Source: Dimorphilus gyrociliatus (lineage: Eukaryota > Animalia > Annelida). From it: DNA of 64,000 nt. The stretch spans positions 62,001 to 126,000 of the forward strand of contig CAJFCJ010000019.1 in assembly GCA_904063045.1 (NCBI GenBank). The letters are read 5' to 3'. Made by a program: the position numbers and the translations under genes. The notes under the pieces were generated by a model that searched no databases, had not been told where the DNA came from, and saw nothing but the letters and a program-made list of their open reading frames with translations. Below, one piece after another: positions 1 to 64,000 of this stretch (the stretch's first letter is position 1; each line of letters starts with the position of its first letter).

Positions 1-2914
1 AGGAGACGAAGTTTGTTGGTCAAGTTCAACCAGAGGATGTAAAAATAGAAAGTTGAAGGTCGTTGTGAGGCTTATTGAAAGTAAATTCTCTAGCCCCTTT
101 GCAGCATTGAAGAAGTTTTAAATGTTTACAAATCGCTTTATATCAATGAAATGTATCTCTTTTTTCTTCGATTGCTTGCAAAGCCGATTAAATCATCCTT
201 TCGCTACTTAATTAGAAGTTTTTCATTTATTTGCTCTAAATATCTATCTACATGTGCCGCTTAATTCGTGTCCTCTTTCTCGGAAATGAAATAGAAAGCT
301 TTTCAATTACCTCACAAAGTCCACAACTACTCCTACTTTTAACTCGTTTCTATTTACTATGAAACTATAAACGCTATTCCACTATCTCATCGTTCAAGTT
401 TTCATTTAAATTACTTATAACAGTGTATTTCTTTTCTTTATATTTGTTGTGATCTTTTTTCAAACTAATACTACTAAAACAAAAAACAAAGAGAAAATTT
501 CGGGCTATTTTCTATTATTTCTGGAATCTAAACAACAATATCTATAAAAGGATATTCTTTTTATACCTTTTTATTTGCGTTTTATTTGCTTTTTTAGTTG
601 TTTTATACAGATATTTACTAATGCAGACCTTTGAATTGTTACATTTTTTGCAATAAATCCATAGTTAAAGCTGTGTACACCTAATTTTCGGCTATTTACC
701 GGTTAATTAGTTGACGCTAATTGAATAGGGTCAATCTGTCAATTAAGTTTGAAGGAAAAGTGAAGGTTATGATAGATATAAAAGCCATCTTGTGGCTCCA
801 TCTACTGATATTCCATTGTTCAAGCGAAAAGTTCACTGTAGGGGGGGGTGGAGAGGTGAAGAAGAAAGAAAGAGAATTTTTTTATCTATATAACTATATA
901 TATTAAATAATCAGCTAAGGAACGACATATGGTTTTTTTGTTGTTGTAAATTTATATCAATTTACAAAGGGGGTTCAATAAGATTGAGATTTTATTCTTC
1001 TCAGCTACTTATCTATATACAAAAACAAAAAACTCCTTTGAAGTAGTCAGTAATAAGCTTACGCAATTGAATTAGCGCTTTAGTGGGACATTGTTAGCCC
1101 TTTTTGACTCATACAGGTCCCTAACTGCCATCACCGGGTGACAAGTAGCCTGTTAATTAACTAAAGGCTAATTAGGTCTTTATTTATAAAAAAAAAGAAG
1201 AAAAAAGACGGAATTTTTTCTTTTTTTGAGCTCTGAACGAAAAAAGAAAGGATGAAAGGAGGAAGAGAGATAAAAAGAATAATAAAAAATAAAGTTTTAC
1301 AGGTATTCGGAAATAAGATAGAATCGATGAAATCAAAGGGAAAAATTGAAGCGAGTGGAAAAAAATCGTATTGGGAACTTTTTTTCAAAACCGGTTTCCT
1401 CTTTCTCAAACGACACCTGGTTCATTATGCATGACACGTTAAAACTACCAACGATTTGTTTGCCCAAAACGACGCTTATACAATTATACGATAATTATAA
1501 GCATATAAATCGATTGTGTCGTGACCGAAGTAAACTTTTGACAGAATGTTCGATTGAGGAGCATATAGGGAGAGCTAATGATTTTCGCTTTTCCTTGTGT
1601 ATTGTAAAGTTTTCTAGAAGCGTCTTACATAGAATAGAAGCAGGAAGAGAGTGATATAACGTATACATTATAAAAATTGTCCGGACGTCGCGATCGTGAC
1701 GGTAGTCGATTAGAATATTTGACGAGTATGTCCCAAAAAAAAAACTACTGATAGATTGACAGTTTTATTACGATTGTTCAATTATTCGTTTTCCGTTTGC
1801 GTGCCATTTGTATAGGAAGTATTTTATGTTTAACTATTAATAGTGAGAATAGGTATACAGTTTCCCCTCCCCCCTACTAGAATAAGTGAAAAGGCAAAAG
1901 ATTACTTATGAAAAACAATGACAGCTTCTTGAAAAATTTATCGAACTAGAATAAATACGACAGACTGTATGCGTATGCATTATAAAATGCAAATAACGCG
2001 TGACAGTTGACCACCTACGTTGATCAGGCAAACAGTTGACCACCGACCAGCGTTGACACGCGAAACCTAAACAATAATTAGCAGCCAGGAACGTTGTTAT
2101 CTGCTGAGTTTACGTAATAAACAATATCTGCCACTCTAACCCAAGTACTAGGTTGGGAGAGTGTTTGCTCATCAGTCGAGTGACAACATCCTTTGTTGGC
2201 CTGCTCCTTTAATGAACATGTGCCAGTTGTCGTCTTTTCGCTAGTGTTATGCGGAAGCACGAAGCTACCTGTCGCTTCTTTTCTTTAGTAAAAAAAAGCA
2301 CCACTTAGCCCTTAATCATATTTAATTCGCGTCTACCTTTTTGCTCGTTAAAGCCGTGCCGATAAAGAGTTTTTTCCTATGCTTCAATTTCTTTTCTCTT
2401 AGCCTCCTACCTGTTCTTTCATTTCTTTTTTTTTACTTACAAATTCCCTCCGGTCTTTTGATGTACGCCGCCCTAATAGACCCGAAATCACTTAATAGTG
2501 TTTAGAAAAACGTTCAGGCGTAGAAAGTTTGGTCGATCAGGGATTTCGGGAGTTTTTTTGTAATTCGAACTTTATATTAAGTAGCCTCCGAATAAAAAAA
2601 ACGCCAGCTGCGATCTACTCTCGTATACAAGAACCTTGACTTTAACGCCAATCTCCCTGGCACCTGGCGGGTAAATATTCAAACTTAATTTCCTTTAACT
2701 CAAAAGGAAAATATCTTTATTGAAAATCTTTTTTTAGTCTTTTTTAATGTTTTGTTTATATTCCTTTTTTTGTGAATGGGAGTCGTCTATAAATAGTAAA
2801 AAACTGAAAAGTGACGGGTTAGTAGGCCTTAGAATTAGGAAAAAAGCTTACAAATATTTAACGAAAAAGTCAAGCGCGTGCCAAGTAAAACATTTCCTAT
2901 GCATTTGTAAACGA

Positions 2915-2976
2915 CCAATCAGCATCGAGTTATGCCAGGCGTCTAACCAATGAGCGATTTCCAGAGGGTTTATAAG
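2915..2976 (+). promoter_or_regulatory. Pol II core promoter: two CCAAT boxes and a TATA-like element
   Basis: CCAAT at 2915-2919 (gaCCAATcag) and 2947-2951 (aaCCAATgag), 32 bp apart. TATAAG at 2971-2976, about 60 bp upstream of the ATG at 3034. Confidence 0.55.
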
Positions 2977-3033
2977 GTTTTGCACCCTGGTGGAAATAGC
3001 CATAGGAGCTATTGTACTCGAGCAGGAGCGATC

Positions 3034-3963
3034 ATGGGAAACTCTGTACAAGCAGCAAATAATAAACGAAATTCCCACCTCGATAGCTCTCAGCATGTTT
3101 ATGAAGAGATCGAGGAGGGAAAATTGGATCCAACCGTTGTGAAAAGATGCAAATGCACTACTTGTTCCCACACAAGATATGGTAGACTGCCGCCCAGAAG
3201 GATAACTGATAAAGCTATTGATAGAAAACGAAAGAAGATTAAAGAAAAAAAATCTACAGCATCATCTTTAAACCCTTCGTCGTCTGCAGTTGAGAAGAAA
3301 AAGAATGACAATATTACACGTCTTGAAAACGATTATGGATTTTTCGATTTTCTGGAACCCAAAGGGCAACAACGTCGGCGTTTACAAAGGGTTTTACAAC
3401 GGCCAACGGCCCCCGACAATTGCGATGTTGAAGTGGAAGAGATTTACGAGACATCTAGAGAGCTTCGTGCCTTTTGGAAGAACCACGACAGTAAAGAATT
3501 AAAAAACTATAACTCATCCTCTTCGACTGTTTCTTCTGGCGTTGATTGCGGCAGTGATTCAACGGATACTTCCACTGACTCCGGCATACGCCTATTTTCT
3601 GACAGACTGGCTGAGGAATGTGTAAGGGTCAGTCCGATCGGTCACGAATACGAAAACGTTAAAAAACCCATTAGAAAACCACAGCCATCCTCGTCATACT
3701 CTTCGTCTACGTCATCATCGTCATTTTCTTCCTATCCGCAAAGCTATCGTCATCATTCTCACAAGTTACGAAGGGAAGCGGAAACGGGAAGAGATAACGG
3801 GAGGAAAGTGTGTAAATCCACCGCTAAAAGCAACTCTTTGTCCGATATTGACAGTGTCTACTCTTCACTGTCCAGTCAAACTTGCCGAAAAAAATTACAA
3901 AGGAATGAATTACTCTACGATTTACTATCCACAAACTTCGACCGCCAAAGCTGGCTATTATGA
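3034..3963 (+). CDS. Intronless uncharacterised Ser-rich, probably disordered protein with several tyrosine motifs
   Basis: 337-codon ORF (opens at 2950) in AT-rich DNA. The ATG at 3034 has strong context (atcATGG) and lies downstream of the CCAAT/TATA elements, giving an MGNSV start. No folded domain recognised. Confidence 0.7.
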   Translation: MGNSVQAANNKRNSHLDSSQHVYEEIEEGKLDPTVVKRCKCTTCSHTRYGRLPPRRITDKAIDRKRKKIKEKKSTASSLNPSSSAVEKKKNDNITRLENDYGFFDFLEPKGQQRRRLQRVLQRPTAPDNCDVEVEEIYETSRELRAFWKNHDSKELKNYNSSSSTVSSGVDCGSDSTDTSTDSGIRLFSDRLAEECVRVSPIGHEYENVKKPIRKPQPSSSYSSSTSSSSFSSYPQSYRHHSHKLRREAETGRDNGRKVCKSTAKSNSLSDIDSVYSSLSSQTCRKKLQRNELLYDLLSTNFDRQSWLL

Positions 3964-6076
3964 AAAATATTTTCTAATAGGAAACTTTACTACTACCTCG
4001 TTTCTTGACATTAATCATTCAGTGACCCCTCCCTCTACCTCACCCCCCCTCCTCTCTACTCCTCTCCCTTCTTTCTCTCTATCGCCTTACTAAGCGACCT
4101 TCTCGTCGCCTTTGAGAAAGAATACCGTTGTCATTCCGTTCAAGCTTTTAATCGTTCCTTTGTACCATTTATGTTTTTATATCATTATTATCAATATTTA
4201 TAATTGTTATATGTTAAACGTTGTCATATGTAAATAGAATTTTTAAATATAATGGAAAATTTAAAGAAATCAAAGAATGTTATTTATCTAACTAGCACTC
4301 TTGATAGTTTAGTATATATACAAGCTCCATTATGATCAGGCTACTCATTCACAATTCTTCAGCGCCCTCTTTCCTGGTCGTTAAACTCGGATTAAATCAC
4401 CTAGGCCTTCTGTTATGCTTTGTTATAAACATCTACTAAGGTATTAGTTATATATATAAAGTATACAAATATATTGTTTTTTTACTCCATTTACTTCACA
4501 TTATTACTCCGTTCCTTTACTTCGATATTCGTGGGCAAATAGTAGGATACAAAGGATACATTTAGAAATCAAACATGTATATGGGAGGCTATTAGAAAGG
4601 CCATTGATTCCGGTAGACGCTCGATAATTGTTTTACAGCTCGCCTAATAAAATCTGCAAAGCGTTTTAGGGATCGTCAAGGGGCGGATTAAAGGGAGAAC
4701 CAAAACAAAAGTTCGCTCCTTCCACTTCTCTCTCTCTCTCTCTTTTACATTCCCCTCCGGGGCCACCTTGGTGGTGTGTGCAACAATTGGCGTAAGTCAT
4801 ACCATAAGGTGCATCTGTTCAACGTAAAAAAAACTAATGTTATACAGCAATCTATTCTTCCTTAATCATTAGCAGATAATCGCTAACGATAAGGGAATTC
4901 TTATGTCCTCCTCGGGTTGACGATGATGTATCTGCGTGATTCTTGTCGAGTAATTTGATGCACCTGTCGTTTCCATTATGTATTATGGATCTTGAATATG
5001 CTGTACACGTAAACTGTACATACGTAAGAGAGAATATACTCTCTACTGTATACTTATATTCTTAGAGTCCTTTTATACCTTGATGGTTTCCCAAATGACC
5101 CTTAATTAATGGTGATTCCCGTTCGTTTCAAGTTTCCGTAGGTCGATTAGAACGAATTATGAGATGAGGAGAATACCCAGAGGCATTTTTGAATAAATAA
5201 AAACACCGTTTGAAATTAAAACCCACGTCAATCGAACTTTATCGACTTTAGTTGGTACAGAACAAAGTCTATTGATGAGATTATTGAACAGTTGCTACCC
5301 TTGTTTTTTTCTCCCTCATTGTTTTTCTTCCTTACCATTATCAATTTAATTGTAAGTAAAAGTTGTATGAAAGGGAAATAGATGAACTGCACGAAAAATT
5401 TACTGGTTGAATAAATTTAAAAAGAAAAAGCAAAATATCAGTTAATATATACAAATGAGAAAGTTTTAATGAATTTTTAAACGTCTCCTGTTCTCATTAA
5501 GTACTATTAAAGGTTATATACATTCTACAAGCACTTAGAGTAGACGATCGCCGTCTACTGTAATTAAAATAGTTCACGTCCGTTTTTGACCTATGCCAAG
5601 AGGAATTTTTTTTGTACATATCCAATTTTTTCCCTACCTCCTATGCTCTTGCCCTTTTACCAACTTGGGTCCATTGTATTAGCTTCATTATACGATTGAA
5701 ACACTCCCGTTCCTTACGCCTAATATGCAATTATTATATATTATATGTTTTTAAAGCCCTATTCAAAAAAGGTGGCCATTAAGGCACCTTTGTTAAGAGC
5801 TTTTTTTTATTTTTTAACTGTTATAAGAGAAGTTGTGTTTACACGTTCTACTAGACTACTATATATAGTCTGCAGAACACGCTGAGTAGAATAATAACAA
5901 AGCCGGATGACACATGAAAGACTGTGGAACGGTGCGTGACCGCTAAGGTAGCCCTATAATACAGTGTCTTCGGTCGGTTCATCCTTCTTCCCCTTTGTGA
6001 TTAAAGTCGACGTCCCGGACCTGCTGAGAAGATGATAAAAGGGCTAAAGTTTAGGGCGCACGCTTCCATCCAGTTA

Positions 6077-6948
6077 TGACGTCACTTATTTTAATTGACC
6101 GGGAAATGTTGAAAATTAACGCCGAAGGCTATAGAGGGAAGCAGATGTCAAATAAATTTTAGCATAATTATATAGCCTTGGTTATAAGTTATAGGCTTTA
6201 AGAGAACTGGGATTGGAGACTGTACTCAACCTCCCCCAAAGCAATGCCCCTTAACCTCCTTCCTTTCGAAATTGAGCAAAAAACGCCCTCATCCAACTTG
6301 GAATAATCGAGACGGTCCCACAACGAAATTAATTAAGGACGCAACCTTTTAAAATATTTATAAGAACACCGACGAAGCGTTCAAAGGTTTCGGCGGTAAT
6401 ATTTGATGTTAACAAATCAAGCTAATCGTTATGCAAAGTCGTTCAAGTCGGTATCTTTTAATCGTAGTTGAACGAGTTAGGCTCTGTACCGTATTCAACC
6501 TAAACGCACTCAACGGCAATTAGCAACGTGTTCTACGTCGACTGATGACGTCATGCCTTGCGATGGGTATCGACCATCAAAGAGAACGCGTGCTACGGGC
6601 AACGTCCGGTATACTTTCTAAAATAAGAACGCCTTATAACATTATATAAATACGATATAGTGATATTGTATACAATATATATATACATTTTCAGTATATA
6701 ATCAAGTATGTAATTGTCAATTCTCAACGGCACGAACCGAAATCTTTATTTAAATAATCGACCGGACCACACAAATACATAAACACACCGCGTAACTGTT
6801 TTCCCCGTGGCAGATGTTCATTTCTCACTACAATTTCAATAGCTTTTGCATATAAACACTAGATGCGACAAAAACAACTCAAGTAACGTTTGCCTTTTCG
6901 CATAACTCTAAAGGGGAGGAGGGGGGGAACCCTTTTGCGCTTACGTCA
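6077..6948. promoter_or_regulatory. Cluster of CRE-type bZIP sites
   Basis: Palindromic TGACGTCA at 6077-6084 and 6546-6553. TTACGTCA variant at 6941-6948. Confidence 0.35.
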
Positions 6949-9900
6949 CTGGAATAAAACGGCTTAACAGAGTTGTTTATTGTTTGCTAATGGGCTGGAG
7001 GTGACTTTGAAACTACGCAATATCAAATTGCAAAATTGGAATAGAAAGACTGATAGATAGACATATAAGGAGATTGATTCAATTAGACGAGGTGGTTATG
7101 GGTTGACGATTGGGACAGGTGGATTGATTTCACGCTGCATTGAAAATAAGCAAGAGTATAGAAAGTGAAGAGTCGGATGAGTAAATATTAACGAAATAAG
7201 AAATCTACTTTCAAAGTCCTTTCTTAAACAACTATCCCTTATTCGTCGTATTGAAAAAAATACCTAATCCCTCCCGTATACACTAGTACTTTGGCGTTGG
7301 AATCGTTTAGAGCATGCAAGGCAAACAACAACGCCAGACGAATTGCTAACAGTTTTTTTCCATTTTAATTAAAGAAAGGAAACGAAAGAAAGTTGCAAAG
7401 AAAGTTCTTATTAATTCTTTAATGAATTATCTAGTAAAAAAAAAAGAACAAGTATACGAAATTGAATAGGAATTCAATAAAGGCTAAGGAAATTTATTCA
7501 TAAAATATAAATAGATGAACCTAACGAATAAACGCGACCTTTTCAATAATTAATACTTTTTGTAATTCGAGTGGGGAGAAAATATTAGCAATTGGCAACT
7601 TTCTATTATAAATATTGAAAAACCCTATTGAAAATTTTTTGGAAGAGAAGGTTGGAATAGTTCCCTTTTTTTAGTGGGGGTATTGACTTAAAATATACCT
7701 AGATAAGGGATGGAAGAAGATGGGGTCGTTGGGGGTTAAGGGGCCACGCGTCGGTCTTAAACTTGTGTTGTGATCGTTGAGGCGTAAGTCTAATCTCTTC
7801 ATTACCTTAAACAGGCGAATATTTAGGCGTATGTAGAGCGGTAAGAGAGAGAAAAAGAATGTTTGGAATGGAATTATAATAACCTCTCGTAGGGCCGGCC
7901 TTAGGCTGAAAGAGATCTTTGAGTAAATAATAACTGAATTCTATAGCGGAGTAATAAGTGTAAGGGCGAATAGAAAATTTACTTGTCCTCTATACGCATA
8001 TATAATAGACTTAGTGTAATTGTTGATATTCCACCTGAAAGAAAAGCCTACAATCGAATTGCACTTATCTATCCGACCCGTATTCTTAATGGTTCTGGAG
8101 GTATTCAAAAGTCTCAACTCCCACCCTTTTTCTACCTATGGTCTCTTTTCGAGAGAAAAGTTAATGTCCGATTAAGAGTTAGCTCCAAACACAACCAAAT
8201 GTTGGAGGGGGGTAAAGGAAGTTTGGGAAAAGATCGGCGAGCTAAATTGAGGATACGATCGAAAGTTGATAGCTGTTGGGGAGAGAGAGAGGATGACTGA
8301 GCACGGCAATCTATAATTTATAAGAAGAAGTATAAATTCCTCAACTAGTTTATGGGATAAAGAAAAAAAACGCTCATTTATACATCTAGATTTTTATCGA
8401 AGAATTAATCAGTAGAGAAAGACGAGCTTCCGGTCCCCGCCTACGGGGTTCAAGTCTCCTCTCTCTCCTACGATATAATTGTTCGATAACTCCTTAGCCT
8501 ATTGTATCTTTAAAAGTAACCGCTTATCTCTCTTCCTAGGCTATTCTAGCTATTTTTATATAATTTATCTATGTTGTAATTTGGAAATGTTCACGAGTTA
8601 TTCAAATTTATCTATATAAAGGGACTAAATTACAAAACCCGCATTTTTTCCCTATTTTCCAAAATTATTCCGTCATATGCTCCTCAATTCCCGCATCGTA
8701 GCAACGTAATTCAATATCGGCTTCCTTTATGTTCTAAATATACTAAATGTATTAATATAGTTGCTACTGGTAACAAAATTATTTATAAAGCACATTCAAC
8801 TTTTGGAATAAAGGTCAAATGCAAACGTTCAATACGCAATTTTTAGCCGCTTTTATTTGTTTGAATGCCGGTTCCTTTGTTTTCTTACCATCCGGTCGGT
8901 TAATTATCACCTCGTCTAGTTCCGCCACCATCGTGACACAACTTACCCTTGAGCAGGCTTTCTCCTCTTTCCGTTCCCTTTGCTCGACCGTCCCGCCCCC
9001 GGCCCTCAGGGCGATCCCCTTGCAAACGGAGGTTTTTCGGACAGCTGCCGGCGTTCAGATTTATTAGCGATCGCTTCCTTTTAGCCGCTTTTACGGCTTT
9101 TAAAAAAGGAAACAAAATTTCCATTCTTGCACCTGCGTACCGCTTAGAAAATGGGTGTTGATGGTGAGAGGTGAGGAAGGGAGGTACTAATGGCTAAATG
9201 AAGGAACGTACCGAAGATCCGCCTACGTACGTGCCGGTTAGAGGATGTCGTTATTAGTTCTGTCTATGTCGTCTGTTCTTTTAAGTCTTTCTCTTTTTTT
9301 TATCTTTCATCATTTCTAATATAGACGCTCGACGGCATCCGAACAAACGTCTTCCCATTTCTTAGGTAATCATTCGAGTTAAATTAACGCCCCGTAGGCT
9401 CTGTGATTGACGTTCTTTTTTCTTTCCCGCTACTTCAACCCTTTAAAAGAGCGACTTTATAATAGAAATTACGCAATATCACTGTAAAAACAACGACCGT
9501 TATAAGACCTTTTAATTTCCTAACGATCAACTCGCCCTTTTTAAAGTCCCTTTGTTAGCTGTTGAACGAAATCGGAAATAGAGCGTCGAATGGGTTTCCC
9601 GTTTACGATGTTTTAGGTACGTTCGTTTTAATCCCTTTATTATTCTCCCTTTCATAATTCGATTTACGCCGACATAAAGCGTCTACCAGTTTTTTTCATA
9701 CAGTGAAACGCTCTAGGCGGCAGAAAGTGGCGGTTTTTGTAAAGGAAGCAAAAGCGTCTCTTGAGTACGCCATTTGCTTCGCAAAGAAGTTTTCTCACCC
9801 TAATTCAAAAGGCTGGACTATACGGTTCTTATGATTTTCTCGTTACTCTAAACTTCCCCCCGTGACCATGTGCCGCGTGCGTTCGGCACCTGCCGCCCCA

Positions 9901-12064
9901 GGTTTTCAACGCCCTCGCGCCTTGAAATGACGCTTAGGGAGGCGTCGCGCTAGTTAAAAACGAACATATATCACGGACCTCTTTAAAATGTTCTTTGTAA
10001 GATTTAAACGGTAATATGCATCTTGCATATAATTCATGCAGTTCATATATGAAAAGGCAAAATACATCAACAAATTGTAATTTATAGCCGTCTGTATATT
10101 TATATAAAAAGGGGAATGAATTATAAGGGGAGAAAAGACGACGGGGGGCGTCTAAAGTATAATAACGTTCCTTACAAATGCGATACATACCGGATGGGAT
10201 TCGTATTATATTCCTAACGATCAGATATTGCACGTTAATTTTATTTCCCGCCAAAAGAACGTTGGCTACCAGGGTTAGACGTTCTTTAGAAAAAGAGAGG
10301 AAGGGTCTACCTACCCCCAAAAGTTTTCATAGTTTCGATTTTCGGTCCGGTTGCGCTGTAAATATTGCCCAGACTAAATGCAATCATATATATTATATCT
10401 GGACGTCTCCAATTTCGCAGTTACATTGATTCTTTGGGATAATCCTGTAAAATTAGACGTCATAACCTAGCTTTTGATACCTGATAAAAACGAGTGACGA
10501 GAAGGGATTAGGTGCGAAAGAAGGGTTAAGAAGAGAAGCAGTTGAGGGAGAAATCTACTCTTTCCTCACTTCTTTTCTTCTATTGTAGTATCTTTCACCT
10601 TCCCATATTAGTGTACGGTCAAACGATTTTCAATACGTTGTTTTTTTGTTCGCTTTGTAAACACCTTAGCAAACTTTTTTCTTCTCATTTTTCTTCCATA
10701 TCCAACAATTCCCTCTCTCTCTCTCTCTTTATCTTCTTTACTCATTACTTTCTTTTGTTTCAACCCATCTTAAATCCTCCTTGAAAATTGTTATCATCTC
10801 TTCTACTTTCTCCCTTTTTCACAACAAATCGTAGTCGGAGATAAGTGATTTCCTCTTTTTATTTATTTCGTTTACAGTTGAGTACGTCAATCAACGCTCA
10901 ATAGCGTTTATTTCTCTAAGCGGCGTCGATTTTATTTTCTCAACCGACTGACTGAAAACGTTTTCTATTCTTTCTTTTTTACGCTCGCAAACATTATAGA
11001 TTTTCTAATACTATTTATGGATATGTACAAAAATTGCGAGTAAACTTATAGGGGAATGATAATTGAATACGAAAGCGTTTGTTTAGTTTGTTACAATTGT
11101 TTATTACCTAACTAATATACGTTTCGTAATAAACCTTTTTAAATACTCCATTAAATCCCTGTTAATATCCCCTTATTGGCAGTAAATCAACTATGAATAA
11201 AGGTATACAAATGTCTTCTTTTCGTACTAAAAAACAAAGTCCATATAAATCTTGCTTCCACAACAAGTCGTCTATTGTCCAGTCTGATTACGTAATATTA
11301 TCTCAGTTATCGTGCCATCGCAAGGAATTTTATTCCTATCGCAATATCTCATAATTTCCCGCAACGTTACTCTCGCCCATCGGCTGGTACTTTTCCAATA
11401 GACTTTTCTCGGCTCTCGGCTAGAAGTCCGCCCCCTTCTGTTTCGTTGAGTTTCTTTTTTACCTTGAGGCATCGTCATCGACGTTCTTAAGTAGGCGAAG
11501 GGGGTGGATCACTTTTACAAGTTCTTACCTTCTTGTTTTTACAATGGATGTCTTTAAAAAGTTTCGTAATGACACTCGATTCCATTCTATTCAAAAACTA
11601 ACTCGATCAATTTTCTTTTTCACCTTTTTTTTTATTATCTTGAATACTGTATATCATTTGAATTCAAATTTTTTTTATTTCCCTATGCACTATCTACCCG
11701 TTGAATCAAAAGTAGGGCGGGCTTGTAACCTCTTTGTAAAAAACCTCCTCCCCTCTTTTACTTGGACGGTTAATGTCAAAGAAAGGGAAAGACGGGAGAA
11801 GAAGGAGTCAATTATAAATAGTATTCATTATTCTACCCGTATAAGGGGGGAATCCTTCTGTTTTCTTATCACCACTCCAGGAGAGGAGGGCGTCTAAATC
11901 TTGAATGCTTTGATTCAACCTTTTAAGAGTTATCATCTTAAATTCATCAAAGTCTGGAAAGAATCATTTAGATGAGGGAAAAGATAGAGAATCTCTCAAG
12001 AAAAAAGAATCAAAGGGTGAAAAAAGACATTCGAGAATAATTAGCGTTTGTTTGTGACTACTTG

Positions 12065-12076
12065 GCCATCTAGTGG
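12065..12076 (-). promoter_or_regulatory. Candidate CTCF site
   Basis: The reverse complement reads CCACTAGATGGC, a full match to the CTCF core consensus CCRCYAGRKGGC. Confidence 0.4.
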
Positions 12077-13290
12077 AGATTGTTGTCAAAACACTTATCA
12101 TTCCTCAGGCGAGAACTTTTTTTATACAGTGTGTACTAGCGAGATGAAGACGCTGATAAGACGTCGTAATTTATGAAGATGACGCCGAATTCCTCAAATA
12201 GTTAACATTTTCTCGAACTTGTGTAATTCAGATTTAGGAATTTTATAACGAATTAACATGTAACTGTTATATTTTCATTTTTACAGCTTTTCTGCAGGCA
12301 ATTGATCGATTTGTGTATATTTTCGAATATGTTAATTTAGATATTCTATATAACAATAATAAATAAATATTAAAAAAGAAAATTATTTTTTCTTTAAGAG
12401 AAAATAGGGTGAAAAAAATTTCCAGAATTTCAAATCTCATATGTAAACAGGGAGACCTTGGTGGAGATTTGTCTAGACGCAGCCATATATATCCTCTAAG
12501 TAATATTTACCAGTCGATTATCATGTCCATGTAGTGTATGTATATCTCATAAATATACACTATTGCGTAATAGACATAAGTGGTACGAATTTAACTGAAT
12601 ACAACTTGAAGGGATTAAATACGTAAAGTTTGGACATTTTCAATAATGTTACGTTCATCTATTTTCCATTCTTTTGTCTTCTTTGTTATCTTTCTTCTTG
12701 GATACAATTGAGAAAGAGCGTTCTATGAATAATTCAAGAGCGTGTGCCAAAAATGTTGCCTTTTTTATCTACTTTTATACTGATCCAAATCAGTTTGATG
12801 CATCGTTTTGTGTTTATCAAATAGAATTGTAACAATAAAATGACGGTCTGTGAATAGCCTAATCAAGAATGGCAACGTTCAATTTATCGATCATTACGAC
12901 GGTTTAAAAATAGGTAACTCTTTATGTATCACGTGTCATCCTTCGTTTGTACACAAACGTGAAAAAAACTCCCATAAAGGGTTTCTTTTTTGAGTATCCG
13001 GTTGGTACTTGTACAACAAACATAAGGGTAACTTTTGACTCATAAATACAAAGAATTTCTCTATTGGCAATCAAGTACGTGAGTGTATCGTGTGAGCCAC
13101 TTACAACTATTTTTAAGAGAAAGGAATTTTTCAAATTATAGGCCAAATTAAAATATTTCCTTTTTCTTTTTTTTTCCAATTCTTTACCAGTTTTAAAATA
13201 TTTGAAATTAAAGTAATTTAATAATTCAATTTTATAGTTTTTTTTTCTTTTTCTCTAATTGAGAATTTTTGTGTTTTTTGTCTAAATCAG

Positions 13291-14251
13291 TTATTTTCTA
13301 TACCACATTTGCACAGTTTTCATTCTCTTAATTTTTCTTTGCAGTTGTAAAACAGCGTAAAGAAGGGCTTCTGCCGTTGGAGGACAACCTAAAGAATGTC
13401 ATTTTAATCTTTATGTAAATCTCTAGGAAAATAAGAAGTAAAATACCTGGCACATAGACATCGACTGGTATGACGCGATCGCAGCCTCTCAATACCGAAT
13501 AAGAATAATGGTAGTAGCCTCCTCCGTTTGCGCAGCTGCCCATAGAAATGACCCATCTTGGTTCAGGCATCTGATCGTATATCTTTGTGGAATAATAGAT
13601 CAATTATTTAATGTAATAAGATCGTGCATGAAACGCTTACTCTTCTTAAAGCTGGGGCCATTTTATTTGTTACCGTTCCAGCTACAAGTATACAATCTGC
13701 TTGCCTGGGACTTGCACGGAATACTACTCCAAATCTGTCCATGTCATATCTTGGGGCTGCAAAGTGCATCATTTCGACGGCGCAACAAGCAAGACCAAAA
13801 GTCAATGGCCATAAAGAGCTTTTACGAGCCCAGTTCACTAAGTCATCAACTCTAGCCAAAGCATATTCGGCTGTACTACTTGTTTTTTGAAAGGGAGAAT
13901 ATGGTTTTCTTGTTTGGGGAAGATTACTTTCCTGTACTTGGGGTTGAGACGATTGAGAACTTGCCCACCGTCCGTTTCTATATTATATAATAAACGTTAC
14001 ATACATCTTATATTGCTTACTTAAATAATATACACCAACGTTTGACAAATCAGAGAAGAACCTTTCCAGTTATATCGTAGACATATAGCCGAAATAGACC
14101 TATTCTGCGCAACTGCTGCAAAAATCGAATATTTTAGCTACAAAATAAAATTTCAACTTATAGTGATATGTATTTATAAACACAGCGACTGTTGAAATTT
14201 AGTTATATAAGATTAAGTTGAAAGAAATTGACCTATCAAGGTGGACGCCAT
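13291..14251 (-). CDS. NDUFS7: NADH:ubiquinone oxidoreductase PSST subunit (5 exons)
   Basis: Motifs [54 protein letters not shown] and [11 protein letters not shown]...QMWYRK*. The first exon ATGGCGTCCACCTTGATAG|gt at 14251-14233 begins a transit-peptide-like N-terminus. Splice phases are consistent. Confidence 0.96.
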
Positions 14252-14433
14252 TTTTAAGCGAAACACTACAGTTTATAAAAAAAACTGGTATCTCAGAACC
14301 AGTTTATATGTAAGGTAAAAATATTTATTATTTTATAAAATAAAAGAGTAAAGAGTAGATTTTTCAAAACATATACAGAATTGAGTACATGGCTAAAAAA
14401 AATTGTACATCTAACAAACTAACAAACTACAAT

Positions 14434-15530
14434 TTATAACGAGGATATTCCATATGTCAATTTCAATAGATGATTACCTTCGCCATGATCATGAACGTTT
14501 TTAAATTCGGGTAAAGGTTCCTCTGGGAAAAAATTTACACGACTGTGTGAGAGATTACTCACTTTAATATCCAAATCCCTGAGATCATTTTTGAGTTCGT
14601 TGAAATTGTCTTTCAATTTGGGAAAAAGTGTAGAAATTACATCAGCTACTTTTTGCATCTCCTTTTTTTTTCCCTTAAATTCTTGAGCCTTTGATTGGCA
14701 AAAGAATCCTGGTGTCCGAAGACTTGTACTAAAGCATCTCATGTAGGCTTTGTTAGCGTAGATCCTTTCGGATAGCGCATGTAGATTTAAATGTAGTGAG
14801 TTTTCTTCCACCACGAAAAATTCAGAAAGAATTTCAGCGAACTCAGTAGGTGAAGAAAATTCTGAACTCTTGTTTTGTCTTAACTCATTTCCCGTAACAT
14901 CGGACGCCAATTTCTGATGATTCTTAGATGGTTCGTTGTCACTGGACGAAAATCCCTTTCCATCAGGACTGTCATAGGTTGGTTTTGACCGAGAATCATG
15001 GCAACTATAGTGATCGTTCGGTGAACTGCAAAAAGAAATAGCATGGTATGAGAAATTGTGAAATTATGCGATATTGATTTGATACGAATGAAGGCAAAAG
15101 AAATATTATACAAATAATATATTTATATATTAATACTAACTCCAATCCTCGTGAAAAGGTATCGCCATTCGATGGGATGGCTGCTTGATTTACTGAAGCT
15201 TCTTTTTTCGTGATCATATTTTTTAATGACCTTGAGCTTTTAATCATGTGAATGGCGAAAGATACGAACAGGAAGTCACCTTTGGCATGAATTTTGAATT
15301 CACGAGTGAGTTTCAGGATCAATTCTAAACAAACGTGTTATCGATTGTTACAAATTGTTTTTGAGAATAAGTTATGTTTTTACCCTAACACAATCTTGGG
15401 TTCTTCCTTCCCTATGTAACATGTTTTACCATTAGTTTTAGCATATCCAGTACAGCTGACTTTACCCCTACAAACTAATTTTCAACTCAAATTTGAACCT
15501 TAAGAAAACTCCAAAATGAACGTTTACCAT
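14434..15530 (-). CDS. Uncharacterised multi-exon protein
   Basis: The long terminal exon (14434 to about 15027) joins in phase 2 to the exon ending ...SRGL(D). Upstream phase-consistent exons can be built, including a 21-nt microexon (about 15324-15304). The 5' end is uncertain and no domain is recognised. Confidence 0.55.
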
Positions 15531-16012
15531 TGATCACTCAATAATTAATAGAAAGTATTATTTTAAATTACAAGTAACGTATATGAACAGTTTATATAGC
15601 ATAACGAGTATAGCTGTAGATAGCTACGTAATAACTGCAAAGTACAGTAGCCATCAATGTAGTATTAATAATAACGTATTGATAGAGAATACTATTTTAG
15701 CATTCAATTCTCCTCGAGTTATTTTAGATAAAGAATACAATGCTTGCTAAAGAAGAAAGATAGATGATATTTCTGTGATAAGAAACAGAATAATTGCTAA
15801 TTTTTATATTTATAGGATTCTATACTTAATAATTTGATATTTAAAGATTCCAATTTAAATAGATTGTCAACATAATTCTATGCACACAATGTCAATTATA
15901 TAATTTCCAAACGAATGGTGAAAAACTTAAACAGTTAATTTCCGATTATATTGCAGATATTATCAATTTACTTATTGAAGAAGATAGCTTGGATAGGTTT
16001 ATTTTCAAAAGT

Positions 16013-17405
16013 TCATGAACAGTTAAAAGCAGCTATTGCAGGATGATCCATCGGAGCATCAGTTGCTATCAGTCCAACAAATGCCTTAGTACCCCATATT
16101 GCGTGTTTGATAACTTTACAACATCCCAAATCATCGATTTCGAAACCCAAATCTCTGTAGATTTCGTTCGTTTCAAAGAGAGTATTGTTTGTGTGAGTTT
16201 TACTAAGAAACTGTAAATATTTAAAATTACTTGAGTGTTAATTATAGCTGCAATACTTTGTATATAATTCTTACAGGTTTGCCGGAAGCAGGGTCAATAA
16301 AGTCAGCCCAATATCCTGAACTTTCAAGAGCTCGACAGATATCTTGGGCTCCTTCGATAAACTAAAGATAACAAAATGTAATTAAATATATATACAAGTT
16401 TTTAATGGTAATGATAATAAATCTCACAGATTCAAGTAGCTGCTCTCTCTCCTCTTCAACACTATTATTCCATGTAGTCATATCATTATCAGTTTTTTGA
16501 GACATAGTTATAACTGTAATATCTTCTGGCAACTGTAAGGAAGAGATAATACATTAGCAGAGTGCTTGAATATATATCAAGTAAAATGACTTTTCTGTCA
16601 GGGAAAAGAGGTTGTAATTCTTTCATTATTCGAGAATTGCTTGTGTTTGCAACACATTCAACAGGGCGTAAATTTTTTGACTCCATCTAGAGAAAATGTT
16701 ACAATCTTGTTAGGAATATTTTACTACGGTTCAAAGTCTGGATATTACTAACTTCTGCTTGTAAATTAGCAATAACCGAATCGTGCTTATCAAATTGAGT
16801 GGGGAATAGTCCATTCACTTCTTCCTCAGTCAAAATATTATTTAGCTGTTAAAGTGTTAAATAATTTTAAATTAATTGTTCGAAGTGTATAAATAAATAT
16901 TCGTTTATGTACACTTACACTTATGGAGGAGGGTATTTTCACATTCGGCCCAACAAAGCCAGGAAATGGAAATTTGTGATCACTAGGAGACTGCAAAATA
17001 CCTAGTTGAACATCTGGCCAATCTGCAGCTGCTGTTATTTTATAAATTTGATATTAAATTGAGAGTAAAAAATATTTCAGAAAAGTCGGAGCCAAATGAG
17101 CTGGAGGCAACTCACCCTCTGACGAAAGTGACTGAAGGGGGAAGTCTGGCCACGAGCCGACATACCTTCCGACTGGGAACTCACCGTAGCGATCAATAAC
17201 AACGGGTTGTTTAGTGGGTATATAAACGGGCGTACCCTCCTGATTGGTATTACAAAATCGGCGAAAGTGAGATGTCAAGGCAGACCAATTACGACCGTAG
17301 CACTTAGCTGACTTGAAGATCTAGTTTGAAGAAATCGAATTTCGAATCATTTTCTACAAAGAAATATATAAATAAAAAAATTTTGTTACTCACACGACTT
17401 GCCAT
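16013..17405 (-). CDS. MMADHC: Cobalamin trafficking protein CblD (multi-exon)
   Basis: Motifs [45 protein letters not shown] and [34 protein letters not shown]. The first exon is ATGGCAAGTCGT|gtgagt, and the N-terminus is basic and transit-peptide-like. Confidence 0.93.
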
Positions 17406-17769
17406 AATTATTTATAATAGTCCAATGTATCACTTATGAAGAAAATGGTAATCCGTTACAGGTGACTATTACAGATACCACTATCATTCGCTTAATTAAA
17501 CAGCCGTTGTTGGCAAGAAAAATACTTACGTAGTAGTATTTTTATTTTGTTTTTTGAAGTAGAAGAGGGCCAACGTCCTTAAGAAATACTAAGCTGACCT
17601 TCCAAGGTCTTATAGAAAAATAAGAACTAAACGGTTAACGAATTAATCGGTTACCGGAAGTTTCTGTATCACGCATGCGCAAACGTTAGCAGCGTGTATT
17701 TGTCCGTTTTGAAATATCTTGAAAAGACTGCGGACATTTGTGCTTAGAAGGACTTGGAGTCAAATTGTC
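17406..17769. promoter_or_regulatory. Bidirectional promoter MMADHC/STRAP
   Basis: Divergent start codons 364 bp apart. ETS/GABP motif ACCGGAAGT at 17653-17661 next to an NRF1-like ACGCATGCGCA at 17671-17681. Confidence 0.6.
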
Positions 17770-18806
17770 ATGCCGCAAGTGAACTTCCGCCAGGTCCCTT
17801 TGACCTGTAGTGGGCACACAAGGCCCGTTGTCGATATGGACTTCAGCGACATAACAGAACATGGCTATTTCATCATTAGCGCATGTAAAGATGGAAAACC
17901 TATGTTAAGGTAAAATTCAATTTTTTTTTTTTTGCAAATTTGAATAACGTAATATATTTCAGACAAGGAGAAACTGGTGACTGGATAGGCACTTTTGAAG
18001 GACATAAAGGTGCTGTTTGGAGCGTTTCATTAAACAGCGAAGCGACAAAAGCTGCCAGCGGGGCAGCTGATTTCGAAGCTAAAATTTGGGATGCAATAAG
18101 CGGCGATAAGCTCATGTCTTTTTCGCATAAACATATTGTGAAAGCTGTAGACTTTTCGAATGACAGTCAAAAATTGTTGACCGGAAGCAATGAAAAGCTG
18201 CTACGTATTTTCGACTTGAATAATACTGACTCTGAACCTTTTTTGTTCAGTGGTCATACGGACTTGATTAGAAATTCTGTTTTCTGTCCAGACGAAAATT
18301 TTATAATCAGCTCGTCAGACGACAAGACGATCCGCTTATGGGACAGGAGAACTGGACACGTGTGCAAAGAAGTTGAGCTCCCAGACATACCGATGAGTAT
18401 TGAAATTTCAGTAGACGGTACTTTACTTACAGTAGGCCATGGTCGTAAGATATCTTTCTACTCAATGGATTCTTTGAATCTTGATAAGGAATTTACTGCT
18501 GAAGCTGAAATCATCAGTGCTTCTTTACATCCGTCGAAATCATGTGCTGTGTGTGGAGGTCAAAATTTCACTCTTTACAAGTACGATTTTGAGACGGGTG
18601 TTATGTCTGAGTCATATAAAGGTCACTTTGGTCCAGTTCATTGTATTAAGTTTAGTCCTGATGGTGAGCTGTATGCTAGTGGAAGTGAAGACGGGACTCT
18701 TCGTCTATGGCAAACAACACCTGGCAAGACTTACGGACTTTGGAAAGCAGAAGGTGAAGAGATAGAGGAGAGTGAGATTACCCCCGTGGAAAATGGAGAT
18801 CAATAA
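17770..18806 (+). CDS. STRAP: Serine-threonine kinase receptor-associated protein (UNRIP), WD40 protein, 2 exons
   Basis: RQVPLTCSGHTRPVVD...SACKDGKPMLR|QGETGDWIGTFEGHKGAVW and GHFGPVHCIKFSPDGELYASGSEDGTLRLWQT. Intron 17910-17962. Confidence 0.96.
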
Positions 18807-19234
18807 GTTACAGTGAAATCGAACTCAATTGTTCAATTTTGTTAAATTAATGTTAATTAATGAGATGTAATGTAACTGTTGAATAAAGATTTATGTTTTT
18901 TTGTACTTAATGGCTTAATGTTTCGTTCAATTTATCCAAATTGTATACAAAATTGGATCAAAACTCATCTTGAAGGATAGTTTTTTTGCTTAAAGAGAAT
19001 TGAATACAATTTTTTTATATTTAAACTATTACTAGAATTTGCTATCAACTAAAATTAATTACTTCCAATTTGAAGTAAACATATTAACAAAGGGTAAATC
19101 ACGTAACAAAAAAAAGTAGTATTGTAAACTGTAAGGACTCACGAAATTAAAGCTAACATTAAGTCAAAACGCGTGCCTAGACATAAAAAATATCCTATGT
19201 GGAAAATGTCTGTTCTTTCAAATAACTATTTTCA

Positions 19235-20284
19235 TTAATTGCTCCATATTTTCAATCTTTGGGTTTCTCGTTGTATCTCTCCAACTCCTTCGTTTATGTC
19301 GGCAAGAACATCACCAGTCATTGCGGCAGCCTCCTTAAATTTTTATAATCAATATTTCAAAACAAAAAGAAACAGTGTAACAAACTTGATTTTTATTATA
19401 TCGTCGAGCTTCTCCAGAAAGTGGATCCCTGAAAACGTAAGCCGATCCTGGTCGGGAAAAATACGTTTGTTGATTTGATGGCACTGCTTCCTCTTCTTGA
19501 CTGGAAAGCTGTGGAGTAGTTAACAGAGAATTAAATTGCAAAAAAATAACGGAATGTATTTTTGGAAACGTAGAGAAAAATTCTCAATTTAAAATAATAC
19601 GATATCAACAACTGACCTTAGTAATTATATTCATTCTTAAAAGTTCGGATTTGTGTGTTCTTTTACAATTTCTCGCTAAAATCATTAAATTAAGTATAAG
19701 CATAGTATTAAACGGTAATAAAATAATAGTACCAGCAAAAAATGGCCATATTGAATCAAGTGCTGATGCAAAATCAACAGCCGTTCTGTTTGTAGAAATT
19801 TTATAGTACTATCTATATCGCAATTTTAGCTGTTACCTTCCCTGATGATCTCTAATATCTACTCTAGGATTGTATTCCATTAATTTCATAATAACTTTTC
19901 CATGATCTTGAAAAGCGGCGCAATGCAGAGGAGTCCAGTTTGTTCCCGCATTTGTTCCATTGATGTCAGCACTAATTCAATTTTTTATTATCTATGTCAA
20001 TCTTTTTCGATTCGTAAAATAATGCACTTACTTTGACTGTAAAAGCAAACTAACAATATCGGAATAACCCCAAAAAGCTGCTAGGCCTAGTGGAGTCATT
20101 CCATCAGGAGATCGTTTGTTTACATCATGATTATTGGCAATCAGCTGTTGAATAGCCTATAAAAGAATAATTAAAATAATTTTTAAGCTTTTATATTTGT
20201 CATTTTTGAAAATCAACTACAGACGGTATAGTTTCCTTGAGCAACGGCTGCGGCAATAGTTTTCGGCGTTGGGGGGGCGGCCAT
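19235..20284 (-). CDS. Small ankyrin-repeat protein (multi-exon)
   Basis: Exons read MAAPPTPKTIAAAVAQGNY / DVNKRSPDGMTPLGLAAFWGYSDIVSLLL / GTNWTPLHCAAFQDHGKVIMKLM / RTAVDFASALDSIWPFF, with canonical splice sites and a stop at 19235. Confidence 0.85.
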
Positions 20285-20731
20285 TTTTAAACAACAATTC
20301 TACAGTTTCGTACTTTTTAGTTGGTAGGCTATTTGAACTGTTCATAAAACAGCCTGCTATATCTAATATTTTTCATTTAGAAATTTTAATTTTTACTTAT
20401 GGAATATTTTCAAAGTAGTGTACGAGTATCATTATACAATGTTTATAAAGTTTAAATCATTTTCTACGTTCCCGCCAACGCGACCACTTTAATTTTAGGG
20501 AAACATTCATCAAACAAAATAATTTTTGAAATCGAATATATTAATATTATAATGATTGTTTATGGTCGTATGTAGAAAATTTTAAACATGTACTTTATCG
20601 ATCACGATAATATTAGCGAAAAATAGATATTTTTCCCAGACTAAATTATGCAATATTTTCTCATGAAACCGTAGACTGGTTACCAGTAAAAGCTTGGCGC
20701 ATCACCGCCATATTGAAAAAATTAGTAGAAA
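20285..20731. promoter_or_regulatory. Bidirectional promoter ankyrin gene/ZNF236
   Basis: Divergent starts about 450 bp apart. YY1-type motifs CCGCCATATT (about 20705) and AAAATGGCCGC, the latter overlapping the ankyrin ATG. Confidence 0.5.
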
Positions 20732-23700
20732 ATGTCTCTTTCAAATTCAGACGTTGAAGATACAGAAACACATGGATTGAGCAGTAAGTGTTTTACATTA
20801 ACTTATTTTATCATCTTTTCGAAAAAATCGTCGACATAACCGTTGGATTCAGGCATAGACAGAGTAGTCCCGGTCGCACTCATCTTTGTCCTCTTTATAT
20901 ACTGAGGCGCATGGATATTTTCTGGTGCTATTTTATTTTTTTTTTTTTTTTGAGTTCGAAACAGAAAGTAGGAAGTATATAACTAATTATCACATTTGAT
21001 TAACTTCTTGTATTGGCCAACGGGTTTCTCCAAAGCTTTCGCTTTGACCTAAAAATTTAACAATAATCAGAATGCTATTAGAATTAACACTCGCTTTTCT
21101 TTAAACAGCTATTATCTTGCATCAACCTGCTGAAAATGTAGCGATTTTACCTGATAACTCAACAACGGATTCGAATTTGCAAAATAGTGGCATTGTAATA
21201 TTGCCGTTACCTGACGGATTGACTTCTGAGTCTGCCCAACTATGGTCCACCGAATCGCTATCTGAAAGTCCTATTCCCCAAAATTCTGTTATACCGCAAC
21301 AACTATATGAAAAAAATAACGTTTATTCATATAATAATAAATTATACGCCGTGATCGATGGCGAATTTCAACCGATTGAATTACAAAGCTCGGATATATG
21401 CAGTGCGCTTGATGAGAATGCCACTATAACAATTCAAAATATAGAAGATGATGAAACTTTGAAAAGAAAGCGACCGGAGGAGATAATAGAACCTCCTATT
21501 GGTAAAGGACCATACAAATGTTTAGTATGTGAGAAAATATTCGATAAATATCCACTTCTGATCCGCCACAAGAAAACTCATGCGAACGAGAAGCCTCATT
21601 GTTGCGATCACTGTAATGCATCATTTAATCATGAAGAGAATTTGAAAATTCATATGTCAATTCACACAAAAAGTGATAGACCAACATGTTCTCAGTGTGG
21701 GAAATCATTTAAGCGTCTAGCATCACTAAAGGCTCATATACACTATCACCTTCAAGATGAAACACTAATGTGCACTGAATGTGGGGATGAATTTAGCTCT
21801 TTATACAATCTAGATAAACACATGAATGAGCATACGCTAGTGCAAGTTCAACGTGAAAAAAGGACTTTAACTTGTAAATATCCCCAATGCAAAGAAACTT
21901 TCGACAGAGCATCAAGCTTACGTGAGCATCAGAAACAACATCAAATAATTACTGCCTCAATGGCAAGGAAACAAATTCATAAAAAGGTTATTGATAGAAC
22001 CCACTTTTCACATGCGTGTGTTCATTGCGAGAAAAGATTTCAGAAGCCTTCTCAACTGGAAAGACATACGAGAATTCATACAGGAGAAAGGCCTTACAAG
22101 TGTAAGATGTGCAGTAAGGCTTTTAATCAAAGTGGCGCTTTAAAATTACATATGCCAAAACATACTAAAGAAAGACCTCACAAGTGTGATTTATGTTTAA
22201 TGACCTTCAGTCAAAGAGGAAATTTACGTGCACATATAGCGCGATTACACTCCATTAATCCTGGTGAAGAAAATAAACGATTCAAATGCGACTATTGTCC
22301 GTGCATGTTTAGAAAATTGGGTTCTATGAATTCGCATGTAAGCAGATTTCATCCTAAAGCTGAAGCAGGACTAAATATCGAATCTTATAAATATCCTCCA
22401 ACATCAGAAGCTAATCCAAACGATTCAACAAGCCAAAATCTCGATGTACAAGGAAGTGATCCAGGAGGAGGTTCCGGGGATATTTTAAGTAGAGCCATGG
22501 AAAATAGCGGTGTTGAGGAAGAAAGAATTATGTCCCAGAATGTTCATGAGGAATTACCTGAATTAACAGACAGTGTATCTGGTGGAACACGGCAATATCA
22601 ATTGAAAATTTGCGTTCGATCTGGTGTAAAGTGGCATCAGTGTGACTACTGTTCAAAAGAATTTCGGAAGCCTTCCGACCTTATTCGACACATTAGGGTG
22701 CATACTCACGAAAGACCATATGCATGCAATCAGTGTAACAAGAGATTTGCTATCAAATCCACACTTACAAATCATAAAAAGACTCATTTGGGTATTAAAG
22801 AATATTCTTGTGCTGTTTGCTCAAAACACTTCGCATCGCTAGCTAGTCTAAAGGTTCATCAGAGGCTTCACACTGGATCTAAACCTTTTGTATGCACGCA
22901 ATGTGATAAAAGATTTCGTACAGCTGGCCATAAGAATGCTCATATCCAAACTCACTCGAGAAAAAATTCATCCTCAGCCGGAGTATTTCGAAGAAAAGTT
23001 AATGCTATTAGTGGCCAATCAAACAATTTTATTGAATCTCTGCCTGAAGTACAATTATCCCAACCGCTCAGAAAGTTACCAAATGGAACATTGTTAGAAC
23101 AAGCTCCAAGAAAAGCAAAATTCTTGGGAGATCAAATTGATCCTGATAGACCCCACAAATGTGACTATTGCTTGCGTGGATTTAAGAAGTCATCACATTT
23201 GAAGCAACATATTAGACGCCACACTGGGGAACGTCCATATAATTGCATTAAATGTCTTCGCAGTTTCTCCAGCGCTAGCGTATTAAAACAACACATCAGA
23301 ACACATACCGGTCAAAAATCTTATAAATGCGAAGATTGCGAAAGCAATTTTTCAACCAAAGGCTCTCTAATGAGACACAAGACGACTCATAGTGAAGAGA
23401 GGCCATACGTTTGTCCTTATTGTCATAAGGTTGGTTTAGGTTCAAAAAGTATTGAATTTACTTAAAAACTTATTTTTTATGTACATTTTTTTAGACTTTC
23501 AAAACAACGATGAATTGTAAGAAGCATATAAATACGCATAAGTACGAATTAAAGATGCAAGTTTTCGAAGACAATCGCGATTTAGGACTCATTGCCAACG
23601 ACCAGTCAAATGTTGCTGTTGAGCAGGACCCTTCCGGTTGTTTGCGAGAAACCACCACTGTTGTTTCAGAAGCAAGTAATCAAGTTTTTACTCAATCAGT

Positions 23701-25924
23701 ACAACCAAGTAATATTGTGCAAGAAGAGCAAACCCTACCTGAAGTAACGTTTCAAGAGCAAGTTAATACTGGTATCAATTACACAAGTAACGTTGAATTA
23801 AATTCGGATTTCGTTCCAACGAATGCCATCGCCGATTCCATTGATCCTCAACTATATGCATTAAATCAAATAGACACCAGTAATGCTTCTATTCTGACTC
23901 AAGTGCTGAATGCAGCTGGCGTGACTGGTGTTACTGGAGTAACCGTAGTTTCTGAAGACGAATCACATGCTGTTGGTACCGATTATACTATTGCTTCAGG
24001 TATTGAGACTCAACATGTGGAGAGTTTTGGACCATTGAAATATGTATTTTCTGATCCGAATCGTCTCTTTTTCAAATGTGCTCTCTGTTCAAAATTAGCG
24101 CCAGATCAATTAGAATACGACAGACATATGAGGGAAGCTCATCCTCAAACAGATCCGGCTACAGCACCGGCATTGATAGATACTCAATTGGAAAATGTAA
24201 TAGACTCAGTAAGAACTGTGTCAGCCGGAAGAGGCCGAAATAACACGCAAGTTATTAAATTAAGCGATGAACAGGCTGAAAAGCTTTCGAAAACAGAGCC
24301 TAATGAAAAAATGAGTTTATCTGAAAAGCTATTAATTGAAAGTGCCAGAGAACGATCCAGTTTAAGTTATGATCAACAAGTGAAATCTACCAGAATACTT
24401 GATATGATTGAAACAAATGTGACGGAAACTCCTACGATATCTTCCAATTCTTCTAGCCAAGGTGCTAGTATCAGCAATGGGGAAAGTGCTCCCTTGTCTC
24501 CCACAGCTACTGCATTGGTGCCAACTTCTCATCAAAGCTGTTCTAATACCGTTACATTGTCTGTTCAGGTGGAAAATTTAAATGAAGAGAAGCAAAGTAA
24601 ACAACGAAGAGCCGGAAAATCAACTGTCGGGCACAATAAATGCGAATTTTGTAATAAAGTATTTAAAAAGCCTTCAGATTTGGCTCGACATGTGCGTACT
24701 CATACTGGAGAGAAACCTTTTGCTTGCCCTACTTGCCATAGAACGTTTACAGTTAAATCAACTTTAGATACTCACTTAAAGATACATCAAGGGAAACAAA
24801 CAAAAGAATATTCTTGTCATATGTGCAACACTTCATTCGCAAGCAAAGGTTCGCTTAAAGTGCATATGCGTCTTCATACAGGAAGCCGACCGTTTAAATG
24901 TGCTCATTGTTCGCAAACCTTCAGAACATCAGGGCACAGAAAATCCCATCAACAGAATCATTTGAAGGGAGATTCTCCAACAAAATCAAGGAAACGAACG
25001 AATAGGGGTGGGTTAATCAGCGATTATGAACGTCGGGACAGAGCCGCAAAGCAATTACAAGACAGTAATCAGCAACCACATATATTTGACATGAACGATG
25101 GTCTTCGACCCAGCGGTGTAATTGCCTTGTTGGAATCTGAAAATGACCTTCCTAATAGTCAATTACAAATTAATCCCGCAGACTTCCAAATGCTTGTTGA
25201 GCATGCGGGTAATATGATGGATTTACCGGTAGATCCAAATTCCGATATGGCTGAGCAGGACTCATCACAGTGTGCTAGATCGCATCCTACATCTGTCGTA
25301 ATTGACACATCCGAAATAGAACGTTACGGAGTGTCAGTAACAGATATTCAACAAGATGGGACGGGACATCCAATATTTCTTTTTTCAGCAGTTGATAATC
25401 GATCTAAGGATGACGAAAATGCCGTAACGCCCATAGTTGTACAAACCGCACCTAGTATGAAAACTGAGAGAGCTCATAAATGTAAATTTTGTGGAAAAGC
25501 TTTTAAAAGAGCCTACCATTTATCAGAGCATCTGAGAGATGTTCACGGCGAAGGTGAACAAAAACCGAGACCGACTCCTCACAAATGCCAACATTGTACG
25601 AAATCATTTCAAAAACCTTCTCAACTGCAGCGTCATATTAGAATTCATACTGGTGAACGACCATTTCAGTGTGATTTGTGTGACAAAGCATTCAATCAGA
25701 AAAACGCTTTGAATATGCATCTAAAGAAACACTCAGGCGACAAGCAACATCATTGCCCTCATTGCAATCAGGGCTTCGTTCAGAAAGGAAATTTGAAAAC
25801 TCATATGAGGCGTGCTCACTCTCAAAAGGTGACTGACCAGAATTCACAACTGCCCTTTGATTCTCACTTGGGTCTCGAAGACGAACCCTTATCGGGTGAC
25901 GTACCGAAATTACTGTTTGACTGA
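20732..25924 (+). CDS. ZNF236: Multi-C2H2 zinc-finger protein, about 26 fingers, 3 coding exons
   Basis: Clusters [26 protein letters not shown] and [25 protein letters not shown] recur internally. The finger CPYCHK|[11 protein letters not shown] is split by an intron at about 23430-23495, matching recalled ZNF236 architecture. Confidence 0.82.
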
Positions 25925-25983
25925 TAATATCATGAAGATATATTTATCATTTATTTTATTGTGATCAAATGAAAAGACAAATA

Positions 25984-27096
25984 TTAATCTCTGAATTTCA
26001 AAGAATGATCTAAAGCTATTCGTGCTGCTATGGGACACTCGGGCCATCCTTTATCCTTCCACAATTCTTTGCAAACTTGAATCAACTTGTAAATGTGCTC
26101 ATCTAATTCTCGTGCTAACAATTCCTCTGTGATTTTCTTCCACCATTCGTCATTAACTTCATCTTTGACTTCATCAGTACTGTTTAACTTAGGTGATAGC
26201 TGTCCTACATAGGCACTTAATAATATAGCCATATAAACTGTAATTGTTCTTCTGGATAAATCACAATCTCCAAGAATCTTAACAATCTGTACAACAGACC
26301 ATCCTGAAGTTATACCATGAAGTAAGAAAAAATCATTCTTTCGTGCGGATTTTACATAAACAATAAGAGAAAGATGCAAAGCATAGTATGCTAAGTCCAA
26401 ACAAGTCTTTACGTCCTTAGGTACTTGAATACGGCCAACGAATTCCAAAACCTCTTCCGGATAGAACTTAAAAAGTGCAGCAATTCGTCTTTGAAGGTAG
26501 CTGTTAGCCATTTTCTGAATTGTCTCATCTTCAACTTTATTGAGCATTTTATCAGTTAATTTCTCAGTCATGTCGTTGACAACGATAAAAGGATTTTCTT
26601 TTCCCTGACCAAAAATAGCCGGATTTTTATTTAATTTCTCACAAGTTATAGGAATGTATGAATGATGAACATAAGCCAATCCATCTATTGCACTTGGATC
26701 ATGCTCCACCGATAAAGCATAACCCAAATGAATTAAACCATGAATCGCTGATCCAGCTGATCCGTCACATAATTGGGGCCATACTTTTTCAAGTACAGTT
26801 TTCATATCATTGTTACAATCGCGATAAACTCCTCTATAATATTCGACCAGCTTCGGATAAGAAATGCGCGCTCCTTTCAAATCTTCTATAGTAAGTTCTT
26901 CTTTCACCACTTCTGGATCACGAAGTTTATGAGTATAAAACTTGATAAATTCTTGAATTCTCTTTTCATCGGCTGCTAGCCTATACAGAGCTATAATACC
27001 ATGTATCATATGATTCGACAGAAATCCATCGTATTCAATATGATAATTTTTAGATGAATATTTGTCCAAAAGTTCGACTAGCCACGGTGTCGTCAT
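25984..27096 (-). CDS. Questin oxidase/DUF4243 (AflY/GedK-like) family protein, copy 1, intronless
   Basis: 370-aa ORF with LSNHMIHG, AIHGLIHLGYA, DFFLLHGITS and DEHIYKL motifs typical of this family. Confidence 0.8.
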   Translation of the reverse strand: MTTPWLVELLDKYSSKNYHIEYDGFLSNHMIHGIIALYRLAADEKRIQEFIKFYTHKLRDPEVVKEELTIEDLKGARISYPKLVEYYRGVYRDCNNDMKTVLEKVWPQLCDGSAGSAIHGLIHLGYALSVEHDPSAIDGLAYVHHSYIPITCEKLNKNPAIFGQGKENPFIVVNDMTEKLTDKMLNKVEDETIQKMANSYLQRRIAALFKFYPEEVLEFVGRIQVPKDVKTCLDLAYYALHLSLIVYVKSARKNDFFLLHGITSGWSVVQIVKILGDCDLSRRTITVYMAILLSAYVGQLSPKLNSTDEVKDEVNDEWWKKITEELLARELDEHIYKLIQVCKELWKDKGWPECPIAARIALDHSLKFRD

Positions 27097-27340
27097 AATG
27101 CAAAATGTTTGTATAAAGTTCTATATTGGAGCAAATTAGGTTGAGAAATAGAGCGAACGGTGAGTTTGTGATTTTTTTTAGGGAAACAATTAGAAATAAG
27201 GCTCACACTTCCCAAACGGAAAGTGATACCTATGAGAAAGCAACAACCAGTCTAGCGCTCATGGACATCACCGGTAGATGTCGTTAAGACTCATATTTTC
27301 AATTGGCTTTTAGCAACAAAATGAATAGTTTTTATTATTC

Positions 27341-27720
27341 ATGATCACTATAATGTCAGTAAATGTGATATTCTATCATGTTCTATTATTATTAAATGCA
27401 CATATATATTGTACATAAAAATGAAATTTTATTCATTGCAGTCGATGATAGAGAACATTACAGCAGAGTATAAATATATAGGTACAAAAGTATTACACAT
27501 GTAAGTAAGGCCTATGTAGAAAACACAGAGTATACTTAGCATCCTAAGGGGAAACAGTAATAGGTCAAATGTAGAATGTCAAGCGAAGAAAAAGACATAT
27601 TGAAAAATGTAATTTTAAAGTTATAAAACAAAGCAAGTGCAACGTTATGATATAGATGAAATCCAACCATTCGATTAGGAATGTGCCTTGAATATGGGCC
27701 TAAAAGTAGTACCCCAAGCG
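27341..27720 (+). pseudogene. Decayed partial copy of gephyrin exons 1-3
   Basis: 27559-27583 aataggtcaaatgtagaatgtcaag matches 29637-29661 at 24/25 nt. Degenerate exon 1 (catgatcactataatgtcagtaaat vs catggctgaaaccaatgtcattaaat) and exon 2 with its gtaagt donor are retained. Frameshifts and stops are present. Confidence 0.75.
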
Positions 27721-27884
27721 TCATCATTATCTCCATTCCCGTTAGAGCTATATTTAAAAAGGAAATTTAAATTCTCTTGAGACGCGCTGATTCAAAGAGT
27801 GACAGAAAGAAAGTTAGATATTATGATAAAAATAGATTATTTACTCAATTTAATACTATCAAATCAGAGATAAATTTTATTCTG

Positions 27885-28994
27885 CTAATCTTCGAATTTA
27901 AAAGAATGATCTAACGCAATTCTTGCAGCAGTGGGACACTCGGGCCATCCTCTATCCTTCCATAATTCTTTGCAAACTTGAGTCAACTTATAAACATGCT
28001 CATCTAATTCTCGTGCTAACAATTCCTCTGTGATTTTCTCCCACCATTCTTCGTTAACATCATCTTTAACTTCGTCAGTACTAGTTAACTTGGGTGATAG
28101 TTGTCCCACATAAACAGTTAGTAATGTAGCCATATAAGCTGTAATTGATCTTCTGGATAAATCACAATCTCCAAGAATCTTAACAACCTTTGTTAAAGCC
28201 CATCCTGAAGTTATACCATGAAGTAAGAAAAAATCATTCTTTCGTGCAGATTTTACATAAACAATAAGAGAAAGATGCAAAGCATAGTATGCTAAGTCCA
28301 AACAAGTCTTTATGTCCTTAGGTACTTGAATACGGCCAACGAATTCCAAAACCTCTTCCGGATAGAACGTATGAAGAATAGCAATTAGTCTTTGGAGGTT
28401 GTTGGGGAATTTCTGCATTAATTCGTCTTCAACTTTACTAAACATTTTATCAGTTAATTTCTCACCCATCTCTTGTGCAATACTAAGGGGATTCTCGTTC
28501 CCTTGGCCAAAGATAGCCGGATTTTTATTGAACCTGTCGCAAACTAACGGAATGTGCGAATGATGAGTATAAGCCAATCCATCTATTGCACTTGGATCGT
28601 GCTCCACCGATAAAGCATAACCCAAATGAATTAAACCATGAATTGCTGATCCACCTATTCCATCACATAATTGGGGCCATACTTTTTCAAGTACTGCTTT
28701 CATATCATTGTTACAATCGCGATAAACTCCTCTATAGTAGTTGACTACCTTCGGATAAGAAATGCGCGCTCCTTTCAAATCTTCTATGGTATATTCATCG
28801 TTTATCGCCTCAGGATCGCGGAGTTTATGAGTATAAAACTTGATAAATTCTTGAATTCTCTTTTCATCGGCTGCTAGTTTATACAGAGCTATAATACCAT
28901 GTATCATATGATTCGACAGAAATCCATTATATTCAATATGGTAATTTTTGGACGAGTATTTGTCCAAAAGTTCGACTAACCATTGTGCTGTCAT
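27885..28994 (-). CDS. Questin oxidase/DUF4243 family protein, copy 2, intronless
   Basis: 369-aa ORF, colinear tandem paralog of 25984-27096 with the same His motifs. Confidence 0.8.
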   Translation of the reverse strand: MTAQWLVELLDKYSSKNYHIEYNGFLSNHMIHGIIALYKLAADEKRIQEFIKFYTHKLRDPEAINDEYTIEDLKGARISYPKVVNYYRGVYRDCNNDMKAVLEKVWPQLCDGIGGSAIHGLIHLGYALSVEHDPSAIDGLAYTHHSHIPLVCDRFNKNPAIFGQGNENPLSIAQEMGEKLTDKMFSKVEDELMQKFPNNLQRLIAILHTFYPEEVLEFVGRIQVPKDIKTCLDLAYYALHLSLIVYVKSARKNDFFLLHGITSGWALTKVVKILGDCDLSRRSITAYMATLLTVYVGQLSPKLTSTDEVKDDVNEEWWEKITEELLARELDEHVYKLTQVCKELWKDRGWPECPTAARIALDHSFKFED

Positions 28995-29396
28995 GTTCCC
29001 AATTGGCTATATGTTTTTAGCACAAGCCAGTTCTATATATACTTAATTATATAGGTGAAGAATTAGGACTAGCCTTACATGTAGTATTTCGCAACGACAG
29101 TGAAATAAAAGATTATGATCAAGTATTATTTCACATGTTTTTAGCAGATATAAGCATAGATTTGCTTGAACAAACAAAACTATTCGTATTTGAGATCAAT
29201 TTGTAGAGAGTTAAAGAGAAGTGTTAATCTTTTTCATCTAAACAAAATATAGGGTTCACACTTCCGCACCAAAAACGTAACAATTATATTGAGCATAGGC
29301 CCCGCTACCTCTCACAATATAAGAAATAGATATCGTTAAAAACTCTTATATTTTCAATCAATATTTTCGTAATTCAGAGATTAATATCAATTATCC

Positions 29397-31923
29397 ATGG
29401 CTGAAACCAATGTCATTAAATTTGGTGTTATTGCTGGTATAAATACAACTAAATACTTGTATATGCAACGTATTAAATATGAAATTTATACTAAACAGTT
29501 AGTGATAGAGGATATTCTGGAGAGCATACAGATAAGAGTGACATAATCTGTTCATTATTAACTGGTCAAAAGCTATTGTAAGTAAAAATCTCTTTAGGAA
29601 TCAGGCAGTAAGTTTCACATTATAGGGGAAAATTTTAATAGGTCAAATGTTGAATGTCAAGTTACGCGAAGAAATATTGTAAAAGACAACTTCGAAGATA
29701 TAAAACAAAACTTAATGCAGTGGTGTGATGAAGATGAAGTAAATATCTTGTTAACGGTTGGCGGTACGGGTTTTGCCGCAAGAGATGTGACGCCTGAAGT
29801 AAATTTTTCTTATTAAATATTTTCAATGATGGTTTAAACTAATACATTTAAAATTATTATCAAAAGGCAACTAAAGCTGTTATTGAAAAGGAAACTCCTG
29901 GTATTAGTTTGGCTCTTTTGAGTGAATCGCTTAAAATAACTTGTATGGCAATGCTATCAAGGCTTTGCTCTGGAATTAGAAAAAGAACTTTAATAATCAA
30001 TCTTCCTGGAAGCCTCAAAGGATCACAGGAGTGTTTGAAAATAGTTGCTCCGGTTTTAAAACACGCTGTTCAATTGCTAACGGATGATAAGATTGGTTCT
30101 GAAAAGATTCACAAAGATATGGGAAGTGACCAGCACCAACACCACCACCATCATCATCAAGAGCTCGAGACGCTCGTCTCAGCTGTTTGGCCTGATAACG
30201 TAGCTCTTAGGCCAAGGAAATCTCCCTACCCCATGATTAGTGTTGAGGAGGCTTTGTCAAAGGTTTTAGAACAAGTTGAGCTCTTACCTACTGAGACAGT
30301 CAATTATAAAAGTAGGCAAATAGATTTTTTCTGTTGTTTAAATGAGATAGCTAAGCGACTTTATACTTTCGAGTAGATGCGCTCCATAGAATCGTTGCAG
30401 AGGATGTTTTGGCCAAAGATGCTTTACCGCCTTATCCAGCCTCAATCAAGGACGGTTATGCGTGTATCTCTTCTGATGGTGCTGGCCATAGATTGGTTTT
30501 GGGAGATTCAACCGCTGGCTCTGCAGTTAGTTAAATATTAACAAAATGTTATCCTCCTAACTTAGATATTTTATTCTTTTGGAGTAGTCTGAGCACAAAG
30601 TTGTACCCGGTTATTGTGTTAGAATAAGCACTGGAGCTCAAATTCCTGTCGGCGCGGATTGCGTTATTGAAGTAGAGAGTACCAAACTCGTAAAAGATGC
30701 AAATGCTGGTAAAGAAGAGTTAGAGATTGAAATCTTGACACCTCCGAAACCAGGTCAAGATATAAGGCCCATAGGATTCGATATACCGAAAAACGAGATA
30801 ATTCTGAGAAAAGGCAATCACTTGGGTCCATCAGAACTTGGCCTCTTGGCTACTGTTGGAGTAACTGAGGTTTTTCCATATTTGTAACTTTTTTACAATT
30901 AATATATATATATACGCTGTATCTTCTTCTTTCTATTTCAAAGGTGCAATGCTTTAAGCAGCCTCGAATTGGCGTTATGTCTACAGGGAATGAGCTATTG
31001 GAACCTGAGGAGAGCTTAAAACCAGGCAAAATTCGTGATAGTAATAGAACAACTTTAAAAGCAGCTGTAATGAATGAGGGAATCCAGCCAGTATGTCTTG
31101 GAGTTGCCAAGGATACGTTAGTATAGGATGAGTTTTCAATTAAAAGGACAAACTTTATAATTAAAATCATATAGGGCTACAGATCTACTTAAGCAGCTGC
31201 ATCAAGCTTTTAAAACTGTAGACGTCGTTATAACGTCTGGAGGAATTTCTATGGGTGAAAAGGTTATTAATGAAAAAATATTGTTCCTTTAAACAAGTAA
31301 TAATCATCGACAGGATTTGTTAAAAGACGTTCTGAAAGCAGACTTTAACGCCATAATTCATTTTGCAAGAGTGTTTATGAAGCCAGGGTAATCTATTACG
31401 GAAATATTTAAATTATTAGTACACCGTATGCTCGACATATTGTAACTGTAGTTAATATTTTATTAAAGAAAGCCAACATGCTTTGCTACTTTGATGCATG
31501 AAGGGAAAAAGAAGTTAATTTTCTGTCTACCAGGAAATCCAGTATCGGCCATTGTCACCTTCAATCTGTATATCGTTCCTGCTCTTAAGAAAATGTCTAA
31601 TGATAATTCTTTTATGAGACCGGTGATTAAAGCGAGGGTAAAACAATATTTTATTTGATTATACTATAATAATTGGCGTATTATGTCTTTATTAGATTGC
31701 ATCCGATATTAAATTGGATCCGCGTCCAGAATATCATAGAGGTATCTTAAGTTGGACGAATGAAGATTTTCCATCGGTCGTAAGTACTGGAAATCAAATG
31801 AGCAGTAGACTTTTAAGTATGAAAAGCGCTAATTGCCTAATCAAATTACCTTCAAAGAGTGATGACATGAATATGATAAAAAGAGGAACTTTAGTTGACA
31901 CTATTATAATAAGTCGTGTTTAG
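29397..31923 (+). CDS. GPHN: Gephyrin / molybdenum cofactor insertase (G and E domains), about 11 exons
   Basis: G domain: [39 protein letters not shown] domain: [58 protein letters not shown]. Confidence 0.96.
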
Positions 31924-31967
31924 TAGAAAAAAGTACATTTGCTTACTTTTAAATTTTTACTTTGTTA

Positions 31968-32261
31968 TTAAAAATGTCGATACATAGGCCGGTTTCCGGA
32001 ATTCTTTGAGGGTGGGCGTAAGGGACTTGGTGGCCAAGACTTCTGAACTTTCTTTAGCCATTTTTCAATAGGGCACTGTGACTCTTCCAAGTACATAGGA
32101 TGAAGGCGTTTTAGATTTTCTTCAGTTAAAGGTAAAATATCATGTTGATGTCTTGATGTTGATTTTGAACGACTCTTTCTTTCTCTATATTCCCTCAATT
32201 GACATACACAATCGGTAATACATTTTCGATTTTTTGATGAGTATAAAAATTGTTCCGCCAT
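31968..32261 (-). CDS. Uncharacterised 97-aa single-exon protein
   Basis: The ORF fills the gap between gephyrin and the B56 promoter. The ATG is in strong context (aaaATGG, YY1-like AAAATGGCG). No homolog recognised. Confidence 0.55.
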   Translation of the reverse strand: MAEQFLYSSKNRKCITDCVCQLREYRERKSRSKSTSRHQHDILPLTEENLKRLHPMYLEESQCPIEKWLKKVQKSWPPSPLRPPSKNSGNRPMYRHF

Positions 32262-32722
32262 TTTTTTATAGTAAATATTAATTTTCGAACTTTTATTAGT
32301 TATTTGAATAAATTACAGTCAAATTTAGGCTAATTTAAAAGTTAAAAAATATGTTAGAACATCAGATGGCGTTAGAGTCCATAACACAGTCTCGGAAAAT
32401 CGCGATTTACCGCCATATTGTTCTGACGAGATTTCAATGAACAGTCATATTTCGCTGCTAAGATTATCGGATTTAGGTGTTTGATTGATTGATCGTGATC
32501 TTGGGAACAAGTTGTATAACGCCTGTCTTCATTAGGATAAGGGACAGTGCGTTCCGGATAGCGGCAATCGAATTCGAATGCCTATGTGATCAGTTGAAAG
32601 AGTCGGCCGATAATGGTGTTATTAGTTACTACGGACTATATATACAGAAACCTATTATCGAAAAGCAAGAAATTAAGGAGGGAGCGAATCTGAACTGAAG
32701 ATTTAAATTCTAATAAAACGAT

Positions 32723-34523
32723 ATGGCATCGAATAAAGAGAAAGGGGATCGCATAACCGATCCCTTCTTGAATAAAATATCCGTTAAAACAAGAAAACAG
32801 AAACGTAGTCAAGGATCGTCGCATTTCCGAAACAAAGGCCAAACGGAATTAACACCGTTGCCGATTTTGAAAGGTATAGTAATACATTTTTAATATCTAT
32901 TGATTTTATTATTTAAGATATGAATGAAGTTTGACGGTGGCGAATATCATTTTAACAAATCTTTTGAAACTCACCTATTCAAAACTTGGTGTAGTTAAGT
33001 AATTAAAAATGTTTTCATTCTTGGGCTACAGACGCTCCTGGGAATGAACAACAAGATTTATTCGTAAGGAAATTGCAACAGTGCTGTATCGTGTTCGACT
33101 TTATGGATACGGTGGCCGATCTGAAAAGTAAGGAAATAAAAAGGGCCGCACTAAATGAGATTGTCGAATACGTGACGGCAAACAGAGGTGTTCTTACTGA
33201 AACTGTTTGTCCGGAAATCGTGAAAATGATTTCGGCGAATATCTTGCGTACACTTCCGCCATCCGACAATCCCGACTTCGATCCGGAAGAGGACGATCCG
33301 GCACTAGAAGCATCTTGGCCTCATCTGCAGCTAGTCTACGAATTCTTTCTGCGTTTCCTCGAATCGCAGGACTTCCAAACGTCGTTTGTGAAGAAATACA
33401 TTGATCAGAAATTCGTTTTGCAGGTTCTAATACATTATGGCTTTTGTAACCATGACAACGTTCTATCATTCGTTTTTTTCAGCTTCTCGATTTATTCGAT
33501 AGTGAAGATCCAAGAGAGAGAGATTTCTTGAAAACTGTTCTTCATCGTATATATGGAAAGTTTCTAGGTCTTCGCGCATTTATACGCAAACAAATCAACC
33601 ACATTTTTCTCAGGTAATTCAATAAGCAAAGAAGATATGGTAAGTGAATTATTACACTATATAAAATGATACTTCTTTAATAGGTTTATTTATGAAACTG
33701 AAAAATTTAATGGCATTGGCGAATTGTTGGAAATTCTTGGTAGTATTATTAACGGTTTCGCATTGCCCTTGAAAGTGGAGCATAAGCAGTTTTTAATCAG
33801 AGTGCTCATTCCCTTGCATAAATCAAAGACGCTGAGTTTATATCATGCACAACTCGCCTATTGTGTCGTGCAGTTTCTTGAGAAGGACGCTACACTAACC
33901 GAACCCGTAGTAAAGGGCCTTTTAAAATATTGGCCCAAAACCTGCAGCACAAAAGAGGTGATGTTTTTGGGCGAAATCGAAGAAATACTCGACGTCATCG
34001 AACCTACTCAGTTTCAAAGGATCATGGAAATACTATTCAAGCAGATTGCTAAATGTGTAGCATCTCCTCATTTCCAGGTACTTAGCGTAAATTCGAATTT
34101 TTGCACTCACATCCGTTGATCAATTGTTTTGTCTTTGTAGGTAGCCGAACGCGCTTTATATTACTGGAATAATGACTACGTTATGGGTTTGATGGAAGAG
34201 AACATCAAGGTCATCATGCCAATTATGTTTCCTTCATTGTATCGTATTTCGAAAGAGCATTGGAATCAGACTATCGTAGCTCTTATTTATAGTGTTCTTA
34301 GGACGTTTATGGAAATGAATTCGACTCTCTTCGATGAACTTACCAATAATTATAAGGCAGAGAGGCAAAAGTAGTATAATTAATGTTATGGCCCTCTAAT
34401 CTATTAGCATTCTTGTACCATTTCAGAGAAAGAAAGAAGGAAAAGGAGAGAGAAGAGATGTGGAAAAAATTAGAAAAACTTAAGCTGCAGCACCAAACTC
34501 AGACGAATAAGAAGAAACAATGA
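32723..34523 (+). CDS. PPP2R5: PP2A regulatory subunit B' (B56), alpha/epsilon/widerborst-like
   Basis: N-terminal [16 protein letters not shown], then [17 protein letters not shown]-like [42 protein letters not shown], and [16 protein letters not shown]. Confidence 0.96.
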
Positions 34524-35031
34524 GTTCGGTTTCGCAATTGACTTCGTATAGGAATGTTCTGATTGGTGAAAAAGCCAAACTATTTTGTTTATTTATTGGT
34601 CATGCATTACGGTTGTTTATTTTTGGGCTGAATCGTTTATATGGAATGCAATGTTGTTGTATAATGCACTGTTTTTACAAGGACATTGAACTGAATGATT
34701 GAAAACTGTATGTTAGCTGAAAGCGTTTGACCTAAACTCTTTGAGATAGTTGTCCCAATGTTGCCCTTTGACCTTCACTTTTTTTAAAACACGAAACTAA
34801 TTGCTAACGACGCTACTCTAAAAAGATTATCGTTTTTTTAAAAGTGACGATGGTACTGCATGTATAATGTAAAATGTAGTTGTGTTGTTTTTCTAAGTAG
34901 ATATAATAAATAATATCTATACGTATCTAAACATGTACACCTTGTTTTTTATGTGCTATATAATTAAAAATGATTATTCGACATTTTATTTAGGCAATTC
35001 ATATACAATTAACATATACATGTATATTATG

Positions 35032-35042
35032 TATATATATAT

Positions 35043-35075
<33 letters not shown>

Positions 35076-35076
35076 T
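35032..35076. repeat. (TA)n microsatellite
   Basis: Near-perfect TA run. Confidence 0.9.
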
Positions 35077-35698
35077 CATATCTTTTGTATATGATGTCTT
35101 CTTTCATATTCTGTTCCGTAAGTAGATTCAAATTGTATATTGCCATTAAACATTTGAAGCTTGAAATAACCAGGAAATTCAAATGTTCGTTGTTTTTCTT
35201 GATGCAGTGAATGAGCTAGCCTTTAGTCTGTTTGGTCAGTGAATGCAGGGTAAATACTGTATTTATAAATTTGTAATTTTTCGTCAGTGCACTTCATTAC
35301 ATGCGAAAAAAAAATTTGCTGCGGAAATACGACTAATACATGTTCTTTTTTGGAACAAGTCAATAACTCTTTTATGCTAGGGATTACCAAATAAATGCAT
35401 TTACGATCTGTAAATGTCTTAAGAGAAATTTCAAATAACTAGTAATACTTATACTACAGAATATACAGGCAATTTCGCACTTTACAAATTCATAACTTGC
35501 TTACACGGAAATAAATATCCGGCTTTTGTGAGGTCTTGTTCGTAAGAATAATATGAGTGCACTATAAATAGACATGATGAAAAAGACATTATGAGACAGA
35601 ACGGAAGAGGATGGGGCATTTAGAAGAAAATATGGAAGTCCCTGCTGACGGTGTATTCTAGGCTTACCCTGTTTGTATATTTGATCATATGAGAAAGA

Positions 35699-36408
35699 AT
35701 GGTTGAGGTATAAAAACATTTTATTAATTATTGAGATCATTTACATTAACGAAATCAAATGTTTAAGATATATACACTTTAATGGTGTTATAATATTTGA
35801 AAATTATTTTTAAAAATTAATTATAAGTGCTAGATAAATTAGAATTGGACTTATTTACATGCAATTCATTATTTTCGTTCAACAGGAACTTAAAAGAGAG
35901 TTTCGACAACATATGAAATCGTAAGTATATATTTCTAAACTATTGCAAGGAGTTCTATAAATGAATTTTACTATACAGTGTAGCAGGATTGCATTGTATA
36001 ATCATATGTGACCGAGAAGGTGTTCCGATATTAAAAGGTTTCTCTTTTTTTTATTATGATCAAATGTTTTTACTTTGGCAATTTTAGTGAGTGACAAAAC
36101 ATTGGATGACGAGAGCGAACATGCTCATTTTTTGTCCACGTTTTCCTTGGCAATAGAACAGGCTTCTAAACTAGGATTATCATCTAATAAAAAAATGTTG
36201 ATTGAATATGGTTCTAAGCAAGTGAGAAATATTTAATAACATCTGAAAATATTTGCAAAAGATACTTTTATTGCAGATTATATCTATTAGTTGTAATTCA
36301 TCAATCTTGGTACTTATAGCAGATTCTAGCAGCAATTCTGGACATATTCTGAACATGGAGGAAGAACTTAAACCGTATTTGGCAAAAGTACAGGAAGCCA
36401 TTGTGTAA
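35699..36408 (+). CDS. LAMTOR3: Ragulator subunit MP1 (5 short exons, absent from ORF track)
   Basis: Spliced product MVE|ELKREFRQHMKS|VAGLHCIIICDREGVPILK|VSDKT...FLSTFSLAIEQASKLGLSSNKKMLIEY...SGHILNMEEELKPYL matches LAMTOR3 (GLHAIVVSDRDGVPVIK; FLSTFALATDQGSKLGLSKNK). Confidence 0.9.
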
Positions 36409-37026
36409 AATTGTTAAAAAATTCAATTAGCTTTTAAAAGAAACTCTTGTAAAGAAAAAAGATATTTAAAAAAAGGGAAGAAACAATTTTCTAGAATAAA
36501 TGAATCAATACTATACGACTTTGTTCCTATTTACATTTATGTTTTGAATCACGTGAGTTGTTACTAAACTTGTTATTTGAAAATTTTATCTCATATAATT
36601 AATATACATTATTCATAGCAATAAAAAAATATGGAAATTAAAATTTTAATGGATAGATAAAGAATGTTCCTTAAAGAATTAACAACCCATCCATTATTTA
36701 TATTCTTAATCCTAAATGGATAATAGTGTCTCTAAGAGGTTGCTTAAAAACTTATTAAAATCTTGGGTTCTAAGGTTTTTGTCTATTTTTTTTTTCTTTT
36801 TCTTAAGTTATGCATACTTAAATACATCTTCTAATCGCTAAGAACATCTGTTTTTGGCGAGTATAGTTCTCTTTTTTGACGTGTTCTTCGATATCTTATT
36901 CTTGATAAGTGTAATATATTTGATTGACATAGAAAAAATCCATTTTCTTCAAAAAAAAATAAACTCACTCAAACATTCGCGAAATGTTTGAATCTTAAAG
37001 CGTAATTAAAGCGAAGTTATTCAGTT

Positions 37027-40000
37027 ATGTCTGTCAGAAGTCTTAATAGAAAATTCTTACTCATTTATACCATTATATGCTTTACAATAGTCTTTTCAGT
37101 TAGCGGAAAATTATCAGTAAGTCCTAATTTCATGCGGTTTTTTTATTTCCGCTTTTGACAATTTTTTAGAAACAATTACAAAATTCTGTTGATAAATATA
37201 AAGAAGAATTACCAGAATGCTCTATCAAGGAGTATGATAATCAAATAATAGATAAATGGCTTTCTTTTAATAAAGTAAGTCGCAAAGAATATAGTATATG
37301 GAATTTACAGAGCTAAACATATATTATTAATCTAGATTAAAGCTGCTTTATCGTGTCTTATTAAAAGATTAGAAGAGTTTCCGCGCGAAGGTGTATCCTG
37401 GGTAAAGTTATGCGAAGGTTTCAGACGGCTAGATGAAGATGTAAATGTTATAGATAGTTGTTTTAAACATGCTTCAAAATATGAGAAAGTTAATCTTCAA
37501 GGATGGCATTTTCTTGGACCTTTCGTAATAGGAAAGACAGAAATCGATGGAGATAGTATTTTTAGTTTTGGAAATATAACCGAAATATTAAGATCACGCT
37601 ATACGAAGAAAGAATTTTTTAGTGAATTGGTAATGAAAGGAACTGTATCGTGGAAACATATAGGACAATCGAAGGAAGGATATATCCAAATAATACCGAG
37701 CGTATTATGGAATGATTTAGTGAATACATTAGGTTCAATGGGCGTCACTGAATGGCAGGGTATGTTAGTCGGACATATACTGGTGGCTTCTGACAAGAAA
37801 ATTGTTCAAATGAGGTGTACTGGAGTCCATACAGTATACATTAATAATATACCTGTTGCAAACGATTTATATCATCGCCAGCAGTATTGGTTTAACGTAC
37901 CAGTTAAAAGAGGAATCAATCATATACTACTACGAGTAAGATCCAAAGTGAGATTTGATACGCAATGCATCGTTAGGATTTTAAACGAAGCCTCGCTGAT
38001 TGCATATCCACCTCATTTCTTACCTGACCTTCTTGACGGACACATCCTAAATGGTTATATACCATTGCCTGTTATTTACCCATCACAAGAAAAGTCAATC
38101 AGTATAGGAAAAATAAAGCTGAAAATCATAAAACAATCTTACGGTCGTCCTCTAACAATATCAATAAGAAATCAATTTTCTATAGTTGGAGGCCAAATTA
38201 CAACGTTACAGTTAATCGTTAAAACGAAAGATGGTAATAGAGTTGCTGAGGATTGCAGTAAAGGGAATTTAAAATTGACTATCAAAATAGCCGATCAGAC
38301 TTTAAATTTAGAATTGCTATGTCGAAATTTGGATCAGTCATTTGTCTTTACATTTGTAGACCACGATGATTCTATACAGCAAGCAGCCGCAATAGTACCA
38401 TTAAACAATTGCGGCCTTTGCTCTATTGTTCTAACTCTCCATGGAACGACTGTTCCTCCCCGTAATCATGCAGACAGCTACAAGCGAGGAGATGGTAAAG
38501 GAGATTTTATTTTTGGTATCGAAAACAGCTTCATTTTGGCTCCATCTAGGTTACTTTTTATTAGCTGCGCTCCTTCATGCTTTTAAAACGTTCCCATCAT
38601 TTTAGACATGGAGCACATAATTGGGAAGGACCTGGCTCTTTGACAGCCCTGACATCTCTAAGTGAATTTGAGAAACTTATTAAAACTTTGGATTTTATAC
38701 ATGACAAAGCTTCCTCAGAACATGTTATATATGCGGGTAATAAAACAGGGCGTGGGCGGGGGAGTGTGTTTATCTAAGTTTTAATCGTGATACATTCATT
38801 TTAATTCAATATCAGGTCATTCAATGGGTGGTCATGGAGCTTGGCACTTAGCCACTCATTATCCCGATAAAGCTCTTGGGGTGATCGCACTTGCAGGTTG
38901 GATTTCCAAGGAATCCTACGGTGATAGCAACTTATTTTTTGTGTGGGTTTGAGGAGTTTCTCTAATAAAGAGAACGTTTTAACTAATCGTTATATTATAA
39001 CAGTCACGACCAATCGCTAGATTTTACTGATCCTATAACCAAATACTTTCTTGAAGCGTCTATTGCAGAAAACAACGTGAATCGATTGGTTTCGAATTTA
39101 CACGTATGTATTATCTATTATTATTTTATACTATTATTCAAATTTAATCCCTTTTAAACATAAAAGGATATACCCATAATGGTAAGAGTTGGTAGCTCTG
39201 ACAGAACGGTTCATCCTTTTTTCTCTAGGAAAATGTTGAGATTGCTGAAACAACATTTATTAAATGTCACTTACTCAGAAATAAAGGGAAAAGAACATTG
39301 GTGGTGGGATACTTGGTGAGAACTTTATCCTATTATCTTCTTTTATATCACTGCTTTATTAAATAACTTTTCTTTTTAGGGAAACCAATGATGGTGGGGC
39401 AACAAATGACGAAGAGTTGAGGAAATTTACAATAGCAGCAGCATCTCTAGATGATATTAAGTGTGATAGTAATAAATGCAATAACGAAATGCCTCATTCT
39501 CTCTATCGCAAACAAACACAAACAAAGTTTCAAATAGTAGTAATTAATCCAGCTGGTTCAGGACCTGTTAATGGGCTGCATGTTCTTCGTCAAATTATAC
39601 CCATGAGAGAAACCATTATAAAAGTATTGTATAGCATACTCATTTGTTTAATAATCTTTATTAAAGCTGTCTTTTAAAATTTTAGGTTGAGAAACATGAA
39701 ACTTTTACCAATATTTCAACAAAAAATGCTGAAAAGTTGAGGTTTTCTGATGAATATTTTCATCATATATTGTACTTGGACGGTAATGAAGTTTTCACTG
39801 AAACACTGGATACAATCAAAATTAAGGACTTCTGTTTTATTGATGGTTGTATTTATTGTTTAGGACAAAAATCACGCGTCTCTTCTTTCAACTTGTTAAT
39901 TTTGCAGGAAAGTGGGAGAGATGTTTGAACGATGCTGATAAAAGAAATTTAAACACACTAGGTCCAGCTAGAAGAGTTGCGGAGCACAAGTTTGCAATTG

Positions 40001-40992
40001 TCTTGGGTAATATTGTTTGAAAATCAGAGGAACTCTGTCCGCTAATATCTTTTGATATTTAAGGAACTCTAAGCGACTCGGAAACGTTATCCCTCTTTCA
40101 ACATATGGGAGTTTACCTGGCAAATCAATTCTTTTTAACATCCGATTCTTATGTACCAATTATAAAGGATACAGATGTGAACAACTATGAAGGTTTTATA
40201 TACAAATTGATTTTGCATTTTACAAGCAACTAATAACAATCGATTTCCATTTCAATTAAGATTATAATCTTATCCTTATCGGGTCACCTAATAAAAATAG
40301 AGTAGCAAAATCTTTATCCAGTACTATACCGATTAAATTTACAGAAACAGGTTTAGTAGTTTCTTATACTTGAAATTTTTTCCCAGTAAAATAACTAACA
40401 TAAATTTAATTTTCGCTGCAAAACAGGAATAATTAAACTTGGTTCTTGTCAATGGTCGGATGCTGGTGTACTATCTTTAGCTCCAATATCAAACAAAGTG
40501 AGTACATTGCTCTAAATTTGGAGTTTTAATCATCTTAAAGTATATATACAGTATATATTAGTTTATATTGCATGTGTATAAAAAGAGATTATTTTTTATT
40601 TATTATTTTAATTGTAACTGTTTAATAATTGGATAAAAATTCTATCACGCCCCAAACACTAGCATGGACTAAATAATAGATTAGCGTTATTGCTTTACGC
40701 TACTAATATGGAAAGATTGCTTGACATTTTAAGTTTGGCATCACCTACTATACCTCCCATGGCAAGATCACCTGTAAGTGTTATTAATATTTCTCTTTGT
40801 ATTACTAATTTTACGTTTCTTTCTCATTCCTTAACCGTGATTGTATAGTTTTCAAATCTGATACCTGACTTTATCATTACAAATCGAGACTTTCGTTCAA
40901 CTGGCCATGGTAGTTATGATTGTACAGGATTTTGGGATAACGACTGGCGTTTTAGATCTCATCTTGTTTCATGTTCACATTGCACAACTTAA
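37027..40992 (+). CDS. Large secreted alpha/beta-hydrolase, peptidase S9-like (multi-exon)
   Basis: Signal-peptide-like first exon (MSVRSLNRKFLLIYTIICFTIVFSVSG). Nucleophile motif GHSMGGHG, plus GSSDRTV (Asp) and KEHWWWD (His), and an HNWEGPG motif. Confidence 0.8.
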
Positions 40993-41721
40993 TTTACGGA
41001 AATTTCGCTTTTCATTAATTTAAATTAAACTTGTATAAAGTTCATCTTTTTAGAAAATTAAAATGCTTTTAACAATGAAATAAAATACCCAAATGCCTTG
41101 TCTATTTGTGGGATTTGCTTTTAATAATGGAATCATTCATCATTATTGCATTCAAAGGAATACTTTAAAGTCTTTTTTTCACTGTAAAAATCATTAGAAA
41201 AGATAAAAATGTTCTTTTAATAGGTTTAAATTTTTGTTCTTAATAGTTTAGAAATTAGAAACATTTCTCTTCTTGCTTCTTTTGTCTTAAATATTTCTTC
41301 GAGGATTATTTAAAGGATTTTATGTAAAATGACAATAATGCTCTTGATATTTTTTTGTCACGAATCCTTTATATTTATTGAATTATCTTTCTCGTACATT
41401 TTCTTATGTTCTTTAATCCACTATACATTAGAAAATCTTCTGATGAATTATGCCTTATTCTTCGCAGTTTTCCTTTTTAACTCTCTGATTTCAATTAAAA
41501 ACAATTTCTTCCTTTGATTATTAAATAGGTCATGAATAGCCGAAGATGCTTTTTATGTTATTACACAGTATATCTTTTATAAAGGTTATTATTGTAATTG
41601 TATTTTGGATAAAAGAGTTTAAAGAAATGTTTAAGGCGTGTCATTTCTCAAACACTTTTACACCGCACAGTCCTGACCTCTACTGCAAATGTAAACTGTA
41701 CTAGGCGCCCTGACTTCAAAC

Positions 41722-44700
41722 ATGAAGCTCTTCTTCATCCTTTTGTTCCATTCATGTATCCCGACAATTACGTCATGTAATGGATCTTCTAATTCAAATT
41801 TGTAAGTCTCTCATTTGTGAATGAGATTGTTATTTTGAATAGGAAAAATAACATTGCTTTTAAATATTTGTAAATGTAGGTTTTTAATTGAAAATGTATT
41901 ACACTTTTCAACCATAGAAATATGTCGTATGAAAAGAAGATTATTTTGGATTTATTGGCAAATTACAAACTTGTAGGACTCAATGGGCGACCTGTAATTA
42001 ATGATAGTACAGCTACAATTGTAGAATTAGGACTTGGATTGGTACAAATTGACCTTGATGAAAAGAATAGAGTACTGACTACCAGTATGTGGGTTAAGCA
42101 CGTAAGTAAACTAAATTAGGTATATTAAAGTAGTTTTTAGCTTTCTTTGAAAATGTTTAAAAGCTTATTCCTTTAAAAAAAAATATTTGAAAATTTGTTA
42201 GAAATGGCAAGATGAATATCTTAGATGGTCCCCAGAAGACTATGGAGGTTTAGTTAAAATAAGAATAAATCCAAAGTTTGTATGGAAACCAGATATAATG
42301 CTCTATAATACGTGAGTTTAACCATTCAATACTTTTAATAGTTAAAAAAACTTGTATGAAAAAACCAATAGAGCTGCAGTAAAAATTGACGAAAGAGAAG
42401 CTTTAATGGTTGTCACACATACTGGGAAAGTTCAATGGCTGCCTCATCAAATTTTTAAATCGTCCTGCTCAGTTGATGTTCGATCTTTTCCTTTTGACGA
42501 ACAACACTGTCAATTATGGTTTGGCTCTTGGACATACTTTAACAGTGAAATTGACGCTCGTTTATTTAAGAAGGCGAAAGGAATTGACCTAAGGGCCTTT
42601 CAAACCGATTATAAAGAGAGTTGTCCGTGGGAGATTGCTAATACAACAGCGAAAAAATTGTTTTTTCCCTCTCAAAAAGATGCTTTTGGAGTGTTAACGT
42701 TTTCATTAAGCTTGAAGAGGAAATTTGTGTTTACATCCTATGTTCTAACGTTGCCTTGCGTATTTTTGGCGGCCCTTTCTTTATTAGTTTTCCTCCTACC
42801 ACCAGATAGACCAGATAGAACATCATTAGCTATGTCTACTTTTTCTTCATTCTTAGTTCTACTACTAATACTAGTAGAAGCTGCACCACCAACTGCCTCC
42901 AACATACCACTATTAGGTAAGTTATCAATAACAAGATATAAAGATTTACAGCATACTATACATACGATACACAGTTGGCAAAAAATTATAGATACTCTGA
43001 ATTGCGTGTAGAATGGTTGTTTCTATTATTACAGGAGATGGCATAATAATTATCTATTATTTACAGTAAATCTCTATTGCATGAAAAATAAATTCCTATG
43101 ATGCTTATAAAGTTTTAATCAACATTCTTATATAAAAATGTGGAAAAAATTGCACATACACCATAATATATTATCATCATTTCGTCCTTCAATTAATTCT
43201 ATCATATAGTGAAAGATGAAGTAATAATATACTGTATAAGAGTTTCAAAAATGATACCCCCCTTTTAAAACTATAATATCCGTCATTCTTAACTGATCAA
43301 CATATTCTATAGTTTTTAATGTAATTATTTTATACCTGGAAAATATCTTTGAAAACATGGATAAGAATGTTAAGTAGTATAGATAGTTTTGATTAAATCT
43401 CCCTTAAAAGATTTATTATTTTTATGTCAACTAAGCAAAAAACAATTAAGTGTTTGATAAACAATCTTTTAATGAAATATATTATTCATAAGAAATTTTT
43501 CCACCATTTTTATACAGTCGCGATATTAAGTGATTATAAGAAGAGTAAAAATGTCTAAAAATCGAAATATTTTGATTTAGGAATAAAGTGTATGGTTGTG
43601 AATATTTTTTTGTATAGGATAGATGACTTGTGAAACATGATGGAAAATTTCAGATAAATATCTATATTTTAAGAATCAATTTATCTTTCTTTTTTACCAT
43701 ACTATGAATTTAGACAGCTATTAAGTAATTATAACATCATCATTATGACCTCATAATTATTAAAAAATGTATCAGCTGTCTTTAGAAATCTGCAAAGATA
43801 TCCTGTTCCACTTAAGCAGGCCAAAATTGACCATTCAAGGCATAACAGCAAAATTTAATTGCAGCCCAGTTACAGTGCAGAATATAAAGAATCAGTTCAA
43901 GCAATTTAGAACAATAAATGACCTGCATATGTCTGGTAGACCACATAAAATCGCCAGGAGAAATTTGAAAGAGCTGTGGGAAATTTTTGAGAAGGAATTT
44001 TTCAAAATATCAAATTTTGAGATACAGGGATTGTATGCCTCTATTGAAAGGAGGCTAAATGCAGTAAGAAAGGCAAAAGGCATACATACCAAGTATTAAA
44101 TTTGAAAATTTTATCATTTACAATCATTTGCCTATCTAAAAATGTATAAGTAAAATAAAAAAAGTACTTTTGATGGACCTGATTGATTTGTTATAATTAC
44201 TTAATAGCGGTCTAAATTCATAGTATTGTAAAAAAAAGAATGAAAAACTGATGATTAAAATATAGATATTTTAAAAAATTTTGCCTAAGTCATCTCTCTT
44301 ACAGAAAAAATTATTCCTAACCATAAACTTCATTTGTAAATCAAGATATTTGGAATTTTAGATATTTTTACTCTTGTTATAATTACTTAATAGCGCGACT
44401 GTATAGTGATATAGTTGACCTGAATTTTACAAATATATAAGCAACATTAGAATTTTTTTCTTCCCATTGCTGTGATTTACTACACATAAGACAACTATTA
44501 TATCATCTTTTCTCTCTAATAACAGAAACAAGCATGATATACAGAATTTTAGTGTTTTTAGGATATATATTATATTATATATAAAATTTATACTTATATT
44601 TTTACATTGTGTCAATGATACGACCATAATTCCCCTTGTTTAGGAATTTATTACTGTTTTAACATGGTAATTATTGTCCTCTCACTCTTCCTTTCTACAA

Positions 44701-45199
44701 TTGTTGTTAATATTAGTAGAGCTGGTGGCAATGGTATTCCGGTCCCGTACTGGTTACAAAAGGTATTTTATTATTTTCGGAACTATAAGTCTATTTATGT
44801 GTTTTAATGTGAAATTATTAAATAATTTAATTAATGATTAGTATTTAATTTTTTATTTCCCTAATGCAGATTACATCTTCTTCGTTAATAAAGATTTTCT
44901 TTATTCGACCTATTTCGCTGTCGAACAGCGAAAATAAATATTATTTTTACGAAGTCAATGAGAGATTTAGGGAAATTTTCTCGAAAAAAGAAGGTTTCCA
45001 ACAAAATTTACCTGAAACGGCAAATCTTTTTGAATTATTGGAGAACAAATTAAACCGAGAAGAACGACTAGTTCGCTTGAATACTCAATGGATAGTCGCT
45101 GCTCGAATTTTGGATAGATTGTTTTTTGTAATATATTTCTTGGCAATTTCGTTATCACTATTGTTACTATTTCCACGACCAAACTCAAATTTTATTTAG
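41722..45199 (+). CDS. Cys-loop ligand-gated ion channel subunit, nAChR-like, non-alpha
   Basis: Signal peptide, WKPDIMLYN, Cys-loop CSVDVRSFPFDEQHC, GSWTY, TM1-TM3, and TM4 region QWIVAARILDRLFF. No vicinal Cys in loop C. Confidence 0.92.
43515..44401 (+). mobile_element. Tc1/mariner IR/DR-type element, internally deleted, in a channel-gene intron
   Basis: TA|CAGTCGCG...CGCGACTG|TA ends. Imperfect terminal inverted repeats of about 215-220 bp, each bounded by a 20-bp repeat (gctattaagtaattataaca). Internal ORF with Tc1 signatures. Confidence 0.9.
43767..44099 (+). pseudogene. Truncated Tc1 transposase ORF (110 aa)
   Basis: An N-terminal HTH-like region and SGRPHK (GRPRK-like) are fused in frame to the typical Tc1 C-terminus LYASIERRLNAVRKAKGIHTKY*. 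The DDE domain is absent. Confidence 0.85.
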
Positions 45200-45217
45200 A
45201 TAGATAATTTCGAAAAA

Positions 45218-47620
45218 CTAGATAACGTTTTGAAACGGTTTATTTTCTTCTTTTTTCAAATTGTTCATTTGCTTTTTTCTTGATTGATGAACTGCTAAGG
45301 TTACCATAAAAATAAAAGCAGCTATAATATATAATCCAGGAAAAGTTATTATTAATGCTACTCTTAAATTAACAGCTTTTCTTATAGGCGTGACAAAAAG
45401 GTTCATATTACCACCAATAATCTATAAAAATTTAGAGATAGCTTACAGAATATTCAGAATTAATCAACTGTTTACCTGAATAATAAAGAAGTAAACAGCT
45501 ACAGAAGAGGCTGTTAAATCATTTGGAACCAAATCGATTACGAGGGCAATACAAACTCCTATCCACATCTCTCCAAACAAATATGCAAATATATGCGCGA
45601 TCCAGGTCCACGGATACGGTAAAAGTAAAGTTCCAATCTGGCATGGAGCGCTTACTATAAGACAAGATATCACTACAGTTAATCTTGATTTTATAACTGA
45701 ATTTTTCCGATCTTTTGAAGACAACTTATCCGAAAGAAATCCACCGGCAAAAGCTCCTAGTGATCCAAAAATTAGAGGTATCCAAGACATCCATTGTTCA
45801 ATCTAAGAGAGAAAGGAAGTATTTTATTACCAGTTCATCTACATGTCCCAAATGATGCCTTAAACCTCCGCTCTGCCTTTCTCCCTTAGCGCTTAACTAA
45901 ATAGAACTTTTTGGATAGAAACTTTTGATAAAACAATAAATTAGAATAAAAAAATCCCGCAGAAAGTAAGATCTAGTTGAAAAAAGTCTAATTTGGACTG
46001 TAGGTTTTTAAATTGTTGGTTCTAATTCTCTTTTTCAGCGGCACTTGACACTTAAATCTGCTTTACTTACATTTACAGAAGGATGATATTGATTGAAGAA
46101 ATTACGAATGTTGTATGCCCACACAATACCAGCGCCATTTCTTAAAGCCCCACCGAAGCATAAGAGTAGTAAAACTGGATCGATAAAGTGTTTAACCGAT
46201 ACTTTTAATTTGGAAGCCATTGTTGATAGCTGCTCCAGAGCTTTCTAGAAGAATTATAAATGTTTAAAGCTTATTAATTTAGGAGGAGACGAATTGTTTC
46301 TAAATACTATACAGTATTTATATCAAAACTAACGGAATCATCATCGTTTTCACCTCTTGATGGATCTTTGACAGTTAATAATATTACAATTCCAATAAGT
46401 ATTCCGGGACTTCCAGCAATAAAATATACCGCCTTCCATCCTAGTTTCTTTTCAGCTATCAATAGGACAAAAGTCAAACTGTAACCGAGATAAACTCCCC
46501 AATTATAGAATCCCAAAGCAGCTCCTCTATAAGGCTTCGATAGTTAAGAGAAAAATAATATGTTTTGTAATGAAGAATACGTAAGGAGTGTATTAATATT
46601 AATCTATATATTCGATAGATTAAAATTTTCGATAAACAGGGATTAGCATTAAAAAAAAAGTAAAAGTACACTTTTTATACCTTTGGAAAATAATTTGATA
46701 TAAGACTTGCACAAAATGGAACGCAACCTGCCGAACTAAAAATAAAGGAAACGTAAGAAAAGATAAATTATCCAACAGATGGCATTAGTAAAATTTTAAA
46801 ATCATGTGAAAGATGTTATGTGGCCAAGAAACCATACTACTTTATGATTTATATTTGTTATTACTTATGCTTAATTGACATATTAGAAAATTAATTTTCG
46901 TAAAGTATACTTACAAAATTCCTAATAATAATCTTGTTAGAGCCAAATGCCAGTATTGAGTAGAAAAGGCACACAGAAAGGTCATTAAACTCCAAAAAAT
47001 GGCACAAACACCTAGTATAATCTTTCTATTAATGTTATTCAATTCGGAAATTAAACCTGTGTTATTATAAGACACTTTTTTAAATATGATAAATAAATAT
47101 CTCAAAGAAACTATGAATGGAAAAACCGTGTATTACTACCTAAGGGGATTCCTGATAGGCTAAATAGTACAATATACAATGGACCGGCAAGAAGTTGATA
47201 TGAAAGACCGGTTCCTAAATATTTCCAGTAACATGCATTTGGATCTTTGTTTTGTTCACACCAAATGCTGTCGTTTCTTTGACAAAACTTGTCCGTAATC
47301 GTTAAATTTAATGTGCCTGAGAAGTAGCTTTTATTCTTCACTGAACATTCCTTGTCGCCATATTTAATATCTTGCGCCATGCTATTATTGGTAGCTACTA
47401 GTGAAAATCTTTATTCCAAAGAGGAAAAAGTGAATTTTTAGCGTTTATTAGCTTAAGATACAAGAATATTTTAAATGATAACTAACGTGTTACATTGATT
47501 AACCATATAAGCCAACATTAATAAGGATAGAACATAAAGCGAGTATCGGTTTTTTCTTAAGAACTTCTTAATATTATTGTTTTGAGGCTTGTCTTCACTC
47601 AATTTAAAGTTGTCCGACAT
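45218..47620 (-). CDS. MFS transporter, spinster-like family (multi-exon)
   Basis: YQLLAGPLYIVLFSLSGIPLG, RKIILGVCAIFWSLMT, WHLALTRLLLG, YNWGVYLGYSL, GGALRNGAGIVWAYN and FGEMWIGVC. First exon at 47620 (MSDNFKL...). Confidence 0.88.
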
Positions 47621-48063
47621 TTTTATACGATGAAGTAATTAAATTGGATACCTGTTAATGTTTTTAAGTAACCAAGATTAAACATCCACAGAGTTCATAA
47701 AAGAGAAGCATGCGAATAACACATTTTGCAATAAAATGCAGCACACTATGTCTATAATCAATAGCGTATAAGCGTGTAATAACTTACCGATCTTTGTTAA
47801 AACTTATATCCGATAAGAGAATTTGATTAATCACGTGTTGATTAACTCAATTATTAAGAATTAATATTGTTATTGTTTATAAACAATAAAGTGTACTTGA
47901 TGAAGTATTCTATAAGATTTGAGTATCCAATTATAACAGTTTTATAAAAATCTAAATAACACACAACTTCTTAATCTTTCTACGTTTCACATAATCAGAA
48001 TGACAGTCACACTTGAAATTAGGTCTGAGGCTAGCCTAATGTCTATTTATATACCATATGCTG

Positions 48064-48070
<7 letters not shown>

Positions 48071-48096
<26 letters not shown>

Positions 48097-48959
48097 GGAT
48101 ATTTACGCTGTTTGTTTAACATCTGATTGTTAACAACCATTTTCTTAGCGATTGATGAGTCTTTAATCGCTTTGTTACGTAATTACCTTGGCCTATTTTT
48201 TCCGAATAGCTTTCCAAGTTTACATACGACAATAACCGTTGATACATAGTATATAACTATCTACATGTGCCGTATAAAGTTGCGAATTGCATGAGGATGA
48301 TTGAAGGGAACATAGATTAGAGAATTAATTATCCTTTTCCTGCCCTTTAAGCGTTTAATTTATTTATCTCTGATGATCTGTTTTATGTATAAAGATAGGG
48401 AGAAAGAGAGAGAGAGAGAGAGAGAGCGAGAAAGAGAGAGTAAAGAGGGAAAAAAGAAAAAAGTCTTTTTTATAATTGTAAATATTTATTTTTTTTTTCA
48501 TTATCCTTTTAAAAGGTGATGAATAATTTGTTTCAGACAACAAAAATAGATTGAGGGAAAATATAGAAGTGATGGTAAGGAGACGTGTAGGAAAGTGAGG
48601 TAAGCGTGAAGGGTGGGGGAGGAGGCGAAAAGAACGATAATTATAGGAAAAAGAAAGAAATTTATAGAAAACTCAAAATTGAATAGAGAACATAAATATT
48701 TTCATAAGTTCTTTCGGTAATACTTTGCCAGATAGCATAATCTATCGATATCGATATGTGGACAACGAACCGGCCATGAACGACATTGTTGGCAAGCTGC
48801 AATAGCCACTGATATTAAATTCGTTCGTTTTTCACTTCGTAAATTGTTGGAATCATCAACTGGAAAAAAGATAAAATAATGAGTTAATGCATTGTGTAAT
48901 TTATTTAAAAAAGAATATGAAGAAGAAGAAAAGAAGAAGAAGGAGAAGAAGAAGAAGAA
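48071..48959. repeat. Microsatellite cluster: (TA)n 48071-48096, (GA)n about 48405-48440, (GAA)n about 48919-48959
   Basis: Read directly from the sequence. Confidence 0.85.
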
Positions 48960-50899
48960 TAAGAGAATTAACTAATTAAATAAAAGAAATATTAATAATA
49001 AGAGACTGAAAGCATAAAAAAAGAATTAGAAAATAGTAGAATATTTATAAATATTAGATTAAAAAGGAAAGAGAAAATATACTAGAAAATATTACCGTAA
49101 GTAGCCGAAGCTAAGTTTGAAATTAAGCAAAATAAAAGACAAGCAAATACAACTTCTTTAGTCGACATTTTTTAGTCAACAGCTAAAAGAGTAATCCTTC
49201 ACGGTCTTTTGTTTCTATTCTAATATACACTTTTAAATAATCTCCCACCTTTATATATACATGTGTGTGTATATATATAAATACGTTTATGTATGGAAAT
49301 TTAAACGTATAACATAAATTAATAATATATTAAAAATATATATAATTATGACGTATATTATAGAAAGCGTTACCACGCAAAAAGAATATGTTTATCGTTA
49401 AAGTAGCCAATAGACGATCGACTTTAATTTGTTTTTCACTTCAAAATTATTTTGTTTGATACGTAAAACTTAAAAAAACAAAAAAGAATAAACTCCCCCT
49501 TAAAGGTAAGTATATGATAACCTGATTAAAAATAACATTTAACTGATTAATTATTCATAAAAGCTTAAAAAGAAAGTATTGTATATAAAATATATAAAAA
49601 AAAGAAAGATTAATTAGTGGTAATTGATGGAAAGTAATTGTTATTATTTCATTTTCACGTATATTTATAGTGAAATATACAGTATCTACTTTATATCAAA
49701 ACTTTTGATAAAGCTAATATCGAATAGAGAGTATGAAAATTAACAATAAAATCTAATCAGTTAGAGCATTTATTAATCGGTTTATATAGATGAATATTGT
49801 TATTTATTTTCTAATAGGATATTCCCAAATAAGTCAAAAGTTTTCATTATTCAAATATAGTATATACACTAATATATATATTTATATACAGTATAATAAG
49901 TATATACGTTTATATACGAAATATCTTTACTTCTTTGCTTGTATAGAAAAACAACCGCTTTCACTACACATCCTTCAATCCAAATAATAGGGCTGACATA
50001 TAAGACTTATTACGGTATTCAGTCCTTTAAAGAAGCAAAAGAGAAACCCTAAGTTTATTCTATAAGAATGAAATTAATGCATGCTGGAAAGTTATATTTA
50101 GTTGAAAAATTGGCAAAAAAGGAAATAATAATCTTATATTAAATTAAGCAAAGACAGTAATCTTAGTCTCTAAAATTAGTGAACCAATCATCATTCAATA
50201 CAAGAGATGGAGATTCTTTTTTAAGTATTAGAAGCAACTAAGTACTCTCTATAATAATTATATCCTATAAAAATGACAAGGAAGTGACTAATCATTTATA
50301 AAATGATATTATAGCTAGTTGAAACTGACTATAAAAGTTTTTTATACTTTTTATTCATATAGCTTTCATATACGATATATAGAACATTAAATATAACGGC
50401 TTGTAGCAAAATTAAAGAGGTAATATAATTTTCTTGTCCAGGTAACCATACCAATTATTTTTAAAAGTCCCGCTAACATATTGTCTTTTCTTTTAATTAA
50501 GTATTTTTATCTTAATAGTTCAATGCTCTTAGTACAATAGCTCAATACTATATAGGAGATCTATAAGAGGGGTGGGGGATGGGGAGGAGACGTACTAAAT
50601 TTCTATTGCAATCTCATCAACATACACCATGTAGTATATACCAATATATTATACATTGCATGTAGTTAGGCTTATATAGTAAAAATCTCGTTCTCTTATA
50701 GTAACAGAGTGATGTTTAAAAAGAGTCATCGAGTGTACACGTAGAAAACTAAGTAGGGAGCATTTATTGAAAATGGAAAGGGAAAAAAAAAACAGTACAG
50801 AGTACAAAGTATGTAGAGCATCCCTACAAGCAGACCATTTCGGTTCTCTACATATCTGTAATATGATAGTATCTCTTGTCGATAGACTACAAACAAGTA

Positions 50900-53800
50900 A
50901 TGGCCGCAAATCGACAAAAAATATTTTCTTTTTCGAGTTTACCTATTATTCTACTAATTACTTGCTCAGCCTCTTTACTTGAAAGATCAGCTGGTCAAGG
51001 GTTAGCAATCGATGATTTACTGGCACTTATCGATGAAGATATGATAGAGCAATTCTTCGGACAATTGGAAAATAGTGATATGAATGTTGATGAATTTTTG
51101 TACAAGATGCGAGATTTAATGAAAAATTTACGAAATGTCACTGGAAGCGACATTTTACAATTGATTCAATCTGAATTAAACCAAGAAAATATGGAGGATA
51201 TCTCTAAAATTGTTGTTAGGAATATTCTCACTACTGAGCTGCAGTGCAATTATGATTTGAAGTCTGACGCTGACAATAGACGCCTGGCGGAACGATGCGA
51301 ACAAGAGTTATTAACACTTTATCAATCTAATGAAACGTGGGCTTGGTCAAGTAAGCTAGTACAAGAAAAATTTTATTGAGACCTTTGTCAGATAATTTTC
51401 TGTTATTCAGTGTTAGATTCCAATGGTAAAGGCAGCTTTTCATCTATGTTGGCCCAAGGGGAATGGTTAGGAGAATACGATCAGTGTAAAAGTGTTTCGG
51501 GTCGTATTTCTGCAAATCGAACGCATACAGAACTGGAATATTTTAATGGTCATTACTTAAAAATTACTGTAAGAGGATTCTTGGGCCTAGAACAATCATT
51601 GGATAGAATTAAGCTAGGATTTTGCGCCACACCTAGTTGTAAAAAGTTCTTTGAGAGAAAGAAAAAATGTAACACGTATTTTTTTTTATAAAACTTAAAG
51701 TAATATAGTGATATACGTTCTAGTTATTATTCGCGATGATAGCTGCAAGTACGAATTGGCGAGAGGTTTTGTCGAAGTGGAAAAAGATCAACCGCCTTTA
51801 ATTAAAGATGTTTCGGCAATATTTGGCATGTACGATTACAGTCTACAGAAACATTAAACTTCATTATTTATATTAAATTTCGTAGATTTTTCTTCTCCTC
51901 CTTCACTGTACTCGTTATCTTTGGTACTGTGGCTGATTATATAGTAGAAAATCATTGTGATGAAGCGAGAAAGGCAAAGATCATAGAGTGTACTTGACAC
52001 CTTTATTTGTCTCTCCAAGAGAGAGAAAAAAATTTAACTATTCTTCTTTTTCCTAAAGGTACTACCTACAAAGTCATCTGTGCGTTTTCGGCCTATACGA
52101 ATCTATCAAAACTGTTGGATGCTAGACATAGCCAGAATAGTTTTACGGCTATACACGGAATCAGGGCCATAAGTATTAGTTGGGTGGTACTCGGCCATTC
52201 CTATTTATTATGGATAGATAGAGCTGGTGAATAAATCGGATAATAGTTTATAATAGGGAACATTATATTATTCTTTATTTATAGGTAATAGAATGGAATT
52301 TTTAAAATTACCGCAAAGTTTAGCTTTTCAAGCAATATTAAATGCTAATCTTTCCGTTGATACATTCTTTGTCATCAGTGGATTTTTAACAACATATCTC
52401 TTTATTAAAGAACTTAAGAAACGAGGCAAAAAATTCATAAATATTAAAACAATACTACTCTTCTTTCTACATAGGATTTGGCGGCTTACACCATTCTTAG
52501 CCGCTACCATTATTTTTTATTCAACAATCTTGCCAAGATTAAGAACAGGTCCAATTGAAATGAGCTATAGACGTAAAGCTGGCAATGGTTTAGGTGACTT
52601 TGGTCTTTGCAAAACCTATTGGTGGAGGAATATATTATATATAAATAACCTTTTTAAAGCATCAGAATCAGTAAATATTTTCTATATATAGATTTATTAT
52701 CTAATACTTTTTATTAATTTTCTCAGTGTCTCGGACACACCTGGTATCTATGTGTTGACATGCAATTATACATATTCTTGGGAATAGGTTTATTCATATA
52801 TGCTTTGTACGTATTCCTACTTTTATCATTTTAAATTATCATACCGCATTTAGAATCTCTTTTATTTCATTGAATTATATAAACTTATTATAAGTTAATA
52901 AAGAATAAGTACCCTTTCTCTTTACATGTTTTTTTCTATCAGTAAACCGATGATAACAATTGTCTACTTGTTTGTTTTGTTTGCCGTTCATTTTATAGCG
53001 AATCCTCTTCTCTTAGGAAGTATAATGTCAGTTGAAAATTTTCCTTTTTTTTTTAATATAAAGAGTTATAAAGTATAATGTACTTTCAGCGATAATGATG
53101 GACAAATTAGCTTTAAAAAACAACGTGTGATACACGAGAGCATTTATGTTAAACCTTATACGAGGGTTGGCCCGTATATTATTGGGGTTTTTCTTGCTTA
53201 TGTTATGCATATGAAGAAGCATAAAAGAATATCAAGTATTTTCATTCTTCTCGGATGGATATTTTTCTCTTCATGCGCTATAATTTTACTTTACGCTAAA
53301 TGGACTGATGCTAGTAAACATTTTACACCATGGACATTAGCAGAAAGAAAAGCGTACGAAACTCTAAATAGACCAGTTTGGGGACTTTGTATAGCTTGGG
53401 TAATTTGGGCATGTCATGAAAATTACGGTGGTTTTATTAATCAAATTGTTTGTATAAAAGAAAAGGAAATATTAAAGCTTTAATTAAATTGATAATCTTT
53501 TTCAGTTATCTTCTATATACTTTATCCCTCTCAGTCGGCTAAGTTATGGTATTTATCTAACTCATTGGACCGTAATAACCTACGTTTACATGACTGCAAG
53601 ATATAAACGCTTTTTCTCCCACGCTAACGTCGTAAGTAACAAGATTTTTTATTTTAATTTAGACTTTGAAAATCATTTAATCATCTGGCTTTTCCTCATA
53701 TTAACAGTTCTATGACTTTGTGTCAAACATGACGTTAACAATAATCTTATCGACTTTATTCTCTCTGACCTTCGAATTCCCTTTCGTAAAATTAGAGAAA

Positions 53801-53941
53801 ATATTATTGGCCCCGGTTAGAAGTTCAAAGAAGAAATCAAATGATGAAGATTATAATAAAAGTTTATCTGAAACTGACAACAATACTAAGGCAAACCTAT
53901 TGAAAGAGGGTGCAGTGATAATAGGAAAAGAAGTGCCCTAA
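50900..53941 (+). CDS. Nose-resistant-to-fluoxetine-6 / OACYL-like membrane acyltransferase (multi-exon)
   Basis: Signal peptide, NRF-domain motifs (MLDSNGK, GEWLGEYDQC), and Acyl_transf_3 motifs IHGIRAISISWVVLGH, SVDTFFVISGFL, HRIWRLTP, WYLCVDMQL, YVKPYTRVGPY and EFPFVKLEK. Confidence 0.92.
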
Positions 53942-54081
53942 GGAATTATCATCTAAGACGACAGGTGGCGCAGTAAAGTCGTCAAGTTTAATTTAGAACC
54001 AGTATTCTATATTGCGTGTGCGATTTTAATTTTTTTGTTGGCTGCATAACGTAAGGAAATATTGACTTAAAAGGCTTCGAT

Positions 54082-54361
54082 ATATATATATATATATATA
54101 TGTATACGTAGAATATATTATAATATATACATATATATATATATATATATAAAGCTGAATATATCTGTTTTATTTCTGTTGAAATTATGAGTATAAAGTG
54201 ACTTTTATATAAAGAAACGCCTGATTAAAAATCATTGAATATAAAGCAAACTACAGTAGTCTTTTATATATTAAATACAAAGGAAAATTTTGATTTATTA
54301 TTAATATGGAACAATTCGCTTGAATGGTCTTTATCGTAGGGAGCAACTAAAAGCAGGATAC

Positions 54362-54393
<32 letters not shown>

Positions 54394-55740
54394 AATTATA
54401 TGACGCGTTTGAAGGCATCACTACCAGCGCAAGGAGAGGCGCTGGCCGATAGCATTGTATTTTTGAAGCTATAAATGGAGACACCAGCTAAACAGGTGAC
54501 GATTTTGTTGTAAATTTTGTTGATTTTATTGTTTGTATAACGTTTTCATATAATATCTAAGCTATTGCACGTGTTGTTTTTTTTTAACATAGAGATGTTA
54601 TATATTACAAATAAGTAGAGTATACGTATTCATTAGAGTTAAATCTCTTTATCTAATACTAATTTTTAATGAAAATGAAAAGAGTCTTTACCTTATAAAA
54701 AGTTTTAAATAATAAATCATTAAGATGTGTAATTGTTTAAAATAAGAATAATATATTATTTATTAATTATACAATATATTTGATTATAACAATCTCTTTT
54801 ATTATTTAAAAGTAAAATTAAATATTATTTCTAATTAATGTATTATTAAATTGAAGGAACATTCTTATTTTGTACCTATATTTTAATTAAGCTATTTGTC
54901 TAGCTAGATTCAGGTAGTATCTTGAAGTATAAGAAGTAGTAGGGAGAAATGTAAAAGAAGTCTTCTTTTAATAATAATGATTTTTTTTTTGTGTTTTCTA
55001 TTCCAAATGGAAAAATAAAACTCTATCTTTCTTTTACCTTACTCCTAATTTTTTCCAACGTTTAGATATTTAGAATTGTCTATCATTTTTATTGAATTAT
55101 GCATTAAATGCCAAAAGATGTTCCCTTTATCAACTATCTAATATTATTTTATTTATATTATAGTAAATACTAGTCAATTCATTTATAAAATCTAATTAAT
55201 TTTATTCGCTATTAATATAAACTAAAAGCTTAGGAAACGTCAAAAGTATTTTATGTGCGAAGCCTAGTATATACAGAATATACTTCATATACACTTTGTA
55301 TAAATATACATATATAAATCTCTCTTTCAATGTAAAAGGTATATAAATATATCAATCATCTTTATCTCTTTGTTTCTCTTTCCCTGTCTTTGCTATTATA
55401 ATTTTATGTTTTGTCTGGGTTAATGTACAAAATAAGTCATAGTTTCTCTAACTTTTACCAATACTTTTAAAAGAGAAAACTTACTCTTAATAAAGGTGAG
55501 TTTTTCATTAAAGAGCTTCATTAATTAACAGGTTTTTTTTCTGCAAAATACAAAAATAGATTTAACAGAAACATGGAGAGAGAGCGAGAGAGAGAGAGAG
55601 AGAGAGAGAGTTTAAGAGTGGGTAATCAAGGAAATATAGAACAACGCCCTTAAAAAAAAATAATAAAACAAAATACTATATAAAGTTATTTATACAACAG
55701 TATTAGTATACATTGTATCTATATATATATATATATATAT
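54082..55740. repeat. AT-rich spacer with several (TA)n and (GA)n microsatellites
   Basis: TA runs at about 54082-54150, 54362-54387 and 55716-55740. GA run at about 55576-55610. Confidence 0.85.
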
Positions 55741-56521
55741 TGTCTTCGAGTGCTTTAACAACTACTTTTGCAGAATGTTTTACCTTAAAAGAATTAAAAG
55801 AGGGAGAAACAAAATTAAGAGTAAATTATCCGTCGTATATACTGGAATAGAGTAATTAAACTATGTGTAAAAAACACTTGTAGAGAGTTTATAAATACTG
55901 AGAATAGATAGATAAGCGAAACGCGATATACTATATATAAAATCGTACTATTATCGATTTTATTGATAGTTTATGTTTTATTAAGATAAGAAGTGATGGA
56001 CACTCAGTTATCATCTCAATACTTTTAGTATATACTAATAGATATCTTAGGCAAAATATTTATTGAGCTATTGATTTATTAATTATATAATATCCAAATT
56101 GAATAGACTTTTACGATTAACCAACGAATAGATATTTCAAAATAATCTTCACTTTCCCAAAGGAAGGAAAGTAATACAAAGAAAGAAAGAGAGAGAGAGA
56201 GAGAGAAAGAAAGAAATAGGTAGGATATAGCAAAAGATGAATAATAAAAAAACAAAGGGCTATGTAGTAATGATGATTATGTGAAAAGAATATAAGAAGA
56301 ACAATGACATAAAGTACTTTAGTAAAATATGCAAAGATTTTGGTTAATGCACTTAAATTCATTTTTTTTGTATAAGACTGCAAATTTGGAACGCATTAGA
56401 AGAAAGAATGATAAAAACACATAATATTGAAGAAAAATAAGAGATTAATAATGATCATAAAAGGCAGCAGCACTCTTAGAAGGATTATCACAGAAAAGCA
56501 TCATCGACTATAAATATTTGT

Positions 56522-58978
56522 TCAACCTAATCCGGTTGTTGGACGTGATGGTCCTACTCCAGATGATTTCACACCCTTCTTTTTCCCTCCCTTTTTCCCT
56601 CTTCTCTTTGGTTTCTCAGGTTCGGGAGTTGGAGCCGGTCTCTCCCGAGGATCTCTCTCTTTGTATTTTGTTTGATTTTCATTCAGCATTTTTATGTCCT
56701 TCTTCCTCATTGTTTCCCAACAACTAGGCATATAAACGACCTTGTTGTCGCTAATATCTATTTCTTTCAAAGAGGGGAGCTTACTAAGCGTCTCTGGAAG
56801 GTCTTCAATTATATTATCTTGCAGTTGTAATCGAACAAGATGCTTCATCTTGAAAATATCTTTAGGAATTGATGAAATATCATTGGACGAAGCGTTTAAA
56901 ATTTTCATCCTATACAAATAAGGTATATCTATAGGAAATTTATCTATATGATTATTGCTAATATCCAGTTCGAGGAGTGAAGCTAATATATCTAATTGAT
57001 CGTTAGGAAACCAGCAGATTTCGTTGTTGGAAACGTTAAGGATTGTTAATTCCCTTAATTCTCCCATATTCGGTGGAAATGAGGCTATTTTATTTTCTGA
57101 TAGATTCAAATATTGAAGAACCGGTAGATGTGTTAAGGAAATGTGAAATTCCGTGAGTGAGTTAGATGACATGTTTAAGTATCTTAAATTACGAAGATTA
57201 GTTCCAAGTATCTCCGGTAAGGTAGTAATACTATTGCTGCTGAGATCTAAACTTGTTAAAGCTCGCAATTGAAAAAGTTCGACTGGTAATTCTGTCAAGT
57301 TATTTTGGTGCAAGTCCAATACTGTTAAACTTTTTAGTTTGCACACGTTGGGTGGTACCTCTTCCATTGCTAATTCGGAAGCATATAGTTCTTTCAAGTT
57401 ACGACGATATTGTGGCTTTTCCAAGTGTACAAAGAGTGAACCCCTCGAATCGTCTGCCGGCATTTGTATTGGATTTCCGCAAATACGTAAAATTTGTGTT
57501 GATTCTGGCAAGGAGAAGCCGCTCAATTTATTATTAGAAACGTCCAACTCTACAAGCTGTTGTAAATAATCGAAACCTTTCGGTAACGCTTGAAGATTAT
57601 TCTTATTGAGCCTCAAAAAAAATAATTTTCTTAGCTTCCTTACTTCTCTTGGCATTTCTTCAACTAGATTATCGGATAAATCTAGCGTTTCTAACAATTG
57701 TTCATCACCCAAACTTTCAGGAACGCTGCGTATTTTATTATTAGCTAGGAAAATATGTTTTAAAGAAGTTATCAATCCCAGTTTTTCAGGGATATAGGCT
57801 ATAGCATTGTTATTCATTTGCAAGTGTACCAAACTCCTTAACAAATCTATATGTTCGGGAATAAATTCAACATTATTGAAAGAAAGATCCAAATACTCCA
57901 ATGATTTCAAATGAACCAGAGGATCCATTTTGTTAAGCTGATTATGGGATAAATCGATCTTTTTCAGAACTTTTAAACTCTTGAAACTCCTAGAGTCTTT
58001 TCCTTGGACTTTCTCTAAGTGAGAAGGATAAGATTTAATTAGATTATGTGATAAATCAAGAACTTGCAGCTGATATAATCTATCAATATTCGCGGGAATA
58101 TGTTCTATTTTATTCATGTTGGCTATTAGCTCTCTTAAACAAAATTCCAATTCACATAGCTCTTCAGGTAGTTGTGTCAACTTATTTTGACTAACATCCA
58201 AAACTTCAAGATATTTTATTAAGCCTATTTGAGGCGGTAGCTCTTGTAAATCATTGTCAGACAAGTATAAGTGGGTCAAACAAGACAAAAATTCTATGCC
58301 TGACGGTAAGCATTGAAGATTATTCGAAGAGGCGTTTAATTTATGAAGGCCAGGGTTCTTAATACTTATTGAAGGCAATTCATTTAATCGATTGTTAGAT
58401 ACATCAATGTCCATGTGCATTTTGTATACGTTTTTCTTCAATGTTCTTATCATATTGTGCGACAAATCCAGCGTTTTTAGAGATGGAGCAGTTCCCAGCT
58501 TTGCAGGAACTTTCCTTATTTTATTGTGAGACGCATCTAGGGCAGTTAATTGACTTGCCTTATGGGTACGGGCGGGAAGGCTTTTCAATTGATTACCAGC
58601 GACGTCAACTGTTCTGAGCTGTTTCAATTTTGCAATTGTACCCGGTAATTTTGCAAGTAGATTATTATGTAAATTTAGATTATCTAGTTCTCGTAGTTCA
58701 GAAATTGCTGCTGGTATTTTTTTCATTTTATTATTCGGAGCGTCTAAAGTTCTGGCAAAATCCTGTACCTCTTCATTTTTATATATTTCGGCTGGAAGAG
58801 CTTTAGCCAACATAGTTGAAAAGTGCAATTCGACTCCCTTAACACCCTCCATTCTTGGCTTAATATGTTTCTTGACAGTAGCAGGTAGAGATGATATTTT
58901 ACTACCAGGTCCGACAGGTGGAGCCGGCTTATCGTCTTTCCTCCGCCTAGCCGAACTACCCGATTTAGCTCCAGACAT
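56522..58978 (-). CDS. Intronless LRR-only protein (818 aa, over 25 LxxLxLxxNxL repeats)
   Basis: Continuous SHOC2/LAP-type 23-aa LRRs with basic low-complexity N- and C-terminal tails. No TM, PDZ, ROC or kinase domain seen. Confidence 0.92.
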   Translation of the reverse strand: MSGAKSGSSARRRKDDKPAPPVGPGSKISSLPATVKKHIKPRMEGVKGVELHFSTMLAKALPAEIYKNEEVQDFARTLDAPNNKMKKIPAAISELRELDNLNLHNNLLAKLPGTIAKLKQLRTVDVAGNQLKSLPARTHKASQLTALDASHNKIRKVPAKLGTAPSLKTLDLSHNMIRTLKKNVYKMHMDIDVSNNRLNELPSISIKNPGLHKLNASSNNLQCLPSGIEFLSCLTHLYLSDNDLQELPPQIGLIKYLEVLDVSQNKLTQLPEELCELEFCLRELIANMNKIEHIPANIDRLYQLQVLDLSHNLIKSYPSHLEKVQGKDSRSFKSLKVLKKIDLSHNQLNKMDPLVHLKSLEYLDLSFNNVEFIPEHIDLLRSLVHLQMNNNAIAYIPEKLGLITSLKHIFLANNKIRSVPESLGDEQLLETLDLSDNLVEEMPREVRKLRKLFFLRLNKNNLQALPKGFDYLQQLVELDVSNNKLSGFSLPESTQILRICGNPIQMPADDSRGSLFVHLEKPQYRRNLKELYASELAMEEVPPNVCKLKSLTVLDLHQNNLTELPVELFQLRALTSLDLSSNSITTLPEILGTNLRNLRYLNMSSNSLTEFHISLTHLPVLQYLNLSENKIASFPPNMGELRELTILNVSNNEICWFPNDQLDILASLLELDISNNHIDKFPIDIPYLYRMKILNASSNDISSIPKDIFKMKHLVRLQLQDNIIEDLPETLSKLPSLKEIDISDNKVVYMPSCWETMRKKDIKMLNENQTKYKERDPRERPAPTPEPEKPKRRGKKGGKKKGVKSSGVGPSRPTTGLG

Positions 58979-59441
58979 GTCTTTTTATTTTGTTCCGCTC
59001 TATCCTATAATATTTTCATAACTAGAAATAAAACAACAAAATAAAGAGAGAGTAAAATATCAGTACTAATAAATAATACTATTTCTATTCTATGATTAAT
59101 GACTTTTTGCAACGCTTCGATATTTTATCGACAAAGGGCGAAGAAGTTGCAATTAAATTTCGATTGAATAATTCTACTAATAATAAAAGAGAGTGAAATT
59201 GTTAATGAAACAAAAGTCTATGCTGAGAATCAAAATATCAACAAAAAGAGAAAAAACAACTCAATAAAGACATTCTATAATTTTTTATTACCGTTAATTT
59301 TAGATACAATCGTTTAAATCCTCTTTTCAAATAGGAGCGTTTGTTTAAATAAACAGAGCGAAAGGACGACGGAATAATGAATGAAATAGGCAATAATTTT
59401 TTTTAGCCTATTGATATAAAGATTATGTTTTTTAACCTAGA

Positions 59442-59445
<4 letters not shown>

Positions 59446-59474
<29 letters not shown>
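59446..59474. repeat. (CT)n microsatellite
   Basis: Read directly from the sequence. Confidence 0.9.
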
Positions 59475-59478
<4 letters not shown>

Positions 59479-60653
59479 CTCATTCATTCGCCTACACTGT
59501 CACACTCTTTTCTAGAGATTTATTTCCCTATTCATTTAATAGAAAGTGATTTAAACACTTTTTCTCTTGTCTACCACTTTTTTTTTCTATGTGCAGAATT
59601 ATTCAATAACCTACTTAATGCTTTCCAAGCGATCGATGGTTTAAGCGTTAATCTGGCGAAAGGATTAGCTTGTTCGGTATATTAGTCATTTTTTTCTAAT
59701 AAAATCCTTCTAAACCGTTAAGAAATCTTACATAATATCGTTGCTAAATGATAGCAATTAATCTTTCCTATTGTATAGTTCAATGCTATAAAGTTTAACC
59801 TAAATATTCAGGTTTTATTTGCAAAAATACAATTAAATATATAAATTTTCAATATAAAAATGCAAGGGAAAGTATAAGTAAATGTTGAGAAACAGTTGAA
59901 AAATAAGTAAAGTTCTTCTCGTTCAACTAGTTAAACATAGAGATTTATTTATAAGATTTATTAACGATAAAGTTAACTAAAAGCAGGATTATTCTTATGA
60001 TAATTTCAATTAGTTCCTGTCTTTAGATGAATTTTAATCATTTTAGACTTTTTTTTGATGAAATGATAACAAAATAAAGCTAAAAATCTCACCTTAAAAA
60101 GGAGCAACAGAAGTTTGCTTTGTGTCACCTATCACCTGGTTACCGTCAACAAACCACCTTAGTGTCATCTGGTGTCATAAAACTTTTAATCTTATTCGAT
60201 TATTGGTGATGTTTTTGCCATTACTCCCAATCTGTTGTTTATCTTTTGACTAGCGAATGTAATAATTGTTTATTAAATAATTAATTATAAATATTTAAAT
60301 ATTAATTAACGAGTAATTAATTCTCATGGAATGATAAATTTGAATTTTAATTAAACATTGTACCTTGGCTGCATTTTTATTTTATTACTTAGAACTCATT
60401 ACGTTCATTATTAAACATTGCCTTTTGAAAAGGCGATCTACTAACTGGAAATTAAATACAGGGAAGACAGGGAAAGAGAAAAGTATGCTCCTAGGTGATA
60501 CTAATATTCTGAATTAATGAGGTTGAAAAAGAGATATAGATAGAGGGAAAGAGTGAAGGGAAAGGTCATCTGGAAACAATTTTTTCATTCTTAAACATGC
60601 ATGCTTATATACCATACTCGTTATCTAATACATGAACATCTTTATAAATAGAT

Positions 60654-61688
60654 ATGAATCGTTCATCGATTGTTGTTACTTCGAAGACATTTGATTATGT
60701 AATGGGCGTTTGGATTCCAACAATTACATGCTGCTTAGGAATCGTTGGAAATGCTCTTTCCCTGGCTACATTATCATTGGAGAGAGTTAAAAGGGCCAAT
60801 ACTTATTCCCTAATGGCTCTTGCATGTGCGGATTTAGTACTACTTTGTTTTGCTCTTATTCAACAAGCTATACCGATGTTATGTCAGAGATCTAAATCTA
60901 CCAGTGATTTTTGTAGATTTCAAGGCTATTTAAGAGTCTATAGTTGGCCTATTATTTGTATGGCGCAAACAGCGTCAATTTATCTAACGTTATTAATTTC
61001 GGGCGAAAGGTATCTAGCAATTAAGAATCCTTTCAATCTCTGCCAATTATCTAAAGTATGCCGTTATATTATTCTCATATTGGTCTTTTCTATTCTCTTC
61101 AACGTACCAAAATTCTTTGAATTTAAAACGGTAACAATTGAGAAATTCAATACAACGTTTATCGAAATGAATCAGACAATGTTAAGGGAGAATAGCATTT
61201 ATAGGTACGCCTACAACACCGGTTTGTATGGTTTAATTATGTACGCAATACCGCTTGTCTCTCTATCAATTCTCAACGTTCAAATTGTTGTAGCTCTGAG
61301 TAGAGCCAAAAGAGAATGGGCATTTTTAAATAGGCATCAACAAAAAGAGATGAAAGCCACCAAAGTTCCACTTTGTATAGTTATTGTGTTTATCATTTGT
61401 GGAACGCACAACTTTCTATCATTTACCTTTGATGCAATATACATCAACTATAGAAAATATAAATGGCTTCAAATTTATACGGCAGTTGGTAACGTGTTGG
61501 TTGTTTTAAATTCCGCAATTAATTTTCTCATATTTTATACTTGCGGAGCCAAATTTCGGAAACAATTTAAACAACTGATTACTTGCAGAGGAAAAGACAT
61601 TAGAAATGATTTAATATCCAGGGAGAAGACTATTCTACTTAATTCTTTTAAATCTGTTAATAATGCTACGGACACCGGCTGTCTATAA
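60654..61688 (+). CDS. Class A GPCR, FMRFamide/sex-peptide-receptor-like, intronless
   Basis: Seven hydrophobic segments with GIVGNALS, LACADLVLL, ISGERYLAI, LFNVPKFFE and NSAINFLIFY. Confidence 0.92.
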   Translation: MNRSSIVVTSKTFDYVMGVWIPTITCCLGIVGNALSLATLSLERVKRANTYSLMALACADLVLLCFALIQQAIPMLCQRSKSTSDFCRFQGYLRVYSWPIICMAQTASIYLTLLISGERYLAIKNPFNLCQLSKVCRYIILILVFSILFNVPKFFEFKTVTIEKFNTTFIEMNQTMLRENSIYRYAYNTGLYGLIMYAIPLVSLSILNVQIVVALSRAKREWAFLNRHQQKEMKATKVPLCIVIVFIICGTHNFLSFTFDAIYINYRKYKWLQIYTAVGNVLVVLNSAINFLIFYTCGAKFRKQFKQLITCRGKDIRNDLISREKTILLNSFKSVNNATDTGCL

Positions 61689-62735
61689 AAGGAAAGAGAG
61701 GGGAACAAATTTCAACTTTATTTCAACAAGAGACAATTAATAGAAAACATAAAAGAACTTAAAACAAAGATACTATCTGATTGAGAAACGATCGTAATAT
61801 TTTTATATCAATGAATCAATGTTGTCGCCTTAAAATTCTTTGTATGCCCATCTAATTCTTTCTTTTCAACTTTAAACTTGTTTAACTCCCTCCTTCCCCT
61901 CCGCTCTTCCTTCTTCTTCATCTTCTTTATGCTTAACCATTTTCGTTGAAGAATTGTGCTTTATATACGTTTTAATCACTCTTCCAAAGGAAATCATATG
62001 TTGCTGTGTATTCTACTTATAATATAAAGCTCCCCCTTCTAATGTGTTTTTTTGAGAGTACTTAAATTTAGTTATAAGCGATATTTGCACGTTATATCTG
62101 ATACTGATAATTTATACATATATATATATATAGTTCACTTTGTTATTCCTATTTCATATACATGCCGAAGAAATCAAAAAAAAGTGAAAGAAAATATTCT
62201 ACTTTGCCTTTTTGTTCTGGTTTTTTTTTATAAAAGAAAACATTTACCATTTTCATTTTCATAGAGAAAATTGATATATGGCATTAAGTTACGGACGAGT
62301 GATGGAGATAGCGTCTACTTTATGAACAACTGTCTCCATCTATTGGATTATGGTTCGGAAAGAGTAAAGTATAAAGCGACAGACGTAGGTGATTTACATT
62401 AAGAGAGAATTCCTAGCGAGACGAACAAAGTTTTAACGTTGAAAGGTTTATCCGAAGATTTGCTAATTTTCACCTATACTTAATGAAATTTGAAAAGAGC
62501 TGCCTATGTTTATTTGTTTGTTTTTAAAGAGAAGAGAAATAGATAAAATAGAATAAAACTAACGGAAAAAAGGGCAGAGGAAAAAGGACAAGAGGAAAAC
62601 AGCTGCTTTATCCGCCGTAAAAAGTTACAGAAGAAAGAAACGAAAGGAAAGGAAGACAAAGAGAAGAAAATGATAGAATAATTTGATAGAGAATTTTTTA
62701 ACTTTGAAGTTGAGCTAATCAATTCATTGGGTAAA

Positions 62736-64000
62736 ATGAACTCTACTGACCTTGTCAACAATGATGCTGGAGGTTCTAATAGTGAGAGGAATCCATGTGT
62801 CTATTTCGAATTTTTCGTTGGTACGATACTTATTGGGAGCCTCTGTCTATTAGGAATAATTGGCAATTCCGCTGCTTTCGTTATATTCAATCGCCATAAA
62901 ACTGAAACTACAACTTTGTTTCTATTAAAGGCTTTGGCAATTTCTGATTCGTTTCTCTTATTGGCATCAATCATTATTTATGTGCTTAAGCCAATTCATC
63001 TATGGAATGGATCATTAGAAGGGTTTTACAACAACTTTGAACATGTACAGAAATTCGTTTGGCCAGCGTCCATGATGTGCCATACTACAACAATCATGCT
63101 AACAGTTCTGGTCACATTTAACAGGTATAGTTTCTTTACCAGGCCACATAAAAGCTATATTATAAATTCTATATTAAATATATAAGGATTTACTTTTATT
63201 AAAGACAATAAACTGTTACAAAGCGTATTTATAAGAAACTGTATATGTCTTTAATGTATATTTAATATTCATAGCTGAAATGTATAATTAAATAGCCCTC
63301 TTTCCAAACAACAAAGCCTTAACGGTTTCTCTTTATTCTCCTCCTACTTCTTTATCTAATAATTTGTTTCTATTCTTAACAGGTACATTGCCGTTTGTAA
63401 GCCCTGGCAGCCTCTAAGCAATCAACACACAAACCGGTGTACTTATACGGAAGTCTTTGCTGTAGTTGTCTTCGCTTTTCTTTTCAACGTACCGAGATAC
63501 TTTGAACACCATGTAATCGATAAAAAAATATCGAATGACACCAATCGAACGTCAACTAATATAAATCTAGGAGACAATAAGATATATCAATTGGTTTACT
63601 CTAACATCCTCTACTTTCCTGTTATGTACATTGTACCCTTAATCAGTTTGGCTTATCTAAACATAAAACTAATACGGACCATAAAAACTCTTAATGAGAA
63701 GAGGCAAGTTTTAACCGGACATAAAATGAGCAACGATGATCAAATAACAAACGTTATTATAGCTGTCGTTTTTATCTTTATTATCTGCCAAACTCCCGCC
63801 CTTATCAACCAAGTTCTGTGGTTAATCTTCTCGCAGGAGGATCGACAATGTGGTCGATTTCATTTTTATTATACTCGACTTAGTGACGTCTTGGTTGTTA
63901 CTAATTCGGGAGTTAATTTTATTATATATTGCTTATTTGGTAAAAGTTTTCGGCGTCTATTCTTTCAAACTGTATGTCCTGGTCGATCTTATGGAACTCA
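62736..64000 (+). CDS. Second FMRFamide-receptor-like GPCR; one intron (about 63124-63382); runs off the window
   Basis: GIIGNSA, LAISDSFLL, TFNR|YIAVCKP, FNVPRYFE, ICQTPAL and NSGVNFIIYCLFGKSFR. Confidence 0.9.

Follow-up and report, generated by a model that had tools for sequence, protein, structure and literature searches.

Characterized fungal and bacterial members of the Questin_oxidase (DUF4243) family cleave aromatic rings and act on hydroquinone substrates, and to our knowledge the family has been characterized in fungi and bacteria only. Its 4-His-1-Lys iron-enzyme chemistry was reportedly recognized only in 2022, and is said to have been studied solely in fungal and bacterial natural-product pathways. 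Among the fungal members, AflY/HypA and GedK/MdpL belong to the aflatoxin, geodin and xanthone pathways. PaD from Aspergillus westerdijkiae (PDB 8Z4Q), a hydroquinone dioxygenase of penicillic-acid biosynthesis, binds its metal through H63, H166, H317, H394 and K397, and carries three lid motifs (K56-F60, K246-A258 and T444-D448) (PMC11371914). BTG13 from Cercospora (PDB 7Y3W), of the same family, is a dioxygenase cleaving the ring of chrysophanol hydroquinone (an anthraquinone substrate). Its second-shell residues H58 and T299 tune the carboxylation of the lysine, and His53 is critical in substrate binding and proton-coupled electron transfer (PMC12173810).

Two genes of this family were found side by side in the annelid Dimorphilus gyrociliatus, within a 64,000-nucleotide stretch of contig CAJFCJ010000019.1 (hereafter the window; Table 1). 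They are probably two functional paralogs of an animal gene passed down vertically, which encodes a DUF4243/BTG13-related non-heme iron dioxygenase of a distinct eukaryotic subfamily. A literature search found no paper on the DUF4243/Questin_oxidase family in animals, and a search by locus tag found no paper mentioning the animal orthologs.

Table 1. Features of the gene pair and its surroundings (positions in the window)
Feature	Positions	Strand	Basis
Two adjoining single-ORF C2H2 zinc-finger genes, 782 and 804 aa	21117..25924	+	ORFs, Pfam zf-C2H2
Copy A, intronless DUF4243/Questin_oxidase gene, 370 aa	25984..27096	-	ORF and PF14027
Upstream segment of copy A (putative promoter), co-duplicated	27512..27632	-	Direct-repeat families D3, D4
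Copy B, intronless paralog of copy A, 369 aa	27885..28994	-	ORF and PF14027
Matching upstream segment of copy B	29590..29709	-	Direct-repeat families D3, D4
Multi-exon gephyrin-like gene, then PP2A B56 exons	29909..34119	+	Exon-by-exon Pfam matches

Gene pair and family membership

The tandem pair of full-length, intronless genes described in an earlier note on this DNA was recovered as two complete open reading frames, exactly at the positions of Table 1. The two proteins were 83% identical with a single one-residue gap, and copies A and B were the only ones returned when the 77.9 Mb assembly was searched throughout in six frames. A polyadenylation signal (ATTAAA/AATAAA) was located 23 nt past the stop codon of copy A, and an AATAAA immediately past that of copy B.

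The assignment to Questin_oxidase/DUF4243, also made in that note, was borne out by Pfam. Profile PF14027 matched copy A with 111.5 bits (E 8e-32) and copy B with 109.7 bits (E 3e-31), about 110 bits against a gathering cut-off of 27 bits; a search of NCBIfam returned no match. In both copies, PF14027 matched as a single unbroken stretch, nearly end to end (profile positions 2 to 339 of 340), and both were therefore considered full length and intronless.

The AF2 model of copy A (pLDDT 95.4, pTM 0.94) comprised 18 helices and displayed the all-alpha fold of the solved DUF4243 members. Its only significant PDB matches were 8YXS, 8Z4Q, 8Z4R, 7Y3W, 7Y3X and 7Y3Y (TM 0.65 to 0.73). Searched against PDB sequences, the profile of the clade likewise matched PaD (E 3e-22), AflY and BTG13. 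The solved fungal enzymes exceeded the worm proteins in length by 70 to 100 residues.

Genomic neighborhood

The pair lies in a contig of 3.79 Mb, with animal genes on both sides. The second zinc-finger gene converges with copy A, the two stop codons being 59 bp apart. On the other side, the gephyrin-like gene (MoeA_N, MoCF_biosynth and MoeA_C pieces) and the B56 exons were recognized by a Pfam search of each exon separately, with no joined spliced model. The neighbors had been described as intron-rich, which holds for the gephyrin-like/PP2A-B56 side with its short exons but not for the zinc-finger side, where the genes are single long ORFs; the pair is therefore no intronless island amid intron-rich genes. 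No biosynthetic gene cluster (PKS, reductase and the like) was present around copies A and B, whose neighbors were the C2H2 zinc-finger, gephyrin-like and PP2A-B56 genes.

In the sister species (L001), a single-copy ortholog, 71% identical, occupied the same zinc-finger/gephyrin/B56 locus. There, the zinc-finger pair stood beside the ortholog, and a 141-aa ORF followed by B56 stood on the other side. The same arrangement was found in four independent read sets of a related species. GC content was flat over the whole region, and the GC3 of the copies (0.283 and 0.305) was close to that of the adjacent zinc-finger gene (0.299). That the genes are contaminating or mis-assembled microbial DNA is scarcely credible: nothing but the microbial reputation of the family speaks for it, and it is opposed by the flanking animal genes on a long contig, by the arrangement repeated among independent read sets and by the uniform base composition.

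Metal site and substrate-contact residues

The histidine motifs pointed out in the earlier note (N28-H29, H119-G-L-I-H123, L-L-H260 and D332-E333-H334) were all found. By alignment to PaD and BTG13, the predicted metal ligands of both copies are H29, H119, H260, H334 and K337. In the alignment of 52 sequences of the clade, H119, H260, H334 and K337 were invariant and N28/H29 were present in 51. The second-shell residues H58 and T299 of BTG13 aligned with worm H32 and T263, which were conserved in 42 and 50 of the 52 sequences, respectively.

The position of BTG13 His53, a histidine in PaD, AflY and BTG13 alike, was occupied by Ser27 in copies A and B. Animal-type rows displayed Ser or Thr there in 21 of 26 cases (the remaining five having Ala or Phe), as did almost every choanoflagellate, foraminiferan-type and amoebozoan-type row, while His was found in four of the five deep or fungal rows. 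The motif of the eukaryotic subfamily is [FY]L[ST]NH, against HNH in the fungal enzymes. Because Ser/Thr stands where the fungal enzymes have their substrate-activating His, the chemistry of the subfamily is regarded as uncharacterized, and its substrate or mechanism may differ from those of the characterized enzymes.

It is thus conceivable, if somewhat unlikely, that the fold and metal site were kept for another activity, either an oxygenation or rearrangement of another type (as has been suggested for the bacterial relative OzmD) or a non-catalytic binding of metal or ligand. Such an activity would be in keeping with the Ser/Thr of most subfamily rows, with the shorter chain, with residues 151 to 210, a variable region in the clade alignment, and with the divergent reactions known within the family (PMC12173810). 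However, the near-strict conservation of the ligands over 52 divergent sequences, together with that of T263 and H32, argues for a working metal center, and Ser or Thr could still hydrogen-bond a substrate hydroxyl. A dioxygenase is accordingly the reading preferred here.

Taxonomic distribution and phylogeny

Taxonomic spread was read from the named minority of the 150 closest representatives. Animal relatives, at 30 to 37% identity, came from Capitella (two genes), Owenia, the nemertean Lineus, the bivalve Argopecten and the copepod Tigriopus; the annelid relatives represented three deep branches, and the animals together outranked every named non-animal match. The next named relatives were from a choanoflagellate, a foraminiferan, amoebozoans and a diplonemid, all of them eukaryotes, and fungal HypA/AflY proteins were 19 to 25% identical to the worm protein. 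The genes of Lineus, Argopecten and Tigriopus were found on chromosome-scale scaffolds (15.7 to 44 Mb), those of Capitella on a 537 kb scaffold and that of Owenia on a 25 kb record. None of the contigs had the look of human DNA. The gene was an uninterrupted single ORF in Dimorphilus, its L001 relative, Owenia, Lineus, Tigriopus and a 788 kb eukaryotic contig; the Argopecten gene contained one or more introns.

Two peptide-pattern scans of 185,579 GTDB species, the pattern being taken from the animal-type profile in one case and from the deep clade in the other, retrieved no bacterial relative; the scans worked by pattern matching, and no match was confirmed by tblastn. A bacterial identity of the deep clade P0177 (on a gene-dense contig) was considered and set aside, since all the names drawn in by a broad profile were fungal, yeasts and a chytrid among them; a compact fungus is more likely.

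Neighbors of the relatives in other animals included a homeobox gene, GPCR genes and ZNFX1. A 7tm_1 GPCR gene lay about 2 kb downstream in both Lineus and Tigriopus, but a tblastn of the Lineus GPCR at the Tigriopus locus gave no match, so that this adjacency was judged coincidental rather than conserved microsynteny.

Trees were computed with FastTree on 140 rows, with a quick C20 run on 63 rows and with a careful run on 16 named rows, bacterial members being absent from all. In the 63-row tree, the named animals all grouped in a single clade (SH-aLRT 90), the outgroups being eukaryotic. The place next to animals was taken not by the choanoflagellate clade but by foraminiferan-type and unlabelled clades, and the branching order of these outer clades was weakly supported. 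The fungal HypA-like tier was a far outgroup in both the 140-row and 63-row trees. Within the animal clade resolution was poor: in the 16-row tree, foraminiferan, diplonemid and gregarine-transcriptome sequences were intermixed with animals, and annelid monophyly was not recovered in the free tree. AU tests rejected neither annelid monophyly (p 0.108) nor animal monophyly (p 0.097). The diplonemid gene was nested beside that of Lineus, and the subfamily can therefore move between eukaryotes.

Origin of the animal genes

The earlier note had left the choice between horizontal acquisition and a patchily retained ancient gene. The second option is sustained by the shared synteny, the host-like GC3 and the animal relatives, while recent transfer is not supported; an old gene that marine invertebrates and protists have retained here and there is the favored explanation. 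Broad orthologs with a species-tree-like phylogeny had been named as what would speak against transfer, and for a recent event this is largely what was found, in the animal relatives and in AU tests that spare annelid and animal monophyly. The gene goes back at least to the ancestor of annelids, and probably to that of protostomes or beyond.

Recent transfer from a microbe into the worm lineage, followed by duplication, is very improbable. The absence of introns and the characterization of the family in fungi and bacteria only could suggest it, but the sister species holds a syntenic ortholog at saturated dS, the GC3 is the same as in a host gene, and the best matches outside the genus were annelids and other invertebrates, well above fungi in identity, with no bacterial match found.

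Transfer at a very early date, at the protostome base or before it, can still be entertained since the trees took in no bacterial sequence. In such a scenario, a protist or bacterial gene would have entered an early animal (e.g., on the protostome or spiralian stem) and been inherited vertically thereafter, keeping its intronless state. We regard this as unlikely. The patchy distribution among animals, the uninterrupted ORF shared by distant holders of the gene, the position of foraminiferan-type and unlabelled clades nearer to animals than choanoflagellates, and the movement between eukaryotes suggested by the diplonemid gene are compatible with it. On the other side, the GTDB pattern scans retrieved no bacterial relative, the named non-animal relatives were all eukaryotes and included a choanoflagellate, the order of the outer clades was weakly supported, the Argopecten gene is interrupted, and the same evidence equally fits ancient presence followed by many losses. 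With retention of an old gene favored, there is one candidate fewer for recent microbe-to-animal transfer, and the microbial look of the family reflects where its members were studied.

Duplication and selection

Copies A and B were sisters in the tree (support 97/95). Their dS was 0.30, while dS to the L001 ortholog was at least 1.6 and saturated. The duplication is thus lineage-specific and followed the split from the nearest sampled relative; the worm pair is independent in origin of the pairs in Capitella, in Argopecten and on contig L010. The upstream segments of the two copies were 72 to 78% identical, and the matching segment ahead of copy B indicates that the duplicated unit (about 1.9 to 2.1 kb) took in about 600 to 700 bp of 5' flank.

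Purifying selection acts on both copies, with dN/dS of 0.30 between them and of 0.09 to 0.14 to the L001 ortholog, so that the duplication with maintenance of both copies proposed in the earlier note could be upheld. Unique substitutions were more numerous in copy B (28) than in copy A (14; Tajima relative-rate p 0.03). Gene conversion between the copies was considered and rejected: synonymous differences were spread without a clear tract, and the blocks of high identity corresponded to conserved protein regions. The pair amounts to a young tandem duplication of an ordinary kind, in which both copies are constrained. In the proposed course of events, the gene and about 0.7 kb of upstream DNA would have been duplicated in tandem in the worm lineage, both copies then evolving under purifying selection and copy B about twice as fast.

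Proposed function and comparison with known enzymes

By homology to the solved enzymes, the worm proteins would be soluble, all-alpha enzymes, with iron held by H29, H119, H260, H334 and K337, the counterpart of the lysine carboxylated in the solved fungal enzymes. They would employ O2 to break a C-C bond in an aromatic substrate of the hydroquinone type; iron binding, lysine carboxylation, dioxygenase activity and hydroquinone substrates are all predicted on this footing. As no biosynthetic cluster surrounds the genes, they likely serve to break down or detoxify aromatic compounds from the diet or the environment. The part in quinone detoxification put forward in the earlier note is an inference: the characterized members act on hydroquinones, and the subfamily departs from them at a residue in contact with the substrate. 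The [FY]L[ST]NH proteins would form a distinct subfamily, patchily distributed in marine invertebrates and heterotrophic protists.

Genes of this separate, conserved subfamily are carried by choanoflagellates and other protists and, as part of their chromosomes, by annelids, a nemertean, a bivalve and a copepod. The known range of the family is thereby extended to animals, with compact, intron-free genes that can easily be expressed for testing. More tentatively, animals and many heterotrophic protists may possess an ancient [FY]L[ST]NH subfamily of 4-His-1-carboxylysine dioxygenases whose chemistry is unlike that of the fungal cleavers. If so, it would provide the first enzyme of this metal-center class described in Metazoa, kept by marine invertebrates to degrade dietary or environmental aromatics or to process quinone pigments of their own, and the standard model animals would have lost it.

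Among known systems, AflY/HypA and GedK/MdpL have PF14027 in common with the worm proteins. An AflY homolog (8YXS) gave the best Foldseek E-value for the worm model (5.9e-9, TM 0.69), whereas the HypA-like fungal tier as a whole differs by its HNH motif and its low identity.

PaD was the best PDB match of the clade profile, which aligned over PaD residues 32 to 408; the all-alpha fold is shared (TM 0.65) and the five ligands align. Identity is nevertheless only about 16% in the structural alignment, PaD is longer (473 aa against 370 in the worm), and it has His61 ahead of the N-H ligand motif where the worm has Ser27. The PaD gene belongs to a fungal polyketide cluster, while the worm genes have no such cluster. 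Of the PaD lid motifs, only K56 was an insertion relative to the clade in the profile alignment, and the region of motif 2 aligned with unrelated sequence. The alignment ended at PaD 408 (profile position 364 of 390) with no equivalent of motif 3 seen, and the tail that holds this motif is probably absent in the clade.

BTG13 resembles the worm proteins in fold (TM 0.73), in the 4-His-1-Lys site, in the second-shell pair and in a substrate contact (F292, aligned with worm F256). It differs by an identity of about 13%, by His53 in place of Ser27, and by its partner reductase and biosynthetic cluster.

The animal orthologs, none with a described function, include ELT92798.1 and ELT92782.1 of Capitella teleta, the gene of Owenia fusiformis, XP_064623862.1 of Lineus longissimus, TCAL_14951 of Tigriopus californicus and XP_069132384.1 of Argopecten irradians. 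Besides their 30 to 37% identity, they share with the worm pair the [FY]L[ST]NH motif and a similar length (370 to 431 aa), and they are mostly intronless and often arranged in tandem pairs.

Tandem duplication of an intronless PF14027 gene

The tandem pair of full-length, intronless genes at 25984-28994 observed in the earlier note is confirmed. Both copies are complete ORFs (see table) matching PF14027 (Questin_oxidase, formerly DUF4243) at 111.5 bits (copy A) and 109.7 bits (copy B), against a curated cut-off of 27 bits. Each covers profile positions 2-339 of 340 in a single stretch and is therefore full length and uninterrupted; the end-to-end match also bears out the proposed family assignment. 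Neither copy matched the bacterial and archaeal family models of NCBIfam. The D. gyrociliatus genome was published at 73.8 Mb, with short exons and introns (PMC7854359); a six-frame search of the whole assembly (77.9 Mb, 349 contigs) recovered copies A and B only.

Features of the DUF4243 gene pair and its zinc-finger flank
Feature	Position	Strand	Description
Two C2H2 zinc-finger genes	21117-25924		single ORFs, 782 and 804 aa; one flank
Copy A	25984-27096	minus	complete ORF, 370 aa
Upstream segment, copy A	27512-27632		72-78% match to 29590-29709
Copy B	27885-28994	minus	complete ORF, 369 aa
Upstream segment, copy B	29590-29709		72-78% match to 27512-27632

The two proteins share 83% identity, with one gap of 1 residue. 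The duplicated unit spans about 1.9-2.1 kb, including about 600-700 bp of upstream flank, as displayed by the match between the two upstream segments. An AATAAA or ATTAAA signal lies at most 30 nt past the stop in both copies. Between copies, dS was 0.30 and dN/dS 0.30, while dS to the sister-species ortholog was saturated (1.6-2.3; dN/dS 0.09-0.14), and the copies were sisters in all trees (support 97/95 in a 16-sequence tree). The duplication is therefore later than the split from the sampled relative, and both copies are still constrained, in line with the earlier reading of a duplication with both copies maintained. Unique amino-acid changes numbered 28 in copy B vs 14 in copy A (Tajima relative-rate test, p 0.03), and 24 of the 62 differences between copies fell within residues 151-210, a stretch variable clade-wide.

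Tandem pairs recurred independently on a 788 kb eukaryotic contig (L010:10001-13346), in a scallop (L013:1-7859) and in a deep-branching compact genome (L014:4973-7885), and the near-identical Capitella copies (P0015 and P0161) share one scaffold. This family apparently tends to duplicate locally.

Genomic neighbourhood and recent transfer

Copies A and B lie inside a 3.79 Mb contig. The zinc-finger genes are arranged head to tail with 44 bp between them, and the sister species has kept this pair. Copy A and the second zinc-finger gene converge, their stop codons being 59 bp apart (25925-25983), and the corresponding gap in the sister species is 57 bp. No AATAAA or ATTAAA occurs in the 200 nt past the second zinc-finger stop, so that the 3' UTR of this gene must overlap copy A in antisense. 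The other flank holds a gephyrin-like gene in short exons (MoeA_N, MoCF_biosynth, MoeA_C) followed by PP2A-B56 exons, all searched exon by exon. The description of the pair as intronless among intron-rich neighbours thus holds for the gephyrin/B56 side, but not for the single-ORF zinc-finger side. One gephyrin-like exon (29909-30376) encodes a run of seven histidines, placed in the linker that joins the MogA-like part to the MoeA-like part.

The earlier note had left two origins standing, horizontal acquisition or a patchily retained ancient gene. A recent transfer into the worm lineage is refuted by a syntenic ortholog, host-like GC3 and the saturated dS to that ortholog. Four read sets obtained independently from a related species yielded contigs encoding the ortholog (P0003, 71% identical to copy A); in the longest contig (L001, 17.6 kb) it is single-copy and flanked by the same zinc-finger pair and by the gephyrin-like exon and B56. 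The zinc-finger gene next to the pair has a GC3 of 0.299, which the two copies match (0.283 and 0.305). The ancient, patchily retained gene is the better of the two origins.

Distribution and phylogeny of the subfamily

Searched exhaustively with phmmer, 1.84 billion representatives gave 762 matches at E <= 1e-3, of which 66 reached E <= 1e-30. Below the sister-species ortholog came a dense tier at 30-37% identity, whose named members were Capitella teleta (both copies on a 537 kb scaffold), a tandem pair with intron(s) in the scallop Argopecten irradians, and single uninterrupted ORFs in Owenia fusiformis (L005), the nemertean Lineus longissimus (L011, 29 Mb chromosome) and the copepod Tigriopus californicus (L012, 15.7 Mb chromosome). 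The pair on L010 is also uninterrupted and lies beside a ZNFX1-like gene. Capitella is a sedentarian, and Owenia branches below Dinophiliformia, Errantia and Sedentaria. Errantia and Sedentaria together form the sister group of Dinophiliformia (PMC7854359). Given this position of Owenia, with those of Dimorphilus and Capitella, the gene is shared across the deepest divergences within Annelida.

Among matches carrying names, the more distant relatives were all eukaryotic: the choanoflagellate Choanoeca perplexa, the foraminiferan Bolivina argentea, the amoebozoans Balamuthia and Filamoeba, and the transcriptome of the diplonemid Rhynchopus humris. A near-identical genomic copy of the latter (at least 90% identity; L015:8001-9248, 3.3 Mb contig) sits among same-strand, intron-free, tightly packed genes, an array typical of euglenozoans, and the diplonemid copy is therefore a real protist gene. 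A sequence from the transcriptome of the gregarine Selenidium pygospionis (P0065, EukProt) also sits within the animal clade, at the end of a long branch. The gregarine parasitises a polychaete, so this sequence may be RNA carried over from the annelid host and not a gene of the parasite.

Widening the profile added a further tier outward, made up entirely of fungal HypA/AflY-like proteins (19-25% identity). Bacterial names were absent from the named matches of every search, tblastn confirmed no relative among the pattern matches from two peptide scans of 185,579 GTDB species, and the family was not found in 14 control genomes; these negatives are weak, since bacterial PF14027 members exist (atlas clusters) but lay outside the comparison set.

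All named animals fell in one large, poorly resolved clade in a FastTree phylogeny of 140 rows. A quick site-heterogeneous IQ-TREE of 63 rows recovered an animal clade of 38 rows (SH-aLRT 90), followed outward by foraminiferan-type and unlabelled clades, a choanoflagellate clade, amoebozoan-type sequences and a fungal/deep group. These two trees cover the fungal and metazoan parts of the phylogeny proposed earlier, and place the animals in one clade with the fungi outside. The backbone of the animal-type group lacked resolution in the careful 16-sequence tree of named taxa. AU tests did not reject monophyly of annelids (delta lnL 3.4, p 0.108), of the nine named animal sequences (delta lnL 10.9, p 0.097) or of animals plus two doubtful protist rows (p 0.276), and the trees did not show the strong incongruence expected from repeated transfers. 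Vertical descent agrees with these data but is not proved by them, as their power is low; a very old horizontal transfer is a possible but less likely origin. The pairing of the diplonemid sequence with Lineus (support 93/92) is a hint of a single transfer between eukaryotes, either animal-to-diplonemid or the reverse.

Predicted active site and comparison with fungal enzymes

A clade profile identified PaD (E 3e-22), BTG13 and a homolog of AflY as the three relatives with solved structures; these DUF4243 structures were also the only significant PDB matches (TM 0.65-0.73) of the AlphaFold2 model of copy A (pLDDT 95.4, pTM 0.94, 18 helices). PaD binds iron through H63, H166, H317, H394, a carboxylated K397 and one water (PMC11371914), a 4-His-1-carboxylysine centre that is shared by BTG13 (PMC12173810). 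Counting along profile alignments, the corresponding predicted ligands are H29, H119, H260, H334 and K337. The last four are invariant in the clade alignment, and N28 and H29 occur in 51 of 52 members. The BTG13 residues that form hydrogen bonds to the carboxylysine, H58 and T299 (PMC12173810), align with H32 and T263, and the BTG13 substrate contact F292 aligns with F256. Copies A and B would probably be working iron dioxygenases cleaving some hydroquinone-like aromatic compound, with carboxylation of the lysine, binding of iron and catalytic activity all inferred by homology.

A departure at a position important to the mechanism concerns BTG13 His53, which holds the hydroxyl group of the substrate and has a supporting part in proton-coupled electron transfer (PMC12173810). 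This residue is also His in PaD, AflY and 4 of 5 rows of the fungal/deep group, but Ser27 in both worm copies. Of the 26 animal-type rows, 21 carry Ser/Thr at this position and the remaining five Ala or Phe; almost every choanoflagellate, foraminiferan-type and amoebozoan-type row has Ser/Thr as well. In the open-access literature searched, work on DUF4243 or questin oxidase dealt with fungi or bacteria only, a BTG13 review named fungi and plants as hosts (PMC12173810), and the Capitella, Tigriopus and Lineus locus tags had no mention. The family itself is known; its animal and protist branch, marked by the Ser/Thr substitution, appears to lack a published description.

On the gene-dense 10 kb contig of the deep-branching compact genome (L014:1-10130), two DUF4243 genes lie between short-chain dehydrogenases, a context resembling the clustered setting of the fungal enzymes and contrasting with the animal loci. 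The solved enzymes are 70-100 residues longer than the worm proteins, and their substrate range and mechanistic details cannot be read across to the worm. The worm genes lie outside any biosynthetic cluster, and a role in catabolism or detoxification is more likely than one in biosynthesis. The pair thus belongs to a known enzyme family as a variant of modest interest, and is no instance of microbe-to-animal transfer.
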